From Vicugna vicugna (lineage: Eukaryota): a DNA stretch of 64,000 bases. The notes beneath the pieces were generated by a model. That model ran no database searches, had not been told where the DNA came from, and was given only the letters and a program-made list of their open reading frames with translations. A program made the translations under genes and the position numbers. The stretch lies in NCBI GenBank assembly GCA_013265495.1, contig MU058009.1:3801780-3865779 (forward strand). Direction: 5' to 3'. This document shows positions 1 to 64,000 of this stretch, piece by piece. Positions within the stretch are counted from its first letter, which is position 1. Every line of letters begins with the position of its first letter.

Positions 1-84
1 CAGGCAGCAATTCAGTAGCAGAATTGGGAGCTGCTATCTAACCCCACCTGGGAGAGAGGTTTATCACTCTACTCCTGGGTTGAG

Positions 85-232
85 AAGGACCAGGGTTCCA
101 ATCCTGACCCGGATATTAACCTCTCCAAGCCGCATTTTTTCCATTTGTAAAACTGAAATAATAACTTCATACATTTCACTGGGCTGTGGTCAGTGTTAAA
201 TAAACTAATGCCAAGCACTTGTCATATATTAA
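85..232 (+). mobile_element. MIR SINE fragment
   Basis: gggttccaatcctg...aacctctccaagccgcattttttccatttgtaaaactg...aaagcactt follows the MIR core and 3' order. Confidence 0.65.
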
Positions 233-2189
233 GTTCTTTTTAAATGTGCACCGTGGTGGCACTAAGTCTGTGCTGCTCCCGTGGGCAAGGAGTAGGCTTC
301 AGAATCAGGTTGATCCAGGCGCTCCCGACTCCTCCCCTCGTGACCGTGTAACTTTGAGCGAGTTCCTGCCTGCCTTCTGCGAGGCCGCATTCCATACATG
401 ACATGGGATTCTAACAGCTCCCAGTGCAATGAGGGGCTTCCCTGAGGTGACACACAGGATGGACATTAACAAGGGCCAGTTTTCTCCTGAATCCTTGTCT
501 AATTGATGTTGGCCCCAGTTTGGGGCAGAGCTAGACTTTTAATATTGCTTTTTTCATGGTGACATCTGCTCACAAGTGGCCAAAGAAATAGCTCCCTGTT
601 TACTTCCCAGCTTCTGCGTGAAACGTCTGTTGCTTTGTCTAAGGTGACACATGCCAGCACAGAGGCCCAGGCCGTCCGCACCGCCTCCTGGTTACCTGCC
701 CCAGCACTGCTGGGCTCGGTCCCTTTAAAACCCAGGTCCAGTCTGGTCTGCACCGCACAGCTGGGGCACCCGCCTCTGGCCAGCTAGGCGTGCTGCCCTG
801 GGTATGGTTGTGTCCATGGAAGGCCAGAGTCATAGTCCATGAAAAAGTTAATTTAAAATTTTAAAAGCAAATAACAGGAGAGACATCCCACCTGCCAGGG
901 AAGTAATCTTTTAAATCTTTTAGGTCATGGAGGAATGTGCGTGCGTGCTATGTATGTATTCCGGCCCTGTGCGCACACCCATGCTTTGTCTCCTCCCCTG
1001 GTTCCCAAAGCAGGTTCATCCGACCCACCTGTATTCTTGGCTGCTTCCCCGCCGGCCCACTGTCCAGGCCGTGCTGTCCGGTCACCTCTGCTCTCGCCGG
1101 GCCAGCGGCTTTCCCTGCTCGTCCTGTCCCTTCTGCGAGATGTGGAAAGCTGGCCCCAGATCAAAGTTGTTGAGCTGCCAGGCGGTAACCGGTCCTCTCT
1201 TACCATTATTGACAGTGAGCCTTCCCTGCCCCTAATTTGGATCTCTGCCTACCTCCTCCACCACCTACCTTCTTCTCAGTTCTTGTGACTGAGCCACAAG
1301 AACAAAAATCAAAAATACAAATGTCCTTACATCGATACTTGGCATGAAGTTTCATCTCTCGAAAGCCAGTCTAGCCCTAGTGGTACACAAGAGAACGTAT
1401 CTTGCAGAGAGGTTGTGAGGATGTGACAAAAATGAAAGTTCTTGGAACAAATATGCAATCAAAACATGGAAGCATTCTCCGTTTGCTTCCCAGACTCTGA
1501 CTCTGGCCTCTTCCTGCAGCTCAGCTTCGCTGAGATCTGATAGTCAGCACGGTTCCCCTCGTCGGCTCCTTTGCCCCCAACAGCTGGATCCCACCAGGTG
1601 TCAGTGCTGCTCCGGGCACAGCGTGGCCTCAGCAGAGTCAGCGTAGTTACCCAAAGAGCCCCTTACAGTCTGACCTGGTTCTCATGCAGTGGAACCATTT
1701 CTGGGAGGAAGAGTGTGGATTTATCTGTTCATGAAATTTACTGATTATAAGACGGTGGTGCCCCACTGGTGTCTAGAAGCATTACTGTCGTAGGAAAGAG
1801 TCAGAGGGGACAGTCTGCTGAGTTGTCCAGATGTAGGAAAACTTTATTCAAAAGCAGACATAGAAGTTCCTAGTAAGGAAATCAGACACAGAAGCTTTAT
1901 TTGGAATTGCTCTGGCTGACATGGGGTAGGCTGGCCTCAGGACACACCTGTCATGCCACTCAAGCTGTACCTGTTTCGCATGGTTTGAGGTCATGCCATA
2001 TGTTTGTGTTCTGGAAAGCTAGATCCAGGTTTTACCATCAAATGCTGGAGGAGCATGGACAATCCCTTTGGTCATAGTTTTATTATCTCTAGAATGAAAT
2101 AGTGTAATTATCCCTGTACGCCACATGAGAACGTTTTTAGAAGTTAAGACTTTAGAATAATAAATACAACAGCAATAAAAACTTAGACT

Positions 2190-2372
2190 TGCGGATTTGT
2201 TGCAGGTACTCTTCTAGAAAACTTTGCATGAATTAACTCGGTCTTCAGAGTAACTTCAAAAGCCTGTTCGCTGTTACTATGCCCATTTGACAGATGAGAA
2301 TAGAGAGGCACAGAGAGGTTAAGCAACTTGCCTGAGGTCACACAGCTGGTAAGCTGGCATTTCAACCAGGCC
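2190..2372 (-). mobile_element. MIR SINE
   Basis: cccatttgacagatgagaatagagaggcacagagaggttaagcaacttgcctgaggtcacacagctggtaag is the reverse-complement MIR core. Confidence 0.9.
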
Positions 2373-3524
2373 ATGGGAGTACACACTGGCACTGCTGCCT
2401 CACCCTGCCTCTTAACAAACTTAAGAAGGGGTGGTCACAGCAGACCAGGCAGAGGCTGTCTAGAATGTCGTCAGCCTAGAGGAGGCTGCAGTCCTACGGA
2501 CAGGAACAGAAGGTGACACTGATGCTTCTCCTGTCTTGGTCTGAGGGTTTCTTAAGACGTTGCTGACTGGACTGGAGGTTCTCTCTTTGCGGAGAGCATT
2601 TATTTTACAAAGAAAATTGCTATTCATCTGATAGATTTTATAGTTGAAGTAGGAATGCTGCTTCCAATAAGGAAGTGTTGGAAATCTCAGCTGTGTTCTG
2701 CCTGCAGCTCCCGCCGCAGACGCCTCCCTGGTGGGGCAGGTACTCAGTCCCCACTGTCGGGGGCTGCAAGACCTAACCATCTTACTGTTCCTCCGAGGGG
2801 TCGAAGAGGCTCTTTCTGAAGCTCAAACTCTGCTCCTGCCCCACAGGGCAAAGGCCTCTCCTGACGCTCTCTGGAGAGAGGCTGGCAGCCTTTCAAAGGC
2901 GTGAGTGGCCAGATTCCCCTTCTGGTCCTGTTGTGCCAGGGAAAGACGGGGCACCGCCCCGGGAGGGCACGGGCGCAGAGGAGCTCTGAGTCTGAGAATG
3001 TCTTTTTGTTTGCTTTCTTCTGTGATTTCGTGCTGGTTCTGTAACCTCCCTGCCGCTGGGAAGAATACGGTCTTCAAAGGGCTTCCTTAGGCCAGAAAAA
3101 AAAGGATGAGGCCAAATCGAAAGAAACAGAACCTCTTCGTGCTGGAGGGATAAACACATGCAACTTCTCATTGTGACAGTAAGACAAAGACTAAAAACAA
3201 GACTGGGCTGCAGAAAGGCTTCACCCCGTGCGTCTCGGTGTAGGTGATTAGATGGGCTCATTCTGGTCCTTTCAAGGTGACCCTGAGGAGGCCTGACCCA
3301 CCCAGCAGAGGCTCCCCTGCAGGCGCTCATCAGCCGTACTTCGGTGTTGCCCGAACCGTGGGCTTGACCTAGTTTACCGTTTCTTGTCTTGTTAACAAGG
3401 CTAACTACCCCACTGCTTCGGAAAAGACCTTGAAATGTGAGTCCAGAGGCCACACCACAGGACATCACCTGCACAGGTGACTTCAGTTAAGTGCTGGGTC
3501 TCGTCACCCTGCGGCCTTACCCCG

Positions 3525-3690
3525 CCTCAGTGTGGGAATCCCCTGGGAAGTTTCCTAAAACTGTTGGATGCCCTTGTTCCACCCCCTCCAAAGCTACTGA
3601 ATCAGAATCTCCAGGAAGGACTGAAGCATCGGTGTTGTTTACAACCGTCAGAGGTGATTCTGACGCACAGTCCAGGCTGAGAATGACTCA
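3525..3690. mobile_element. MER5A/MER5B-like hAT-Charlie DNA transposon relic
   Basis: gaatcccctggg...ctactgaatcagaatctc...ggtgattctgacgcacagtccaggctgagaa are typical MER5 segments. Confidence 0.75.
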
Positions 3691-3984
3691 GACGTGTGGC
3701 TTCTCCTCACTGGTGACCAAAGGCTGCTGGTGTCTGCCTTCTGTTCACCTGAAGGTTATGGTATTAAAGAAGTCACCTGAATTTTCCAGACATTAAAATC
3801 AGCATCAAACGTTTGCTTTCAGTACAAATACAAATGGACTCGTGGGAATGACATGGTTCAAACATGCATTCTTAGGAGCTCTCTTTCTGTGCTCGTTTGC
3901 TACCCTTGGGCAATTAATGTGTGTCCACATTATCATTACTTGCTAACTTATCTGGTCAGACTTACGCTCTGTACCCAAATCAAC

Positions 3985-4238
3985 ATGATGATGGTGATGA
4001 TGATGGTAATGATGGTGGTGATGATGATGATGGTGATGATGGTGATGATGGTGGTGGTGGTGATGATGGTGATGATGGTGGTGGTGGTGGTGATGATGGT
4101 GATGATGATGGTGATGATGATGGTGGTGGTGGTGGTGATGATGGTGATGATGATGGTGGTGGTGGTGATGATGGTGATGATGATGGTGATGATTATGGTG
4201 GTGGTGGTGGTGATTATGGTGGCGGTGGTGATGGTGGT
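3985..4238. repeat. Compound (GAT/GGT)n trinucleotide repeat, ~250 bp
   Basis: Read directly; it produces the poly-His, poly-Asp/Gly, poly-Met/Val and poly-Ile/Thr ORFs in the track. Confidence 0.98.
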
Positions 4239-4284
4239 TCCCCAATTCACTAGACTGAGGAGTTCTGTGACTCTGGGAAGTCAG

Positions 4285-4390
4285 GAGCTGACCACCACTG
4301 TGACTTTGGGTGAGTCACTATCCTTACTAAGCCTTAGTTTTAAAAAAAATTTACTCAAAGAGTGGCGTTAGACTTGATGGGTGGTTTTCT
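4285..4390 (+). mobile_element. MIR/MIR3 fragment
   Basis: ctgtgactttgggtgagtcactatccttactaagccttagtttt resembles the MIR core. Confidence 0.55.
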
Positions 4391-7300
4391 GAAGCTATTT
4401 CACAGTGGAACCCTTCTAAAGTAAGCAGATTTAGAGGGGAGTTTCTCTGGCTGCAGCCAGGCGTTAGAAGGTGGGAGCCGGGCTCTGCCTCTGTGAAGTC
4501 TCACTGAGACCAGTGTGAACCCTCATGAGGTCAGAAGGGACAGGAGGAATCTCAACTGAGGCTGATGTGTGAGTGTCCGTCTGCCTGCCTTCTCCCTGTG
4601 CAGCTCTGGTTGCCAGCCCCTCCTTTCAGGGAGAGGCAGCAGGGAGACTTGTTGGCGGCCATGAGTAGGACGCCAGTTTGTAAACTGCTGCAATAGAAAA
4701 TCACCGAGTTTTCTTAAAGCGCCAGTGTTCTAGATTTTAAGATTTCTGATCCTTAAAATATCTCTTAAATGAAGCAGAGAAAGAAGGAGAAGCCCACCCA
4801 CTTTTTGACAAGAGGGCCATCGCCTGGGACAGCTTTGGGACAACCGATCAGGTTGAATGGACAGTGATGCACCTGCAGGATGGACCTGGAAAACAAGAAG
4901 GACCGGGAAGTGAGCTCCGGGCTGAAGCCCCATCAGGAGTCCCCAGCACGTTAGAAAGTCAGAGCAGTCTGGACGGAAGTCCGTGTTCCGTTCCTGAAAC
5001 CGGAGAGACCCACAGAGTGGCTAGTCAAAAGAATAACAGTTTGGAGAAGGAGGAGAACTGACTGAAACAGATGAAACAATATAAGACTCCAATAAGCTCA
5101 GGTATCACTCTGGAATTAATGGAGGACAAATTGGATCTGCAGTTAACTTAAATACCCATCTGCTCACATCCCTGGAGCCCATCAATTTGTGGGGCTAATT
5201 AGGTGTTGCCATCCTGAGAGCAGCGGGGGGCTAACCACATTCCCTGGAGTTCTATTGTTCACACAGCTCCTTCCTGCTACCGTCCAGACCCCTGAGCTGG
5301 AGCAGAAGGGAGAGAGATGGAGACGGCCCATCCTGGAGTGGTCCAGAGGGCTTGGAGGAGATAGCGCTGGTCACCCACGTTCTCACCAGGACCTTCCTGG
5401 AAGATGGCACTGAGACGTCTCCAGACCCACTCACACCCTCTCTACTGTGTTTCGCCATCACTACGACAAACGTTGCTTTTGTCCGCCTATCCAGGCATCG
5501 TCTCAGCCCCTCCTTCAGCCCCCTCTGCTGCCTGACTTGGCTTCTCTGACAGCAGCTCTGTCTGCACATGAGACCTTAACATACACTCTTCCACGTAACC
5601 GCTTCTTAATTAAGTCAGGCTGTGGCTCAGTTTCTCAGAATCGTTTCCAGAGGGCTTAATTTGACTTCTGCTCAAAATTAATATTTTACATTTTACTCTT
5701 AAAAGAAACAAAAAAAAAAGAGGGGGCTGGAAAGAGAATCAAGGAAGGGGAAGGAGAACATGGTCCACGGGAAGCAAGGAATCATATTTCAGCTCCCGTC
5801 ACTAAAGTGTTCAAGCCTCTGTCGCGGTTTCCAGCAGGGAATACTCACCTGTGACACTCACTTCAGCAAAACAAGGCGTGGATCAAGGTAATCAAGTGGC
5901 ACAGCTCGGAGCGAACTAAGGGAAGATGCTATCAGCAGGAGACACCTGCAGATCGGAGACTTCCCACGTGCCAGTCCTGGCCAGGGGCCGTGGGGCGCCT
6001 GCTGACTCCCCCAGCGGTGGGGTGCTGGGTGCCCCGTGAGCCGGCACAGCCGGGGGCCTGATCGCCATCAGGACTGATGTCCATCTTCCCTCCCTAGAGC
6101 TGGCCGACGACTGCTCAGTGCCGTGGCCCAGGCGCCCCCTGGGCTCTGTTTTGCTCTCCCCACTGACTGTGGTGCACAGAGGCCTGGGGTCCTGTTCACC
6201 TTGTGATTGCAGGGAACCCTCTCTTCCGTGGGGAGGTGTGGGGTGCTGGCCCCGCCGAACACCCTTGTCTGTTCTCCATCCAGCCCCTCACTGACCTTCT
6301 CCTCTAGACCAGACCGGGGTCTAGTTGCTGGAGCAGCAGCAGTGACACGCAGGCGTGAGTGATGCCTTCCTCAGCCTGCAGATCCCTGGGCCACCGAGCA
6401 CAGGCTGGCTGAGGGCTCACGTGTACAAGTTCCCTCTGAGTGTCGGGGCAGCTGTACAGAAGAGATCTCAAGCAGAGACAGAGGTGTTGCCTGAAGATCA
6501 CAGCCACTGCCTGAACATGGGACCGGCTTGGGTTTTTGCAGGATGGCTGTGATCACATGTGCAGAGAAATCCCGCAAGTCTTCTAGCATCGGCCATTGCA
6601 AGACCACCTCTGTGGAATCTCCGAGGCGTACGACCTACCCCGAGGCTGAGGGGCTGTAACGAGGTGCTGCGTCTCTGGCTGAGCGTGTGAGAGGTCAGGT
6701 GCAATCTCCCTGAGGACCGCTTCCTTTATCCTCGGCCTCCTCTCTGCCTCCCAGTGAAGACCAGTGCTGTCATGGAGGGAGGAGAGGAGGGGTCGACGGA
6801 GGAGAAAGGTGCTCGAGAGACCAGTCAGACTGCGTACCTGACCATTTATCCAGCCACAAGGAAGGTGTGAATCCAGGCGAAGCTGTGTGACAATACCCGT
6901 CATCTAGGTGATCGCCTGAAATGCTGGTTCCACTGGAACCTGGTAGGATGTTGAGAAACTTCCCCCGGGGCCTGGGCTGAGGCTCCCAGGGGTACTTGCT
7001 CCTCCCCTAATACGTATGGCTGATTACTGGCCAGATGTCCCCCGAGTCCCAGACTCCTGGGCAAAAAACAGCAGCAGACCTGCAGAAGGGGGCCTCTGCT
7101 GAGCAGCTGCCTTGCTCAGGGCCGCCCCCAGTCCTTACCGGCCGGAGAGGGCCCGTCGCACCACGCGCCGCGTGGCCGTGCGCTGTGCCAGCAGGGGTGC
7201 GGGAACCCTCCCATGCAGGGATTTTCTTCATAACCGTACATATGTTGTAGGAACAGACTTATTATAAGGGACTTGGTTTATCACATTTCTTAATTTCTTT

Positions 7301-8054
7301 CCCTAAATATTTTATCAGCATGATAGATTTGTCTTAAGAAGATTGAAAGATACATTTTCCTTTAGCCGATTTGGGTAAGAAAGGAAATGATTTTTTTTTC
7401 CCTGAAAATGAGTTCAGGACAGCGATGAGCTGGTGTGTGCTCAGGTGCTTTATAATGGGGGGGCTTATCATTTATCCCGTTTTGTGGGTCATGACCAAGT
7501 GCTGCTTCTGCAGTGGGCAGGCTTGAAACACTGCCAAACATATACGATGCCAGGCTTCACCGGGCTCGGGTCTGGGGGTCTCCGTGCTCTTGTTCAGACA
7601 GGAGGGCACCACACAGTCAGCCCTCACGGCCCCCCGCCTTCCTGCAAGGGCCTCATTTACAGAAAGTAACCCTCACCGCGCTCACAGGACGCAGGTGTGG
7701 GCCACTTAGCAGTGAGGAACACTGAGGCGCAGAGAGGTGACGCGCCCCCCGAGGCGGTGAGCAAGCGGAGAGGTCTGGTCCCAGTGCCAGGCGGCATGCT
7801 GGGGACCCCCGCCCGCAGCCGGCCCCGCAGAGCGCCTCCTGTCTCTGGCCGCGCACAGGGCCGCGCGGCAGGCGCTCCGGGGAAGGGGTGGAAGAGCGTC
7901 CGTTTCACTCGGGACTTTCACGTTCACGCCTGCACGCCAGGTAGGGAGAGTTCTCTGCCCCCACGCCCTGTCTCCCTCTCTACGGTCACCCAGTTTTAAA
8001 ACTTGCCTCTTCCGTGAAGGCTTCTTCCAATGACTTATTTTGGTGTTCTTCTAG

Positions 8055-8158
8055 TTTCTTCTTCTTTTTTGTTTTCTCCCCCACTGGAGGTACTGGGGAT
8101 TGAACCCTGAACCTCGTGCGTGCTAAGCGTGCACCCTACCGCTGAGCTACAGCCTCCC
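8055..8158 (-). mobile_element. tRNA-Ala-derived camelid SINE (Vic-1 type)
   Basis: Minus strand GGGAGGCTGTAGCTCAGCGGTAGGGTGCACGCTTAGCACGCACGAGGTTCAGGGTTCAATCCCCAGTACCTCCA has A/B boxes and a tRNA-Ala(AGC)-like body, followed by an A-rich tail. Confidence 0.85.
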
Positions 8159-8270
8159 CACCAGCACTCTTCTGGTGCGTCTGCATTTGGGTCTCCGTGG
8201 CTGGACTTGCAGGTGTTCCTGTGTGTGTATATATGTATGCATGTGTCTCCATGTGTTACGCATGATCGTC

Positions 8271-8460
8271 CAGCTGACCCTTGAACAACACAAGGGTCAA
8301 TCTTTCCGTAACCTATTGTCAGTTCAGAGGATACAATTCCTCTGCGTCAGTGGACTCAGCCGTCCACTGACCGGGCAGCACTGTAGGACTTACTATTGAA
8401 AAATACGTGTGTATAAGTGGATCCGTGCAGTTCAAACCCGTATTGTTCAAGGATGGACTG
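8271..8460. mobile_element. Non-autonomous TcMar-Tigger element (Tigger2a/MER8-like), 190 bp
   Basis: Imperfect terminal inverted repeats cagctgacccttgaacaac ... attgttcaaggatggactg, followed by TA; internal aagtggatccgtgcagttcaaaccc is characteristic. Confidence 0.85.
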
Positions 8461-9174
8461 TATTATGTCTTTTAAAATATGCACGTACAGTGCTTGTTCC
8501 CTCCGCTGGTTTGGAAGCTCCCCTTGGGAGGGGGAGGCAGCCTTTCGTGCCTTTCTTCCAGTAGGGTCTTGGGTGGGCCTGTGGGGACTAGGTTACGTGG
8601 GGCACGCAGAATTGGTGAGCAGTTAATGTCGGGGGTCGGTCACGACCTCAGCACCATCCTACACCGTCTGAAATGTCCGTGGTGCTTGCGGAGAGACATA
8701 CAGCGCCCAGATTCTACTAAGAGCCTGAAACCCCAAGATCAGGCTTACCTACGGATGTGTACATATGAAACACAGTAGCACACTCCAAGAAGTCTTCTCG
8801 CTGTCAGCCCAGAGAAACAGGCAAGCGGGGAAGTGCATTTTGTGGGAGGCTTCAGGGGCAAATGCACACTGCTCGCCCAACACTGGGGCCGGCAGACTCT
8901 GCTCTGGGGGCCGGTGTGGCCTGCCACCTGTCTTTACAACACAGTTTTACAAGAGCACGTCCCTGCTCACCCGCTGCGTGTGGCCAGGCAGCCTCGTACT
9001 CCCTGCACCAGCAGACTCTGTAGGGAGGCAGAGACGGTGTGACCCAGAAGCATCGTCAATTTCTGTCTCCATTTTTGATGCGGGCGACTTCTAAACTTCA
9101 CAGGGAAGAACATCTGAAAATCCAGCTTTCTCCCCAGACCTTAACCCGTTTCTGTTTCCTCCTACAAATATCAG

Positions 9175-9204
9175 TTTGAAAAGATGTCCAGAACTTCCAT
9201 TTCT
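9175..9204 (+). other. Candidate 30-nt cassette exon
   Basis: ccttaac branch-like motif, pyrimidine tract 9145-9163, AG 9173-9174, donor TCT|GTAAGT 9205-9210; two of three frames open. Confidence 0.3.
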
Positions 9205-11494
9205 GTAAGTCAGTTATCTCCCCAGAATATTCAGAGCTGTGGTCTATTTAGAAGCAGATTTTTAGAGGAGGTTCCAGATTCTTTTTTCTTGTACTTTACC
9301 TTTTTATAGTACCTTTTCGTGTAAATCGTACTAAAATTCTTTGTGTATTGTCTCACACTTAGAATCTCTTTGCCAAGTCCTGCAGTTTGGCCGTGAATTT
9401 CTGGCGTACGTGCGATAACCGTCAGACAGTTCTGGTCCAACCAGAAACGTACAGTGGGAAATTGAAAAGAAATGAACCCGAGAGGAGGTTTCAATCTTGA
9501 ATTTTTCAGCCTTTGGAGTTTTGTTTCAATTTTCACCTCCTATTCCCAGTAAGACATATTTCCTGGTTCTCAGTATTGATTTTTATATTATAGAAGAAAG
9601 ACAAGGATGTGCTCATGGTTTCTGGGCCGTGTCCACACTCTCATGTGCTCGCTAAGAAAAGAATACAGTCCTAAGCCCTGAGTTATATGGAGCCAGAAAA
9701 CATGAAAGGGGACATGTGACCAGAGCGTGGCTTGCAGGGCTCCAGGGCCGTAGGCTGTGCACAGGACGTTTAGCCTTCAGACCCACGCGGTACCACCTGG
9801 TAACTCTGGGTTAACTCATCTTAAATCTCACACGTTTATCAGCAGGATTTGATCCCCCCACCCCTTCCCTTAGCTAAAGGTCAAGTGGATCGTGGAGAAG
9901 GGTCTAGAAACAGCAAGGCGATTCCTTGAGACTCAGAAGCATTTGATGTGGGGAAAATACAAGCCCTGGGCAAAGAAAGAATTTCACAGCTTACCGCGGA
10001 TGTGGGAGGCTCACTATTAAGGGGTTTCTTAAGTGCACGGATGGACCCCAGAGGTTATTAAAGAGGGCTGGGGTGGCACTGTGCCTCTCCAGCCTTTGAG
10101 AAGGGCATCACGGAGGGCAACCGCCCCACTGTGTGTGCAGCTGCAACGTAGGATGTTACAGGAAAGATACCTTTGGGGAGCCACTTAGCTTCCAACACAA
10201 GGAAGGGCAGGCTGCAAAAAACACCTTGCGGAGGGAGCAAGCTGACAGACAGTGGGCTCCCCATCTGCCGATCATTTATTATACGTGATTTCATTAGATT
10301 CTCGCCAAATGTCTGAATTCTATAAATCATCCTCAGTGAATAAATGATACAATTAAGACTTAGTAGAATTAAACGTTTGTCCAAAGATATGTAAAGGATT
10401 AACAGGACACAGATGTATATCTGATATTTCACTGCACCACCCCAGATAGACATGCAATGCTAGTGCCCCAAGCTCTCCTGGGGACCAAGTTTGGGAGAAA
10501 AAGCTGACTTTTATAGAGAAGCTTGTTTTTTGTTTTGTTTTGTTTTTTTTAACCCAGTAGAAATGATGATTTTAATACTCGAGGTGATTTCCTTTAGTCA
10601 TAGGTTGTGTCTCAGGCTAAGACCATCTCAAGACCTGGTTTCTCTTGGCGACATGCTCTTAGCAGCCCATCTCCTGGAATTCTAAGTACACCAACAATCA
10701 CACTGTGGGAGGAAGCGTGGGTGGCGGGCCGGTGAGCCACCGTCACCCCGTCCTCCGTCTGTGTTGTACTTTGCTGTGTGACGCACAGAACCCGAGATGT
10801 GCTGCCATTTCTCTCGGGAATATTCGTGAACTACCTTCTATGGTAAGGAAGCATGAGCCAGAGACAGAGGGGGCCGTGGTCCCCGATGCTGGGCCCAGTG
10901 TCGCTCGTTCCATCTTGTCGTCTGCCGGGGGCACAGAGGCAGGCTGTCGTGCTGACGGCGACCTGCGTTCAGATAAGCACCGCCCCTCCCTCGGTCACCT
11001 CGTAGTGGAAGATGGAGAGGCTTCCTTCCGTGAATCCTAAGCAGTAATGATACTAATTGAAACACTGCACATGACGCCGATTAGTGGTCAGGGGGGTTTA
11101 CGAAAATTAATTAAACCTAAAAGTCACTGCTTTGATAAGCATGTCTGAGCAGAGGGTAGAAGAGGTGTGTGGAGCTTCCAGAAATAGATCGCAGGCCGTG
11201 TTCATGTGCGGGCAGGAGGGAGAGCGGGAGTAAGAACTGCAAGGAGAAGGAGTGTAAGCATGCCCGGCCCTCTGAGCACCTGGAGAGAGCTCCACGAGGC
11301 GCAATCTTGAAATGCATAGGCTGATAATTGCCTTAATCACCAGAGGAACATGGCTGAAATGCACTGAAATAAGCCATAAAACTCCTTACAAGATAACAAG
11401 ATTCTATCTATTCTCCGAGGTCACGTTAGAGCTGCATAAGGTCAAGGAGTTAATCACCTCGTTCAGTAGAAGCACCTCAGATAAGAAACTGGTA

Positions 11495-11542
11495 GTGTGT
11501 GTGTGTGTGTGTGTGTGTGCATGCGCGCGCGCATGTGTGTGC
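11495..11542. repeat. (TG)n-(CG)n alternating purine-pyrimidine tract
   Basis: 48 bp of perfect R/Y alternation with a catgcgcgcgcgcatg core. Confidence 0.95.
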
Positions 11543-12420
11543 TCGTGCATGTGGTTTAAATCTCTCTAGAATCCAGGACAATAGAGATGGCCAGGTGGTG
11601 ACAGTCTCTGAATGACCAATCATTTTGTGCTTTCCTTTTTTAACTTCTGGAGCAAAAACGTCTGGGGCGTTTGCTTTGCAGAGTTAGCGTTCCCTAGATG
11701 GGCCCCTTCCCGTGTCATTCAGGTAAGCTGTCAATGGGTCAACGGCGGCGGGGGGCCGTGGCGTTAGAGGCTGGACAAACACCCCCCTTTCCCACTGGCC
11801 TAATGAAGCGAACCTTAGGCAGTTATACAGGGAAGAGGCTTAGGCATCACCTGCTCCTGCCCCTGCAGTCTGCTGGATGAAGGAAACAAGGTCCAGGCAG
11901 GCGCAAGGCTGTCCAAAGCGCCACGGGTCGTTCCCGGCGTAGCGAAACCACGAGACGGTGCAGAGTGTGATATCCCGTATTGCACTAAGAGATCAGGTTC
12001 TCGGAGAGGGAAAGGCATGCCTGAAGGCGGCAAATGTCTTTTCCCGAAGATGAAATCTCTTTACCTGCCAGGGATGCAAAGAGCAGTGCCCTTTTACACA
12101 TGGAGGTCACATGCTCACTCCTTACTCACCTAAGGTGTGGCCCAAGAGTTACGTTGGTTAAACCCGGCCTGGGAGCCGTTGCTTCTTTTGTGTTTTTGTC
12201 CTCGTCTGATGGGCTCTCCTCTGCTTCACCCTGCTCCCCTCTTCTCCATGGCTGCTGGGAAGCTCCACGTGAAACTACATCTAAGACCAGCTCTGGACTT
12301 CCTCGGTTTCTCCGTAAGGACTGAGGCACAGCAGGAATAACAGAACTGCCAAAGGACGTTTGTGGAGATGAGATGAGATTATATGACCCTGATTCATAGA
12401 AGGGTCCCAGCATAAACGGT

Positions 12421-12443
12421 TATCATCATCATCATCATCATCA
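12421..12443. repeat. (ATC)7 microsatellite
   Basis: tatcatcatcatcatcatcatca. Confidence 0.9.
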
Positions 12444-13245
12444 GTTTAAGACGTGTTGTGTTGAGGAATATTAGCAAAGAGCAATTGACTAGTTGGCCTC
12501 ATTAAAGGAAATGAGATTAAATTGCAGCAGAAAAAAATACCTAATTATTTTAAAAAGATGAAATTACTGGGAAATTCTGTTATTTAATTCAAAGGGAATA
12601 CCTAGAATTCCCTCGATACTCTTCTTGGGGTGATGAATGAGTTACTGTTTAGAGCCAAGGGTTCACTATAGTGTCAGCTCCGAGTGTTTTCGGGCATTTA
12701 GACACCATTCTTCATCAATGAGTAACATGTACATTTAAATCTACTGGTCAGGAGCCCTCGTATTGCCGTTTGGTTTTGTTGTTGCTGTTGTGTTTTAGGT
12801 CCAATGTGATTTACAAATCTGTAGATGGGAAAGACCAAGAATGCCGTCACGTTTTTAGTTAATAGAACAAGAAACTCTAATTCCTGGTTTCTGCAACTGC
12901 CAAGTCCTCTTGAAAGAACTTAAGTTTGCTTTGTGAAAACAATTTAAATTAAGCTCCCAAGTATGTACTTACTGAGGGTTTACTTTGATAGATTCTGGGT
13001 AGGTGGTTATGGCAAAATGAATCCTCAGTAAATACATTTTTGATAGTCAGTTGATTTTCATTTCACACATGGTGGCCACCACATGTATATCTAGTTGAAA
13101 AACAAACTGAATACATACCCACCTGTTTTAAAACCATTCACTGAGCGTTAATTCCTGGCTGCTATCTGGACCGCCGTCAACTGGACGGAGCCAGTAGTTC
13201 ATTGTCCGCGGGGTGCCTGGTGGATGCCATGGGCTAGAACTTACT

Positions 13246-13264
13246 CAGCGCCATCTGTAGGATT
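13246..13264 (-). promoter_or_regulatory. CTCF-like motif
   Basis: Minus strand AATCCTACAGATGGCGCTG vs consensus TGGCCACCAGGGGGCGCTA. Confidence 0.4.
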
Positions 13265-13499
13265 CTTGGATGTGCACCCAGCTTGGGACCAGTGAGTCTA
13301 AATGTTGGCTTCCTAGGCTGAGGATAAACGAAGTGGACATAAAAACCAAACGGGAGCCCCGGGGAAGGGGTGCTTAGGGCAGGTCGTCAGCTGTGTTTCT
13401 CCGAGGAGCCCCACGCGCCGCCAGCCGCGGGCTCGGAGTAGCTGCAGGTCATTGGTGGTGCCACCCCTCTGATGCTCCTCCATCAGAATCCTCGGAGTT

Positions 13500-13715
13500 T
13501 GCGCACAGGAATCGGGGTCTGGATCTAGGCGTTAACGGCTTGTGACCTCGGGCAACTGAGGACCTCTCTAACATCAGTTTCCTCCTTGTGAAATGGGGAC
13601 ATAAGGGAATATCGGTGTTGCAAGACTTCCTATCGAGTGCCACAGTGGGCAGTGCGCGTGAAAGGACCTTGACACCGCACAGCACGTGGATAGGGAGGCC
13701 GTGATGGTGATGATG
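13500..13715 (+). mobile_element. MIR SINE
   Basis: tgtgacctcgggcaactgaggacctctctaacatcagtttcctccttgtgaaatgggga core. Confidence 0.8.
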
Positions 13716-15839
13716 TTCCAGGGAGGAAAGTTTTGGCGTAATACACCTCGGTTTCTGATGACGCTTCCTTGGCAAACGGGTGGGTTTGTTGGGAAGGTGG
13801 GTGTCCAGATAACACTCAGATTTCCGGTGGCCACACACCCACACTATGCAAGACAGTGGTCCAGGCTCAAGTTCCTTGGCAGGGGGACCACACCCAAGCC
13901 CTCAGCTTCCAGGTGCTCGACCCACTCTTGCTGCTGATCTTTTTGGAAGATCGTCCCCCGCTCGGTAGGTACTTTTGTCAAACATCTAGCAGTTCCACCT
14001 GGGGCAAGAAGCAGCCGACCCTCCTGCTCTGGGAGGAGCCAGAGAGGGTCCTGGGCTGGGGAGGGGGCTGTCCTTTTCCTCCGCCGGGGCTCTGTGAAGT
14101 CAGGATTCTGGGGCTAGAAACTCGGGGGCGTGAAGGGGAGAGGGGGGAACCATCCCCACTCTGTCAGGAACAGAGGAGCAAACCAGCGAAGTTGCACCAC
14201 ACAGTGTGCGGGCTCCTCCCTGCAGGGGCAGGGGTCTCAGCAAGTCGAGGGGCAGGTGGCGGCCGTCACTCTGCCTTTGGGAAGCCGTTTGGAATGCAAC
14301 CAGTGTGACTGCCTTCCTGTTTTACTGCTCTGCCAGACTGTTTACTGGAGCAGCCTTTTTCCCAGTCTCCTAAAAACCCCCATAAAATCCATAGATCACA
14401 GGCTTTCACATCATCCCAGCTGCCAGGCTGTGCAAGGAGCCTCTGCGCTTACTCGCCAGGGGCGGGATTCAGCAGGCCTTGGGCCCCAGGTCCCCACGGA
14501 TGTGTCCTGCTCTGCGGGACACGGAACTGGGCCCAGAAACGGGGAGGAGGGAGGAAGGAAGGAAGAGAGACCCCTTTTTGAAATTTTCCCCTTTTTCTGG
14601 GTCTTTTTCCGAACGTGCTCTTTTTGTGTGTCTCACGCGTCCGCCTGCACCTCGTGTCCCTTGGCCCCCGGGAGCAGATGTGGGCGTTGGGAAGACAGCT
14701 TCGTAGTCCTGGCCACGGCCGCTGCGGGCCCTGGGGAGGCGAGGCTCGGTGGTTCGGCTGCAGCTGTCGGGGGATCGCTGATGAATTTCAAAAGCTGCCT
14801 TTGCTTTGGATGTGATCAGCAGTCACAGCGGGGCCCCTGTGTTTTACTATATGAACAAGCTCAGAGGGAGGGAGAAAACGCAGCCCCTCCTCTCCTCCCC
14901 TCCCCTCCCACGGCGCGGCTGAGTGTGGGCGCTGGAAACGCAGCCCCCTCCTGCTGAGGGCCTGGGCCTGTCCCGAACAGAGCAATCCTGGGGGTAGGTA
15001 GAAAGTGGGCAGTGCCACTGGCAGGCACCCCAGCTGCCGCTGTCCCCAGATGTTTAGCCAGATGCAAAGGTCCGGGCAGAGAGCCTGGGGCCCCACATGT
15101 GTAGAGTCCTGGAGCCGGTCCTGGAGGCCAGGGATCCACATGGAGGTGATGCCCACGCCCCCCGCTTCGGGCCCTGGCCCCTTGGCCTCTTACTGGCCCC
15201 TCCTGGGGAATGGCTTGTGGGTGACGAGATGCGTTTGTGATAAACTGTTGCTGAAAAGGGGCTGCAGGTGACAGAAGTCCAGGTTAGCGCATCCTCCAGC
15301 CTCATCAGAAAGGTGGGTGTGGTGTTCATAGAAGGAGTTTATTAAGCCTTCCTTGATTAAGCACATGTCTTACTCTCCGCTGGAAACTGTGACAGTCTCG
15401 CAGTTCCCTGCCTGTCAGACGGGTTATTCATTTGCGGATGGACAGCACACGTGTCTCCTTGGCTTGTGACTGTCCTCGGGGCCGCGCTACCCGACTCCCT
15501 CGCTCCTGCCTCCGGACGCTGTTTGTTGAGGGCGTGGGTTCCTTTCCAAAGGCGTCAAGTCAACCCCGCAGCGGGAGCCGGGAAGAGGGCACCCGGCCTC
15601 CTCTCCCTCCTGCCGGGAGGCCCCTCTCACAGCGCTCTCCACCCGGCCCGGCCTGGAAGAGCAGACAAGCCAGGGGGCCGCCCTTCCTCAGGGGCAGAGA
15701 CAGGGCCCTGACGTCCACGCCAGGGACGCCTGGTCGGGTGCGGGGGTGGGGGCCTCACAGCCCCAGGAGATGCGGTTGTGATGGAGAACACGCCCTCCAG
15801 CCAGATCTCCTTTGAAGAGCCTCAGGGTCTGTCTGCTGT

Positions 15840-16180
15840 AAGGCTTCTCAAAGTCTGGTCCCCTACCAGCAGCGAGCGACAGCATCACTCGGAGCTCCTG
15901 GAGTTGCAGGTTCTCAGGCCACACCCCAAACCTGAGCAGTCGGAGACAGGTGGGAGGGGGGCGCTGGGGCCTGACAGCCTGCCCTTGAACCAGCCCCCCG
16001 GGGGCCCTGTCCGCACGGTGGGCCTCAGACATGACTGCAGGTCGGAATCACCTGGACCATTCTTTGAACTAGTGATGCCGGGCCCCACACTCAAGAATTC
16101 TGGTTTGATCAGACTGGGTTTGGGGATTTTTAAAAACCTGCTCAGACCATTCTAACGGGCAGTGAAAATGGAAAGCCACC
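15840..16180. mobile_element. Two adjacent MER5-family relics (~15840-16010 and ~16025-16180)
   Basis: ggcttctcaaagtctggtcccc...cagcatcactcggagct...gcaggttctcaggccacacccc; gaatcacctgga...gatgccgggccccac...gaattctggtttgat. Confidence 0.7.
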
Positions 16181-17767
16181 AGTGACGTAGGAAGGGGGTC
16201 CTCAGACCCTGACCCCTGAACTTTGCCTGCTGTGCTTTCAGTGTTCTGGAATTCTCAGCGGTTTGTGGGCGTCTGCCCGGTCCTGAAGGAAGCAGCTAAG
16301 CTGGCGCCTTTCACCATCCTTTGTAGGGACAGCTCCCCAGGAACAGGGCCTGTGCAGCGAGGTGAGGTCAGCAACAGCCCGCGGGGCTTCCTGGAACACA
16401 GGGTGGCCTCTGGTGCGGCTGGCTTTGCACAGGTGGCCGTTCCCCACCTGTGCAGTGAGTGGGCTGGGCCGCATCCCTGCTCGTAGTCTCAGACCCCTCT
16501 CCTGACCACACCTCCGCTCCCAGTCCCCACCTAGGAGTGATGGGGGAGGGAGGGTGGGGCTGGCAGGGGGGCCTTCCAGATGGCAGGCACGGGGCTGAGT
16601 CTGATTATGGAAACCAGGAGATCTACTCACTGGAAAGAACAGAAAAATCTACCCAGCCCAGCTCTGTGTGAGGCAATGGGGAGAAAGGAAAGGCGATACT
16701 CAGAGGAATTCTGGTCTCAGGTGGGAGCCTCAGAGCAGCATGGAGACAGCTCCCTTCTGAAATGCTGGGACAGCATCTTTTGCTGGCTTGGCATCCGCGC
16801 CAGCCCATCGGCCACACTGCAGCTCCGGGAAGCCTCCTCCCTCCTCCAGGGACAGCATGTATGGCCGGTCCCCCATCCTCCCCTCGCCCCCCTGCATGCA
16901 GCAGACTCCAGCTAACGTTTCCCTGGGCCTCGGTTTCCCACCAGCGAAGTATTAGTACCAGACCTCTCTCTCCAGAGCGTGGAGAGGATGTGGGCGGGAG
17001 GGGTGGGAGTTCTTGCATCTCAGCAGTTCTGCAGGGGCCCGGGTGGGGGGGCGCGGGGGCGAGTTAGAGCGATTCCACCCCACCCCCATCCCACCTGGGG
17101 GTTGGCTGGATAAAAGGTTTTAAATCCGACCCACTCCCTTTATGAATACCTGCCTAAAAATACCCCGTCTCTAGATGGATGATCCCAGGTCCCTTTTCCA
17201 CCTCAATAGACTCAAAAGGAATCCTCGCCGCCTTTCCTCCCAGCAGCGCAGCGCGGGCTGTGATGCGGCAGCTCTGATCAAGAGAATGACCTCAGGCCTC
17301 AGGAGTCACTCCCATTGGCGTGACCGGAGGCGGAAGAGAGCGCAGAGCCTGGTGGGTTCTGGGGAGAGGAGACCGAGGCTTGGGCACGGGCGGCCTGCCA
17401 GAGGGAGGACGTTGGAGGGTGGGGGTCCAGGCTCCCGGGGTGGACATTCAGGTTCCCAGTTTACAGAGTGTGGGTGTGGGAGCAGGGCAGGAGAGGAGGG
17501 ACACTGCCAGCCCTGGACCCGAGCACTTGTCTTCTCCTCCAAGGCCCGATGGCCATCACAGGGAGGACTTGAGAAGAACTAGTCTTGCCTCAAGACTAGA
17601 ACCAGTCCAGGGCCCAAGTTTGGACTAAGTATGGACACTGCTATATGAACCCTTGTCCTGGGAGAGGACCCATTCCTGAAGAAAGCATGCTTGGAATGTG
17701 TACCTTTTAGATTTGCCTGCATCCTCTGTGCTCTGTGAGTCATCCTGGTGATCAAGCATCCTTTCTC

Positions 17768-18296
17768 TCTCTCTTCTTTTTTTTTAATTGAAGTATAGTA
17801 AGTTTACAATGTTGCATGAATTTCTGGTGTACAGCATAATGCTTCACTCATACATGCACATACATATATTCATTTTCATGTTCTTTTTCATTATAGGTTA
17901 CCACAAGATTTTGAATACAGTTCCCTGTGCTGCACAGTAGGACCTTGTTGTTTATTTTATATACAGTTGTTAGTATCTGCAAATCCCGAACTCCCAATTT
18001 ATTCCTTCCCACCCACTTCCCCACCCTGGTAACCATAAGCTTGTTTTCTATGTCTGTGAATCTATTTCTATTTTGTAAATAAGTTCATTTGTCTTCTTTT
18101 TTTTTTTTGGATTCCACATATAAGTGACTTCATATGATATTTTTCTTTCTCTTCATGGCTTATTTCACTTAGAATGACAATCTCTAGTTCCATCCACGTT
18201 GCTGCAAATGGCATTATTTTGTTCTTTTTTATGGCTGAGTAGTATTCCTTTGTATACATGTACCACAGCTTCTTTACCCAGTCCTCTGTCAATGGG
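17768..18296 (-). mobile_element. Young 5'-truncated L1 (ORF2 C-terminus, 3'UTR, A-rich tail) with 13-bp TSD
   Basis: Minus-strand peptide WVKKLWYMYTKEYYSAIKKNKIMPFAATWMELEIVILSEIS matches the L1 ORF2p C-terminus; identical TSD agcatcctttctc at 17755-17767 and 18297-18309. Confidence 0.95.
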
Positions 18297-18860
18297 AGCA
18301 TCCTTTCTCAGCTCCCAGAGACAGAGTTGCATCCTGGCCTTGGGACTGGAGGGCCTAACAGTTCCTTTATTCCCAGGGTTAAAATGAGGATTAGAGATCC
18401 AGAGAAGGAGAATCTCTTCAGTAGAAACAGTTGTGAACAACTGGGAGGTCACCACCTGTGGTTTGACACAGACAAAAAAAGTCACTGAGATGGGTGGGGC
18501 TCGCATCACCTTGAGTGGAGACAGTGTCAGGTTAGGCCGTCTGCAGAGTCAGCGCCTGCCCAGGTCCCGAGCCCTTCAGAAAGGCGAGCGCCTGAGCCTG
18601 CCTTAGATTCGGGGACAGTCAGTGGGGAACTCCGCTGCAGAAGAACCCCGCAGGGCAGGAGGCAGGAAACTAGGCAGGCTGCCCTTGCCGTGGGGGGGCA
18701 GGGGACGCGGGGAGGGCAGCGAACTCGTAACGCAGCTTTGCAGCGGGAGATGCTCGGAAAGGGCCGGTCTCTCCTGTGACGCTCTCCCTGGTCCTCTCCA
18801 CCCAATTCCAGTTTGTTTCCCTTTACGTTATTCTCAGCACCCAAATGAAAGCTGCGGGCG

Positions 18861-18879
18861 CTGTGTCCCCTGGTGGCCC
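18861..18879 (-). promoter_or_regulatory. CTCF-like motif (weaker)
   Basis: Minus strand GGGCCACCAGGGGACACAG. Confidence 0.35.
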
Positions 18880-21864
18880 CCGTGCCTGGCCCCGTCCTGA
18901 CAGCCCTGATGCTGAATTGTAATCCAGCATGTCCTGGTCTGCTTTCGCCTCCAGCCCAGACGAAGCAGGAATCACGTGTTTCATCTCCACGTCCCCAGAG
19001 CTCTCACAGAAGCGGGTGTAATTAGATCCGCAATCCCTTATCTGCAATTCCAAATTCCAGAAGGTCTGAGAACCTGAAGTCTTCTCGCAGGGAAAGCTGG
19101 GCGAGGTGTTGGCAGGTTTGCAGCGTCAGGATGTCGTAGCCGAGTGGAGACAACACTCATAAACGTCAGGAGGGGTGAAACGCTAAACGCCGGTGCTCGG
19201 AGGAGGGAGGGGTACCCCTGGGAGGGGGGCAGAGGCCTCGCGGCACGTGGGTGGGGTTTAAATTGTAGGTACGCGTTCTGAAGGCGAGGGGGTGCTGGGG
19301 AGGTGAACGTGGAACAGCGTACGTGGCTTTCTGGGTATTTCTCGCACTGTCTGGAAAGTTTCCTCCCTTCCCACGGAGTTGTCCAGTTCTCCCAGGGCTG
19401 GGACGTTGGCCAGTTTTTTTCCATTCTTGCCACGTAGCCCAGAAAAAGGCTCTCTGTGGACGACCCAGAGCTCTCCTATTTGGCAGGAAATAATTCTGGC
19501 CTTACACGCAGAATGTGGTCAAGAATACAGCCAGCCCCCGAACCAAGCGGGTTTAAGCCGCACGGCCCGCTGCGACGTGGGCTTTCCCCAGTTGCAGATA
19601 CCACAGCGCTGCCCGCCGCGCGGCTGGCTGCGTCCCGGGTGGGGCCCGCAGGCACGGCAGGGCGGCTGTAGGAGTTCGGAGGGTTTCTGACTGTGGGGAG
19701 GGCCCACACTCCTAACCGCTGTGCTGTTCGAGGGTCAACAGCATTTTCTTGAATAAATGGAAACTTTAAAAATGCAAGTTTTTAAATGAATAAGCCTTAT
19801 TTTTTATTTTTGTTAGAGCAGTTCCAGGTCCCCCAAAATGCAGCAGGAAGGACAGACCCCGCCCCCACTGATGCAGGGCCCCAATTACAAACACCCCCCC
19901 GGGTGGAACGTGGCTTATGTTTATGTTCCTACGTTAACACGTGATTTTGACGCCCCTTTGTCGTCATGTAAGAGCAGGGACAGAGGCAGACGAGGCGTCA
20001 CCCCCCTCCCCCCGGCCTCCTGCCCCTACCCGGGGCGCCTCGCTCTGCGAGAAGCCTGCCCGGGACCAGGTTACAATCCTCGAAAGGTGTCAGCACGGAG
20101 AAGGCAGAGGGGAACTCACAGGCAGACATTACAAATGGGAAAAGCCCTGCAGGGCGCCTTCCCTCCCTCGGGGGCCAGGCGCCCCCCGCCGGGCCGCGCT
20201 CTCCCTGCGGGAAACAGAAGCATGCGGGCCTCGCCGGCTCCCGGGGCAGACGGAGCAGCCCTGTGTTCTCTGACTCTTCCCAGGAGTGCAGCCCAAAGAC
20301 GGCAGCACTGAACACCAAGCCCTTAAAACTCTTCGCTCTTGACAGTTTACAAAGCACGTTTAAAGAACCGTCAGAGCCTCGTTGCGCCCCGGTGGCGCGT
20401 GCAGGGTGTGAGGAGGTCTCTCCGTCTCAGGTGAGGGGCGGGCCCTCTCCCCTTAGGGGACGGATGGAGCCGGCGGTGGGATGCCGAGTCCTGGGCCGTG
20501 CTTCCCACAGGGCCGGAGGGAGGGGGCGTCCCTCTCGTGGTCCCCTGGCCACAGCCCTGATAAAACCAGATCAGTTGTTCACAGTGTGACACCCGTAAAA
20601 GCAACAACACGACCATCCGTTGAACCAGAGAAGACGGCTTTGATTTGTGTGCAGGAAGGGAAGTTCCCGAGTCAGATCATTTTAGGAGAAGCTTAAGCAT
20701 GGCTCTTCCGCGAGGACCTTCTCCAAGCCTTTGGTGTACAGATGTGGCCATGGATCTCCAGGAGAGGGAGCGTGCAGCAGATCTACCTTCCCGAGGCCGT
20801 TCCGCCTCGATCCCGTTCTCAGCAGGCCTTCTTGGGTGGAGAACTTCTGGGGGAAAGAACGTAGCGTTAGAACTGGTGACGTGGGGGTCCTCCAGGGAGG
20901 TTCTCGGAGAAGCCTGGGGGAGGAAAAGCAGAAGACTAAACTCTCCAAGAAGAGACTCCGAAGAGCTGAATTATTCAGGCATAGTAGGAAAAGGATGCTG
21001 GCCACTAAAATTGACTTAAACTATTTGGCAAGTGAGGGGATTTGGTGTCTGGTGTGGTGAGGGGCCGACCTTGGACGCTCAGGGCCCTGAGCTGGGCTTT
21101 CCAGTGTCAGAGCGAGGGCTCACTGGGCTGCAAGGAACCTGCCCTGCGAAGGCTGAGAGCCTTGGAGGCCGTGAGCCAGGCAAGGTGGGGACTGCAGACA
21201 GAGGGTCTCCTAGGACATGAATGGACCAGGCTGGACCCAATTGCAGGCAGGGGACCGGAGAAGACCACCCACGCAGGTCTCAGCTGGGCTCACAGTACTG
21301 AGTTAACGAGCGATTTCTCTGGACCCTGAGCACTAAGGGGAAGCTTGGATGCTGTGTGACAAAGCGGGGCAGGGATAGAGGCCTTGGGTGAGTTCACTCC
21401 AGCCTGGAAGGGTGAGGGGGAGGTGGACGAGGAGAGGAGAGAGACGCAGAGCCAGAGGCATCAGAAGGAGCCCCAGAGCCCCAGGAAGAGTCACCCTGTG
21501 GGGAGCTGTGCCCTCCTCCCATGCAGGCACCGCCAGCACTGACCGCCGTCCCCATGCACCGCCCCCCATGAGAGAGGGTGCTCCTCTCGCCCACATCCAG
21601 CTCCCTTGGACTCCACGGTTGCTGGTCCTCCCTCCTTCTCCCGACCTTTCCTCAGTGAAGAGGGGAGTCGGCGTGGCGGGGCCAGGGTGGCGAGGAGGGA
21701 CCGGCTGCCACCACAAAACAAAAGGAGATCAGGAGGGCAGCGTGGGCCCTGGGGAGGGTCCTCCTGCAAAGTCCCGACTTTCGCTCAATACAGAGGTAGG
21801 ATTAAAAAATAGTGCCCACCTATTGTGATGGTTTCAAAGTCAGAAGCTGGCCTTGCTTTCAAAG

Positions 21865-22040
21865 ACCTTGTGTGTAACGTGATGCACGGCTTTCTCTCTG
21901 TCTCTCTCTTTATAGGTAAGTGACATTTCATTCTGCTCATCCCAAGGCAAAGTTGGATGTTTTTAAAGTGGAAAAAAAAATGATCGGAAAAGAGACGGGG
22001 AAGGTGGGCAGAGGTGGCCGTCGGGGCGGCACAGGTAGGT
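21865..22040 (+). other. Candidate recursive splice site (3'ss immediately followed by 5'ss) and RS-exon
   Basis: AG-free zone 21865-21913; pyrimidine tract 21890-21911; AG 21914-21915 directly followed by GTAAGT 21916-21921; downstream donor CAG|GTAGGT at 22034/22035. Confidence 0.6.
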
Positions 22041-24400
22041 GCACGCGAGATCCCTGTCCTTTGCGCAGACAGAGGGGAAGGGGAGCCCCCACCCCCGAGT
22101 CGGAGGTGGGCGCCTCTCCCCAGAACGAGAGGTCCGGGGCGTGGCCGTGCTTTGAGACGGAGGCGCCTTTGCTGCTGGAGAGCGGCCTGCTCTGTAGAGC
22201 AGAGCTGTTGCCAAGGTGTCTGCCTCTGGTGAGGTTTCCGGTTGGGGTTTTGCGTCCTGATGTCTCGTATCAGCTACTTTGTGTGCGTTGGTGGTAGAGG
22301 CAGCCGGGGAGACCGTGCTGGCTTCTGAGGAGCAGAGTTCAAACACCCCAAGTGGGAAAACCAGGAATGGGAAGACGAACATCCCTGTTATGATGAGACT
22401 GCAAATGGCACGGAAGTTTCTGGGAAGAAAGGAGGTTTGTGGGGAAACTGACACCCTCTGGGACATTAAGAGTCATTTATTTAATTTCAAGGTCGGTCTA
22501 GTGACCGCGGACGTATATTTCTGTTCCTGCTGGTCACCGCGGCCGCGACACCACTTCTGTCCTCTGTAGCCCGCGGCAAAGCGGCCTCCCAGGGCTGGTG
22601 GCGGGGCGTCGTTACCGCCGCCTCGCCCCTTCTGAGTCGTTCAGGGGAGGCATTCTGAAGTTCAAGATGAGTTTGGGCTTTGGGCTGTTCTGAAATTCAC
22701 CTGCTCTCCCCTAAGATTAAAGCGGAAGGACCCTTATTTTTCTTGTAACTTGCGAACGATCCGCTGACATAACTGACTGATGGCTCTGCCCGCGCGTGTC
22801 TGCTATTTTCTTGGAGAGAAAGAAGAAAGAATTGTAAGGTATCCTATTTAATAGTCTGTAAATCTAGGCGGGGAGCACACGACTCAGGTCAGCAAAGGTA
22901 TTTGAAATGCACGGTGCTATCGCGGACACAGAATTGATTGGGGGCTGGTTTGGGAGGAAGGGGAGACAGACAGAAACCACTCCATCTGTGGTCCTCAGGG
23001 GGGCAGTTCTCATCCACACACCAGAGACACATCTGCGGACATGAGAAATGTCAGAAAGTGGCAAAAATACCAGAATTTGTTATGTAAGGTGTTTAACTCC
23101 ATTTCTAAAATTTGGATACTCTTGTTGTTTTTTTAATTCTCTTTCCCTCAATTTCAACAAAGAGGACCAAAAAAAAGGCACAAAATGCCCCTTTTTTCCC
23201 TCTGAAACGGGGCAGCCTCCCTGTATGTGGGAAACCACTCTCCTCTTCACGACGTCACAGCCCAGCCGTGGGGGCTTTCGTCGCACGCGCACGGCAGGCG
23301 CGGTGCCTCGGGCGCGCGCTCCCGGCTGCAGGCAGGCCTGGGAATGCTTCGTGGTATCTGCCCTGAACCACGGGGAATTAAGCTGCGGTCTGTCTGACCC
23401 TTGTCCAAGAGGGAGCTCTGTGCCCCGCAGTCTGCTTTGAAAATGGAGGAAAACTGCAGCCAAGAAGCAACCCTAGATCCTACCCACCAGGGAATACGGA
23501 GACGGGCGCCCGGCCACAGGGCTGTTGTAGCTGCTTTGTCACAAAGTGCAGGAGTTCTCTTGCTGCCTTTGGGTCGAGGCTGATGGAGTCACTGACTTTT
23601 TTGGAAAATTCGTCTCGTTTTGAAATTTGTCAACAGAATAAGGGCTGCAACACAGTTCCTCCTTTGCCGTGATTTTCTGCCCTTTATGCAGACAGCAAGG
23701 GAGGGGGGAAGGGCCGGCACTCAGCCCCGGCTTCCCCTCCGGACACCCTCGTCTGCCCCCTGAGCTCAGAGGCAGGGGCGCTGAGAGGCCAGGCTGTTGC
23801 AAGGGATGAAGTCAGTGCCTCGGAATCTCCTGTCAACAAGGAGGTCCCGGAACGTACGTTAGTTCCGCAAGGGCGAGTGCGGCGGGGGGTGTAAGCACAA
23901 CGGGTGTGTTTGAATGGGTTCCACACGCTCTGATCCTCAGAAGTGTGGGAATACAACCCCCCCTGCACCTGCCTTACAAGCAGCACATCTCAGCGTCGCT
24001 GTGCCCCGCGGAACAGGAAAGGACGGTGCGCGCACACAGTCAGCCCCAGGCACACCGGCACCGCGCACACTCACAGCACACACGTGCGTAATTTCAGGTG
24101 CAAACACACTGAGCTGCGATGTCGCCTTCGAAAGGTGACAAGGGGTGAAGGCCCTCGTCAGAACCAGACCCGCCCTCTCGTTTCCCACGACACCAGGCGT
24201 GCTGCGTTTCGCTCCCCCATCACTCCCCCGGCCGCGCCCGCGCACTGTGTTTACTTCACAGCGGGGTCGCCCAAAGCCGGCGTCTTCCTTTGCTTCGAAA
24301 CCCACCGATCCGTCCTCCGGGGGGCACAGCAGATCACGTGGGGTCCAGCTCTGGTTCCCCTCCCTCTTTGACTCTCCACCCCGGGTTCTGTGGCCTCCCT
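22010..24400. promoter_or_regulatory. CpG-dense, repeat-poor segment (CpG-island-like patches ~22500-22630, 23250-23330, 23850-24320)
   Basis: High CG dinucleotide density by eye (ccgcggccgcg, cgcacgcgcacgg, ggcgcgcgc); not computed. Confidence 0.45.
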
Positions 24401-24689
24401 TGACCCCTCTGTCCATCCGTCCACACCGGTTCTGGCCTGGAGGAAGGGACAGCCCTGTCCAGAGTTTGTGCTTCCCGGGCACTGGGGCCTCCAGCTGTCC
24501 AGAGGCAGCCGCGAGCGTGAGGTGGTCAAGACTAAAACAAAGGGTGTGTCCACTTCCACACGCCCTGCCTCTGCCAGCTTCGTGAAGCCTGCTTTGGGGG
24601 CAGCTGGAGCCCCACTCTTCCAGCAACGACCATTGTTACGTTCCTTTAAAGCTAGCCTTCGTGAATTTCAGCCACCATGCTAAACCACA

Positions 24690-24830
24690 CACACACGTTT
24701 CATTTTCAAACAATCCTATAGTGTTGCTTTCATCATCTTCTTTTTACAAACAAGGAAATCAAGGCTTAAAGCGACGAGATCATTTCCCAAGGTCACCTGA
24801 CCTTGCAGCTTGAATTTGAGCCTGCATCTC
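24690..24830 (-). mobile_element. MIR fragment
   Basis: caatcctatag...tttttacaaacaaggaaatcaaggct...cccaaggtcac. Confidence 0.65.
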
Positions 24831-26228
24831 CGTCACTATGGCATCCATGCTCTTAGCCGCTTGTGTGCTGCCCACACCAGCTGGACTAGCCCAGGAGAGG
24901 GAGGCCCACAGGGAGGGAGAGGCTGCAGACCACCCTGGACTGGCTCCTTTCTGGCTGTGTAGACCAGCCCAGCTCTGGACCAAGCAGGCACCCTCTGGAC
25001 AGGGCCTTGGAGGAGCCAGCACAGGGACGTGGAAGAGAGCTGGACACAGGCTTAGAGGAAGTTGGGTTTGAAGCCTGAATGAACCTGCCATTGATTCGCT
25101 GTGTGATTCCAGGCAGTTTATTTAATTCCCTGAGCCTCTTCCATCATGACAGAGTCACATGAGGTGTAGCGCTGTTTATAAGCTTCACGGGGGACCCACC
25201 AGAGAAAAGCACCAGGGAAAGGGTGCTGTGACAACACGTGCTCCCCCTCACTGCCGCAGTAGCCCCTCTCAGGCTGGCTCCCCAGATCGCAAAGCCTAGT
25301 TCTTGATTTTTTTTTTTCTGATGAGGTCTAGAATTTTTGCCAAAAGCAAGGAACAGCTCTTGGCAGCTTTCTGAGTCTTCACATCCTTTCAATACAGGCC
25401 TAGTGGAGAGCAAAATTAGCCTGCCAATCACTCAGAAAAGTGTGGGCCCCAGGAAATTAAACCCCCCTCTCTCCAGCTGTCTCCCCCCACGTGCCAGGTA
25501 CCAGATGAATACGCGGGCCACACATTTCCATTCCTGTCCCTCCTCCCTGTATGTTAATTGGATCATTTTAGTAGAAGAAAACAAACCAAGTGGCTGTGAG
25601 ATGTAGTTCATTATCCCCAAAGGCCAGCAGGCTACAGAGCGCGGTCAGCGGGAAGGTGGGTGTGGCCCTCTTACGTCATTCTCTTGGATCAGAGCATCTT
25701 CGTTTTCTAGCAATATTTAAAAGACACCTTTTTACGCTTGACAGCTTCCCTTCACAGCAGACAGAAAGGGGAGAGGTGGACAAAGGGAACAGGGCCACTC
25801 AGCACACACCCTGGGAGCTCAGGCGGCTGACCTGGTTCTCCTGGAGTCCATGTCCTATTTGGCGTCTGTCTGGCTCCCGGGACAGAACCCACGTAGCTGC
25901 TTTCTGCAGACCACACGTGGGTACCCTGCGTGCAGCTGGGGAGCTACTCTCTACATGCTTCCTGTGCCTGCTGGGGGCCTCACACCTCCCCTGCTGTCCC
26001 GCAGGGGACTCAGGGAAGATCTCTGACCACGGGGGACAGCCTTTCTGTAGCTCGTCTCTGGAGTGAGGTGTCTTAATCCTGACATTGGCCTAATTCAGAG
26101 GAAAAGCCTTTTTTGCATCGCAGAGTGAAAAGTATTTTAGATACACAGTGGTTGCACTGATGTGAACAGCCAAGTGTCGCTCCCGTGACAAGTGAGCACA
26201 CGGGGCTTTATCTTCACCACGTGGTCAC

Positions 26229-26565
26229 TGTTGCAGGACTCACCTGTGTCCCCTCCAAAATCCATGTGTTGAAGCCCTAACCCCCAGTGCTTCAGGCTGT
26301 GACTGTGTTTGGAGACAGAGCCTTTAGAGGGGTGATTAAGGTAAACTGAGGTCATACGGGTGGGCCAGCCCCCATGTGACTGGTGTTCTCATAGGAAGAG
26401 GGGATCAGGGCACAGACACATGTAAAGGGAAGACGGGGTAAGGACCCGGAGAGGACGTGGCCCCCTCTAAGCTGCGGGGGGAGGCTCAGAATAAAACCAA
26501 CGCCCAGACACCTCGATCTGAGGCTTCTCACCGCTGGTGTGCACCACACTCTTGTTTGAAGCCGT
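26229..26565 (+). mobile_element. MLT1 (ERVL-MaLR) solo LTR, MLT1A/B-like
   Basis: tgtgtcccctccaaaatccatgtgttgaagccctaacccccag...tttggagacagagcctt...gtgattaaggtaaactgaggtcat...tgtttgaagcc. Confidence 0.9.
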
Positions 26566-26669
26566 TCTGTCTTCCCACTGCCCGCGTCTTGATTGGTTCA
26601 ACTCCAAGTGCACCTTCCCTCCAGGTTCTTAGTATCTAGCTCACTGTGCAAACTGCTTCCGGTGCCTCC

Positions 26670-26830
26670 TGTAGCTCAGGCCTCATAGTAACAAAGGGTG
26701 GCTACTGACATCCCTCTTATGTGGATGAGAACTTGCAGCCCAGAGAGGTTAAGCGTCTGGAGTAAAGACACACAGCACCCACATAAAGAGGCAGGGTTGA
26801 ACTCATGTCTCTTTAACTCCAGAGATGAGG
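26670..26830 (-). mobile_element. MIR fragment
   Basis: ggatgagaacttgcagcccagagaggttaag...acacagc...gggttgaactc. Confidence 0.7.
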
Positions 26831-29139
26831 CTACAGATAATATGTCATATGACACCACAGACCCAGGGTGGAGGACCCTGGGGACACTTTGTGTCATACA
26901 GATGTGGACATACCTCTTAAAGCATTTACGGCCTGGACGGGGTGTTCGAGGGTTCCCAGGTACACATTGTACAGACTGAGAGCTGAGGTTAAAAAACAAA
27001 CCCACACCTGGATTGCATGGTCCAGGTGCCCACATCCCCAGGCTGTGTCCCCTTGCCCACCACGTACAACCCTGGGTGGAGAAAGGGCAGAGCCAGGGTG
27101 GCCACGGCTGTGAGCCGTCCTGGCCTTTCTCCTGTTGAACAGGAGTGAGGTGGGAGGTGTAATGAGGCCAAAGCAAAGACTTGAGACAACGAGCATTTCC
27201 CCCTTTTAATCCCCAATTTCGGGCAAACACGGGGCCCAGGGTGAGTGAGGGAATTAAATTAACGAACACAATTTCTCCCTGTCACTGAACTCTAACTAAT
27301 GAGTCTATTTCTGGGTAATAAGAAGGAGCAGGAAGTGACAAGGCAGTGTAATGAATTAGTGGCCCAGAACCTCGTTAGTCAGAATAATCTTTCCACGAAA
27401 GATGGATGATGCAAACATTAATTATAAAGCCCGGGTGGAAACACATCCCATTATTTGGCTTCCTAGGAAATCCGTCCTGGTCATCATGAGGCGTTTCAAA
27501 CAACAACCCTAATGACAAAGTAAGGGCTCAGGGAGAAATCTAACCCGGGGTGCAGGCTGGCGGTGGGAGTGGCGGGGACCAGCCCTGCTGCCTAACGGGG
27601 CCGATGCTCCAATCTCCTGGAATCTCGGGGTTTCGTCCCGGGACTGATTCCCTGGCCCAGGATCTCCGTGATCCACAGCCCATCTGTCTCTGCAGCTATC
27701 CAGAGCCGTCCACGCTGGGCCATTAGACCCAGGTGAGGCCAGGAGTCCAGTAGGAACTTCTCCCACGTCCAGAGAGAGAGGGCAAGGTCTCGGTTGGTCC
27801 AGCGACTCCAGCGTTCTAAAAAGAGGGTCAGAGGTCAACACCGGGCAGGAAATAGAGGGTAAGGGGTCAGTTCCGGTCGAATCCTGGCTCTCTCTGTGTT
27901 TGGAAAAGTGACCTCGCCTGTTTTGAAAATGAGAGAACTGGTGACAGTGGAGGTGCCTGGTGCAGAAGGCTGCCGGCGAGGACTATGGCGGCGGGCCTCT
28001 GCTCAGCGCTCGGTGGGTGCCATCAGCACAGTTGTGATGGGGCTTTAAGGCTGCAGAGCTGGCAGAAGTGCTGGGCGGGGGGGCGTCCCCTTGGTGCAGG
28101 GATGGGGCGGAGAGACAGGGAGAGGTACCATCAGGCCCTGTCCCCTGGGAGGGGAGTGCCAGGCTCCCGAGGGGCTGTCACCTTAGGCTGTCTGTCGCCT
28201 GGAATTTCAGTAGGAGCCCAGAGGAGGGCAGAGGAGAGGGAGGAGGACTTTACTCGGAACCAAAGTAGAGACTGAGTCAGTAAGAAATGTGGTTGCTGAG
28301 GCCATTACTGCGGAGAGTAAACAAACCGGAATTAAAAACGATAAAAAAGTGCTCGGCAGCATCCTGGTGATGAACTGGTCCGTGACTTCACGCCTTAGCG
28401 GTTCCCGAGCGTCTGCAGATGCTCCTTACTGCTGGGAGGGGTCGGGAAGTCGTCTGCTGAAGGGCCAGGGTCTGGGCCACAGAGGCTGGACGTCTCGGGC
28501 CTCCTTGCGGGGGACAGTGACTGCGGTGGACGCTGCTGGCCGCTTTGTTTCTGAGGCTTTGTCGTTATCTGACTGGCAACTCTTGGTAGTGAAAGAAGAA
28601 AAAAACAATTAATTGGGAATGAATTTTAATTGTCTCCGACTTCTCATTTGTAGGCTATTAGAATGAGTCCCTATTAAGCGATCGCACTGGGTTGCATCAT
28701 TCTCAGAGAATGGAAGCCCCCTCCCCGCCCCGCCAAGGCACTCTCTCTGCACTTCCAGCCTTCGCTCCACCCTCCCCTTTGGGCAGAAACTGGGCTCTTG
28801 GGTTTTCAGCAAAATGAACCAATGGGGAAAAAAATCTTGCTGCCGAGATCTTATATTTTTTTCCTTTTTTTCTTTTCCCTGTTAAAGAGCAAACGCCTGC
28901 CTTTGTGGCCATCCTCTTCCCACACATTTGGGGGCTGCAGGAGGGTGGCCGGGGGGCAGGGCTCCGCTGGGTTTGGGCAGCTTCTCCGTCAGGCCCTCCC
29001 TGTCCAGCTGAATGGGGGTTCCACAGGGGCTGCATTAGGGCCCCAGGAACATCCCGGGCAGAAAGAGGGGAGGGGGCCTGGGAAAGGAGCCCCTGGCCAC
29101 TCTCCCCACCCCACTCACCTCTCCTTGCTCCAGAGTGAG

Positions 29140-29728
29140 CCGTGCTCTGCTGAGGTCACTGGCAGATGAAAGTCATGTGAGTTTAAGGTGCAGAGCGTGC
29201 TGCTCTGCTCTGTGGATACCCGGCGACGTGGTCCCGCAGTCACGCTGACTCACAAACCCATCACCTCACCTGGTCACCGGGTCTTGGGTGATGAGAACGC
29301 TTAAGGTCCACTCTCTTGCCAAGTCTCAAGTGTGGAATGCGGGGCCCTCCCCTGCAGCCCCGCGGCTGGACGTCACCCCCAGGACTCGGCATCTTCACAC
29401 CCGGGGCCTTGTGCCCTTCGGCCAGCCTCTCCCCGTCGCCTCCCCCGTCCTGCTCTCTGCGTCTGTGAGCTCCGCTGTTTAGACCCCAGGTGTGAGAGGA
29501 AGCACCGGCCACTTGTCTTCCTGTGTCTGGCTTATGTCACTTCATGTAACATCCACTGCAGCATCCTCTCAGTCGCCACGATGAGGAAACAACCGAAGGG
29601 TCTGTGGATGGATTCATGGATAAAGAAAACATGGTCCATCCGCCCGCCAGTGGAGCAGTACTCTGCCTTAAGAAAGAAGGGGATCCTGCCATGGGGCGAG
29701 GGGGATGGACCCGCAGGGTCAGCGAGGC
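29140..29728. mobile_element. Old L1 (L1MA-type 3' end) with 5' inversion: minus segment ~29140-29552, plus segment ~29553-29728
   Basis: Minus: tgagaacgcttaaggtccactctcttg...ctgtgtctggcttatgtcactt. Plus: ggaaacaaccgaagggtct...atggataaagaaaacatgg (track peptide RKQPKGLWMDSWIKKTW resembles the ORF2p C-terminus). Confidence 0.8.
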
Positions 29729-32210
29729 CTCCTTGTTCCGATACCGAGCTGGGAGGTGTAGGGATGTTAGGTCCCCGAGCACGAGGGACCTGGCAGTTCG
29801 CTAGATGTTTCTGAATGAGCCCGGGTCCCGCGGTGGGGGGAGTGCAGACTGCAGCCCCTCCCTCCCTGAGGGCTTGTTTGGTGTCGGGGCCAGATGCTGG
29901 CCCCGAGGGCCCAGGAGGCCCCTGGGAGTATGGGTGCCCCGACCCCTCCCCTCTCAGCCGTGGCACCAGCCCCCGCCCCGTGGTCCTCACTGCTCTGTGC
30001 CTCCATCCTCCTTCCTCTGCGCCCCGTCAGCCTTCTTCTCCCCGTCCGCTTCCCCCTGCCCTCTGCACAGAAGGGCCAGGGTTCCTCCTCAGAGGCTCAG
30101 CTCAAGAATTTGCTAAGTGGCGCTTGGCTTCCTGCCCTTCTAGGTGAGCTCTGCACGCAGCAACTTTATGGCTGTCAAGACGGAGCCATCTCTGCCCCCT
30201 GCGACAGAGGTGTCATCATCCTGAGAGGCCGGCCCCATCCCCCCTGCCCCCTGGGGCTTATCTGGCGTCTCCCCTCACCCCACCCACCCCATGGCTGCGC
30301 AATTCGTTCATGGAGGGCGGGCACCTGCCCCCTTCCGTCCCCTCCAGCTCCATCATCTGCACCTTCGTGGGGACTAGTCCGCGGCTCAGGCTGGCTCTTG
30401 CCTTGCCAGCTCTGGGCTTTGTAGAGAAGGCGGTAGCATCAGTGTGAGCTCCGGGTCTGGGGGCGCCGTGGGCGGGGGCCTCGCAGGACCCTCCCCCTCC
30501 CCTGGGGCCCACGCTGGGCTGGGCGCGTCTGCAGCGCTGGCAAGTGACTGGCCGAGGGCCAGAGGTGTCAGAAGTTAAGACCATGCAAGTCTGCAGGTCA
30601 CCAGAGGGTGACAAAGCGCTTGTCAACAGTAGTTGTTCAAAAAGATGACGTCACCCAAACAAATGCTGAGAGCCGCATCCTCTGAGCGCAGTCCAGAGCG
30701 AGGACCGGAAGGGCTGGTTGAGACCGTGCTGTTTCTTGGTTTGAGAGCTGAGGCCCGTTTGAAGGTGAAGTTAAGGTCCGGGGGCCTCCAGAATGGGGTG
30801 CCTTTGACAGCAGCAGCGACCGGGCGGGAGCGAGCCCCCCACCCCTCCCGGCTCAGCGGGGAGCCCAGGCCGGGTCCCGCCTCCTCCCCAGCTACGTCTC
30901 CACCAGGCAGGGACGGCGAGGGGCATCGGTGCACTGCCCATGCGCATCCCGGCGTGTCCCAGCCCACCTCTCTTTCTGAACAAACTGTTTTGGGAGCGGA
31001 CTAGCCTTTCTGACACCCTGGGTCCTGGTGACGGCCTCCCCCGCAGAGGCAGCGGAGCAGTCTGAGCGTCTGGGCGCAGGCAGCCCTCCCTTCTACGGGC
31101 AGCCCCGGGGGCCTTACATCCAGACACTTAAAACCAAGCACGCAGCCCCAGATGCCCTCAGGATGCGGGGGATGTAAGTGAGCCAGCCCGGCCTGGGGTC
31201 GGGGACGCGAGGGCTACAGACGGGAGGGAACGCACCTCTTCTAAAGGCAACACCTGAAGGTGTTCAGACTTGAAACTCTGACACCACTTGGCAGGACACG
31301 CATGGGCCGGGTTTGGGCTGAGCGCCCTGCGGGTTTGCAGCTTGGAGGAAACCGGTACTGGACACGCTGGCCACCCGACAGCCTGTGTCCCCATCCGCAC
31401 CAAGCTCCCTGGGCCTGCGGGTGACATGTCTCTGCTGAGGCTGTCCGACCTTCTCTGCTGACCCGACACCTCCCAGGCGTCCTTCAGGACCCCGTCCAAG
31501 CCCCGCCCCGCCCCGCCCGCCACCTTTGTGCTCACAGCCCCAGGGCGGCCTTGGTGGGCTGGCAGTCTCCCTGTGTGCTTGTCTTTCCCAGCAGATGACC
31601 AGCACTTCCAGGAAAGGGACATGATCTTATTTGGGTTTGAGCTCTTCTGGTACCTCGGAGGAGCTTAATGGAAGTTTATGGAACTGAAATACCCATGGAC
31701 TTGCCCTGACCTCTTTCCAGCCCCCACAGTAAGACTTTGTGACGAACTTTTCCCTTAGAACAGAGATCTTCATGCCTCTGAGGGAGATGCTACTGTGTTA
31801 TTTGAAGCCTAAAAATATCAAAATGGATCTGGACAGATGGGCGGGCTGGGCAGGCTCAGACACGCACTGACAGTCCCGTGGCGAATTGTGAGGGCAGGGC
31901 TGAGGGCAGAAGGTGGCCCCACGGCGGCTGCCCACTGCCGTGCTGCTGGTAGACCGGGGGACACGCGCGCTCAGGGCAGGCGCGGGCTCCTGACTGAGGG
32001 GCCGGGCTCGTGGCGGACCCGCCCAGTCCCTACTGACCTGTTAAGACGCCCGCCCGCCTCAGAGGACACGGGGAGGCTGGGGTGGGTCCTTCTCTGAGCA
32101 GGGACTTGGCAGCCCTGGAAGGAGCAGGTGGCCTTTGGACCAGATGCAAGCCAGGTGTCAGCCAGGCTCCAGGTCGCACTTGGAAGAGCTGCAGGTTGTC
32201 GCCCCGTGGG

Positions 32211-32245
32211 GTGTGCATGTGTGTGTGTGTGTGTGTGTGAGTGTG
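32211..32245. repeat. (TG)n microsatellite
   Basis: Read directly. Confidence 0.9.
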
Positions 32246-32876
32246 AACACACGTGTCCCTTCTTCCTGTTCCCTCACCATCCTGGTCACCAGCTCTGGAC
32301 AAAGCCTCCACTTGAACACGGCACCAGGTGTCGACAAGGTTCAGTGTCTGCCCACTGCCCTCACTTTGTCCTCTGTGGAGGCGGCGCCTCCATCCTTCAC
32401 CAAGAGCAGTGCTGGAGAAACAGCGCTGCAGGGACCGGTGCCCGGGGGTCCCCAGCTGACCCCAGACGACTCCCCTGGCCACATCAGAGCCCTCAGCCTC
32501 TCTGTGCTTCCCCCCGCGGGGCGGGAGAACAGAGGCATTATGCTAGAACAAAATGGAGAACAAGGAGACAGGGATTTCTCGTCTCCAGTCTGGGGGAAAA
32601 GTTGCTTTTTCCCGCCCCGCCCCGCCCCGCCCACCCCCCGGTTCTCAGCGTGTTGGTGTCAGACACTGATGCGCTGAAAGGCAGCGCAGAGAGGAAGGGG
32701 GTGGGGAGGACAGCGTCTCGGGGAGATAATTGACTTCAGAAAAGCAATGTCTGAGATGCAGGAAGAAAACAAGTGAAAATATGTTATTTTACAACCTTGA
32801 TACTCCTGACCTCTTTGAAAATAAATACACTCTGTACAGCGAGCAGGTGAGGGAACGGGGTCCTAGCGCGGGGCGC

Positions 32877-32895
32877 TGGCGCCCTCTCGTGGCCA
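32877..32895 (-). promoter_or_regulatory. Strong CTCF motif
   Basis: Minus strand TGGCCACGAGAGGGCGCCA, 16/19 identical to TGGCCACCAGGGGGCGCTA. Confidence 0.7.
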
Positions 32896-33109
32896 CCAGA
32901 AGTACTGCCTCACCCCACAAGCCGCTTCCCCCACAAGCCGGCGTGCTGCTTGGGCGCTGCCTGGATGAAAACCAGGAAGTGCCCCTAACTGCGAAGGAGA
33001 GCAGTCCCTAAAGCCCTCCCTTCTCCACACAAGGCACTTTGGCCACCCCTGGGCTGGCTGGCGTTGCACAGCAGAGGAGATGGGTAGAGCAGGAACGCGG
33101 CTCCGTCCG

Positions 33110-33240
33110 AGAGCTTGGTTTGGTCTTTGTCTGCGACTTCACAGCTTCACATCCTCTGTGGGTCTGAGTTTCATCACCTGCAAAATGATAAACTCAGAAT
33201 GCACGGTGCCGCCGGTTCCTTGCAGCTGAGAGAGTCCGCC
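33110..33240 (+). mobile_element. MIR/MIR3 fragment
   Basis: cacatcctctgtgggtctgagtttcatcacctgcaaaatg. Confidence 0.55.
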
Positions 33241-34324
33241 AGGTCTCAGCCGCCCTTGAGAAAGGCCGCAGCATCACAGGGCTGGCGAATCACTGACGTC
33301 AGTCCGGCGGGGGACTCTTTGTATGGGCTCGCTTCATTGCATCAGAGCCATTCCGGGCTGGGACTGCCGCCTGCCTCTAGCGCCCGTGAATCCGGTGTCA
33401 GCTCAGGGCAGCAGAACCAGCCTCATTGTTCCCCACCGCTGCCACACGGGCATCGCCTTTGTCACTGCGGAGCCTGACCTCCCCGTCTGTGACTTGAAAC
33501 TGCCCCTGAAACACCGAGAGAGGGACCCTCCCCCGGGGCTGTGGGTTATCCGACCCCTCAGCTCACTCCGGCTCCCAGACGTGCACCCGCAGAAGGCTGG
33601 TGAGCGGGGCGCACCCTGAGCTCTGAACTGCGGAGCGCAGTCAGCGGTGTGCACTCTTGTGTTTTCCCTTTTCATCTGAAATCTTAACACAGTTCACTCA
33701 CTTACTGCCTGAAAGAAAGCTCCCTGGTATGTACCCCCCCAGAAGTCACCATTTTCTGCATTAACCCCTCTGTATCGAGAGTCTGTCTCTCTTTCCGAAT
33801 CTTTAGTGCGTGTGAGCTGAGCACACATCACCCCTCACCCCCCGCCCCAGCTCCTGGTCCCCGGGGCACCTGCAGATACCCCGCCTCACGCAGACCCCAG
33901 CTCTCATACGAGACTAACAGAGTCACTTCTCTTTTCTGCTTAAACCCTTGGGACAGTTCTGTCTGGCAAGACAGCGTTTTCAGGAAGCTGCACTGTTTTA
34001 TTAAGTGTGTAAGACGGCACAGAAGCTCATCTGTTGGCCGCAGCTTGTCTCTGGTTGCCTTGGCTTTATCCCAGTATAACGTGGGTTGTTTTCCCAACAC
34101 ATTTAAAAATTCTTATTACCGACTACGGTGCGGTTTCACTGCTGTTATTACCATAATTAGTCTGTTTCTTACATAACCAAAAACACAGAGTAGACCTTGG
34201 CCAAATCTGCTTCATCCTGACCTGCCTGGAGTGGGGGCCACGTCAGTGTCAGTAGATGGTTAGTGCCTGTCGGGGGCCTGCTGAGGGCCACGGAGTCCTG
34301 CCCTTATTTCTCCCAGTGGCCGTG

Positions 34325-34455
34325 GCAGCCCCGGAGGGAGATGGTCCCGTCTCATTTTCACAGACGAGGACACAGAGGCTCGGGGAGGCAGAGGGCCCTC
34401 CTCAGGTGCTCACGGCCATCAAATCCTGGAGGATACACGGTTCACACCTGGGGCT
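34325..34455 (-). mobile_element. MIR fragment (GC-drifted)
   Basis: cattttcacagacgaggacacagaggctcggggagg. Confidence 0.65.
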
Positions 34456-34659
34456 GTGTGTGCCATGCATTTCTCACCATCACCTCCAGCCACAGTCCCG
34501 CCTCCACCAACTTTCCATCGGGGACCTTGAGTCAGAGCAAAGTCCACCAGCAGTTTGGCTGTAGCTTCACGTGGCCTCTCGGGTGTAGGTGACTCAAGAT
34601 TCAGACAGACAGGGTTTTCAGTCCGACCGCCCTCACAGAGGAACGGCTCAGAGCCCGGC

Positions 34660-35530
34660 CAGGCTCCCCCGAGGGGCCGCCTGGGCCCAGACTCACAGCC
34701 TGCCACTCAGTGCTGGGGCGGGTGCTCCAGCAGAGCGCGCTGGCCCGCCGGTGGGACGCGCAGCAACTTAGCGAGCTGCTGCGCCCCGCCCAGCCTGAGG
34801 ACACCGGCGCGGCCCGATTCTGCAGTAAGAGCCTGGGCTTGGACCCCGGTCTCCCCCTTCTGGGGGATGTGAGCTTTGACAGGGAACTCCAAGGCCCACG
34901 TTGGCTCTAAAATAGACAAAACTGTGGAGAGGAAGCAGATTCTGCGAGCACACCACGGGTTCCACGCGCTCCCGCGTCAGAGCCAGGCGCTTCCCGCGCC
35001 GTCGCGTGAAGCAAAGCCGGGACCAGCAAGCTCGCGTTGTCCGGGAGCCATCGGTCCAGAAGGAACTAAATGTCAAGCTCTGAGGTGTCCGAGGAAGCAG
35101 AGGCTGCTGCGGAGGCTTCCTGGCACCGGGTGTGCACGTGTGTGCACATGCGTGTGCCCGTGTGAGCACGCACGCACCCGCACGGGCACCTGGGAGCTGC
35201 CTGCACGACCCACGGGTTCCGGCCTTCCAGGACTGCGTTCTGGGAGGGGCTGTCGGTGTTTCACTGTCAGAGACAGGAATTTGCTCAAGATGTCTGTCCG
35301 TTGCAGTTTAAAAAAAATTTTTTTTTTAATTTCAAATCTTTGGAAAAGCAACAAGAAAGGCACTGGGAGGGGCTCTCGCCCAGACCGGCCGCCCGTCTGC
35401 GCGGAGCCAGGCCGCCCCTCGCAGAACCGCGGTGCGGCGACCGCGGCCGGGGAGCCTGACCCAGGAGGCGGCCGCCGGCTGCTCTCCCCGCAAGCACGGC
35501 CTGCGCTCAAGGGCACGCGGCGTCCAGTCC
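34660..35530. promoter_or_regulatory. CpG-dense segment
   Basis: Many CpGs (gcgcttcccgcgccgtcgcgtg; ccgcggtgcggcgaccgcggccgg); not computed. Confidence 0.4.
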
Positions 35531-35604
35531 CTCCCAGTTGCTTCTGACAGCTTCTGGGGCAGTTAGCTTCCCCTAATAAGGTGGTAGAAAGTATGAAAAT
35601 GTAC

Positions 35605-35760
35605 AGCGTCAGTATCGCCTGAAACTTCTCAGAAATGCAAAACCTGGGCCCCAGCACAAGGGCATTGACCTGCCCACCCTAGGGTGGAGCCCAGAAATCT
35701 GAGAAATCTGTGACCAGCCCCCCGTCATCCTGACACAGGCGAGCCCACGAGGACCACCGG
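35605..35760. mobile_element. MER5A-like relic
   Basis: cagtatcgcctgaaacttctcagaaatgcaaaacctgggcccc...gggtggagcccagaaatctg. Confidence 0.7.
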
Positions 35761-36196
35761 GTGACAGCACAGGAGGAGCGTGGGACGTGGGGGTTGAGAT
35801 GGAAAGCCTGGCCCTGGCTCCTGACCGCCTCCTGCCTTGTAACAAAGTCATCGAAAGGTGAATCTACGGGTTTAGGGTTCTGCGGGAGAGGCGGCTTGAG
35901 AAGAGCCTGAATTTCACAGCCGTCTTCAGCGGCAGGTTTTATCGGCTTTGGTAAATCCCCAGACGGGAAGGACGGCTCTCTGGTGACGGTGTGATGTGAA
36001 CCCAGATGAAGACGTTCCAGGAGGCTCTGATCTCACACTTCTCAGGGTTCACGCCGCTGCCCCGACTGTGGCATCACCAGGCCTTCCCTCTCCGGTAGTG
36101 TCTGCTCCCAAAACTGGCACTTGGGATTTCACTGGCAGGAACAGAGAAGATACCAGATTGGGCTGTTGGAGGGAAGTGAGGATATGAATGACATGA

Positions 36197-36470
36197 ATGC
36201 TTGTGTGTATTTGTATGTGTGTGTCTGTGTATGTGCATACGTGCGTGCACACATGTGTGTGGGTCTGTGTATGTGTGTGCACGTGTGCATGTGGGTCCAC
36301 ATGTGCATGTAGTTTTGTGTGTGTGTGTCTGCATGTGTACACCTGTGGGTCTGCATGTGTGTGTACACGTGTGTGCGTGTGGGTCTGTGTGTGCATATGT
36401 GTACACATGTGTGTGCACCTGTGTATTGTGTGCATAGGTGTGTGTGTGCATGTATCTGCACGTGTGTGTG
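36197..36470. repeat. Degenerate (TG/CA/TA)n repeat with recurring gtgggtctg units
   Basis: Read directly; explains the Cys/Val and His/Thr-rich ORFs. Confidence 0.95.
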
Positions 36471-37080
36471 TTCCCCCCTTGGACGCTTTCCCTGGAGGAT
36501 GGAGGTAGATGAAGGCAGAGCTGAGCCTGCCCTCCAGATCTCAGGCCACATCTCCGGGGAGAGCACCTCCGGGGTGCAGACCCCAGGGCTGCAGGCAGCC
36601 CTCCAGGCCCCCCTTCCCTGGCCGCAGCGTCTGCACCATGGCTGAGACACCTCACACCCAGGCCGTGGGGGACACTGGGCTGCATTCTGATTCCATGCAC
36701 AGGTTTCTGATGTCAAGTCCTTCCATCCGCTGCTAAGAGACAGAGGCATCCCCGTTGGCGGGCCCGACTTCCGGGGCCCGACTTCCGGGCAGCCCCACCT
36801 GGAGGGCGGGGTGATGCCTGTGTCATAGGTTGTGTAAGGACGAATCTAAGAGCCTGTGGGTGTAAAATTGCCACTGCTGTAGTTCTGGGCACTGCGAGCC
36901 CTGCCTCTGGGGACATTCTGCAGGCTCCACGCAGGACAGGCTCCCCGGGTCCTTCCCTCGTGCGCTCTCACTTTCTTAACCCGCGGAGGCCGGGCGTGCA
37001 GGGAGCTCAGACGCGCTGCGGTCCCCTCTCCCCGTCTCAGCCCCTCCCTGGACCCCGGGCTGTTTGCAAAGTGAGAACAC

Positions 37081-37099
37081 GGCCTCCCCCTGGTGGCGA
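37081..37099 (-). promoter_or_regulatory. CTCF motif
   Basis: Minus strand TCGCCACCAGGGGGAGGCC. Confidence 0.55.
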
Positions 37100-37498
37100 C
37101 CGCGGATACTGCAGGCCCTTAGCACTGCCGGCTCGCCCGGCGCGACCACCACTCACTCACTCTCCAAGGACCCACGCAAGACGCAAGGGACGGCTCCTGC
37201 CTCCTCACTCCACTCCGGGTGTGTCTCGGCCCCAGTCTGCTGAGTATCTACAGGTGAAGGGTGCCCCAGTTCATCCAGGCTCTGCCAGCTGTGTGTGACG
37301 CCGGCTCCCTCCACATCAGGAGCGGCCCCTCTGGCTCTGCCCGCACCTCCTCTAGGGACTCCCAGCAGCCACACGCCCTGTGCTTGCTGCTCACGGGCAT
37401 TTTACCTGCCAGGCTGCCCGGTGACACAGGACAGGAGGTAAGAGGCACATGGGTGTCCTAGAAGGACGCCAGCTTCCCCTCCTCCCTTCCCTCTCTCA

Positions 37499-37577
37499 CC
37501 CGCACACGTGGACACGGACCCACAGACACGGGCACACGGACACGGACGCACACACACACAGACACAGACACACACAC
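37499..37577. repeat. CA-rich simple repeat
   Basis: gacacggacccacagacacgggcacacggacacggacgcacacacacacagacacagacacacacac. Confidence 0.8.
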
Positions 37578-37754
37578 TGGTGGTTCCCAGGCTGACTTCC
37601 GCCCCAGATCGCCCAACTGTGGGGTCATGCTGTCGTCAGGAAGGGCCTCCCTGGGAGGGTGAGGAGCTTAGGGGGTCCCTGACCAGGACAGGCCGCAGTG
37701 AGAGGAGGTCCTTGTGAATAAGCCGCTTGCGGCAGCTCAGGGCTCTGACTGCAG

Positions 37755-37773
37755 CTCTGCCACCTGCTGGCGT
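37755..37773 (-). promoter_or_regulatory. CTCF motif
   Basis: Minus strand ACGCCAGCAGGTGGCAGAG. Confidence 0.55.
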
Positions 37774-38834
37774 GTGACGGCGCATTCACGTGGACTCACT
37801 CGCCCAGCTGCATTCTTCCCAGCAGTACAACTCGGACATTTGTCCCTGGACGCGGCTGTGAGAGTGAGGCGGCCAGTGTGTGCACTGACTGTGGTGCCAG
37901 GCCAGGGGAGGGCGCGACGGTGGTGTTGACATAACAGGACACAGGGGTGACGGCCACTCTCCCGGGCTCCACCCACCTTCCCAGAGTGATTTTCAGAGGC
38001 CGGAGGGTCGTTCTGGGTGGGTGATGGGGGACAAACGGGATCACAGGGCGATAGCCTGACCCCACTCACCACCTGGGAACCGCGGGAAGGTGGCTGTCCC
38101 CACACCTCCAGGGCAAAGCAGCCTGGTGTCCCCTGCACAGAAGACCTTCTCCCCACGGCCTCTGAGCAGGTGGCAGCACCCCTCTCCCCTGCCCTCCCCT
38201 CCCCTCCCCTGCCCTGGCTGCTGCTTACAGGGCACGAGAGGGGGGAGGCGCTGGGCACAGCCTCCACTCCCAGGCTCGTCCCCGCCGGCCTCCTGTCCTG
38301 ACGCACTGGCTCTTTTATGCTGAGTGTTCGTTGACCTTTGGGTTTGAAGATGGACGATTGGGCTCAGCCCAGGTTGGGGCTCTGTGGCCTCCTCACGTAC
38401 GTCTCTTGCACCTGCCTCTTGCCTCTCATCCCTCCTCTTTCTGTCTCGCCCAACATTCCACGTTCCTAGACGCCAGGGAGGTGTCTGGAGGCAGTGGTTT
38501 GAACCCCTGCCCAGGTGATGACTGGGAGAGATAAGATCCCTCTGGATGGCGTCCCCTGCCGAGGGGGGGTGGGGGTGGGGGTGGAAGACTGAGGTGGGAA
38601 GAGCAGCAGGGCCTGCGGTGGGCAGGGGGGCTCCAGAAGGGGCTTCTAAGGGTCGCCAAGCCCCCCGCCCAGGACTGCAAGAAAGCTGGTTTTCATGCGG
38701 AACGTCCCTAAGAGCAGAGCGGGGACGGGCTTGGTGTGGCCCAGGGGCCAGAACCAGGACCCAGCTGGGGGGAGCCCAGTCTGAGAGAAAACTCTCTAGA
38801 ACTTACAAGGGAGGCTTGGCTTTCCTTTGGTACC

Positions 38835-38945
38835 TTATGTAGGTGTCTCAGTTAATTTTTACAACATTCCTGTGGAGGCGGATTTGTGACGCCAGTTTCA
38901 GAGATGAGGAAGCAGGAGCTGGGCAGCCGGGTAACCCCGCCCAGT
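38835..38945 (-). mobile_element. MIR fragment
   Basis: tctcagttaatttttacaacattcctgtggagg...gtttcagagatgaggaagcaggag. Confidence 0.6.
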
Positions 38946-39045
38946 GGGGAGGGGCTGGGATATCCCACCAAACTAGCCCCTGTACCCACGGCCCCCGGGA
39001 CTTTCACGCCGAGGCTGGAGGGCAGCCAGCCTCTAGAGGAGACAC

Positions 39046-39213
39046 GGGGGCCGGGGGCAGCGGGGCTGGGGGCAGCTGGGCTGGCAGGGGCAGCGGGGCT
39101 GGGGGCAGCTGGGCTGGCAGGGGCTGCGNNNNNNNNNNNNNNNNNNNNNNCAGCGGGGCTGGCAGGGGCGGCAGGGCTGGCAGGGGCAGTGGGGCCAGGG
39201 GCAACGGGGCTGG
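39046..39213. repeat. G-rich minisatellite (ggggcagc/ggggct subunits, 33-bp higher-order unit) containing an assembly gap (N 39129-39150)
   Basis: ggggcagcggggctgggggcagctgggctggca occurs twice before 22 Ns, and related units resume after the gap. Confidence 0.9.
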
Positions 39214-39269
39214 AAGGCCCAGGCCCAGCCAGATTGTAACGTCTGTCCTGTTGCCAGTAGACGTGCTTT

Positions 39270-39645
39270 TGATCTCATCCCTTTGTCCTCTGCTCGCTCA
39301 CTGGCTGTTCCTCTCAAACACTAAACACGCTCTCACCCCAGGACCTTGGCACCTGCTGGTTTTCTGCTTGCGATGCTCCCCCTGCCCGCCGTACGTCAGG
39401 TGCAATTGCTCCAGGTCTCTCATCACTGCCACCTGATCAGAAACGCCTCCCGGTCGCGCACCACTCTGTCTCCCTAACTCGGGTGATCGCTGTTCTCAGC
39501 TGCTTCTGGCACCTGGCGTGTCATGTGCGTCCTTGCTTATTTGTTCAGCGTCAGTCTCTACTTAACTAGAATTCAAGTCCCACATCCTCAGGGACGTTGC
39601 CACGTCCTACAACACTGGCAGAAGAGGCATTTAAAAATAAATGTG
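39270..39645 (+). mobile_element. L2 LINE 3' end
   Basis: gctgttcctctcaaacac...ccccaggaccttggcacctgctg...actagaattcaagtccc...aataaatg follows L2 3' order. Confidence 0.7.
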
Positions 39646-41660
39646 GGGAGTCTAGTCGTGGTAATGAGGGACATCTCCGACTCTGAGATGACTTGCACTG
39701 CCAAGCGGTGCTGCTTGGCACCGGATGCTCAGAGTGCAGGCGTGGTCCTGGCCTGGGATTTAGCCTCGAGGAGTGGGAGGAGCACAGTAAGATGGGAAGT
39801 AGCCAGGGGCCCAGGACAGACCCCAGGGGAGAGAGCCGCAGGGCAGGTGGGCCCCACAGCTCCCTGGGAGGGCCCCAAGCAGGTGGGGCCCAGGTTCACC
39901 CAACAGGGAAGATCTGATTCAGGGCCCCCTCCCGGACGCCATGGCGAGGCTGGCCCAGAGGCACAGACAAGAAGGGGTGAATTTCCTTTGATTTCCTTTG
40001 GTGTTTTCAAAGGTGGAAAATAATTTCTGTCCTTTTCTGAGAACCACTTAGCTGCAGACCGAGGGCTGGGCAATGACCCGTCTGCAGGAAATGCTAACTG
40101 GAAACAGTCACCCCCCAGCCCTGACCCGCCAGGGCGAAGCCTGAGCCAAATGCCCTGCTGGGAGGGCAGTGGGGGCCCGGAGCCAGCCCGAAGCCGCGTC
40201 CTCTGAGGCCAGGATGGACGGCGCGAAGGACAGCGGCTGCGTTCGGGGGCAGTAGGGACCCTGCGCTGGGAGGTGGTGGTCCACGTGCAGGGCCCGGGGG
40301 CTCAGTCTCACGTGCCCCGTGAGTGACCTCCCCCACCTGCTGTGAAGTAACTATGAAAGGAACCAACGTTCCTGGAAAAGCATAAAGCGCAGCTGCAGGA
40401 GGCGTGAGGAACGTGGGACACAGCGGTTAACCAGGACGGATCACTCCCGTGCCGGGAGCCCGGCGTCCCCCAGGGTCCCCTCAGCCCAACTGCCTGAATG
40501 TGGCGCTTCTGCCCCTCTCAGCTGGGGTCCCTGGCAGGGGCTCAGTCACTCGGCGACCCTAACGAGGGCTGCACGTGGGTGAGAGTTTGGGGGTTCCTGG
40601 TCCCACCTCCTTCACCAGGCTGGTCACAGGGAGAGGGACCTTCCTTGCATCCAGCTTGGGTCTCGCTGGTCTGACTGCCTGTCTCCTGGGCATGACTGCA
40701 GAACCTGCAACCTCAGCTCCCCGACTCAGCGCTCCCCGCACAGGCAGAGCCCCGGCCAGGCACTGCAGGCCGTGCGGCCCGAGGGTGGTGGGCACGGGCC
40801 CTCCTCCCCAGGGAGCAGAACCACCCGACCTCAGGTCACCAGAGAGAGGGGGGCGAGGGCACTGGGAGTCGGGCATCGGGGGCTGTGAACCGCCCCTCCT
40901 GGCCTCCCCTGTTGCTGTTGGCCCTTGGCTGGTCCCCAGCCCCCGTCTGCACCTCCCGCGGGCCCTGCCACCGCGCACGCGTCCCCTGGTGCCCACTGAG
41001 CTCCAGCAAAGCCATCAAGGGGATGCATTTTTAAAAGAAAACTCATTTACCAAGCAGGCCTCTTGCACAGTTGATGGAACAGCCTCTTCTGGATGGAAAT
41101 CGTGGCGAGGTGGCCTCCCCGGGGCTCTTCTGGCCCTGACATCACACTGTTGCACTAATAAACCCCGCAGGGTGCGCCTCCAGTCTGCGCGTCTGATCCG
41201 GGAGCCGCAGCTCGGGGGGCTGCCGCCGGGGGCCGCGCAGCCGCCTGGGCTCCCCGGGCTGGGGGCTCGGAAGCCTCAGACCCGACGCCTTTTGGAGGAG
41301 GGCTCCGTGCAGGGGGAGGCCCGCCCACCCCGCGCTCACTCCCGTGCCATGCCGCGCGCTGGGTGTCCGAAAAATGGTTTGTGGGTGCAGGAGGGTGGGT
41401 CGCACACACCACTAAATTAGAAGACAACATCTTGATATTTATTTTTAAAGCCCCCGAAAAATCCTTTCGAATCACATCAAACTGTGATTGAATGCATCCT
41501 TCTCTCTGGGGAAGTCTGTGAGGTGAGCTGCTAAACCCGACTGGTCTCTGGCTCCCCCGTCCACCCACTTCCTGTGGGGCACCTGTGAGGCAGGCACCCC
41601 AAGGCACCTCTGCACCTGCCCCCTCCTTGGGGCTCACAGCTGGTGCGGCGACTGGACTGT

Positions 41661-41942
41661 CCACCTGGACGGTCCACCTGGACCATTATCCACCTGGACG
41701 GACCACCTGGACCATTATCCACCTGGACGGTCCACCTGGACCATTATCCACCTGGACGGACCACCTGGACCATTATCCACCTGGACGGTCCACCTGGACC
41801 ATTATCCACCTGGACGGACCACCTGGACCATTATCCACCTGGACGGTCCGCCTGGACCATTAACCACCTGGACCGTCCACCTGGACCATTATCCACCTGG
41901 ACCGTCCACCTGGACCATTATCCACCTGGACTGTCCACCTGG
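41661..41942. repeat. 29-bp minisatellite (ccacctggacggW + ccacctggaccattat), ~9.7 copies
   Basis: Read directly; 13+16-bp subunits share ccacctggac. Confidence 0.97.
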
Positions 41943-42775
41943 CCCCTCAGAGCCTGGCCGTGATGCTGATACCAGGTCGTGTGTACACTGGACTTGACAC
42001 TGCTTTGGTCAGGAGTGGGGGTGAAGCTGTGCGGAAGACCCTGCCACTCCCTGCAGGGTCACTGCCCACCTGCCCATCCCACCGTCAGCCCGTGAGACAC
42101 CATTTGGGGTCAGAAATGGGACCACCGGTCTTGCAGACCCAGGAGCAGCCTCTCAGTCACCGTCTGAGGTGGCCTCACCCAGGCCCAGAGGCCTGGGAGC
42201 CCTAGCGCGTCTTAAGTAGGGCCTTAGGACGTCTGGGCCAGCCCGGGTGCCATAAGGCACATCTTATTTTAGCTGTCTTTTTAAAAAAAATGTGCTTAGT
42301 TAGTTTTAATTTTCCATGTGCGTGCCCTTCAGGGGGAGCAAACACTAGCTAACGAGTTGGATGTTTGTTAAGGAAAATGCCCACAGCTCCCCGGGGCCCG
42401 GGAAGGAGGGAAGCCACAGGCAAGCCTGAGCCCAGCTTCCTACCTGGGGGAACAGCTCTTCCCCCAGGGCCTCTGCCACAGCCAGAGGCTCCAGGATGGG
42501 AGAAGAGGCGGAGCCAGGACGGGGCAGGCAGGACCAGGGCGGGGAGCTGTCCGCTGCCTCGCCCTCTCAGTGCAGCTGGCCCTGGGAGCCCAGGATCTCC
42601 TGGTAGCACCGCTCAGAGGGGCTGGGAGGACCGGCGGAGGAAGGGGCAGAGGAGCAGGGGCGGAGAATGCATGCTCCTTCCAGTCCCAGGGCAGCACAGA
42701 GAGTAACTCTCAGGGCCTCCATCCAAAGGCGGCTCAGCCCCTAGGCCGGACTGATGAGACTGAGCCTGAGGGATT

Positions 42776-42794
42776 CATGCACCAGGGGGTGCTG
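42776..42794 (+). promoter_or_regulatory. CTCF-like motif (weaker)
   Basis: CATGCACCAGGGGGTGCTG. Confidence 0.35.
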
Positions 42795-44344
42795 GCCAGC
42801 CCTCAGCCCTGCGAGCATGGGATTGGGGTGGCCTCGAGCAGGGAGGGGACGGAGGCCTCTGCACGGGATGTCAGTTCCGCATCTGTTTTCAGTCCTCCGG
42901 CAGGGGGCAGCAGCTGCCCGGGGTCCTGGGCCCACTGCCTGCGTTTTGGGAAGCCGGAGTCAGAAACATCCCTCCCCTTTAAACACTACTTTCATCTTCC
43001 TCCAGGACACTTGCCTCTCTCCGGTGTCCCACTGCCTCCGGTTAGGTGGGCTCTGCTGTCACAGTCACGGCAGCCGACGCTGTCTGACACTGTCTCACGG
43101 GAGAGAACGCAGAGCTTCAGCTTGGCGACTGCTCGTTGGGCAGGGGGCTGTGCGGGCGGGGGGCTGAAACCTCCTGCGTTCAGGACTTGGCCCCTGCCTC
43201 TTAACCATGCGCCTCTGGGTGGGTGCCATCACCACCCCCATCCTGCAGACGGGGAAGTCGGGCCTGGGAAGTTGTGGTCTGTCTCTGCTCTCACATCCAG
43301 CCTGCGCTCCTGACCACTGGCCGAAAACACTAGAGTGGCTCGGGAAGGCCTGGCAGGCCGGCAGGACGCCGCAGTTCTCGAATCCCCTCCGTGTGCTGAG
43401 AAGTAAAGAAATACCAGCCTGGTGCTTCCCAGCGCCCCGGGGATGAAGTGGACATGAAATGGAGGTGCACAGGCACCCAGGGCAGGGAGAGGATGGACAG
43501 CAAGGGTGACAGGAGTCTGGAGCTCGGCCCGTCCTGTCTCCCTCCCTGGTCCTCACCCCCTCCCCCAGGGTGAGCTCCTCTAGGGCTCAGACCAAGGCTT
43601 GCTTCCCGGCTTCCCGAGGGCGGCTGGCACAGTGCCCCAGACCCCCCCCCCCATCACACCTGTCAGCCCCCTAGAAAGACTCAGCTGTGCAGAGGGACGG
43701 CCGTGCCTGAGTAGTAAGTGGAACCATTATCGGGCAGACGCCTGTTCCGGGACAGAGGGATTGTCAGTGACATGGCTGGCTCCCTGGTCTACGTGTGGTG
43801 ACGTTCTGCAGCGCAGTCCTGCAGTGACGGCTAGGGGGTGTCACCCTGTGGTCCTGCAGGACGGACCCACCCTTCCTCAGTCCACAGGGAGGGGAGCTCA
43901 CTGCACCCTCCGGACTTGAGGCCACTGGGTGTCTCCCCTCCCACACGCCGTCGCAGAGCTGGGCTCAGGAGCACATGGAGCTGGTGAGAAGCCTGGATCT
44001 GGATGAAGGAAGAGGGGAACCCTACACACACGGCCCCCTCCCAGCACGGCCCCCACCCAGCACACCTTGGTCCAGTTCACATCATCTCCAACGTTTCGTC
44101 AGAAATACCAACAAAGCTGCCCAAACCCGGGGAGATCCGGGCCTTCTCCCAGAGGAATGCAGGCAGCGGGCAGAGCGAGCACCGCGGGAGGGTAGGGCAG
44201 GGCACACACGTGTCCGGGGTCAGCCAGACAGAACCGGGCTGGGGCCAGCCGGCCAGGACGCTGGCCCCAGGAGGCCCCCGCGGTGCAGCCTGGAAGCAGT
44301 GTTCACGGTGGGGACACGTGGGAGCCCAGGATTCAGACACGCCA

Positions 44345-44525
44345 GAGCACTTCAGAATCCAACGACACATAAAAGGAGATTGTACACTGCAATCGAGTCG
44401 GAGTCACCCCAGGGTGGTTCCAGGTACACAGACCAGTCAGTGTGACCAGCACATCAACAGGACAAAGGACAGAAGTCACACGATCATCTCAACAGAGGAG
44501 GAAAAAACATATGATGAAGTTCTTC
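44345..44525 (+). mobile_element. Decayed L1 ORF2 reverse-transcriptase fragment
   Basis: Translation RIQRHIK...HINRTKDRSHTIISTEEEKTYDEV resembles L1 RT RIQQHIK...[24 protein letters not shown]. Confidence 0.85.
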
Positions 44526-45318
44526 TAGGGACGAACGGAAAACCAGACCAGCCACCTGGAGCTCTGAAATGCGGGATAAACTCCTCACCCTCAGGTCAGA
44601 ACCGCGGAGCCAGGTCGGAGGTGGGGTGGACGGCTTGGGGCAGCGAGACGGCAGCTGGGGTCAGAGGAAGAGAGGAGGGTCCAGGGCGGGTGTCTCCTGA
44701 GGCCCTGGAGCAAGCCCCCGGGAGCAAGACGGACTTGGGCCTGAGCAAGCCTGTGGGGGGGGGGCTCGGAACACGGCCTCTGCCCTGCTCTCTCCTTCGC
44801 TCCTCCATCACGGCTGAGGGCGCGAGATGTCCCAGCAAAGCAAGGGGGCAGCTGGGGCCCAGAGGCCGGGAGCTTTGAAGAACATGGTTCACAAACTGAA
44901 GCGCAAAATTTAAGAGAAGGAACCAATAATGAACCATGTAAATGGGGTGTAATGACCGCCCCCCCCCAACGTATCAGTTAGCCTCAGAGGTAAAAGCAGT
45001 AGGTGTTACCAGACCAGGTGAGCCGGCCTAAGGATGGGAGAGTGACCGTGATGTTAGAAACGAGGAGGGGGCTGTTGGCACAGACGTCCAGGGACCCTCC
45101 TGACCCCACCCCCACGTCCTCTGAGCTCAGCCTCTGTAGGGTGCAGGAGAGCCGGCTGAGGCGCTCAAGAGGCAGAGGGGTCCTGGCTGTCCAGTCCGCA
45201 GGGGCCTCCACACACTCTCCACGCGGCCCTGGACGCCTTCCCCAGGTTCACCTGGGCCCCTCCTGCAGGAGGTGTGAGCGCCACCTTGCCTACGCGGACC
45301 TCTGGGTGGTGACCTCTT

Positions 45319-45389
45319 GAAAGAAACAGAAACAGGAGAGAAAAGGAGGGAGACAGAGAGAGGGAGGGAGGGAGGGAGGGAGAGGGAGA
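45319..45389. repeat. Purine-rich tract including (GGGA)5
   Basis: gaaagaaacagaaacaggagagaaaaggagggagacagagagagggagggagggagggagggagagggaga. Confidence 0.9.
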
Positions 45390-46759
45390 CTGAGATTCTG
45401 TTTTGGCATCTGGGCCAAGAAACAGGGACAAAAGGACCCCAGCTGAGCTCTGATGTGGCATCAGGGCTGAAAGTCTTCCCGAGTTTCATGAAGGAACCAG
45501 ATAAATGCAGAGAACTGGGCAGGAAGCCAGGTCACCCCACCTCCGCGCGGCTCTGTCAGGGCTACACCCTGAGAATAAAATGTCTCGGAGGAGAAAGGGT
45601 TTCAACGGAACCATGATTAACGCCTCCTGATTCCAGGAAGAAAGCAAAGGGTAGGGTGTCGGTGAACACTCAGGGCTAGTTTTAGACGCTTCAGCCAAGA
45701 AATCGCGTCGCAGGTCATTAATGAGCCTAGTTGGGGTTCTGGGTTTTCATACTGTGGTTAATTAATCTATGTAAGTATTTATAGTGGTAATGGCAGAGGG
45801 ACTGGTAGCCAAGACAAGTCATTACAAGGCGAAGCCGGGCCAGGCTTTGGACTGGGGGACCGGGAATGGGGAGGGGCTGCGGCTGGGGGCTTGGCCTTAC
45901 AGGAATCACTGTGTTTCGAGGTATTCTGGGTCTGGACAGAGGTGGCCCCAAGGGACGGAAGCCAGGGTCCACAGGGGTCAGTGCGGCATGGGTGGGATGG
46001 AGGTCTGTTCAGGGGCTGCCCCCCTAGTTCTGAGCAGTTCTGTCTCCGTGAAGGATGGGGAAAAAAAATCTCCAGCTGAAAAATGTCACCTTCAGCCTGA
46101 CACTAGAGCCAGAGCATTTACAAATCTGCCTGTCACCGTGACAGCCTGACAGATAGCTACTTCAGCCAGGACTGAGTTAAATCGCCACTATAAGTCTTGC
46201 AAAAAGTTTTGGCTCCTAAGATTTTTATCATCGAGACAGGTTAAGGGATGGGGGCGGGGGGCACAGCTTCCAAACAGGAAGGAGAGGAAGGCTGAGTGCC
46301 TGCCTCCCTGGGAACTCCGGCAGCTGCAGGATTATCTATTACCGGAGGGGAGGTGACAGGAGAAAATTAGCCGGCACCGGCCCCATCTGTTTCTGAGCAC
46401 CGTTTATTTCACCTTCACTAATTCACTTGGTTTGTCATTTTTCCTTTGTCTCCGTGTCAGGCTCCGAGCCCTCCATCTCTTTGCCCCGGTGTCCCAGCCA
46501 GGCAGTGCGGCTGCGGGAACAAAGCCTCCAGAACCTTTTCAGGGAACGGCAGTCCCTCTCGCCGCCACCTCACTGTGTCTCCTCCATAATTGATTAGGGG
46601 CTGGAGGCGAGAGAGGAGAAGCCGCTTGCTCTTCCAGCCGGGGTCCGCAGGGGAGGCACATTCCTGGGTTTGGCTGCGTCTCCTGGGACCTGCCTCTGTC
46701 AGGAAGAGGCGGCAGAGTGTTAATAAGGCGGAGCAGACGCGCATCACAGGGAGGGAGGT

Positions 46760-47010
46760 AGCAAACCTAGGCTACAGCCCTGCTCCTCCGTTGTCCTTGG
46801 ATGCTCCGCCATCAACCTCTCCCAGCCTCGTCTTCTCATCTGCAAGAGATCGGAGGCCGCTCTCCGCCACCTGCCGGGGTTGTTGTAAAGATTAAATGAG
46901 ATAGTGTCCGGGGCTGCTCACTGCGCCTGTTGAAGGAGGAAGTGAATTTAAAGCACTTAACAGAGCCTTGCATATAACAAATGTTCTATAACTCCCATCC
47001 TATTATTATG
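46760..47010 (+). mobile_element. MIR fragments
   Basis: aacctctcccagcctcgtcttctcatctgcaa...gggttgttgtaaagattaaatgagata; taaagcacttaacagagcc. Confidence 0.75.
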
Positions 47011-47084
47011 CAAATGGAAACAATCATGATTATTTTTTACCCTTGAAGCATCTGCCATTCTTCTGGTTCCGAAACTAGATGTGG

Positions 47085-47705
47085 CTTTTCATCCAACATT
47101 TATGGAGCAAGTCCTACGTGCCAGGCTCTGTATTTGTCCTGGGGCTGTGGAGATGTTTTTTTTAAACGCAAGCGAAAATTGTAGCTCCTGGGTCTGGGTG
47201 CACAGAGCCAGGACAGCAAGCCCTGTCCCCGAGTTGAGAACAGGATACTTGTGTGCGCACCTCCCTGGGGATGGGGGTGGGGTTGCCAGAGAAGGTCCTG
47301 GTTGAGAAAGTGCTGTTCGAGATGGGTTTTGTAGGAGGTGACCGTGGAGGCTGGGGGCAGGAAAGGGCATTCAAGTGGGAATTGTGCTCAGTAACACTCA
47401 CGGGCAGGACAGGGGTCATGAGTCCCTGGGAGAAGCCCAGGGCCCTTAGTAACCCTGAGGAATGGGCTCCCCCAGCTGGGACTGGACACTTGGACAAGGG
47501 AGATGTTGCAGAAGGAGCATATTCATTTGATGCCAAGGAATGTGAGCTTTGCTAAGGGGCACTGGAGGCCATTGAAGGCTTTTAAATGGGGAACCCCTGG
47601 TCTGGTCCACAAGGAGAAAGTTTAGCCTAGGTCGCTCCGGATTGAATGGGGCCTGGATGGAGAGAAAAGACCAGTCAGGCTGGCAATACAGAGATCCAGG
47701 AACCA
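47085..47705 (-). mobile_element. L2 LINE fragment
   Basis: catccaacatttatggagcaagtcctacgtgccaggctctgt...aagggcattc...gccattgaaggcttttaa. Confidence 0.7.
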
Positions 47706-47848
47706 CCTGCCTTGGGGAGGGGCGGGAAAGCAAATCTCACAATACACCCCAGGGCGCTGGGTCAGCACCGAGCGGCTGCCCCAGACTAGGCAGGCGGCGG
47801 ATCCTGGGGCTGGGACTGGGACTGGAAGAGCCGTGGCATTGCGAGCTG

Positions 47849-47867
47849 CAGCCACCAGAGGGCAGTG
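47849..47867 (+). promoter_or_regulatory. Strong CTCF motif
   Basis: CAGCCACCAGAGGGCAGTG. Confidence 0.65.
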
Positions 47868-48425
47868 GCGGGAGGGCAGAGAGGCGGGCAAAGCGTCTCC
47901 TCCAGGTTCAGCCGCAGGGAGGGAGGGGCAGAGCGCCGTCCGCTGGGGAAGCCGATGTGATGTCCAGGGTGTTTTCGCCTTAAATGCTCTGGGACACGGT
48001 CAGGCCAAGGATTTAATCTGAAAAGATCCCTGTGACCCACTGACAGGATGCACAGGATGCACAGCGGGCTCGTATGAGAAGCAGGGGCACCTGTGGTCCT
48101 GTCCGCACCCCGGGTTTGATGCTCATTGTGCCACATATCCCGCCCCTCGGCTCCCCGGAGAGGAGGCTGGCGCTTCCAGAGAGGGTAGTTCACGTGTCCA
48201 GCGCGCCCTCACGTGCGCTGTCTCACTGAACCCCCAGAGGAACGCTCTGAGGTGCACGTTGACACTTGCCAGGTGCCATTCAGAGACGCTGCATGAGCTG
48301 CCGGGGCAGCCGGTGTGGACGTGGGTCCTCCCCTCCGTCTCACTCCAGATCCTCTCGGTCTCCTTTGCCCTTCGAAATAGGATCAGTCTCTATTTTGTAA
48401 GCTGTAGAATGTTTCTGTTTTGCAG

Positions 48426-48443
48426 GTGACAAACCTAGGGACG
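48426..48443 (+). other. Candidate 18-nt microexon
   Basis: tgtttctgttttgcag|GTGACAAACCTAGGGACG|gtgagt; length is a multiple of 3 and two frames are open (VTNLGT or xDKPRD). Confidence 0.35.
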
Positions 48444-48584
48444 GTGAGTGTCTCTGAGAAGCCGCGCCCGCTTCTTGAGAGCAGACTCCAGGGGCTGGGG
48501 GCGGGGGATATGCAGCAGATTGGGACGGAGAGCCCCGAATGCTCAGCACTGATAATCACTGAGATGCGGACAGAGCTGTTTCCC

Positions 48585-48715
48585 ACTTAATCTCAGAGGC
48601 AACCCCACTAGAAGAATTATGTCCTCGTTTTCAGATGGGGAAACCGAGGCTCAGAGAGGTTACTGTCCTGAGTCAGCACCGCCGGCGGCTGCCCAAGGTC
48701 TGTGAGCCCCCGCCG
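48585..48715 (-). mobile_element. MIR fragment
   Basis: cgttttcagatggggaaaccgaggctcagagaggtta. Confidence 0.8.
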
Positions 48716-50229
48716 CTGGGGTCTGCGAGCTCGCAGGGTGGGGTGGGGACCAAGGTTCACGAGGAAGGCTGAGTCTGTGGCCCAGAAAGGTGCACACCTC
48801 GTTAACGTTTCAGTACTAGTGTCCCGATACAAAGCGTAGTTGGCCCAGCAGACCTGTGAGCATCCAAGGTCAAGGCGAGAGCAGGCCAGTTCCACTTGGG
48901 AACAAAGGGACTGTTCTCCTCCGAGGGAACAGACGCATTGCCTCAGGAGAACTGAGTGTCTGGCCGGGGAGGGTCTCTGTCACTGTGAAGGCTGCGACGA
49001 GGGCCCACCCAGAGAGGGCCCGGGACCGCGAGGAGGAGGATGGGCAGGAAGCCCGGGAAACAGCGCTGACCACACAGCTGCACGCAGCCCCGGGGGTTCT
49101 GTGCGGAGGCCCCGCTGTCCCGGGCTGAGGCTGTCGCAGATGCGGGTCACACCGGCGCAGTGACTTGCTTCCTTGCCGGAGCTGCAGAGGAAGCCTTCCC
49201 GGTTATGCGGACCTCCCACCTGCCCCGCAAGCCTGGATGAGACCACATGTGGTGGGTTTCCAATTACTCATGGACTCTGGGCTCCTTCCAGCCTATGGGT
49301 CTCTCTCCGGCTTGTTGGTCCTTTTCTGCAGCATTAGACGCGTAGTTACAGGTCCCCCCCATTACCCAACTTCTCTGAGCATCGATGTCCTCCTGTGATA
49401 AGTGAGCAGAACTCTTCTCTCTGTATCTGCTCTGAGGATGGAGCCCGCGTGTATGGTGGCAGTTAGCGCAGAGGATGGTGCAGATTAAAGCTAAATAAAT
49501 ATTAGTTTTCTCTCTTCCTTCACCTTTGTGTCTCGAACACGCTCACACGTGCACGCACACAGGGCCAGCCAGGAACCTTGTCAATAAATCTGCGCTGAGT
49601 CCAAGTTAACTTAGAGCATCGACATGGTGCAGAGGCTTTAGAGGACAGGCGCTCCTCGGGTGATGGAAAACAATAATAGTAAATCTTAAGGAATGTCACC
49701 TTGCCCCTGGCACTGAAGACAGGCACCTGAGACGTCAGCGGAACAGCCTTCAGTGTGCGGAGGACGGTGATGGCAGAGACGTGTGCCCCCGCAGGAGGGG
49801 GTGGGCTGGGGACCCGGGACTGGCCCTGAGTCGCCAACTCTGTACCCGTTGACTTCTCAGATTGATTGCAGGCTGAGGGCACAGGGCAGGACGGCAGTGC
49901 GTGGCACACACAGAGATCACAGTCGGTGACATCCTAGAATGGACCTGACAGCGTGGACACATGAGTCCGGGGCCGGGCAGACTGTACTCCCAAGTCCTGG
50001 AGCCGCCGGGAGCTACTACTGTCCCTGCAGGCGGGGTGGCAGTTCTGAGAGTTGTGCTGGGGTGGGGGCCACCACCTCCGTCTCATGCAGAGACGCCACC
50101 TTGGGCCGTTTCCACACTGGCTGGCTGCTCGCAGCCCTTAGCTCCTTCTGTGGTTTTGGAGAATGAGGAGCCTTCTGCTGTCTCTTCGGGTGTGATTCCC
50201 GGCTCTGTCTCTCTGAAGCGCCTGTGAGG

Positions 50230-50500
50230 TGTGTCTCGCTGCTTTTTCACATTTTTCATCTCTGCGTATCTGGAGGACTTCCTGGTTTACCTTCCATTTT
50301 GGTGATTTTATCTTTTCGGATAATGCTTAACCATTCATTGAAATTTAAAATTTTCATGACTTCATTTTTTATTTCCAAAAGCTCTTTAAGGCCTTACTTT
50401 TTTTTTATGTCTTAATTTCATATGTGTTTGATCCCTGCGTTTTAAAGCATTTTAAGCCGGATTATTCCATAGCCTCAATTTAGTTTTTTGATCACTGGAA
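50230..50500 (-). mobile_element. Old L1/HAL1-like fragment
   Basis: T-rich ttttcacatttttcatctct...ccattcattgaaatttaaaattttcatgac...tttatttccaaaagctct, typical of antisense ORF1-region relics. Confidence 0.5.
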
Positions 50501-51072
50501 GCTCACAGGGGCCTCACAGGATGTGGCTGTGTCCTCGTACGCTTGGTGACTTGAGGTCATGGGCGCACCCTCGGCAGGAGAGAGTGGGGACCGGAAAGCC
50601 CACTGTCCTTGGGCGAGACAGTGTTTCTCCCTCTGTGTTTGCCTTCGCGGGGTCCCCAGGAGTGAATCGGCCCAGGAAATAATGAGTCAGAACCCCAAAC
50701 CCATTTACAGTACAGGCCTGCAATGACAGAGTCCCTGGGGGGATGCGGCTGTCCAGAGCTGGCTCAGGACAGACAAGGTCCCTGGCTGTCCTCATGCTAA
50801 TTTTAGACTCTTTCCATAATCCAATATTTGGAGGCTCTCAAGGGCTCCAACCTTGCATCCAGCTCCTGACCTCAGTCTCCACGTTCCCTTGAGGACTTGG
50901 CCCCTTAGCTTCCATCACCACCAGCTGACTCTCCCCCTCCCCTGGGCCCGAGGCAGCTGAAGCCCCAGCTCACGCCCTGGCCACTCTACTTGAAGCCCCT
51001 CTGTTGTTGGTCCTTGGAGAATTCCTTTATTTCCTTGCAGTTCTCATCATGATTAGTGGCAGCCTCGTCATG

Positions 51073-51200
51073 GCCAACATTTGCTGAGTCCTCCTAACAT
51101 ACGCAAGTCCTGCTCTAACTGCTTTGTAAGAATTAGCTGGTTTGCCCTCGTGACAACACTGTGAGGTACAATTATCCCCATTTTACAGATGATCAAAGTG
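51073..51200 (-). mobile_element. MIR fragment
   Basis: aacatttgctgag...cctcgtgacaacactgtgaggtacaattatccccattttacagatga. Confidence 0.8.
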
Positions 51201-52378
51201 TCACTTTCTTTAAAGAACAAGTGCTCCCCACTGGGGAAAAAAGTCCTAAAGATTTAGGTGGTAATTTTATGGAAGAGGAGGAAGAATCAGATTCATAAAG
51301 AAAAATGATTTTCCAAGGTTTGCACAGTTCACACCAGAGTGAGAACCAGCACCCTCAGCCCAGAGCCACATCTCCCTGCTAAGAGTCTGTCTTCCTTTTC
51401 ATGAACTTCTACTCATTTCTTCCATTGTCGGCAGAAGCTGGAAATCCGAGAGGTTCGGCGTAGCATCCTCTACGTAAAGGTTGGCTTGGCCACCTTTTCA
51501 GGTCCCTCCGTGTTGCCGCTCATTTTTTTAACCAACCTTGGACCTGGGGAGATACCAAAAGGATTGTATTGACTGATCAAAAGGTTGTTATGGGGGTTGA
51601 CTGTTAAACTTTGTCTTCCATGAAGGGTGTTTATTACAAATCCAGAGAGATTTATAAATACAGATGGAACATCTTGAAATGAGAGGCGTTCAAGGGGATA
51701 CGGACTCCCTCCCTTAATGTGAGTTGCTTTGAAAAAAAATCTATCTGCTGAAATCAGTCTCTGGATTATGCTTTGAAATTATCTTTCTATTTCTATAGAG
51801 AATCATGGTTAAGGATGAAAAGCCACAGAGAAGCACAGCCCCCTCCCTCCCCTTTTAGTCGTGAAGGTTTCTCTCTCTCTGTTCATCGAGGTGGCTCGGC
51901 CTGACCACGAGACGGTGAGTCAGGAAGGTGGGGTGAGGCGTCACCGTGTGTGGGGCCCCCAGGTGCAGTGAGGTAGGAAAGAGAAGGAGGAGGCCTGAAT
52001 AGCTGCCCTTTGAGTCGAAGGAGCGGAATAGTCGGCAGAGCGGCCAAGGGACTTCACGTCTCGGGGCGGCTCGAGGGCCCTAGGCTGCCTTACGTGTCCA
52101 GCCGCTGGTAAGAAAGGAGAGCCCACGCAAGACCTTGTCCTTCCCGGGCTGAGGCGGATGCCAGCAGGGTCGTGAGACACCTCCAGCGTGGAAAGCTGTC
52201 TCCCTGCCTCTGTCCGCTCTCGTCACCCGCCTTGTTTCCCCCTGACCCAGACCCTCTGCTCCAGACAAGCCACCACAGGCCCAGCTTCCTGCCTCCCGGA
52301 GTCTGCCGGGACGTGTTGCACCTGAGGTCTCTTCCCCCAGCCCTCCACCTTCATTTGACAGCAAACCACGTATTCCAC

Positions 52379-52893
52379 TGTTGCAGCAAAGTGTGTTACA
52401 GCTCAGCTGTGACAGCAACCTGGATCCGGGCGAGAGACCCAGCAGCACTCGGAGGGTCGGAGAACTCAGGTTTATCACACCAGCGGGCCCAGAGGGGTTA
52501 ACACTCCAAGCTCTGGACCCCGTCTGCAGGTTTACACAGGCTTTTATAGGCTACCAGTCTAGACTTTGCAATATTTTGTAACATCTTATGCAAATAAGGT
52601 ATAACAAAGGTGACTAATTAGAAACAAGCTTTGTAGTAATGGACCAATCAGGAGTGAGGGAAATGGACCAATCAGGAGTGAGCTCCATGCAAATGAAGCA
52701 CCAGGACCAATCAGGAGTTAGCTCAGGGAACCAATAGAATCTTAGGGATAAGTTCCGCTTTCCTAGAAGTAAGCTGTTTCAGAGTTTAAAAAGCAAAATA
52801 ATGCTGCAGGGCCAGGGAACCAAATGGTGCTGGCAGGAAGGTAGTGGCCCTGCCTGGGGTCCTGCCGTCTTTTTCATGGGGCTTCCCACCTCA
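52379..52893 (-). mobile_element. ERV1-class solo LTR, 515 bp, 4-bp TSD CCAC
   Basis: TG...CA termini; CCAC at 52375-52378 and 52894-52897; minus-strand TATAAAAG (52541-52548); GATAAA at the expected poly(A)-signal position (52471-52476); repeated CCAAT boxes in U3. Confidence 0.85.
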
Positions 52894-52989
52894 CCACCTC
52901 CTTCATGATAGCAGACATTCACCCCCCTCAGAAAACCTGGGGTCGACCCGTCCCCACCTCTGCTACGCAGTAAGCTTCCAGCTGGCAGC

Positions 52990-53160
52990 ACGGTTCTCAG
53001 GAGGATGGGTAGAGGATTAACCAGGGAAACATACAAGAGAGGCTTTGGGGATGAAAATGGTCTTCACCTTGATTGTGGTGGTGGTTACACGGGTATGTCC
53101 AGTTGTCGAAATTTGTACACTTGAAACGTGTGTGAATTATACCTCAGCAAAGCTGACGGG
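52990..53160 (+). mobile_element. Old L1 (L1MC/ME-type) 3' end fragment
   Basis: tggggatgaaaatggtcttcaccttgattgtggtggtggttacacgggtatg...gtacactt...aattatacctca. Confidence 0.75.
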
Positions 53161-54465
53161 GAAAGAACCCTCCCATGTGGGACAAAGAGGGGCCCAGAGC
53201 ACTGCTGCTCTCGCGCGCTCCCTGAGCCTCATCCCGGAACAGAAGTGGGCTGGACTGTAGAGAAGATGCTGAGATGGACCATGACACACTTTCCAGGAAT
53301 ACATTTTTTAAAATGACAGTCTTCAAGCGCCTCTGATAGGTACCGTGCAGGTCCCGGGCCTATGAATAAAGCCGTCTCAGGAAGTCAGAAAAGTGGAAAG
53401 TTCTAATTCAGTGGACAGGTGCTCCGGCAGGTGAGAGCAGGGAACTAGGCAGGAAGTCAGACCCAGGCGAAGAGCACGGCAGGGTTTCTGCGGGAAGTCA
53501 TGTCGAGCCCTAGAGTTCAGGAGGGAACCCCCAGCATCCTGAGTCAACCACAAGGTACCAGGCAGGTGCGTGCATGTGTGTTGTGTGTGTGTGTGTTCAG
53601 CGTCTTGTACAGGCCCCAGCTCTGCGATGGACTTCACTGCATAGAAGCTGGACACCACATTTGGGGTGGAAGCTAATTGAGGGGTGGGAGGTGACCGGCG
53701 TACGATGGTGCTGGGCCCAAACTCGTGGTCATTCTGTTCAGGTGCCACCTGTGCCGTGTGCTGAACAGCTCTCCCTTTTCTCTAGGCATTTGGTTTTATC
53801 TCATTTGTTATTTCTGATTGTGTTCGTTACCATCCCAAGAATTATATTCCTTGGTCAGAGACCCAATGCATTATCACAAATATGGAGAGAGAGACTTCTC
53901 TCTTGCTGAAACTTCAGGAACTTTCTAATGGCCAGCCTTCATCCAGGTCCTCCAAGACAACGTGTGTCTCTCAAGGTGCTTCCTTCCTGAGGGTCTCCTC
54001 TCTAACCTGATTCCACGCTGCTTCCTTAGGAGGCCTCCTTTTCTCCCACGACTCCAGTTACCACCCGTGAGTTCAGAACGCCTAATGCTGTGTTGCTAGC
54101 CAACATCTCTCTTCTTAGTTCCAATTGACCCAATTGCTCACTGGGTCATGATAATCTTCTCAGCTCCAAGATGGCCCGGCTGTTTACTGGGCCGCACTCA
54201 TAACCAGCACTCCTGCGGCACTCACTCTGTGCCAGGCACCATTCTGCGCACTTCCCCGGACGGGCTCATTCGGTCTGTATGGCAGTCCGTTAACGACGTG
54301 CCACTACTGCAAAGCATCTTAGGCCCCTCAAACTCAGCGCGGCCACAGTGATGTCACAACCGTGCCCCTGAAACCTGCGCCGCGCCCTTCCACGTTTCAC
54401 ACCTCACCAGCTGACCTTATCTTCCCACCACACGTGAAACCTGGAAATCACCTTTGACCCTTTCC

Positions 54466-54665
54466 CTTTTTTCGTATTGGAGTCTAGTCAGTTTACAATG
54501 CTGTGTGAATTTCTGGTGTGCAGCACAGTGATTCAGTTATACATATATGTATTTATTTCTTTTCATAATCTTTTTCATTGTAGGCCATTACAAGGGATTG
54601 AATACAGTTCCCTGTGCTGTGCAGTAGGACCTCGCTGTCTGTCCATTTTACATCTGGTCGCTAGT
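54466..54665 (-). mobile_element. Short young L1 3' end with 19-bp TSD (1 mismatch), inserted in an L2 relic
   Basis: Same 3'UTR as the 17768 copy; atcacctttgaccctttcc (54447-54465) vs atcaccttggaccctttcc (54666-54684). Confidence 0.9.
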
Positions 54666-54741
54666 ATCACCTTGGACCCTTTCCATGCTCCATCTGTACT
54701 CAGCCACCACCCTTCCTCTCCTGCCCCGTTTTCTCTTGGGA

Positions 54742-55200
54742 GAGGCAGCACCGTGTAGTGACCAAGGTTTTGTTTTTGGAGCCAGGCTGTTTAGGTTTGA
54801 ATCTTGCTTCTGCCACTTGGCAGCTGCGAGTCCTCGTAGACGTGATGTAAACTCTCTGAGCCCCCGTTGCCTGGTGAGAATTAAGGAAGTGAAAATGCGT
54901 GAAGCATTTAGAACAGTGCTTGGACTACAGTCATGAAGTATCTCCTCCTCTGTCTCCGTTTGCACTTGGTGGACGGTGTTTATGCCACAAAGAACAGGGT
55001 ACATGGTGGCAGCCGGCCTGGGATTATGGCCTTTTCTGCTGCTCACCCAACGTGACTCGGTCAGGTTGGTTGATTCACTGGGCCCAGTTTCGTTATCTGC
55101 AAAATAACGTAACGGGTAATAGGGCCCGCCTGCAGGGCCACCGTGAGAATAAAGGAGGGAGCGTGTGTGGGGCCCCGGCACACGCCTGCCTAGGACGGAC
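54742..55200 (+). mobile_element. Two MIR fragments (~54742-54935, ~55020-55200)
   Basis: ggagccaggctgtttaggtttgaatcttgcttctgccact; ggcccagtttcgttatctgcaaaat...gtgagaataaa. Confidence 0.7.
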
Positions 55201-56229
55201 ACCCTCTGAGTGTTACTCCCCCCAGGCAGGGCTGTTTTCCGTCCTCATTCACTTCTAAACAGAAAATAATTTGCAGAGAAGCTCTGGGATGGAGGAGGGG
55301 GGAGCAGTCGGCAGATGCCAGCTTTCCCGACAGGGCGTCGGGGCCGCGGGGAAGGTTGTGCCGCTGACATCCCGTCCCTCCTGCTTTTTATCCTCCTGTT
55401 TGAGGAGCTGAGGATCCAGTGAGCTTGTAAATCACGACCTATGTTTCACCCGAGCACCGGCATCCAGGACTCACATTTCTGAAAAAGCGTAAGCACCCCT
55501 CTCCCTCCCACCTGCACAGCGGGGGCGCCGCCGAACGCCCTTCCAGGTCCTGAGTAACAGTGTGTCAGTGGGGCCTGGGGGAAGGAGGCCCTGCACAGAC
55601 ACAGGGTGTCCGCTCCCCGCTGGCTGCAGGGCCGGGCAAGCCACGGAGGCAGTGGGAGCTGGTCAGCTCCACCGTGTGTGGGGCCCAGTGTGAAACAAAG
55701 ACGCAGGCTGCTTGCTCCGAAGCCACTGAGCATCTTGGGGTGGCAGCAGCAGGGCTTGGGGCCACTTCAGGGCCCTTCTGAGCTTGGGCACCGGCCCATG
55801 TGGTGGCCCTGGTGGGGAGGACCCAGCCTCTTTCCCACGCGCTCCCAGTGGCCTCCCGTTAAATGCTTGTAAATAGCCCCCCGCCTTCTTCCTCAGCCCC
55901 AACTTCGTCTTTCCACTTTCTGCCCAAATCAAACGTCAGACCAGTACCTGAAGACACAGACCGACGTCAGAGCTCCGGTCCCTGCTTGCCCAGCGTCCGC
56001 CCAGCCTGCGAGCCTCGAGTCATCAGACTCTGTTCCTCCAGGGCCCTTCACTCCTTCTCTTTAGAAAAAGCCAAGGTGGTGACGATGAAGGCCTGTTGGT
56101 TTCCGAAAGTCAGCACCGAGTGGGTGCTGTTAGTTCCACACAAAGCGCTTTTAACCTGATTCTCCTACTAAGTCTTTAGAACTTTCCCGTCAGTAGCTAC
56201 TGCTTTAACTCCTCTTACGGATTCATTTC

Positions 56230-56315
56230 TAGATTTAGAAAGATTAAATGTCCTGCCCGAGGTCACAGTGAGTAAGTGGTGGAGCTGGGGTTAGAACCCG
56301 GCTCTCTGATTCCGC
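56230..56315 (-). mobile_element. MIR fragment
   Basis: tgcccgaggtcacagtgagtaagtggtggagctggggttagaaccc. Confidence 0.8.
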
Positions 56316-56574
56316 AGCAAGAGGAGCGCGTTCTCAGAGTCTGGAGAGATGTGTAAACGGACGGAATTAACAACAAGCAAAAAAAAAAAAAAAAAAAGGG
56401 AGAAACAAACTATTTTTAAAAATAAGTTTGAATTCTATTAAAATATCAACTTTTAGCTTTAGCCACAAAAACCCCCAAAGAGAACCGGGGTGGGGGTGGG
56501 GGAGGAACAGCCCTGCCTGTTTTAAGTCGTTGCGCAGAACTACAGCAACACAAGCCGTGGGGTTCTGGCTCACA

Positions 56575-57460
56575 CTTCAACAGACCGGTCTGTGTAACAG
56601 AATCAATTGCCCGGAGATACCTTTATGAAATAGAAGATTCCTGTGCATGAATATGACAATTTCAGAAATAAGTTAGGAAAGAAAGGCATGTTTGATAAGT
56701 GATGTAGATTTTTCTAATGGTGAAAAATCTATACAGAGCCAACTCCAAAATAAACGACATTACAGCTAAGAAAGTGAAAAACAACAGCAACTATTAATAA
56801 GTCCACACGTCCTTCTGTTCTCAAAAGCAGTGAGGTAAGAGAGACTGATGAATCTGGTAACATTAAAATCAAATCCTTCGGCACGTCAAGCATCACACAA
56901 TTAAAAAACAAACTGTCAACTTGGGTAAGTAGTTTTAACACGACAACAAACTGTTCATATTTTTAATCCGTAAAGCACTCGAAAGATCAATAAGAAAAAC
57001 ATGAATATTTCAAGAGCAAAATAAGCAGAGGATCTGAAGAGCCAGTGAAAAATATGTTCACGAACAAGAAAATAACAAAAACTTCAAATCACTTTTCAGC
57101 TATGAAATTCAAGCTCATGAAAGACTGAGACGCACCTTTTTTTGCCTTACAAACTGGCGAAGGCAGGGAAAACGCTTACTGCCTTAGCGGTAGTGTCCTC
57201 ACACAGGACTGTCGGGAAATTAAGCTGAAAAGCAGTTTGGCCGCGTGCAGCAATGGTGTTAAAATGCCTACGTCATTTTCCGCGGCGTTTCCATTGATGG
57301 GGTTGCATCCTAGGGCAGTTAAAAAAGAGCTAATAAGTGGTTTTCATAAAAGGCTATTTGTTGCAGAGTTCTGTAAGACAACAAAAGAGCAGGAGCGACC
57401 TAAATGCCCAGCCTCAGGGAAAGGGTTTTCTGTGCAGTAAATATGGTGCAAATGATGAAG
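56575..57460 (+). mobile_element. Old L1 (L1ME-type) ORF2 3' region
   Basis: A-rich; aacagaatcaattgcccggagata, cattaaaatcaaatccttc, tcaataagaaaaac, cctaaatgccca occur in L1 order. Confidence 0.65.
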
Positions 57461-57469
57461 CCGCATGTT

Positions 57470-58120
57470 TCTTTCATTCACCAAAAATTCTGTTGAGGAC
57501 CTTCTGTGTGTTAGGGATGATTCTGCACCCGGGGAACATACCAACGGGCCAAGCAACCGAAGTCCTTGTCCTCGGGGAGCTTACATTTTTGTGGGTGAAA
57601 ACAGATTTAAAAAGCAACCAACTAACTGAAGCAAATGCTGGAAGATGGTTAAGTGCTAAGAAGAAAAATGTAGATGGGTAGGTGATGGGGAGAGACAGAG
57701 CACGCGGTGGTGGGTTGCACTTTTGAAGTGGATTCACATTTGCAGACACAGACTACTGTATGTAAAGTGGATAAACAGCAAGGTCCTACAGTACAGCACA
57801 GGGAACTAGATTCATGCCTTGTAACGGCCTAGAGAATATGAGAAGGAACATACGTGTGTATAACTGAATCACTGTACGCCAGAAATTAATGCAACATTGG
57901 AAATCGACTCTACTTAAAAAATAAAAATGAAGTGGGTGGTCACAGCTGGTCTCACCGGGAAGGTGCTATTTGAACAAATGCACGAGGGTAATGCTGGAGG
58001 GAGCGTTGTGGACATTTGTGGGAAGAATTCCGCAGAGGGAAGAGGAGACCTGAGCCTGTGTGCCGGGTTCGGAAGACAGACTAAGGAAGACAGACCGGCT
58101 GGTCTGCAGAGTGAGGGGGT
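57470..58120 (-). mobile_element. L2 fragment interrupted by a young L1
   Basis: ttcattcaccaaaaattctgttgaggacc...gtccttgtcctcggggagcttaca...; resumes after 57935 with gggaaggtgctatttgaacaaa. Confidence 0.7.
57732..57927 (+). mobile_element. Short young L1 3' end with TSD tgaagtgg
   Basis: gataaacagcaaggtcctacagtacagcacagggaact...A-rich tail; tgaagtgg at 57724-57731 and 57928-57935. Confidence 0.85.
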
Positions 58121-58189
58121 GGGGGGCGCCAAGGACGGGGAGGCCAGGGGGTGGCGAGAGGGGCGCCGGCCTCAGAGCAGCGGCTCTTG

Positions 58190-58597
58190 CTGTTGGTTTG
58201 TTTCACTGCAGTTTAGTCTCTTTACACTATTCCGTGCGTTTCAGGCGCACGGCCGAGCGAGTCAGTGTCTTTGCCGACTGCCCGCCGTTACAGGTTGTCA
58301 CAAGGGAACAGGTGGAGCCGTCTGTGCTGTACGGTGCGTCCTCGTTGCTTGTCTGTTTCATACAGTACATCCTGCTTGTGCCTTCTAACCCCGCACCCCT
58401 AGTTTGTCCCTCCTACCTTCCCTCTCCGCTTTGGGAGCCGCAGGTTTGCTTTCTGCAGCACGGTGGGTGGAGCTGGAGACCACTGTGCTTGGTGAAGTGA
58501 GTCACACAGAGAAAGGCACATACTGTACCTGTCACTTGTGTGTGGAACCTGAAAAAACAATGCAAACGAGCGTGTGTGTAAACAGAGCAGGGATCGC
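58190..58597. mobile_element. Artiodactyl-type L1 3' end with 5' inversion (minus ~58190-58455, plus ~58456-58597)
   Basis: Minus segment resembles the 3'UTR of the 17768 copy; plus segment ggagctggagaccactgtgcttggtgaagtgagtcacacagagaaaggcacatac is the ORF2 end in sense orientation. Confidence 0.75.
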
Positions 58598-59087
58598 GCG
58601 CCCTGGGGAGGACCCCCTGCTTTTACTCTAGGTGCGTGGAAATCCCCTACGCCAGGTGCTTCAGCAAGACTCGCAGCGACGACATAAGCTTCCAGAGGAT
58701 TACGATGCCAGAGGGAAGGACGCTTATCAGACGCATGGTTATTTGGTGGGAACAGGCCACCCCCAGGACAGCGGCTTCACAGAGACAGAGTCCCATTGCC
58801 TGTCGCCTGCATTACACGTCTGTCATCTCCAAGGCTTGGTCTCCGTCGTGGCTCCAGTCAGCGCCGGTTCCCAGCCAGGCAGGAGGGAGGAAGGCTGGAA
58901 AGCAAGCAGGGTACCCCCTTTCTGTTTGTGTGCCGTGGGCTCCAACTTGTCACATGGCCACACCTGCTACCAGAAGCCTGGGACTGTGGTCTGGAAGGTC
59001 ACGGACGGATGCCCAGCTGAAACCGCAGGTGGGGAGAAGCGGCTCCTGTCCCTGAAAGGAGCGGAGGGGACGTCGTTTCCAGGAGGC

Positions 59088-59685
59088 TGGGTTAGCTCTA
59101 GAGCTGCCGGAACGAATTACCGCCCACGGCCTGACTCACAGCGGCAGGCGGGTCCTCCCCCAGCTCTGGGGGCCAGCAGGAGCCGGCAGGTCTGGTTCCT
59201 TCCGGAGGTTGTGAGGGGGATTCTGTTCCAGCCTCTCTCCTTCCTTCGGAGGGGGGCCAGCAATCCCCACTGTCCCTTGGCTGGTGGACACGAGACTCCA
59301 GTGTCTGCCACCATCCTCACATGACCTTCTCTCTGTGTCCTCACAGGCCCTCCCCTCCGTGTGCTTCCCCTGGTGCCTCTCTGTGTGGGCACATTTCCTC
59401 TTCTTACAGGGGCACCAGTCAGATCGCCTAGGAGTCACACTTATGGCCTCATTTGAATGTAGTCACCCCTTTAAAGGCCCGTCTGCAAATGCAGTTACAT
59501 TCCGGGGACCTGGGATTCGGGCTTTAACAGGAACCTCCTGGGCACACAGTTGAGCCCATAGCACTACGTCGTACCTGATTACATCCGAGAAGACCCCAGG
59601 TCCAAATAAGTGCGCACAAACGGGTACCGGGGTGAGGGCTTGAAAGTACCTTTCTGGGGGGGATCCAACTCTGAGCCCCACCACA
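59088..59685 (-). mobile_element. MLT1 (MaLR) LTR sequence, two nested or adjacent copies
   Basis: ggttccttccggaggttgtgagggg...tcttacaggggcaccagtca...acagttgagcccatagca, then a second terminus ...ccaaataag...gccccaccaca. Confidence 0.8.
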
Positions 59686-60014
59686 GGGGCTGTCGGAAGT
59701 TTCCAGCATATGATGGCAGCAGTAAATGCAGTTTTGTTCAAAGAATGAGGTCACTCTCGAGAAAGAGGAGGTGCAAAGAGGGAGGTGGCTACAGAATTCC
59801 TGTTCCTACGCACAGCAAGGCTGACCCAGGGAGGCCCTTAGTCACTCGCGTAATGAACCCAGGACGGTCCACAAAGGCAAGGTGGTCCACGGACACTGGG
59901 GCGCTCCAGACTGCAGGAGGCTGTGGGGCAAGCGGAAAGTCTTTTGTTTTTTGTTTGTTTGTTTTAGCATTTCAGACTGTCTCCTCCACCAGTCTTCGCT
60001 CTTTTTATATGCAT

Positions 60015-63000
60015 TCCACAGCTTTATGAGGTACAATTGATACAGAATAAACTACACGTGTTTTAGTGTGAGACGTGGTGAGTTGTGACATGTCTGCACA
60101 CGTGAATTCTGTTGATGTCCGACCACCACTGTCCAGGCAGTGAGCACACCCATCACATCAAAATCTCATTCTTCTTTTTTAAAAAAAATTAATTTTGTAA
60201 TTTTTAATTAATTAACTTACTTATTAATATAGTTTTATTGAAGGATAGTCAGTTTACAATGTCATGTCCATTTCTGGTGCACAGCACAATGCTTCAGTCA
60301 TATGTGAACAGGCATATCTGCATTTTCATATTCTTTTTTCATAAGTTACTACAAGATGCTGAAGGTAGTTCCTCATCCTTCTTTGTAATCCCTTCCTCCT
60401 TCCAACCCCTCCCCACTCAGGCAACCACTGCTCTGTCGGTCGCCATAAATTAATTTTCATTTTCTAGAGTTTTATATATTTGAAACCACAAGTTATGTGT
60501 TCAGTTTTGTCTGACTCCTTTTACTCGGCGTGATTATTTTGCGGTTTGTTCATGTGGCTGCCTTTATCAGCAGTTCCTTTTTTTAACTGTTGAATAATAT
60601 TTCATTGCACAAGTAAACCACGACGTGTTTACCTGCTCCCACGCTGCTGAATATCTGGGTTGTCGCTGGTTTTCGTGGGGTAGACCAGGAGCATTCATCA
60701 AGTCTCTGTACAGTCATGTGCTTTTATTCCTCCTGAGGAAATAGCTAGGAGTGAGATGGCTGGATCGCATCTTTAAGTGAACGTTTAGCTTTTTGTGAAA
60801 ACTGCCAAACTGTTTTCCAAAGTGGTTGCACCATTTTATATTCTCACCAGCAGCTTAAGAGAAGTTTTAGTTCCTCCACATCCTTGCCGACATTTGGAGC
60901 TTTAATTATAGCCATTCTAACAGGGCTGTAGTGGTATCTCATTACGGTTTTAATTTGAATGTCCTTAATGGCTAATAATGCTCAGCATCTCATTGTGTGC
61001 TTGTTTGCTAGTTGTGTATTTTCCTTGGTGAAGTGTCTGTTCGAATCTCTTGACAACTTTTGTTGGGCTGTTTTCTTTTTATTGAATTTGAAAGCTCATT
61101 ATACGTTCTAAGTTCTTTATCAGATACGTGATTTGAAATATTTTTCCCAGTCTGTGGTTTATCTTTTTGTTTTCCTAACAGTGCCCCTAAAAGAGGAGAA
61201 ATTTTAAGTGTTGCTTAAGTCCAGTGTAGTAGTATTTTTTCATTTATAGATTGTGCTTTTGGTGGCATATATGAAAAATCATTGCCTAACCCAAAGTCAC
61301 ATTGATTTTCTCTTATGCTTGGATCAAGAAGGCTTTGCATTTAAGTCTTTGGTCCATTTTGAGTTGAATTTTGTATATGGTGAAACACATGGATTATAAC
61401 CTTTTTTTTAACCTATGGATATCTAATTGTTCTAGCATGATTTCTAGAAAAAAAATCATATGTTTTCTACATTGAATTGCCCTAGCGCTTAAAAAATTAG
61501 TTCTAATAACTGTGGGTCAATTTGGGGGCTCTATTTTGTTTCATTTATCTATTCTTCTATCTTTATGCTAATACTCCACTGTTTTCTTTACTGTAACTTT
61601 ATAGCAAGTCTTCAGATCGGGTGATGGTAAGCCTCAGATTTTTTTTTTCTTGGTTACTGAGTGCATTTTACATTTCCATAGGGGTTTTAGAATAAGTCGG
61701 TCAATTTCTACTAAAAAAGAACTGCTAGTATTTGGATTGGAATTATATTAAATATATGGATCAACTTGAGAAAAACGCCATCTTAATAATGAGTCTTCTT
61801 TAATTTCCTTCAGTTATGTTTTGTGGTCTTCAACGTACAGGTCTTGGATATCCTTTGACAGATTTAGCCCTAAGTGTTTTACTTTTCAATGCTTTTTAGG
61901 AATGGAATTTTTAAAAATTTAAATTTGAGATTATTTATTGCTAGGAGGTAGAAATTCAGTTGCTATTGCACAGAACATTTGATGTGGAAATGTTGCTACA
62001 GTCATTAGTTGCAGCAGCTTTTTGATAGATTTCATCAGGTTTTCTATACTGGCAATCCTGTCACCTGCAAATAATGGTTTTACGTCTTTATTTCCAAACT
62101 GGATGTCTTTTACCTTTTTCTTGTCTTATTGCATTGGTTAGAAACTCCAGTACAGTGTTGAACAACAACCATGTAAGCAGACTTCCTGTCCTGTTTCTGA
62201 CTCTACAGGGGAAGCGTTCAGTCTTTTACTTTCAGATACGCTGACAGCTACAGGTTTGTCATAGGTTTTTTTGTGTTTTTTTTTTTTATCATATTGAGAA
62301 ATTTCTCTTCTTAATTTGCTGAGAGCTGTTTTTGTTTTTCCTTAATCAGGAATGGGTATTAGACTTTGTCAAAAGCTGTTTTACTTACCTTTTGAGATAA
62401 CCATATGCTTTTCTTATTTTAGTTTGTTAGGATTGTGAATTACATTATCTTTTTTTTTTTTTACCATGAAACCAAACTTGGTTTCCTAGAGTGAAACATA
62501 CATGGTCCTAACGTATCCTTTTTATATATTGTTGAATTCAATTTGCTTGTTTTTAAGCATTTTTTGCATATATTTTTGTGAGGGATATTGGTCTATAGTT
62601 TTGTTGTTATTATTTTTGTAATGTCTCTTTGCAATTTAGGGTCAGGGTAACTCCGGGCTTGTAAAATGGAAATTATTTCATCCTCTTCAATGTTCTGAAA
62701 AAGTTTATTTATAATTGATATTATTTCTTCCTTAAATGTTGAGTGGACTCGCCAACGAAGCCACCTGGGTTTGCATGTTTCTTTGTGGGAGGATTTTTAG
62801 CTACTAATTCAATTTCTCTGGGGTCTTACTTTCAAGATTTGTTAGGTGAAGTCCAAGCAGTGTTTAGCATTGGGCCCCACTGAGGCGAGGTGGTTACGCG
62901 CCCCGGGCATCAGAGGCTTTCCGCCCGGCTGGCAGGGACGGGCAGTACTCCCGGCCTGTGTGTGGCCTGGGCAGCGTGCCTGCCAGCCCTCTGGAGGGGT

Positions 63001-63415
63001 CTTTCCCTGGACTTCGGCACTTTCATCACACACGGGGACTGCCTGCTCTGCTGGACGTCAGGGGCCTCTACTGATCTCTGAATTCTCTCCCTGCCCACGT
63101 CTCTCCTCCCATCCTCTGCTCCCAGAACTCTAACTGCCGCCTCTCCCTGGGTCCTTAGCAGCTCAGTTCTGAGAGTCCTCTGGACCCTGCCGGACCTCCC
63201 CTCCCTGCACATGCCTGGGGACCCTCTCTGGGCAGTGAGCCGGGACAAGGGGGGTCACCCATTTGTTTCAGTCTCTCAGGGATCAGTGTCTCACTGCCTG
63301 CGGTCTAGTGTCTTGGAAAGTACCATTGCATATATGTCTGTCTCTCCTGCTGCTGGTGTGTGGGACGGGACGGTAACTGGGGCCTGTCCCTCCATCATGG
63401 CTGGAAGCGGCAGTC
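60015..63415 (-). mobile_element. Old L1 (L1MB-type): 3'UTR+ORF2 (~60015-62820) joined to a 5'UTR-like segment (~62821-63415)
   Basis: cagctttatgaggtacaattga 3' end; aactgccaaactgttttccaaagtggttgcaccatttt and ttgcctaacccaaagtcac are ORF2 antisense hallmarks; the minus-strand start gactgccgcttccagccatgatgg resembles an L1M 5' end. Confidence 0.85.
60178..60371 (-). mobile_element. Short young L1 3' end nested in the old L1
   Basis: tattgaaggatagtcagtttacaatg...; TSD ctcattcttcttt (60165-60177) vs ctcatccttcttt (60372-60384). Confidence 0.8.
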
Positions 63416-64000
63416 GGCAGTGGGCCCTTGATTGAGGGGCAATCATGCAGTGTCCTCCTGGAGGGGCAGCTGTGTGGCTGTGCCAGCTCCGGTGTCGGAG
63501 GAAATCGGGGAGCAGAGTGATGACAGAGCTCCTGCCAACCCCAGCGGAGAAGCCGCAGCGGAGCAGGCGGAGGCCACGGGGGTCATGACGGAAGCAGGCA
63601 GCCCCACAGCTCTGCAGGCTTCACATCAGAGTGGGGACGATGCCTCGGGAGGGCCAGGTCAGAGAGGTGTGGAGTCCCCGCGTGGCCCTCTGGGTGCCCT
63701 AGCAGCTTGACGACGGGCCACCCCAGGCCTGTGATTCCAAGCGAGACGTGCTGCTTGCTTGCCCAGTGCGGGGCCGTTTGCAGAGGCCGCGGGGGCCGGC
63801 TGATGCACCGTGAGCCGCTGCGCCCCATCAGTGCTAACGGCGTGGAGCAGCCAGGGCTCCTGCGGCCCGTGCGGGGGAAGCTCGCTCTCAAGATCCAAGT
63901 GGAAAAGTCAGAGCAGCTTCAACCCCAGGAGACGCTCAGGAGGGTGCAAACTGCAGATAATGGGAAATGGCTGTTCACACCCATCCTGAGGACATTTTGC

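Follow-up and report, generated by a model that had tools for sequence, protein, structure and literature searches.

A Probable Camelid Orthologue of the Recursive Splice Site of Mouse Ntm, in a Presumed Giant Intron of the Neurotrimin Gene

The Genomic Setting and the Presumed Host Gene

The window analysed here is the whole stretch of 64,000 nucleotides at positions 3,801,780–3,865,779 of one contig (C1220) in the genome assembly of Vicugna vicugna, and positions are given in coordinates of this window unless they are named as contig positions. Two genes precede the window on the same contig. A search of the genome with the APP_N profile located two exons of APLP2 on the + strand at contig positions 2,650,340–2,651,418, and the exon at 2,650,340 is 100% identical to APLP2 of both alpaca and dromedary. 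Exon 1 of SNX19, the one full-length match given by a search of the genome with the Pfam profile PXA, lies on the − strand at contig positions 3,246,404–3,246,913, and the open reading frame at this locus is 99% identical to dromedary SNX19. The order along the contig is, then, APLP2 (2.65 Mb, +), SNX19 (3.25 Mb, −) and the window, which lies ~0.56 Mb beyond SNX19.

NTM, or neurotrimin, is an IgLON cell-adhesion gene. On horse chromosome 7, the gene order as printed in PMC10378902 runs APLP2, ST14, ZBTB44, ADAMTS8, ADAMTS15, SNX19, NTM and OPCML. Human NTM is a + strand gene whose intron 1 measures 540,674 nt, according to S1 Table of PMC6110456, and the IgLON 1a transcripts, as they are described in PMC5288359, have exon 1a spliced to exon 1b''. 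By comparison with these orders, the window is at the place and on the strand expected of the giant NTM intron after SNX19. On the grounds of synteny, of the strand skews described below and of an exon nowhere being recognised within it, the whole window (1–64000, + strand) is presumed to be part of the giant NTM intron that extends from exon 1a to exon 1b''.

Inspection by eye of the 148 stop-to-stop open reading frames of at least 110 amino acids in the window led to no recognised coding exon. Two codon-usage scans of 264 kb, covering the window and its flanks of 100 kb in either direction, returned LINE-1 fragments plus one real-looking exon, a copy of part of CEP97 beyond the window end. 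Both approaches agree with the initial annotation, which had found no recognisable coding exon in the 64 kb. In a further 90 kb downstream, no exon was recognised by codon score or by a generic pattern of Ig strands, and this pattern gave 3 matches in six frames of 314 kb, 0 of which stood in an Ig-like context by eye. Profile searches of the genome with I-set and Ig_3 placed none of their best 150 matches on the contig of the window, a titin-like cluster being dominant among these matches. For the range from −100 kb to +254 kb of the window as a whole, no coding exon of the host gene, Ig or other, was recognised by scans whose reach does not extend to a short signal-peptide exon. An Rfam scan of the window gave 0 matches.

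The CEP97 sequence, at window coordinates 75907–76326 (−), is 12 kb past the window end and inside the presumed NTM intron. It copies the last coding exon of that gene alone (amino acids 724–860), has an open frame and shares 98–99% identity with the alpaca CEP97 C-terminus. The remaining CEP97 is found on another contig (C5938), where the matching last-exon stretch is at 90% and contains three stops. CEP97 was considered as the host locus and rejected, as only its last exon is present here, as a stray copy, and the remainder of the gene is on another contig. Recent segmental copying or misplacement in the assembly could explain this exon.

Base composition provides a further indication of the transcribed strand. 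In mammals, long transcribed regions are skewed toward T over A and G over C on their sense strand. Over 264 kb, the + strand has an excess of T over A of 4.7% and of G over C of 0.7%, and in 32 of the 33 bins of 8 kb the sum S_GC + S_TA is above zero. Within the same 264 kb, the recognisable LINE-1 ORF2 fragments are mostly on the minus strand (e.g. at −69098, −65924, 18128, 69129, 103131 and 149993); a single + strand fragment lies at −14293. The skews are suggestive of transcription of the + strand, and the antisense bias of the LINE-1 fragments, in like manner, is suggestive of a + strand gene. The window is 55% G+C and depleted of CpG; giant introns are usually described as AT-rich, in contrast to this region with its 52–55% G+C.

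Several repetitive elements were also observed in the window. An imperfect trinucleotide array of 250 nt at 3985–4238 consists of ATG/GTG units with a higher-order period of 75 nt and 91% matches, and it gives rise to long artefactual open reading frames in several frames. A tandem array at 41660–41942, minisatellite-like in its organisation, comprises 9.8 copies of a 29-nt unit with 95% matches and, on the + strand, can be read as a repetitive open frame. An assembly gap, seen as a run of 22 N, is located at about 39130–39150 within a G-rich block of 15–33-nt repeats at 39047–39217.

The Candidate Recursive Splice Site and the Rarity of Its Motif

The candidate recursive splice (RS) site occupies positions 21865–22040 of the + strand. 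Its acceptor AG, at 21914–21915, would mark the end of the first intron segment; it forms part of the TAG at 21913–21915 and of an AGGT core. It is preceded by an AG-free zone of 49 nt at 21865–21913, the nearest earlier AG being at 21863–21864, and by a polypyrimidine tract of 22 nt at 21890–21911 with a single G at 21900, such that pyrimidines make up 18 of the 20 nucleotides (90%) preceding the AG. The branch-point consensus yUnAy is matched at four of its five positions by each of two motifs further upstream. These candidate branch points, as read from the sequence, are GTAAC at 21874–21878, with its A at 21877 and 38 nt before the acceptor AG, and GTGAT at 21879–21883, with its A at 21882 and 33 nt before it; both adenines (−38 and −33) fall within the 20–50 nt upstream of an acceptor in which a branch point is sought.

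With zero spacing after the TAG, the hexamer GTAAGT follows at 21916–21921, is complementary to U1 and would provide the intronic portion of a recursive 5' splice site. A downstream donor, CAG/GTAGGT (CAGGTAGGT; the slash marks the exon end), lies at 22032–22040 and places the exon end at 22034, which defines a putative RS-exon of 119 nt at 21916–22034. An alternative donor, AAG/GTGGGC at 22001–22009, looks weaker by eye and would end the exon at 22003, for an RS-exon of 88 nt. Three-frame translation of the 119-nt RS-exon finds it closed in 3/3 frames, by TAA at 21917–21919, TGA at 21921–21923 and TAA at 21964–21966; it also contains a run of nine A in the camelid sequence. A premature stop codon is reported for 68% of human RS-exons in PMC6110456. 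The stretch 21800–22100 (301 bases) has a single occurrence in the 2.03-Gb genome and is thus non-repeat DNA. Strong acceptor, GTAAGT, downstream donor and premature stops in the RS-exon, the features by which a recursive site is recognised on sequence, are all present at this position.

Upon re-reading of the sequence, every base described by the initial annotation was confirmed for the branch-like motifs, the 49-nt AG-free zone, the 22-nt tract, the TAG/GTAAGT junction and the donors at 22003 and 22034, and its statements that the RS-exon has stops in all three frames (21917, 21921 and 21964) and that the site is in non-repeat DNA were borne out by the translation and by the single genomic occurrence of 21800–22100, respectively.

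Two short CpG-rich patches were noted in the otherwise CpG-depleted DNA at 22480–22640 and 23250–23330, 0.5–1.4 kb downstream of the RS-exon. In a comparison of sampled sequence words of 20500–23500 with sequencing runs, the share of words was 0.11–0.17 in four RNA-seq runs of one study and 0.08 in one unlabelled run, small shares that do not amount to evidence of expression.

To estimate the frequency of the motif, a 354-kb part of the contig, between −100 kb and +254 kb of the window, was surveyed for AGGT on either strand. This survey yielded 2,820 AGGT sites, 7 of which have the form AGGTAAGT and 5 of which have at least 18 pyrimidines among the 20 upstream bases, and just one of the 2,820, the site at 21916, possesses both features. 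Within the 64-kb window, AGGTAAGT is present in one copy per strand. A similar motif, though rare per window, would be expected by chance hundreds of times genome-wide, and because of these chance occurrences, the motif alone is not proof of a recursive site. It is the match to mouse Ntm, described in the following section, that lifts the site above chance.

Correspondence with the Mouse Ntm Site and Alternative Explanations

The mouse data are those of the supplement of Song et al. 2022 in PLoS One (PMC8797253), specifically its S1, S3 and S4 Figs, in which S3 Fig E presents the 20 bases preceding AGGT at 20 mouse RS sites, and S4 Fig A presents the coordinates of RS-exons, the counts of junction reads and the 9-mers of both donors. 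In these figures, the mouse Ntm RS site is chr9_-_29674403 of mm10, its RS-exon is chr9:29674281–29674404 (about 124 nt) and its upstream exon end is 288 kb from the RS site. It tops the list of 84 candidates, its junction reads numbering 475 upstream and 5 downstream, and it is among the RS sites that were accepted on junction reads together with a saw-tooth pattern in the host intron (PMC8797253); a mark in S1 Fig D, as we read it, apparently designates it 'novel in mice'. MaxEnt scores in the same supplement are 12.55 for its acceptor, 11.0 for the reconstituted donor AAG/GTAAGT and 10.28 for the downstream donor CAGGTAGGT. As drawn in S3 Fig E of PMC8797253, the AGGT core is common to 20/20 mouse RS sites, and 15/20 have AGGTAAGT.

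The comparison between the two species covers 37 printed bases plus the exon length, and hence concerns motifs alone rather than a full alignment of the flanks. The core AGGTAAGT is the same in camelid and mouse at 8/8 bases. Of the 20 upstream bases, 14 are identical and six differ, with 13 identities among the nearest 14 bases, and the fraction of pyrimidines in these 20 nt is 0.90 in both species. The 9-mer of the downstream donor, CAGGTAGGT, is identical at 9/9 bases, and the RS-exon of about 124 nt in mouse is near in length to the 119 nt of the camelid exon, which is ~5 nt shorter. The mouse site lies in a very long intron, and the camelid site would do so too, with at least 122 kb upstream of it in which the scans recognised no exon. 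The exon side of the regenerated donor is AAG in mouse.

How much these identities weigh was judged against the 354-kb survey. The match of 14/20 upstream bases to mouse Ntm is the best among the 2,820 AGGT sites, and two unrelated sites reach 13/20; therefore, likeness of the upstream tract is by itself weak evidence. The 9-mer CAGGTAGGT, on either strand of the 354 kb, has its sole copy at the position that corresponds to the mouse exon end, and the chance of finding it within a 25-nt window after the site is ~25 in 708,000. Judged by these printed motifs, the Ntm RS site reported in mouse is conserved in the camelid in its tract, its fused acceptor and donor, the length of its RS-exon and its second donor.

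The site is, with a probability of about 0.85, the camelid orthologue of the NTM RS site, located in the giant intron that separates the far-upstream exon 1a from exon 1b''. It had been proposed in the initial annotation that a vertebrate-type RS site with a stop-laden RS-exon lies here, within a giant intron of some neuronal gene on the + strand, and the mouse Ntm match, the synteny and the strand skews lend support to that proposal. NTM had been named there among several candidate hosts, and the match to mouse Ntm and the APLP2/SNX19 synteny agree in pointing to it. Whether the site was the orthologue of a known one or a new one had been left as a question, and it very probably is the orthologue of the known mouse Ntm site. 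The element is, very probably, an already known one in a new species and not new in kind. Its use in camelids is deduced from orthology.

A human counterpart was not identified, because among the putative human RS sites in S1 of PMC6110456, none of the first 30 of the 77 NTM rows has a 3' splice-site score above 10. One putative human RS site in this table is placed 292,301 nt from the start of NTM intron 1, with an acceptor score of 7.1 and a PhastCons value of 0.905 (PMC6110456 S1). This position is near the 288 kb of mouse and the site may be the human counterpart, which we do not claim in view of the acceptor score of 7.1.

Three other explanations of the site were weighed. The best surviving one, itself improbable, holds that 21916–22034 (or 21916–22003) is an ordinary or RS-like cassette exon of NTM, or a cryptic exon, that is stably included through the 22034 donor, to which the GTAAGT at its start would be incidental. 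Such exons are well represented in the mouse screen, where 46 of the 84 AGGT candidates with junction reads are unannotated exons, and cryptic exons of the RS-like kind are known as well (PMC8797253). The strength of the downstream donor in mouse, with a MaxEnt of 10.28 against 11.0 for the recursive donor, would favour inclusion, as would the 5 downstream junction reads at mouse Ntm; set against these 5 are 475 upstream reads, and the mouse site was accepted on its saw-tooth. In addition, coding inclusion is impossible since the exon is closed in 3/3 frames. A kindred possibility, which we regard as similarly unlikely, is that the RS-exon region is part of a stable transcript in camelids, either an isoform that includes the RS-exon or an unannotated transcript from the CpG-rich patches, perhaps outside the brain. 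Were this the case, the conserved RS site would also serve to switch NTM 1a transcripts in a tissue-specific manner.

It is very unlikely that motifs resembling an acceptor and a donor have come together here by chance and play no part in splicing, in intergenic DNA or as an unused intronic motif. The base rates of recursive splicing are indeed low, as 20 accepted RS sites contrast with 4.77 million gene-sense AGGT sites in mouse (PMC8797253), and in human, 36,870 conserved AGGT sites with strong acceptors were reduced to 342 with junction reads and to 16 with a saw-tooth (PMC6110456), and the host exons were not located within the stretch scanned from −100 kb to +254 kb. However, chance would have to account for the coincidence with mouse Ntm, including a 9-mer that has no second copy in 354 kb and stands at the matching distance, for a contig position where NTM is expected, and for the site being the sole one of 2,820 with both features. 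Least credible of all is that the site is the orthologue of the RS site of OPCML, the paralogue that adjoins NTM, is its closest relative and has a published first-intron RS site with AGGTAAGT, since the mouse Opcml site has 11/20 upstream bases in common with the camelid site (hand count) vs. 14/20 for Ntm, an RS-exon of 136 nt and the donor AAGGTATGG, neither of which is present at the camelid site, and the neighbour of SNX19 in the gene order of PMC10378902 is NTM, not OPCML. The chance motif and the OPCML paralogue are both rejected on these grounds.

Proposed Mechanism and Comparison with Known Systems

For the site as the orthologue of the Ntm RS site, the mechanism would follow the vertebrate RS model as laid out in Blazquez et al. 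2018 (PMC6224609) and in PMC8797253. In transcripts from the 1a promoter, 21916–22034 would first be recognised as an exon by means of its strong acceptor and the 22034 donor CAG/GTAGGT. Exon 1a would then be joined to 21916, with removal of the first intron segment, and this joining would regenerate a consensus donor composed of the end of exon 1a and GTAAGT. The regenerated donor (11.0 in mouse) would usually prevail over the 22034 donor (10.28 in mouse), leading to a second splice from 21916 to exon 1b'', after which the RS-exon would leave no trace in the mRNA. If the 22034 donor were used instead, the RS-exon would be included and, with its stops in every frame, would render the product non-productive.

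If this reading is correct, a genuine RS site has been picked from raw sequence alone among thousands of AGGT sites. Its conservation between mouse and camelid would extend the Ntm site across distant placental orders, and would support the view that the whole RS-exon unit, and not the AGGT alone, is under selection. As regards annotation, an otherwise featureless, G+C-rich window of 64 kb would be recognised as lying inside the NTM 1a intron.

For long neuronal genes of vertebrates, RS sites accompanied by cryptic RS-exons were reportedly described by Sibley et al. in 2015, perhaps with human NTM among those listed. Intronic ratchet points of Drosophila, as treated in Duff et al. 2015 and in Joseph et al. 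2018/2021 (PMC8605326), are similar in that acceptor and donor are fused with zero spacing and a long intron is removed stepwise. They differ in being far more numerous, 197 vs. 10 by the count quoted in PMC6224609, and they are not homologous to the camelid site. The vertebrate sites of CADM1/2, ANK3, OPCML, HS6ST3, PDE4D, ROBO2, NCAM1 and LSAMP are much closer in kind, and have in common with it the form YnAG/GTAAGT and the premature stops in the RS-exon. As modelled by Blazquez et al. 2018 (PMC6224609), they also depend on exon definition by a downstream donor and on the competition of two donors, an arrangement for which the camelid site has both donors in place. As is presumed for the camelid site in NTM, they are situated in the first intron of a long adhesion gene with expression in brain, and there is no structural difference between these vertebrate sites and the one in the camelid.
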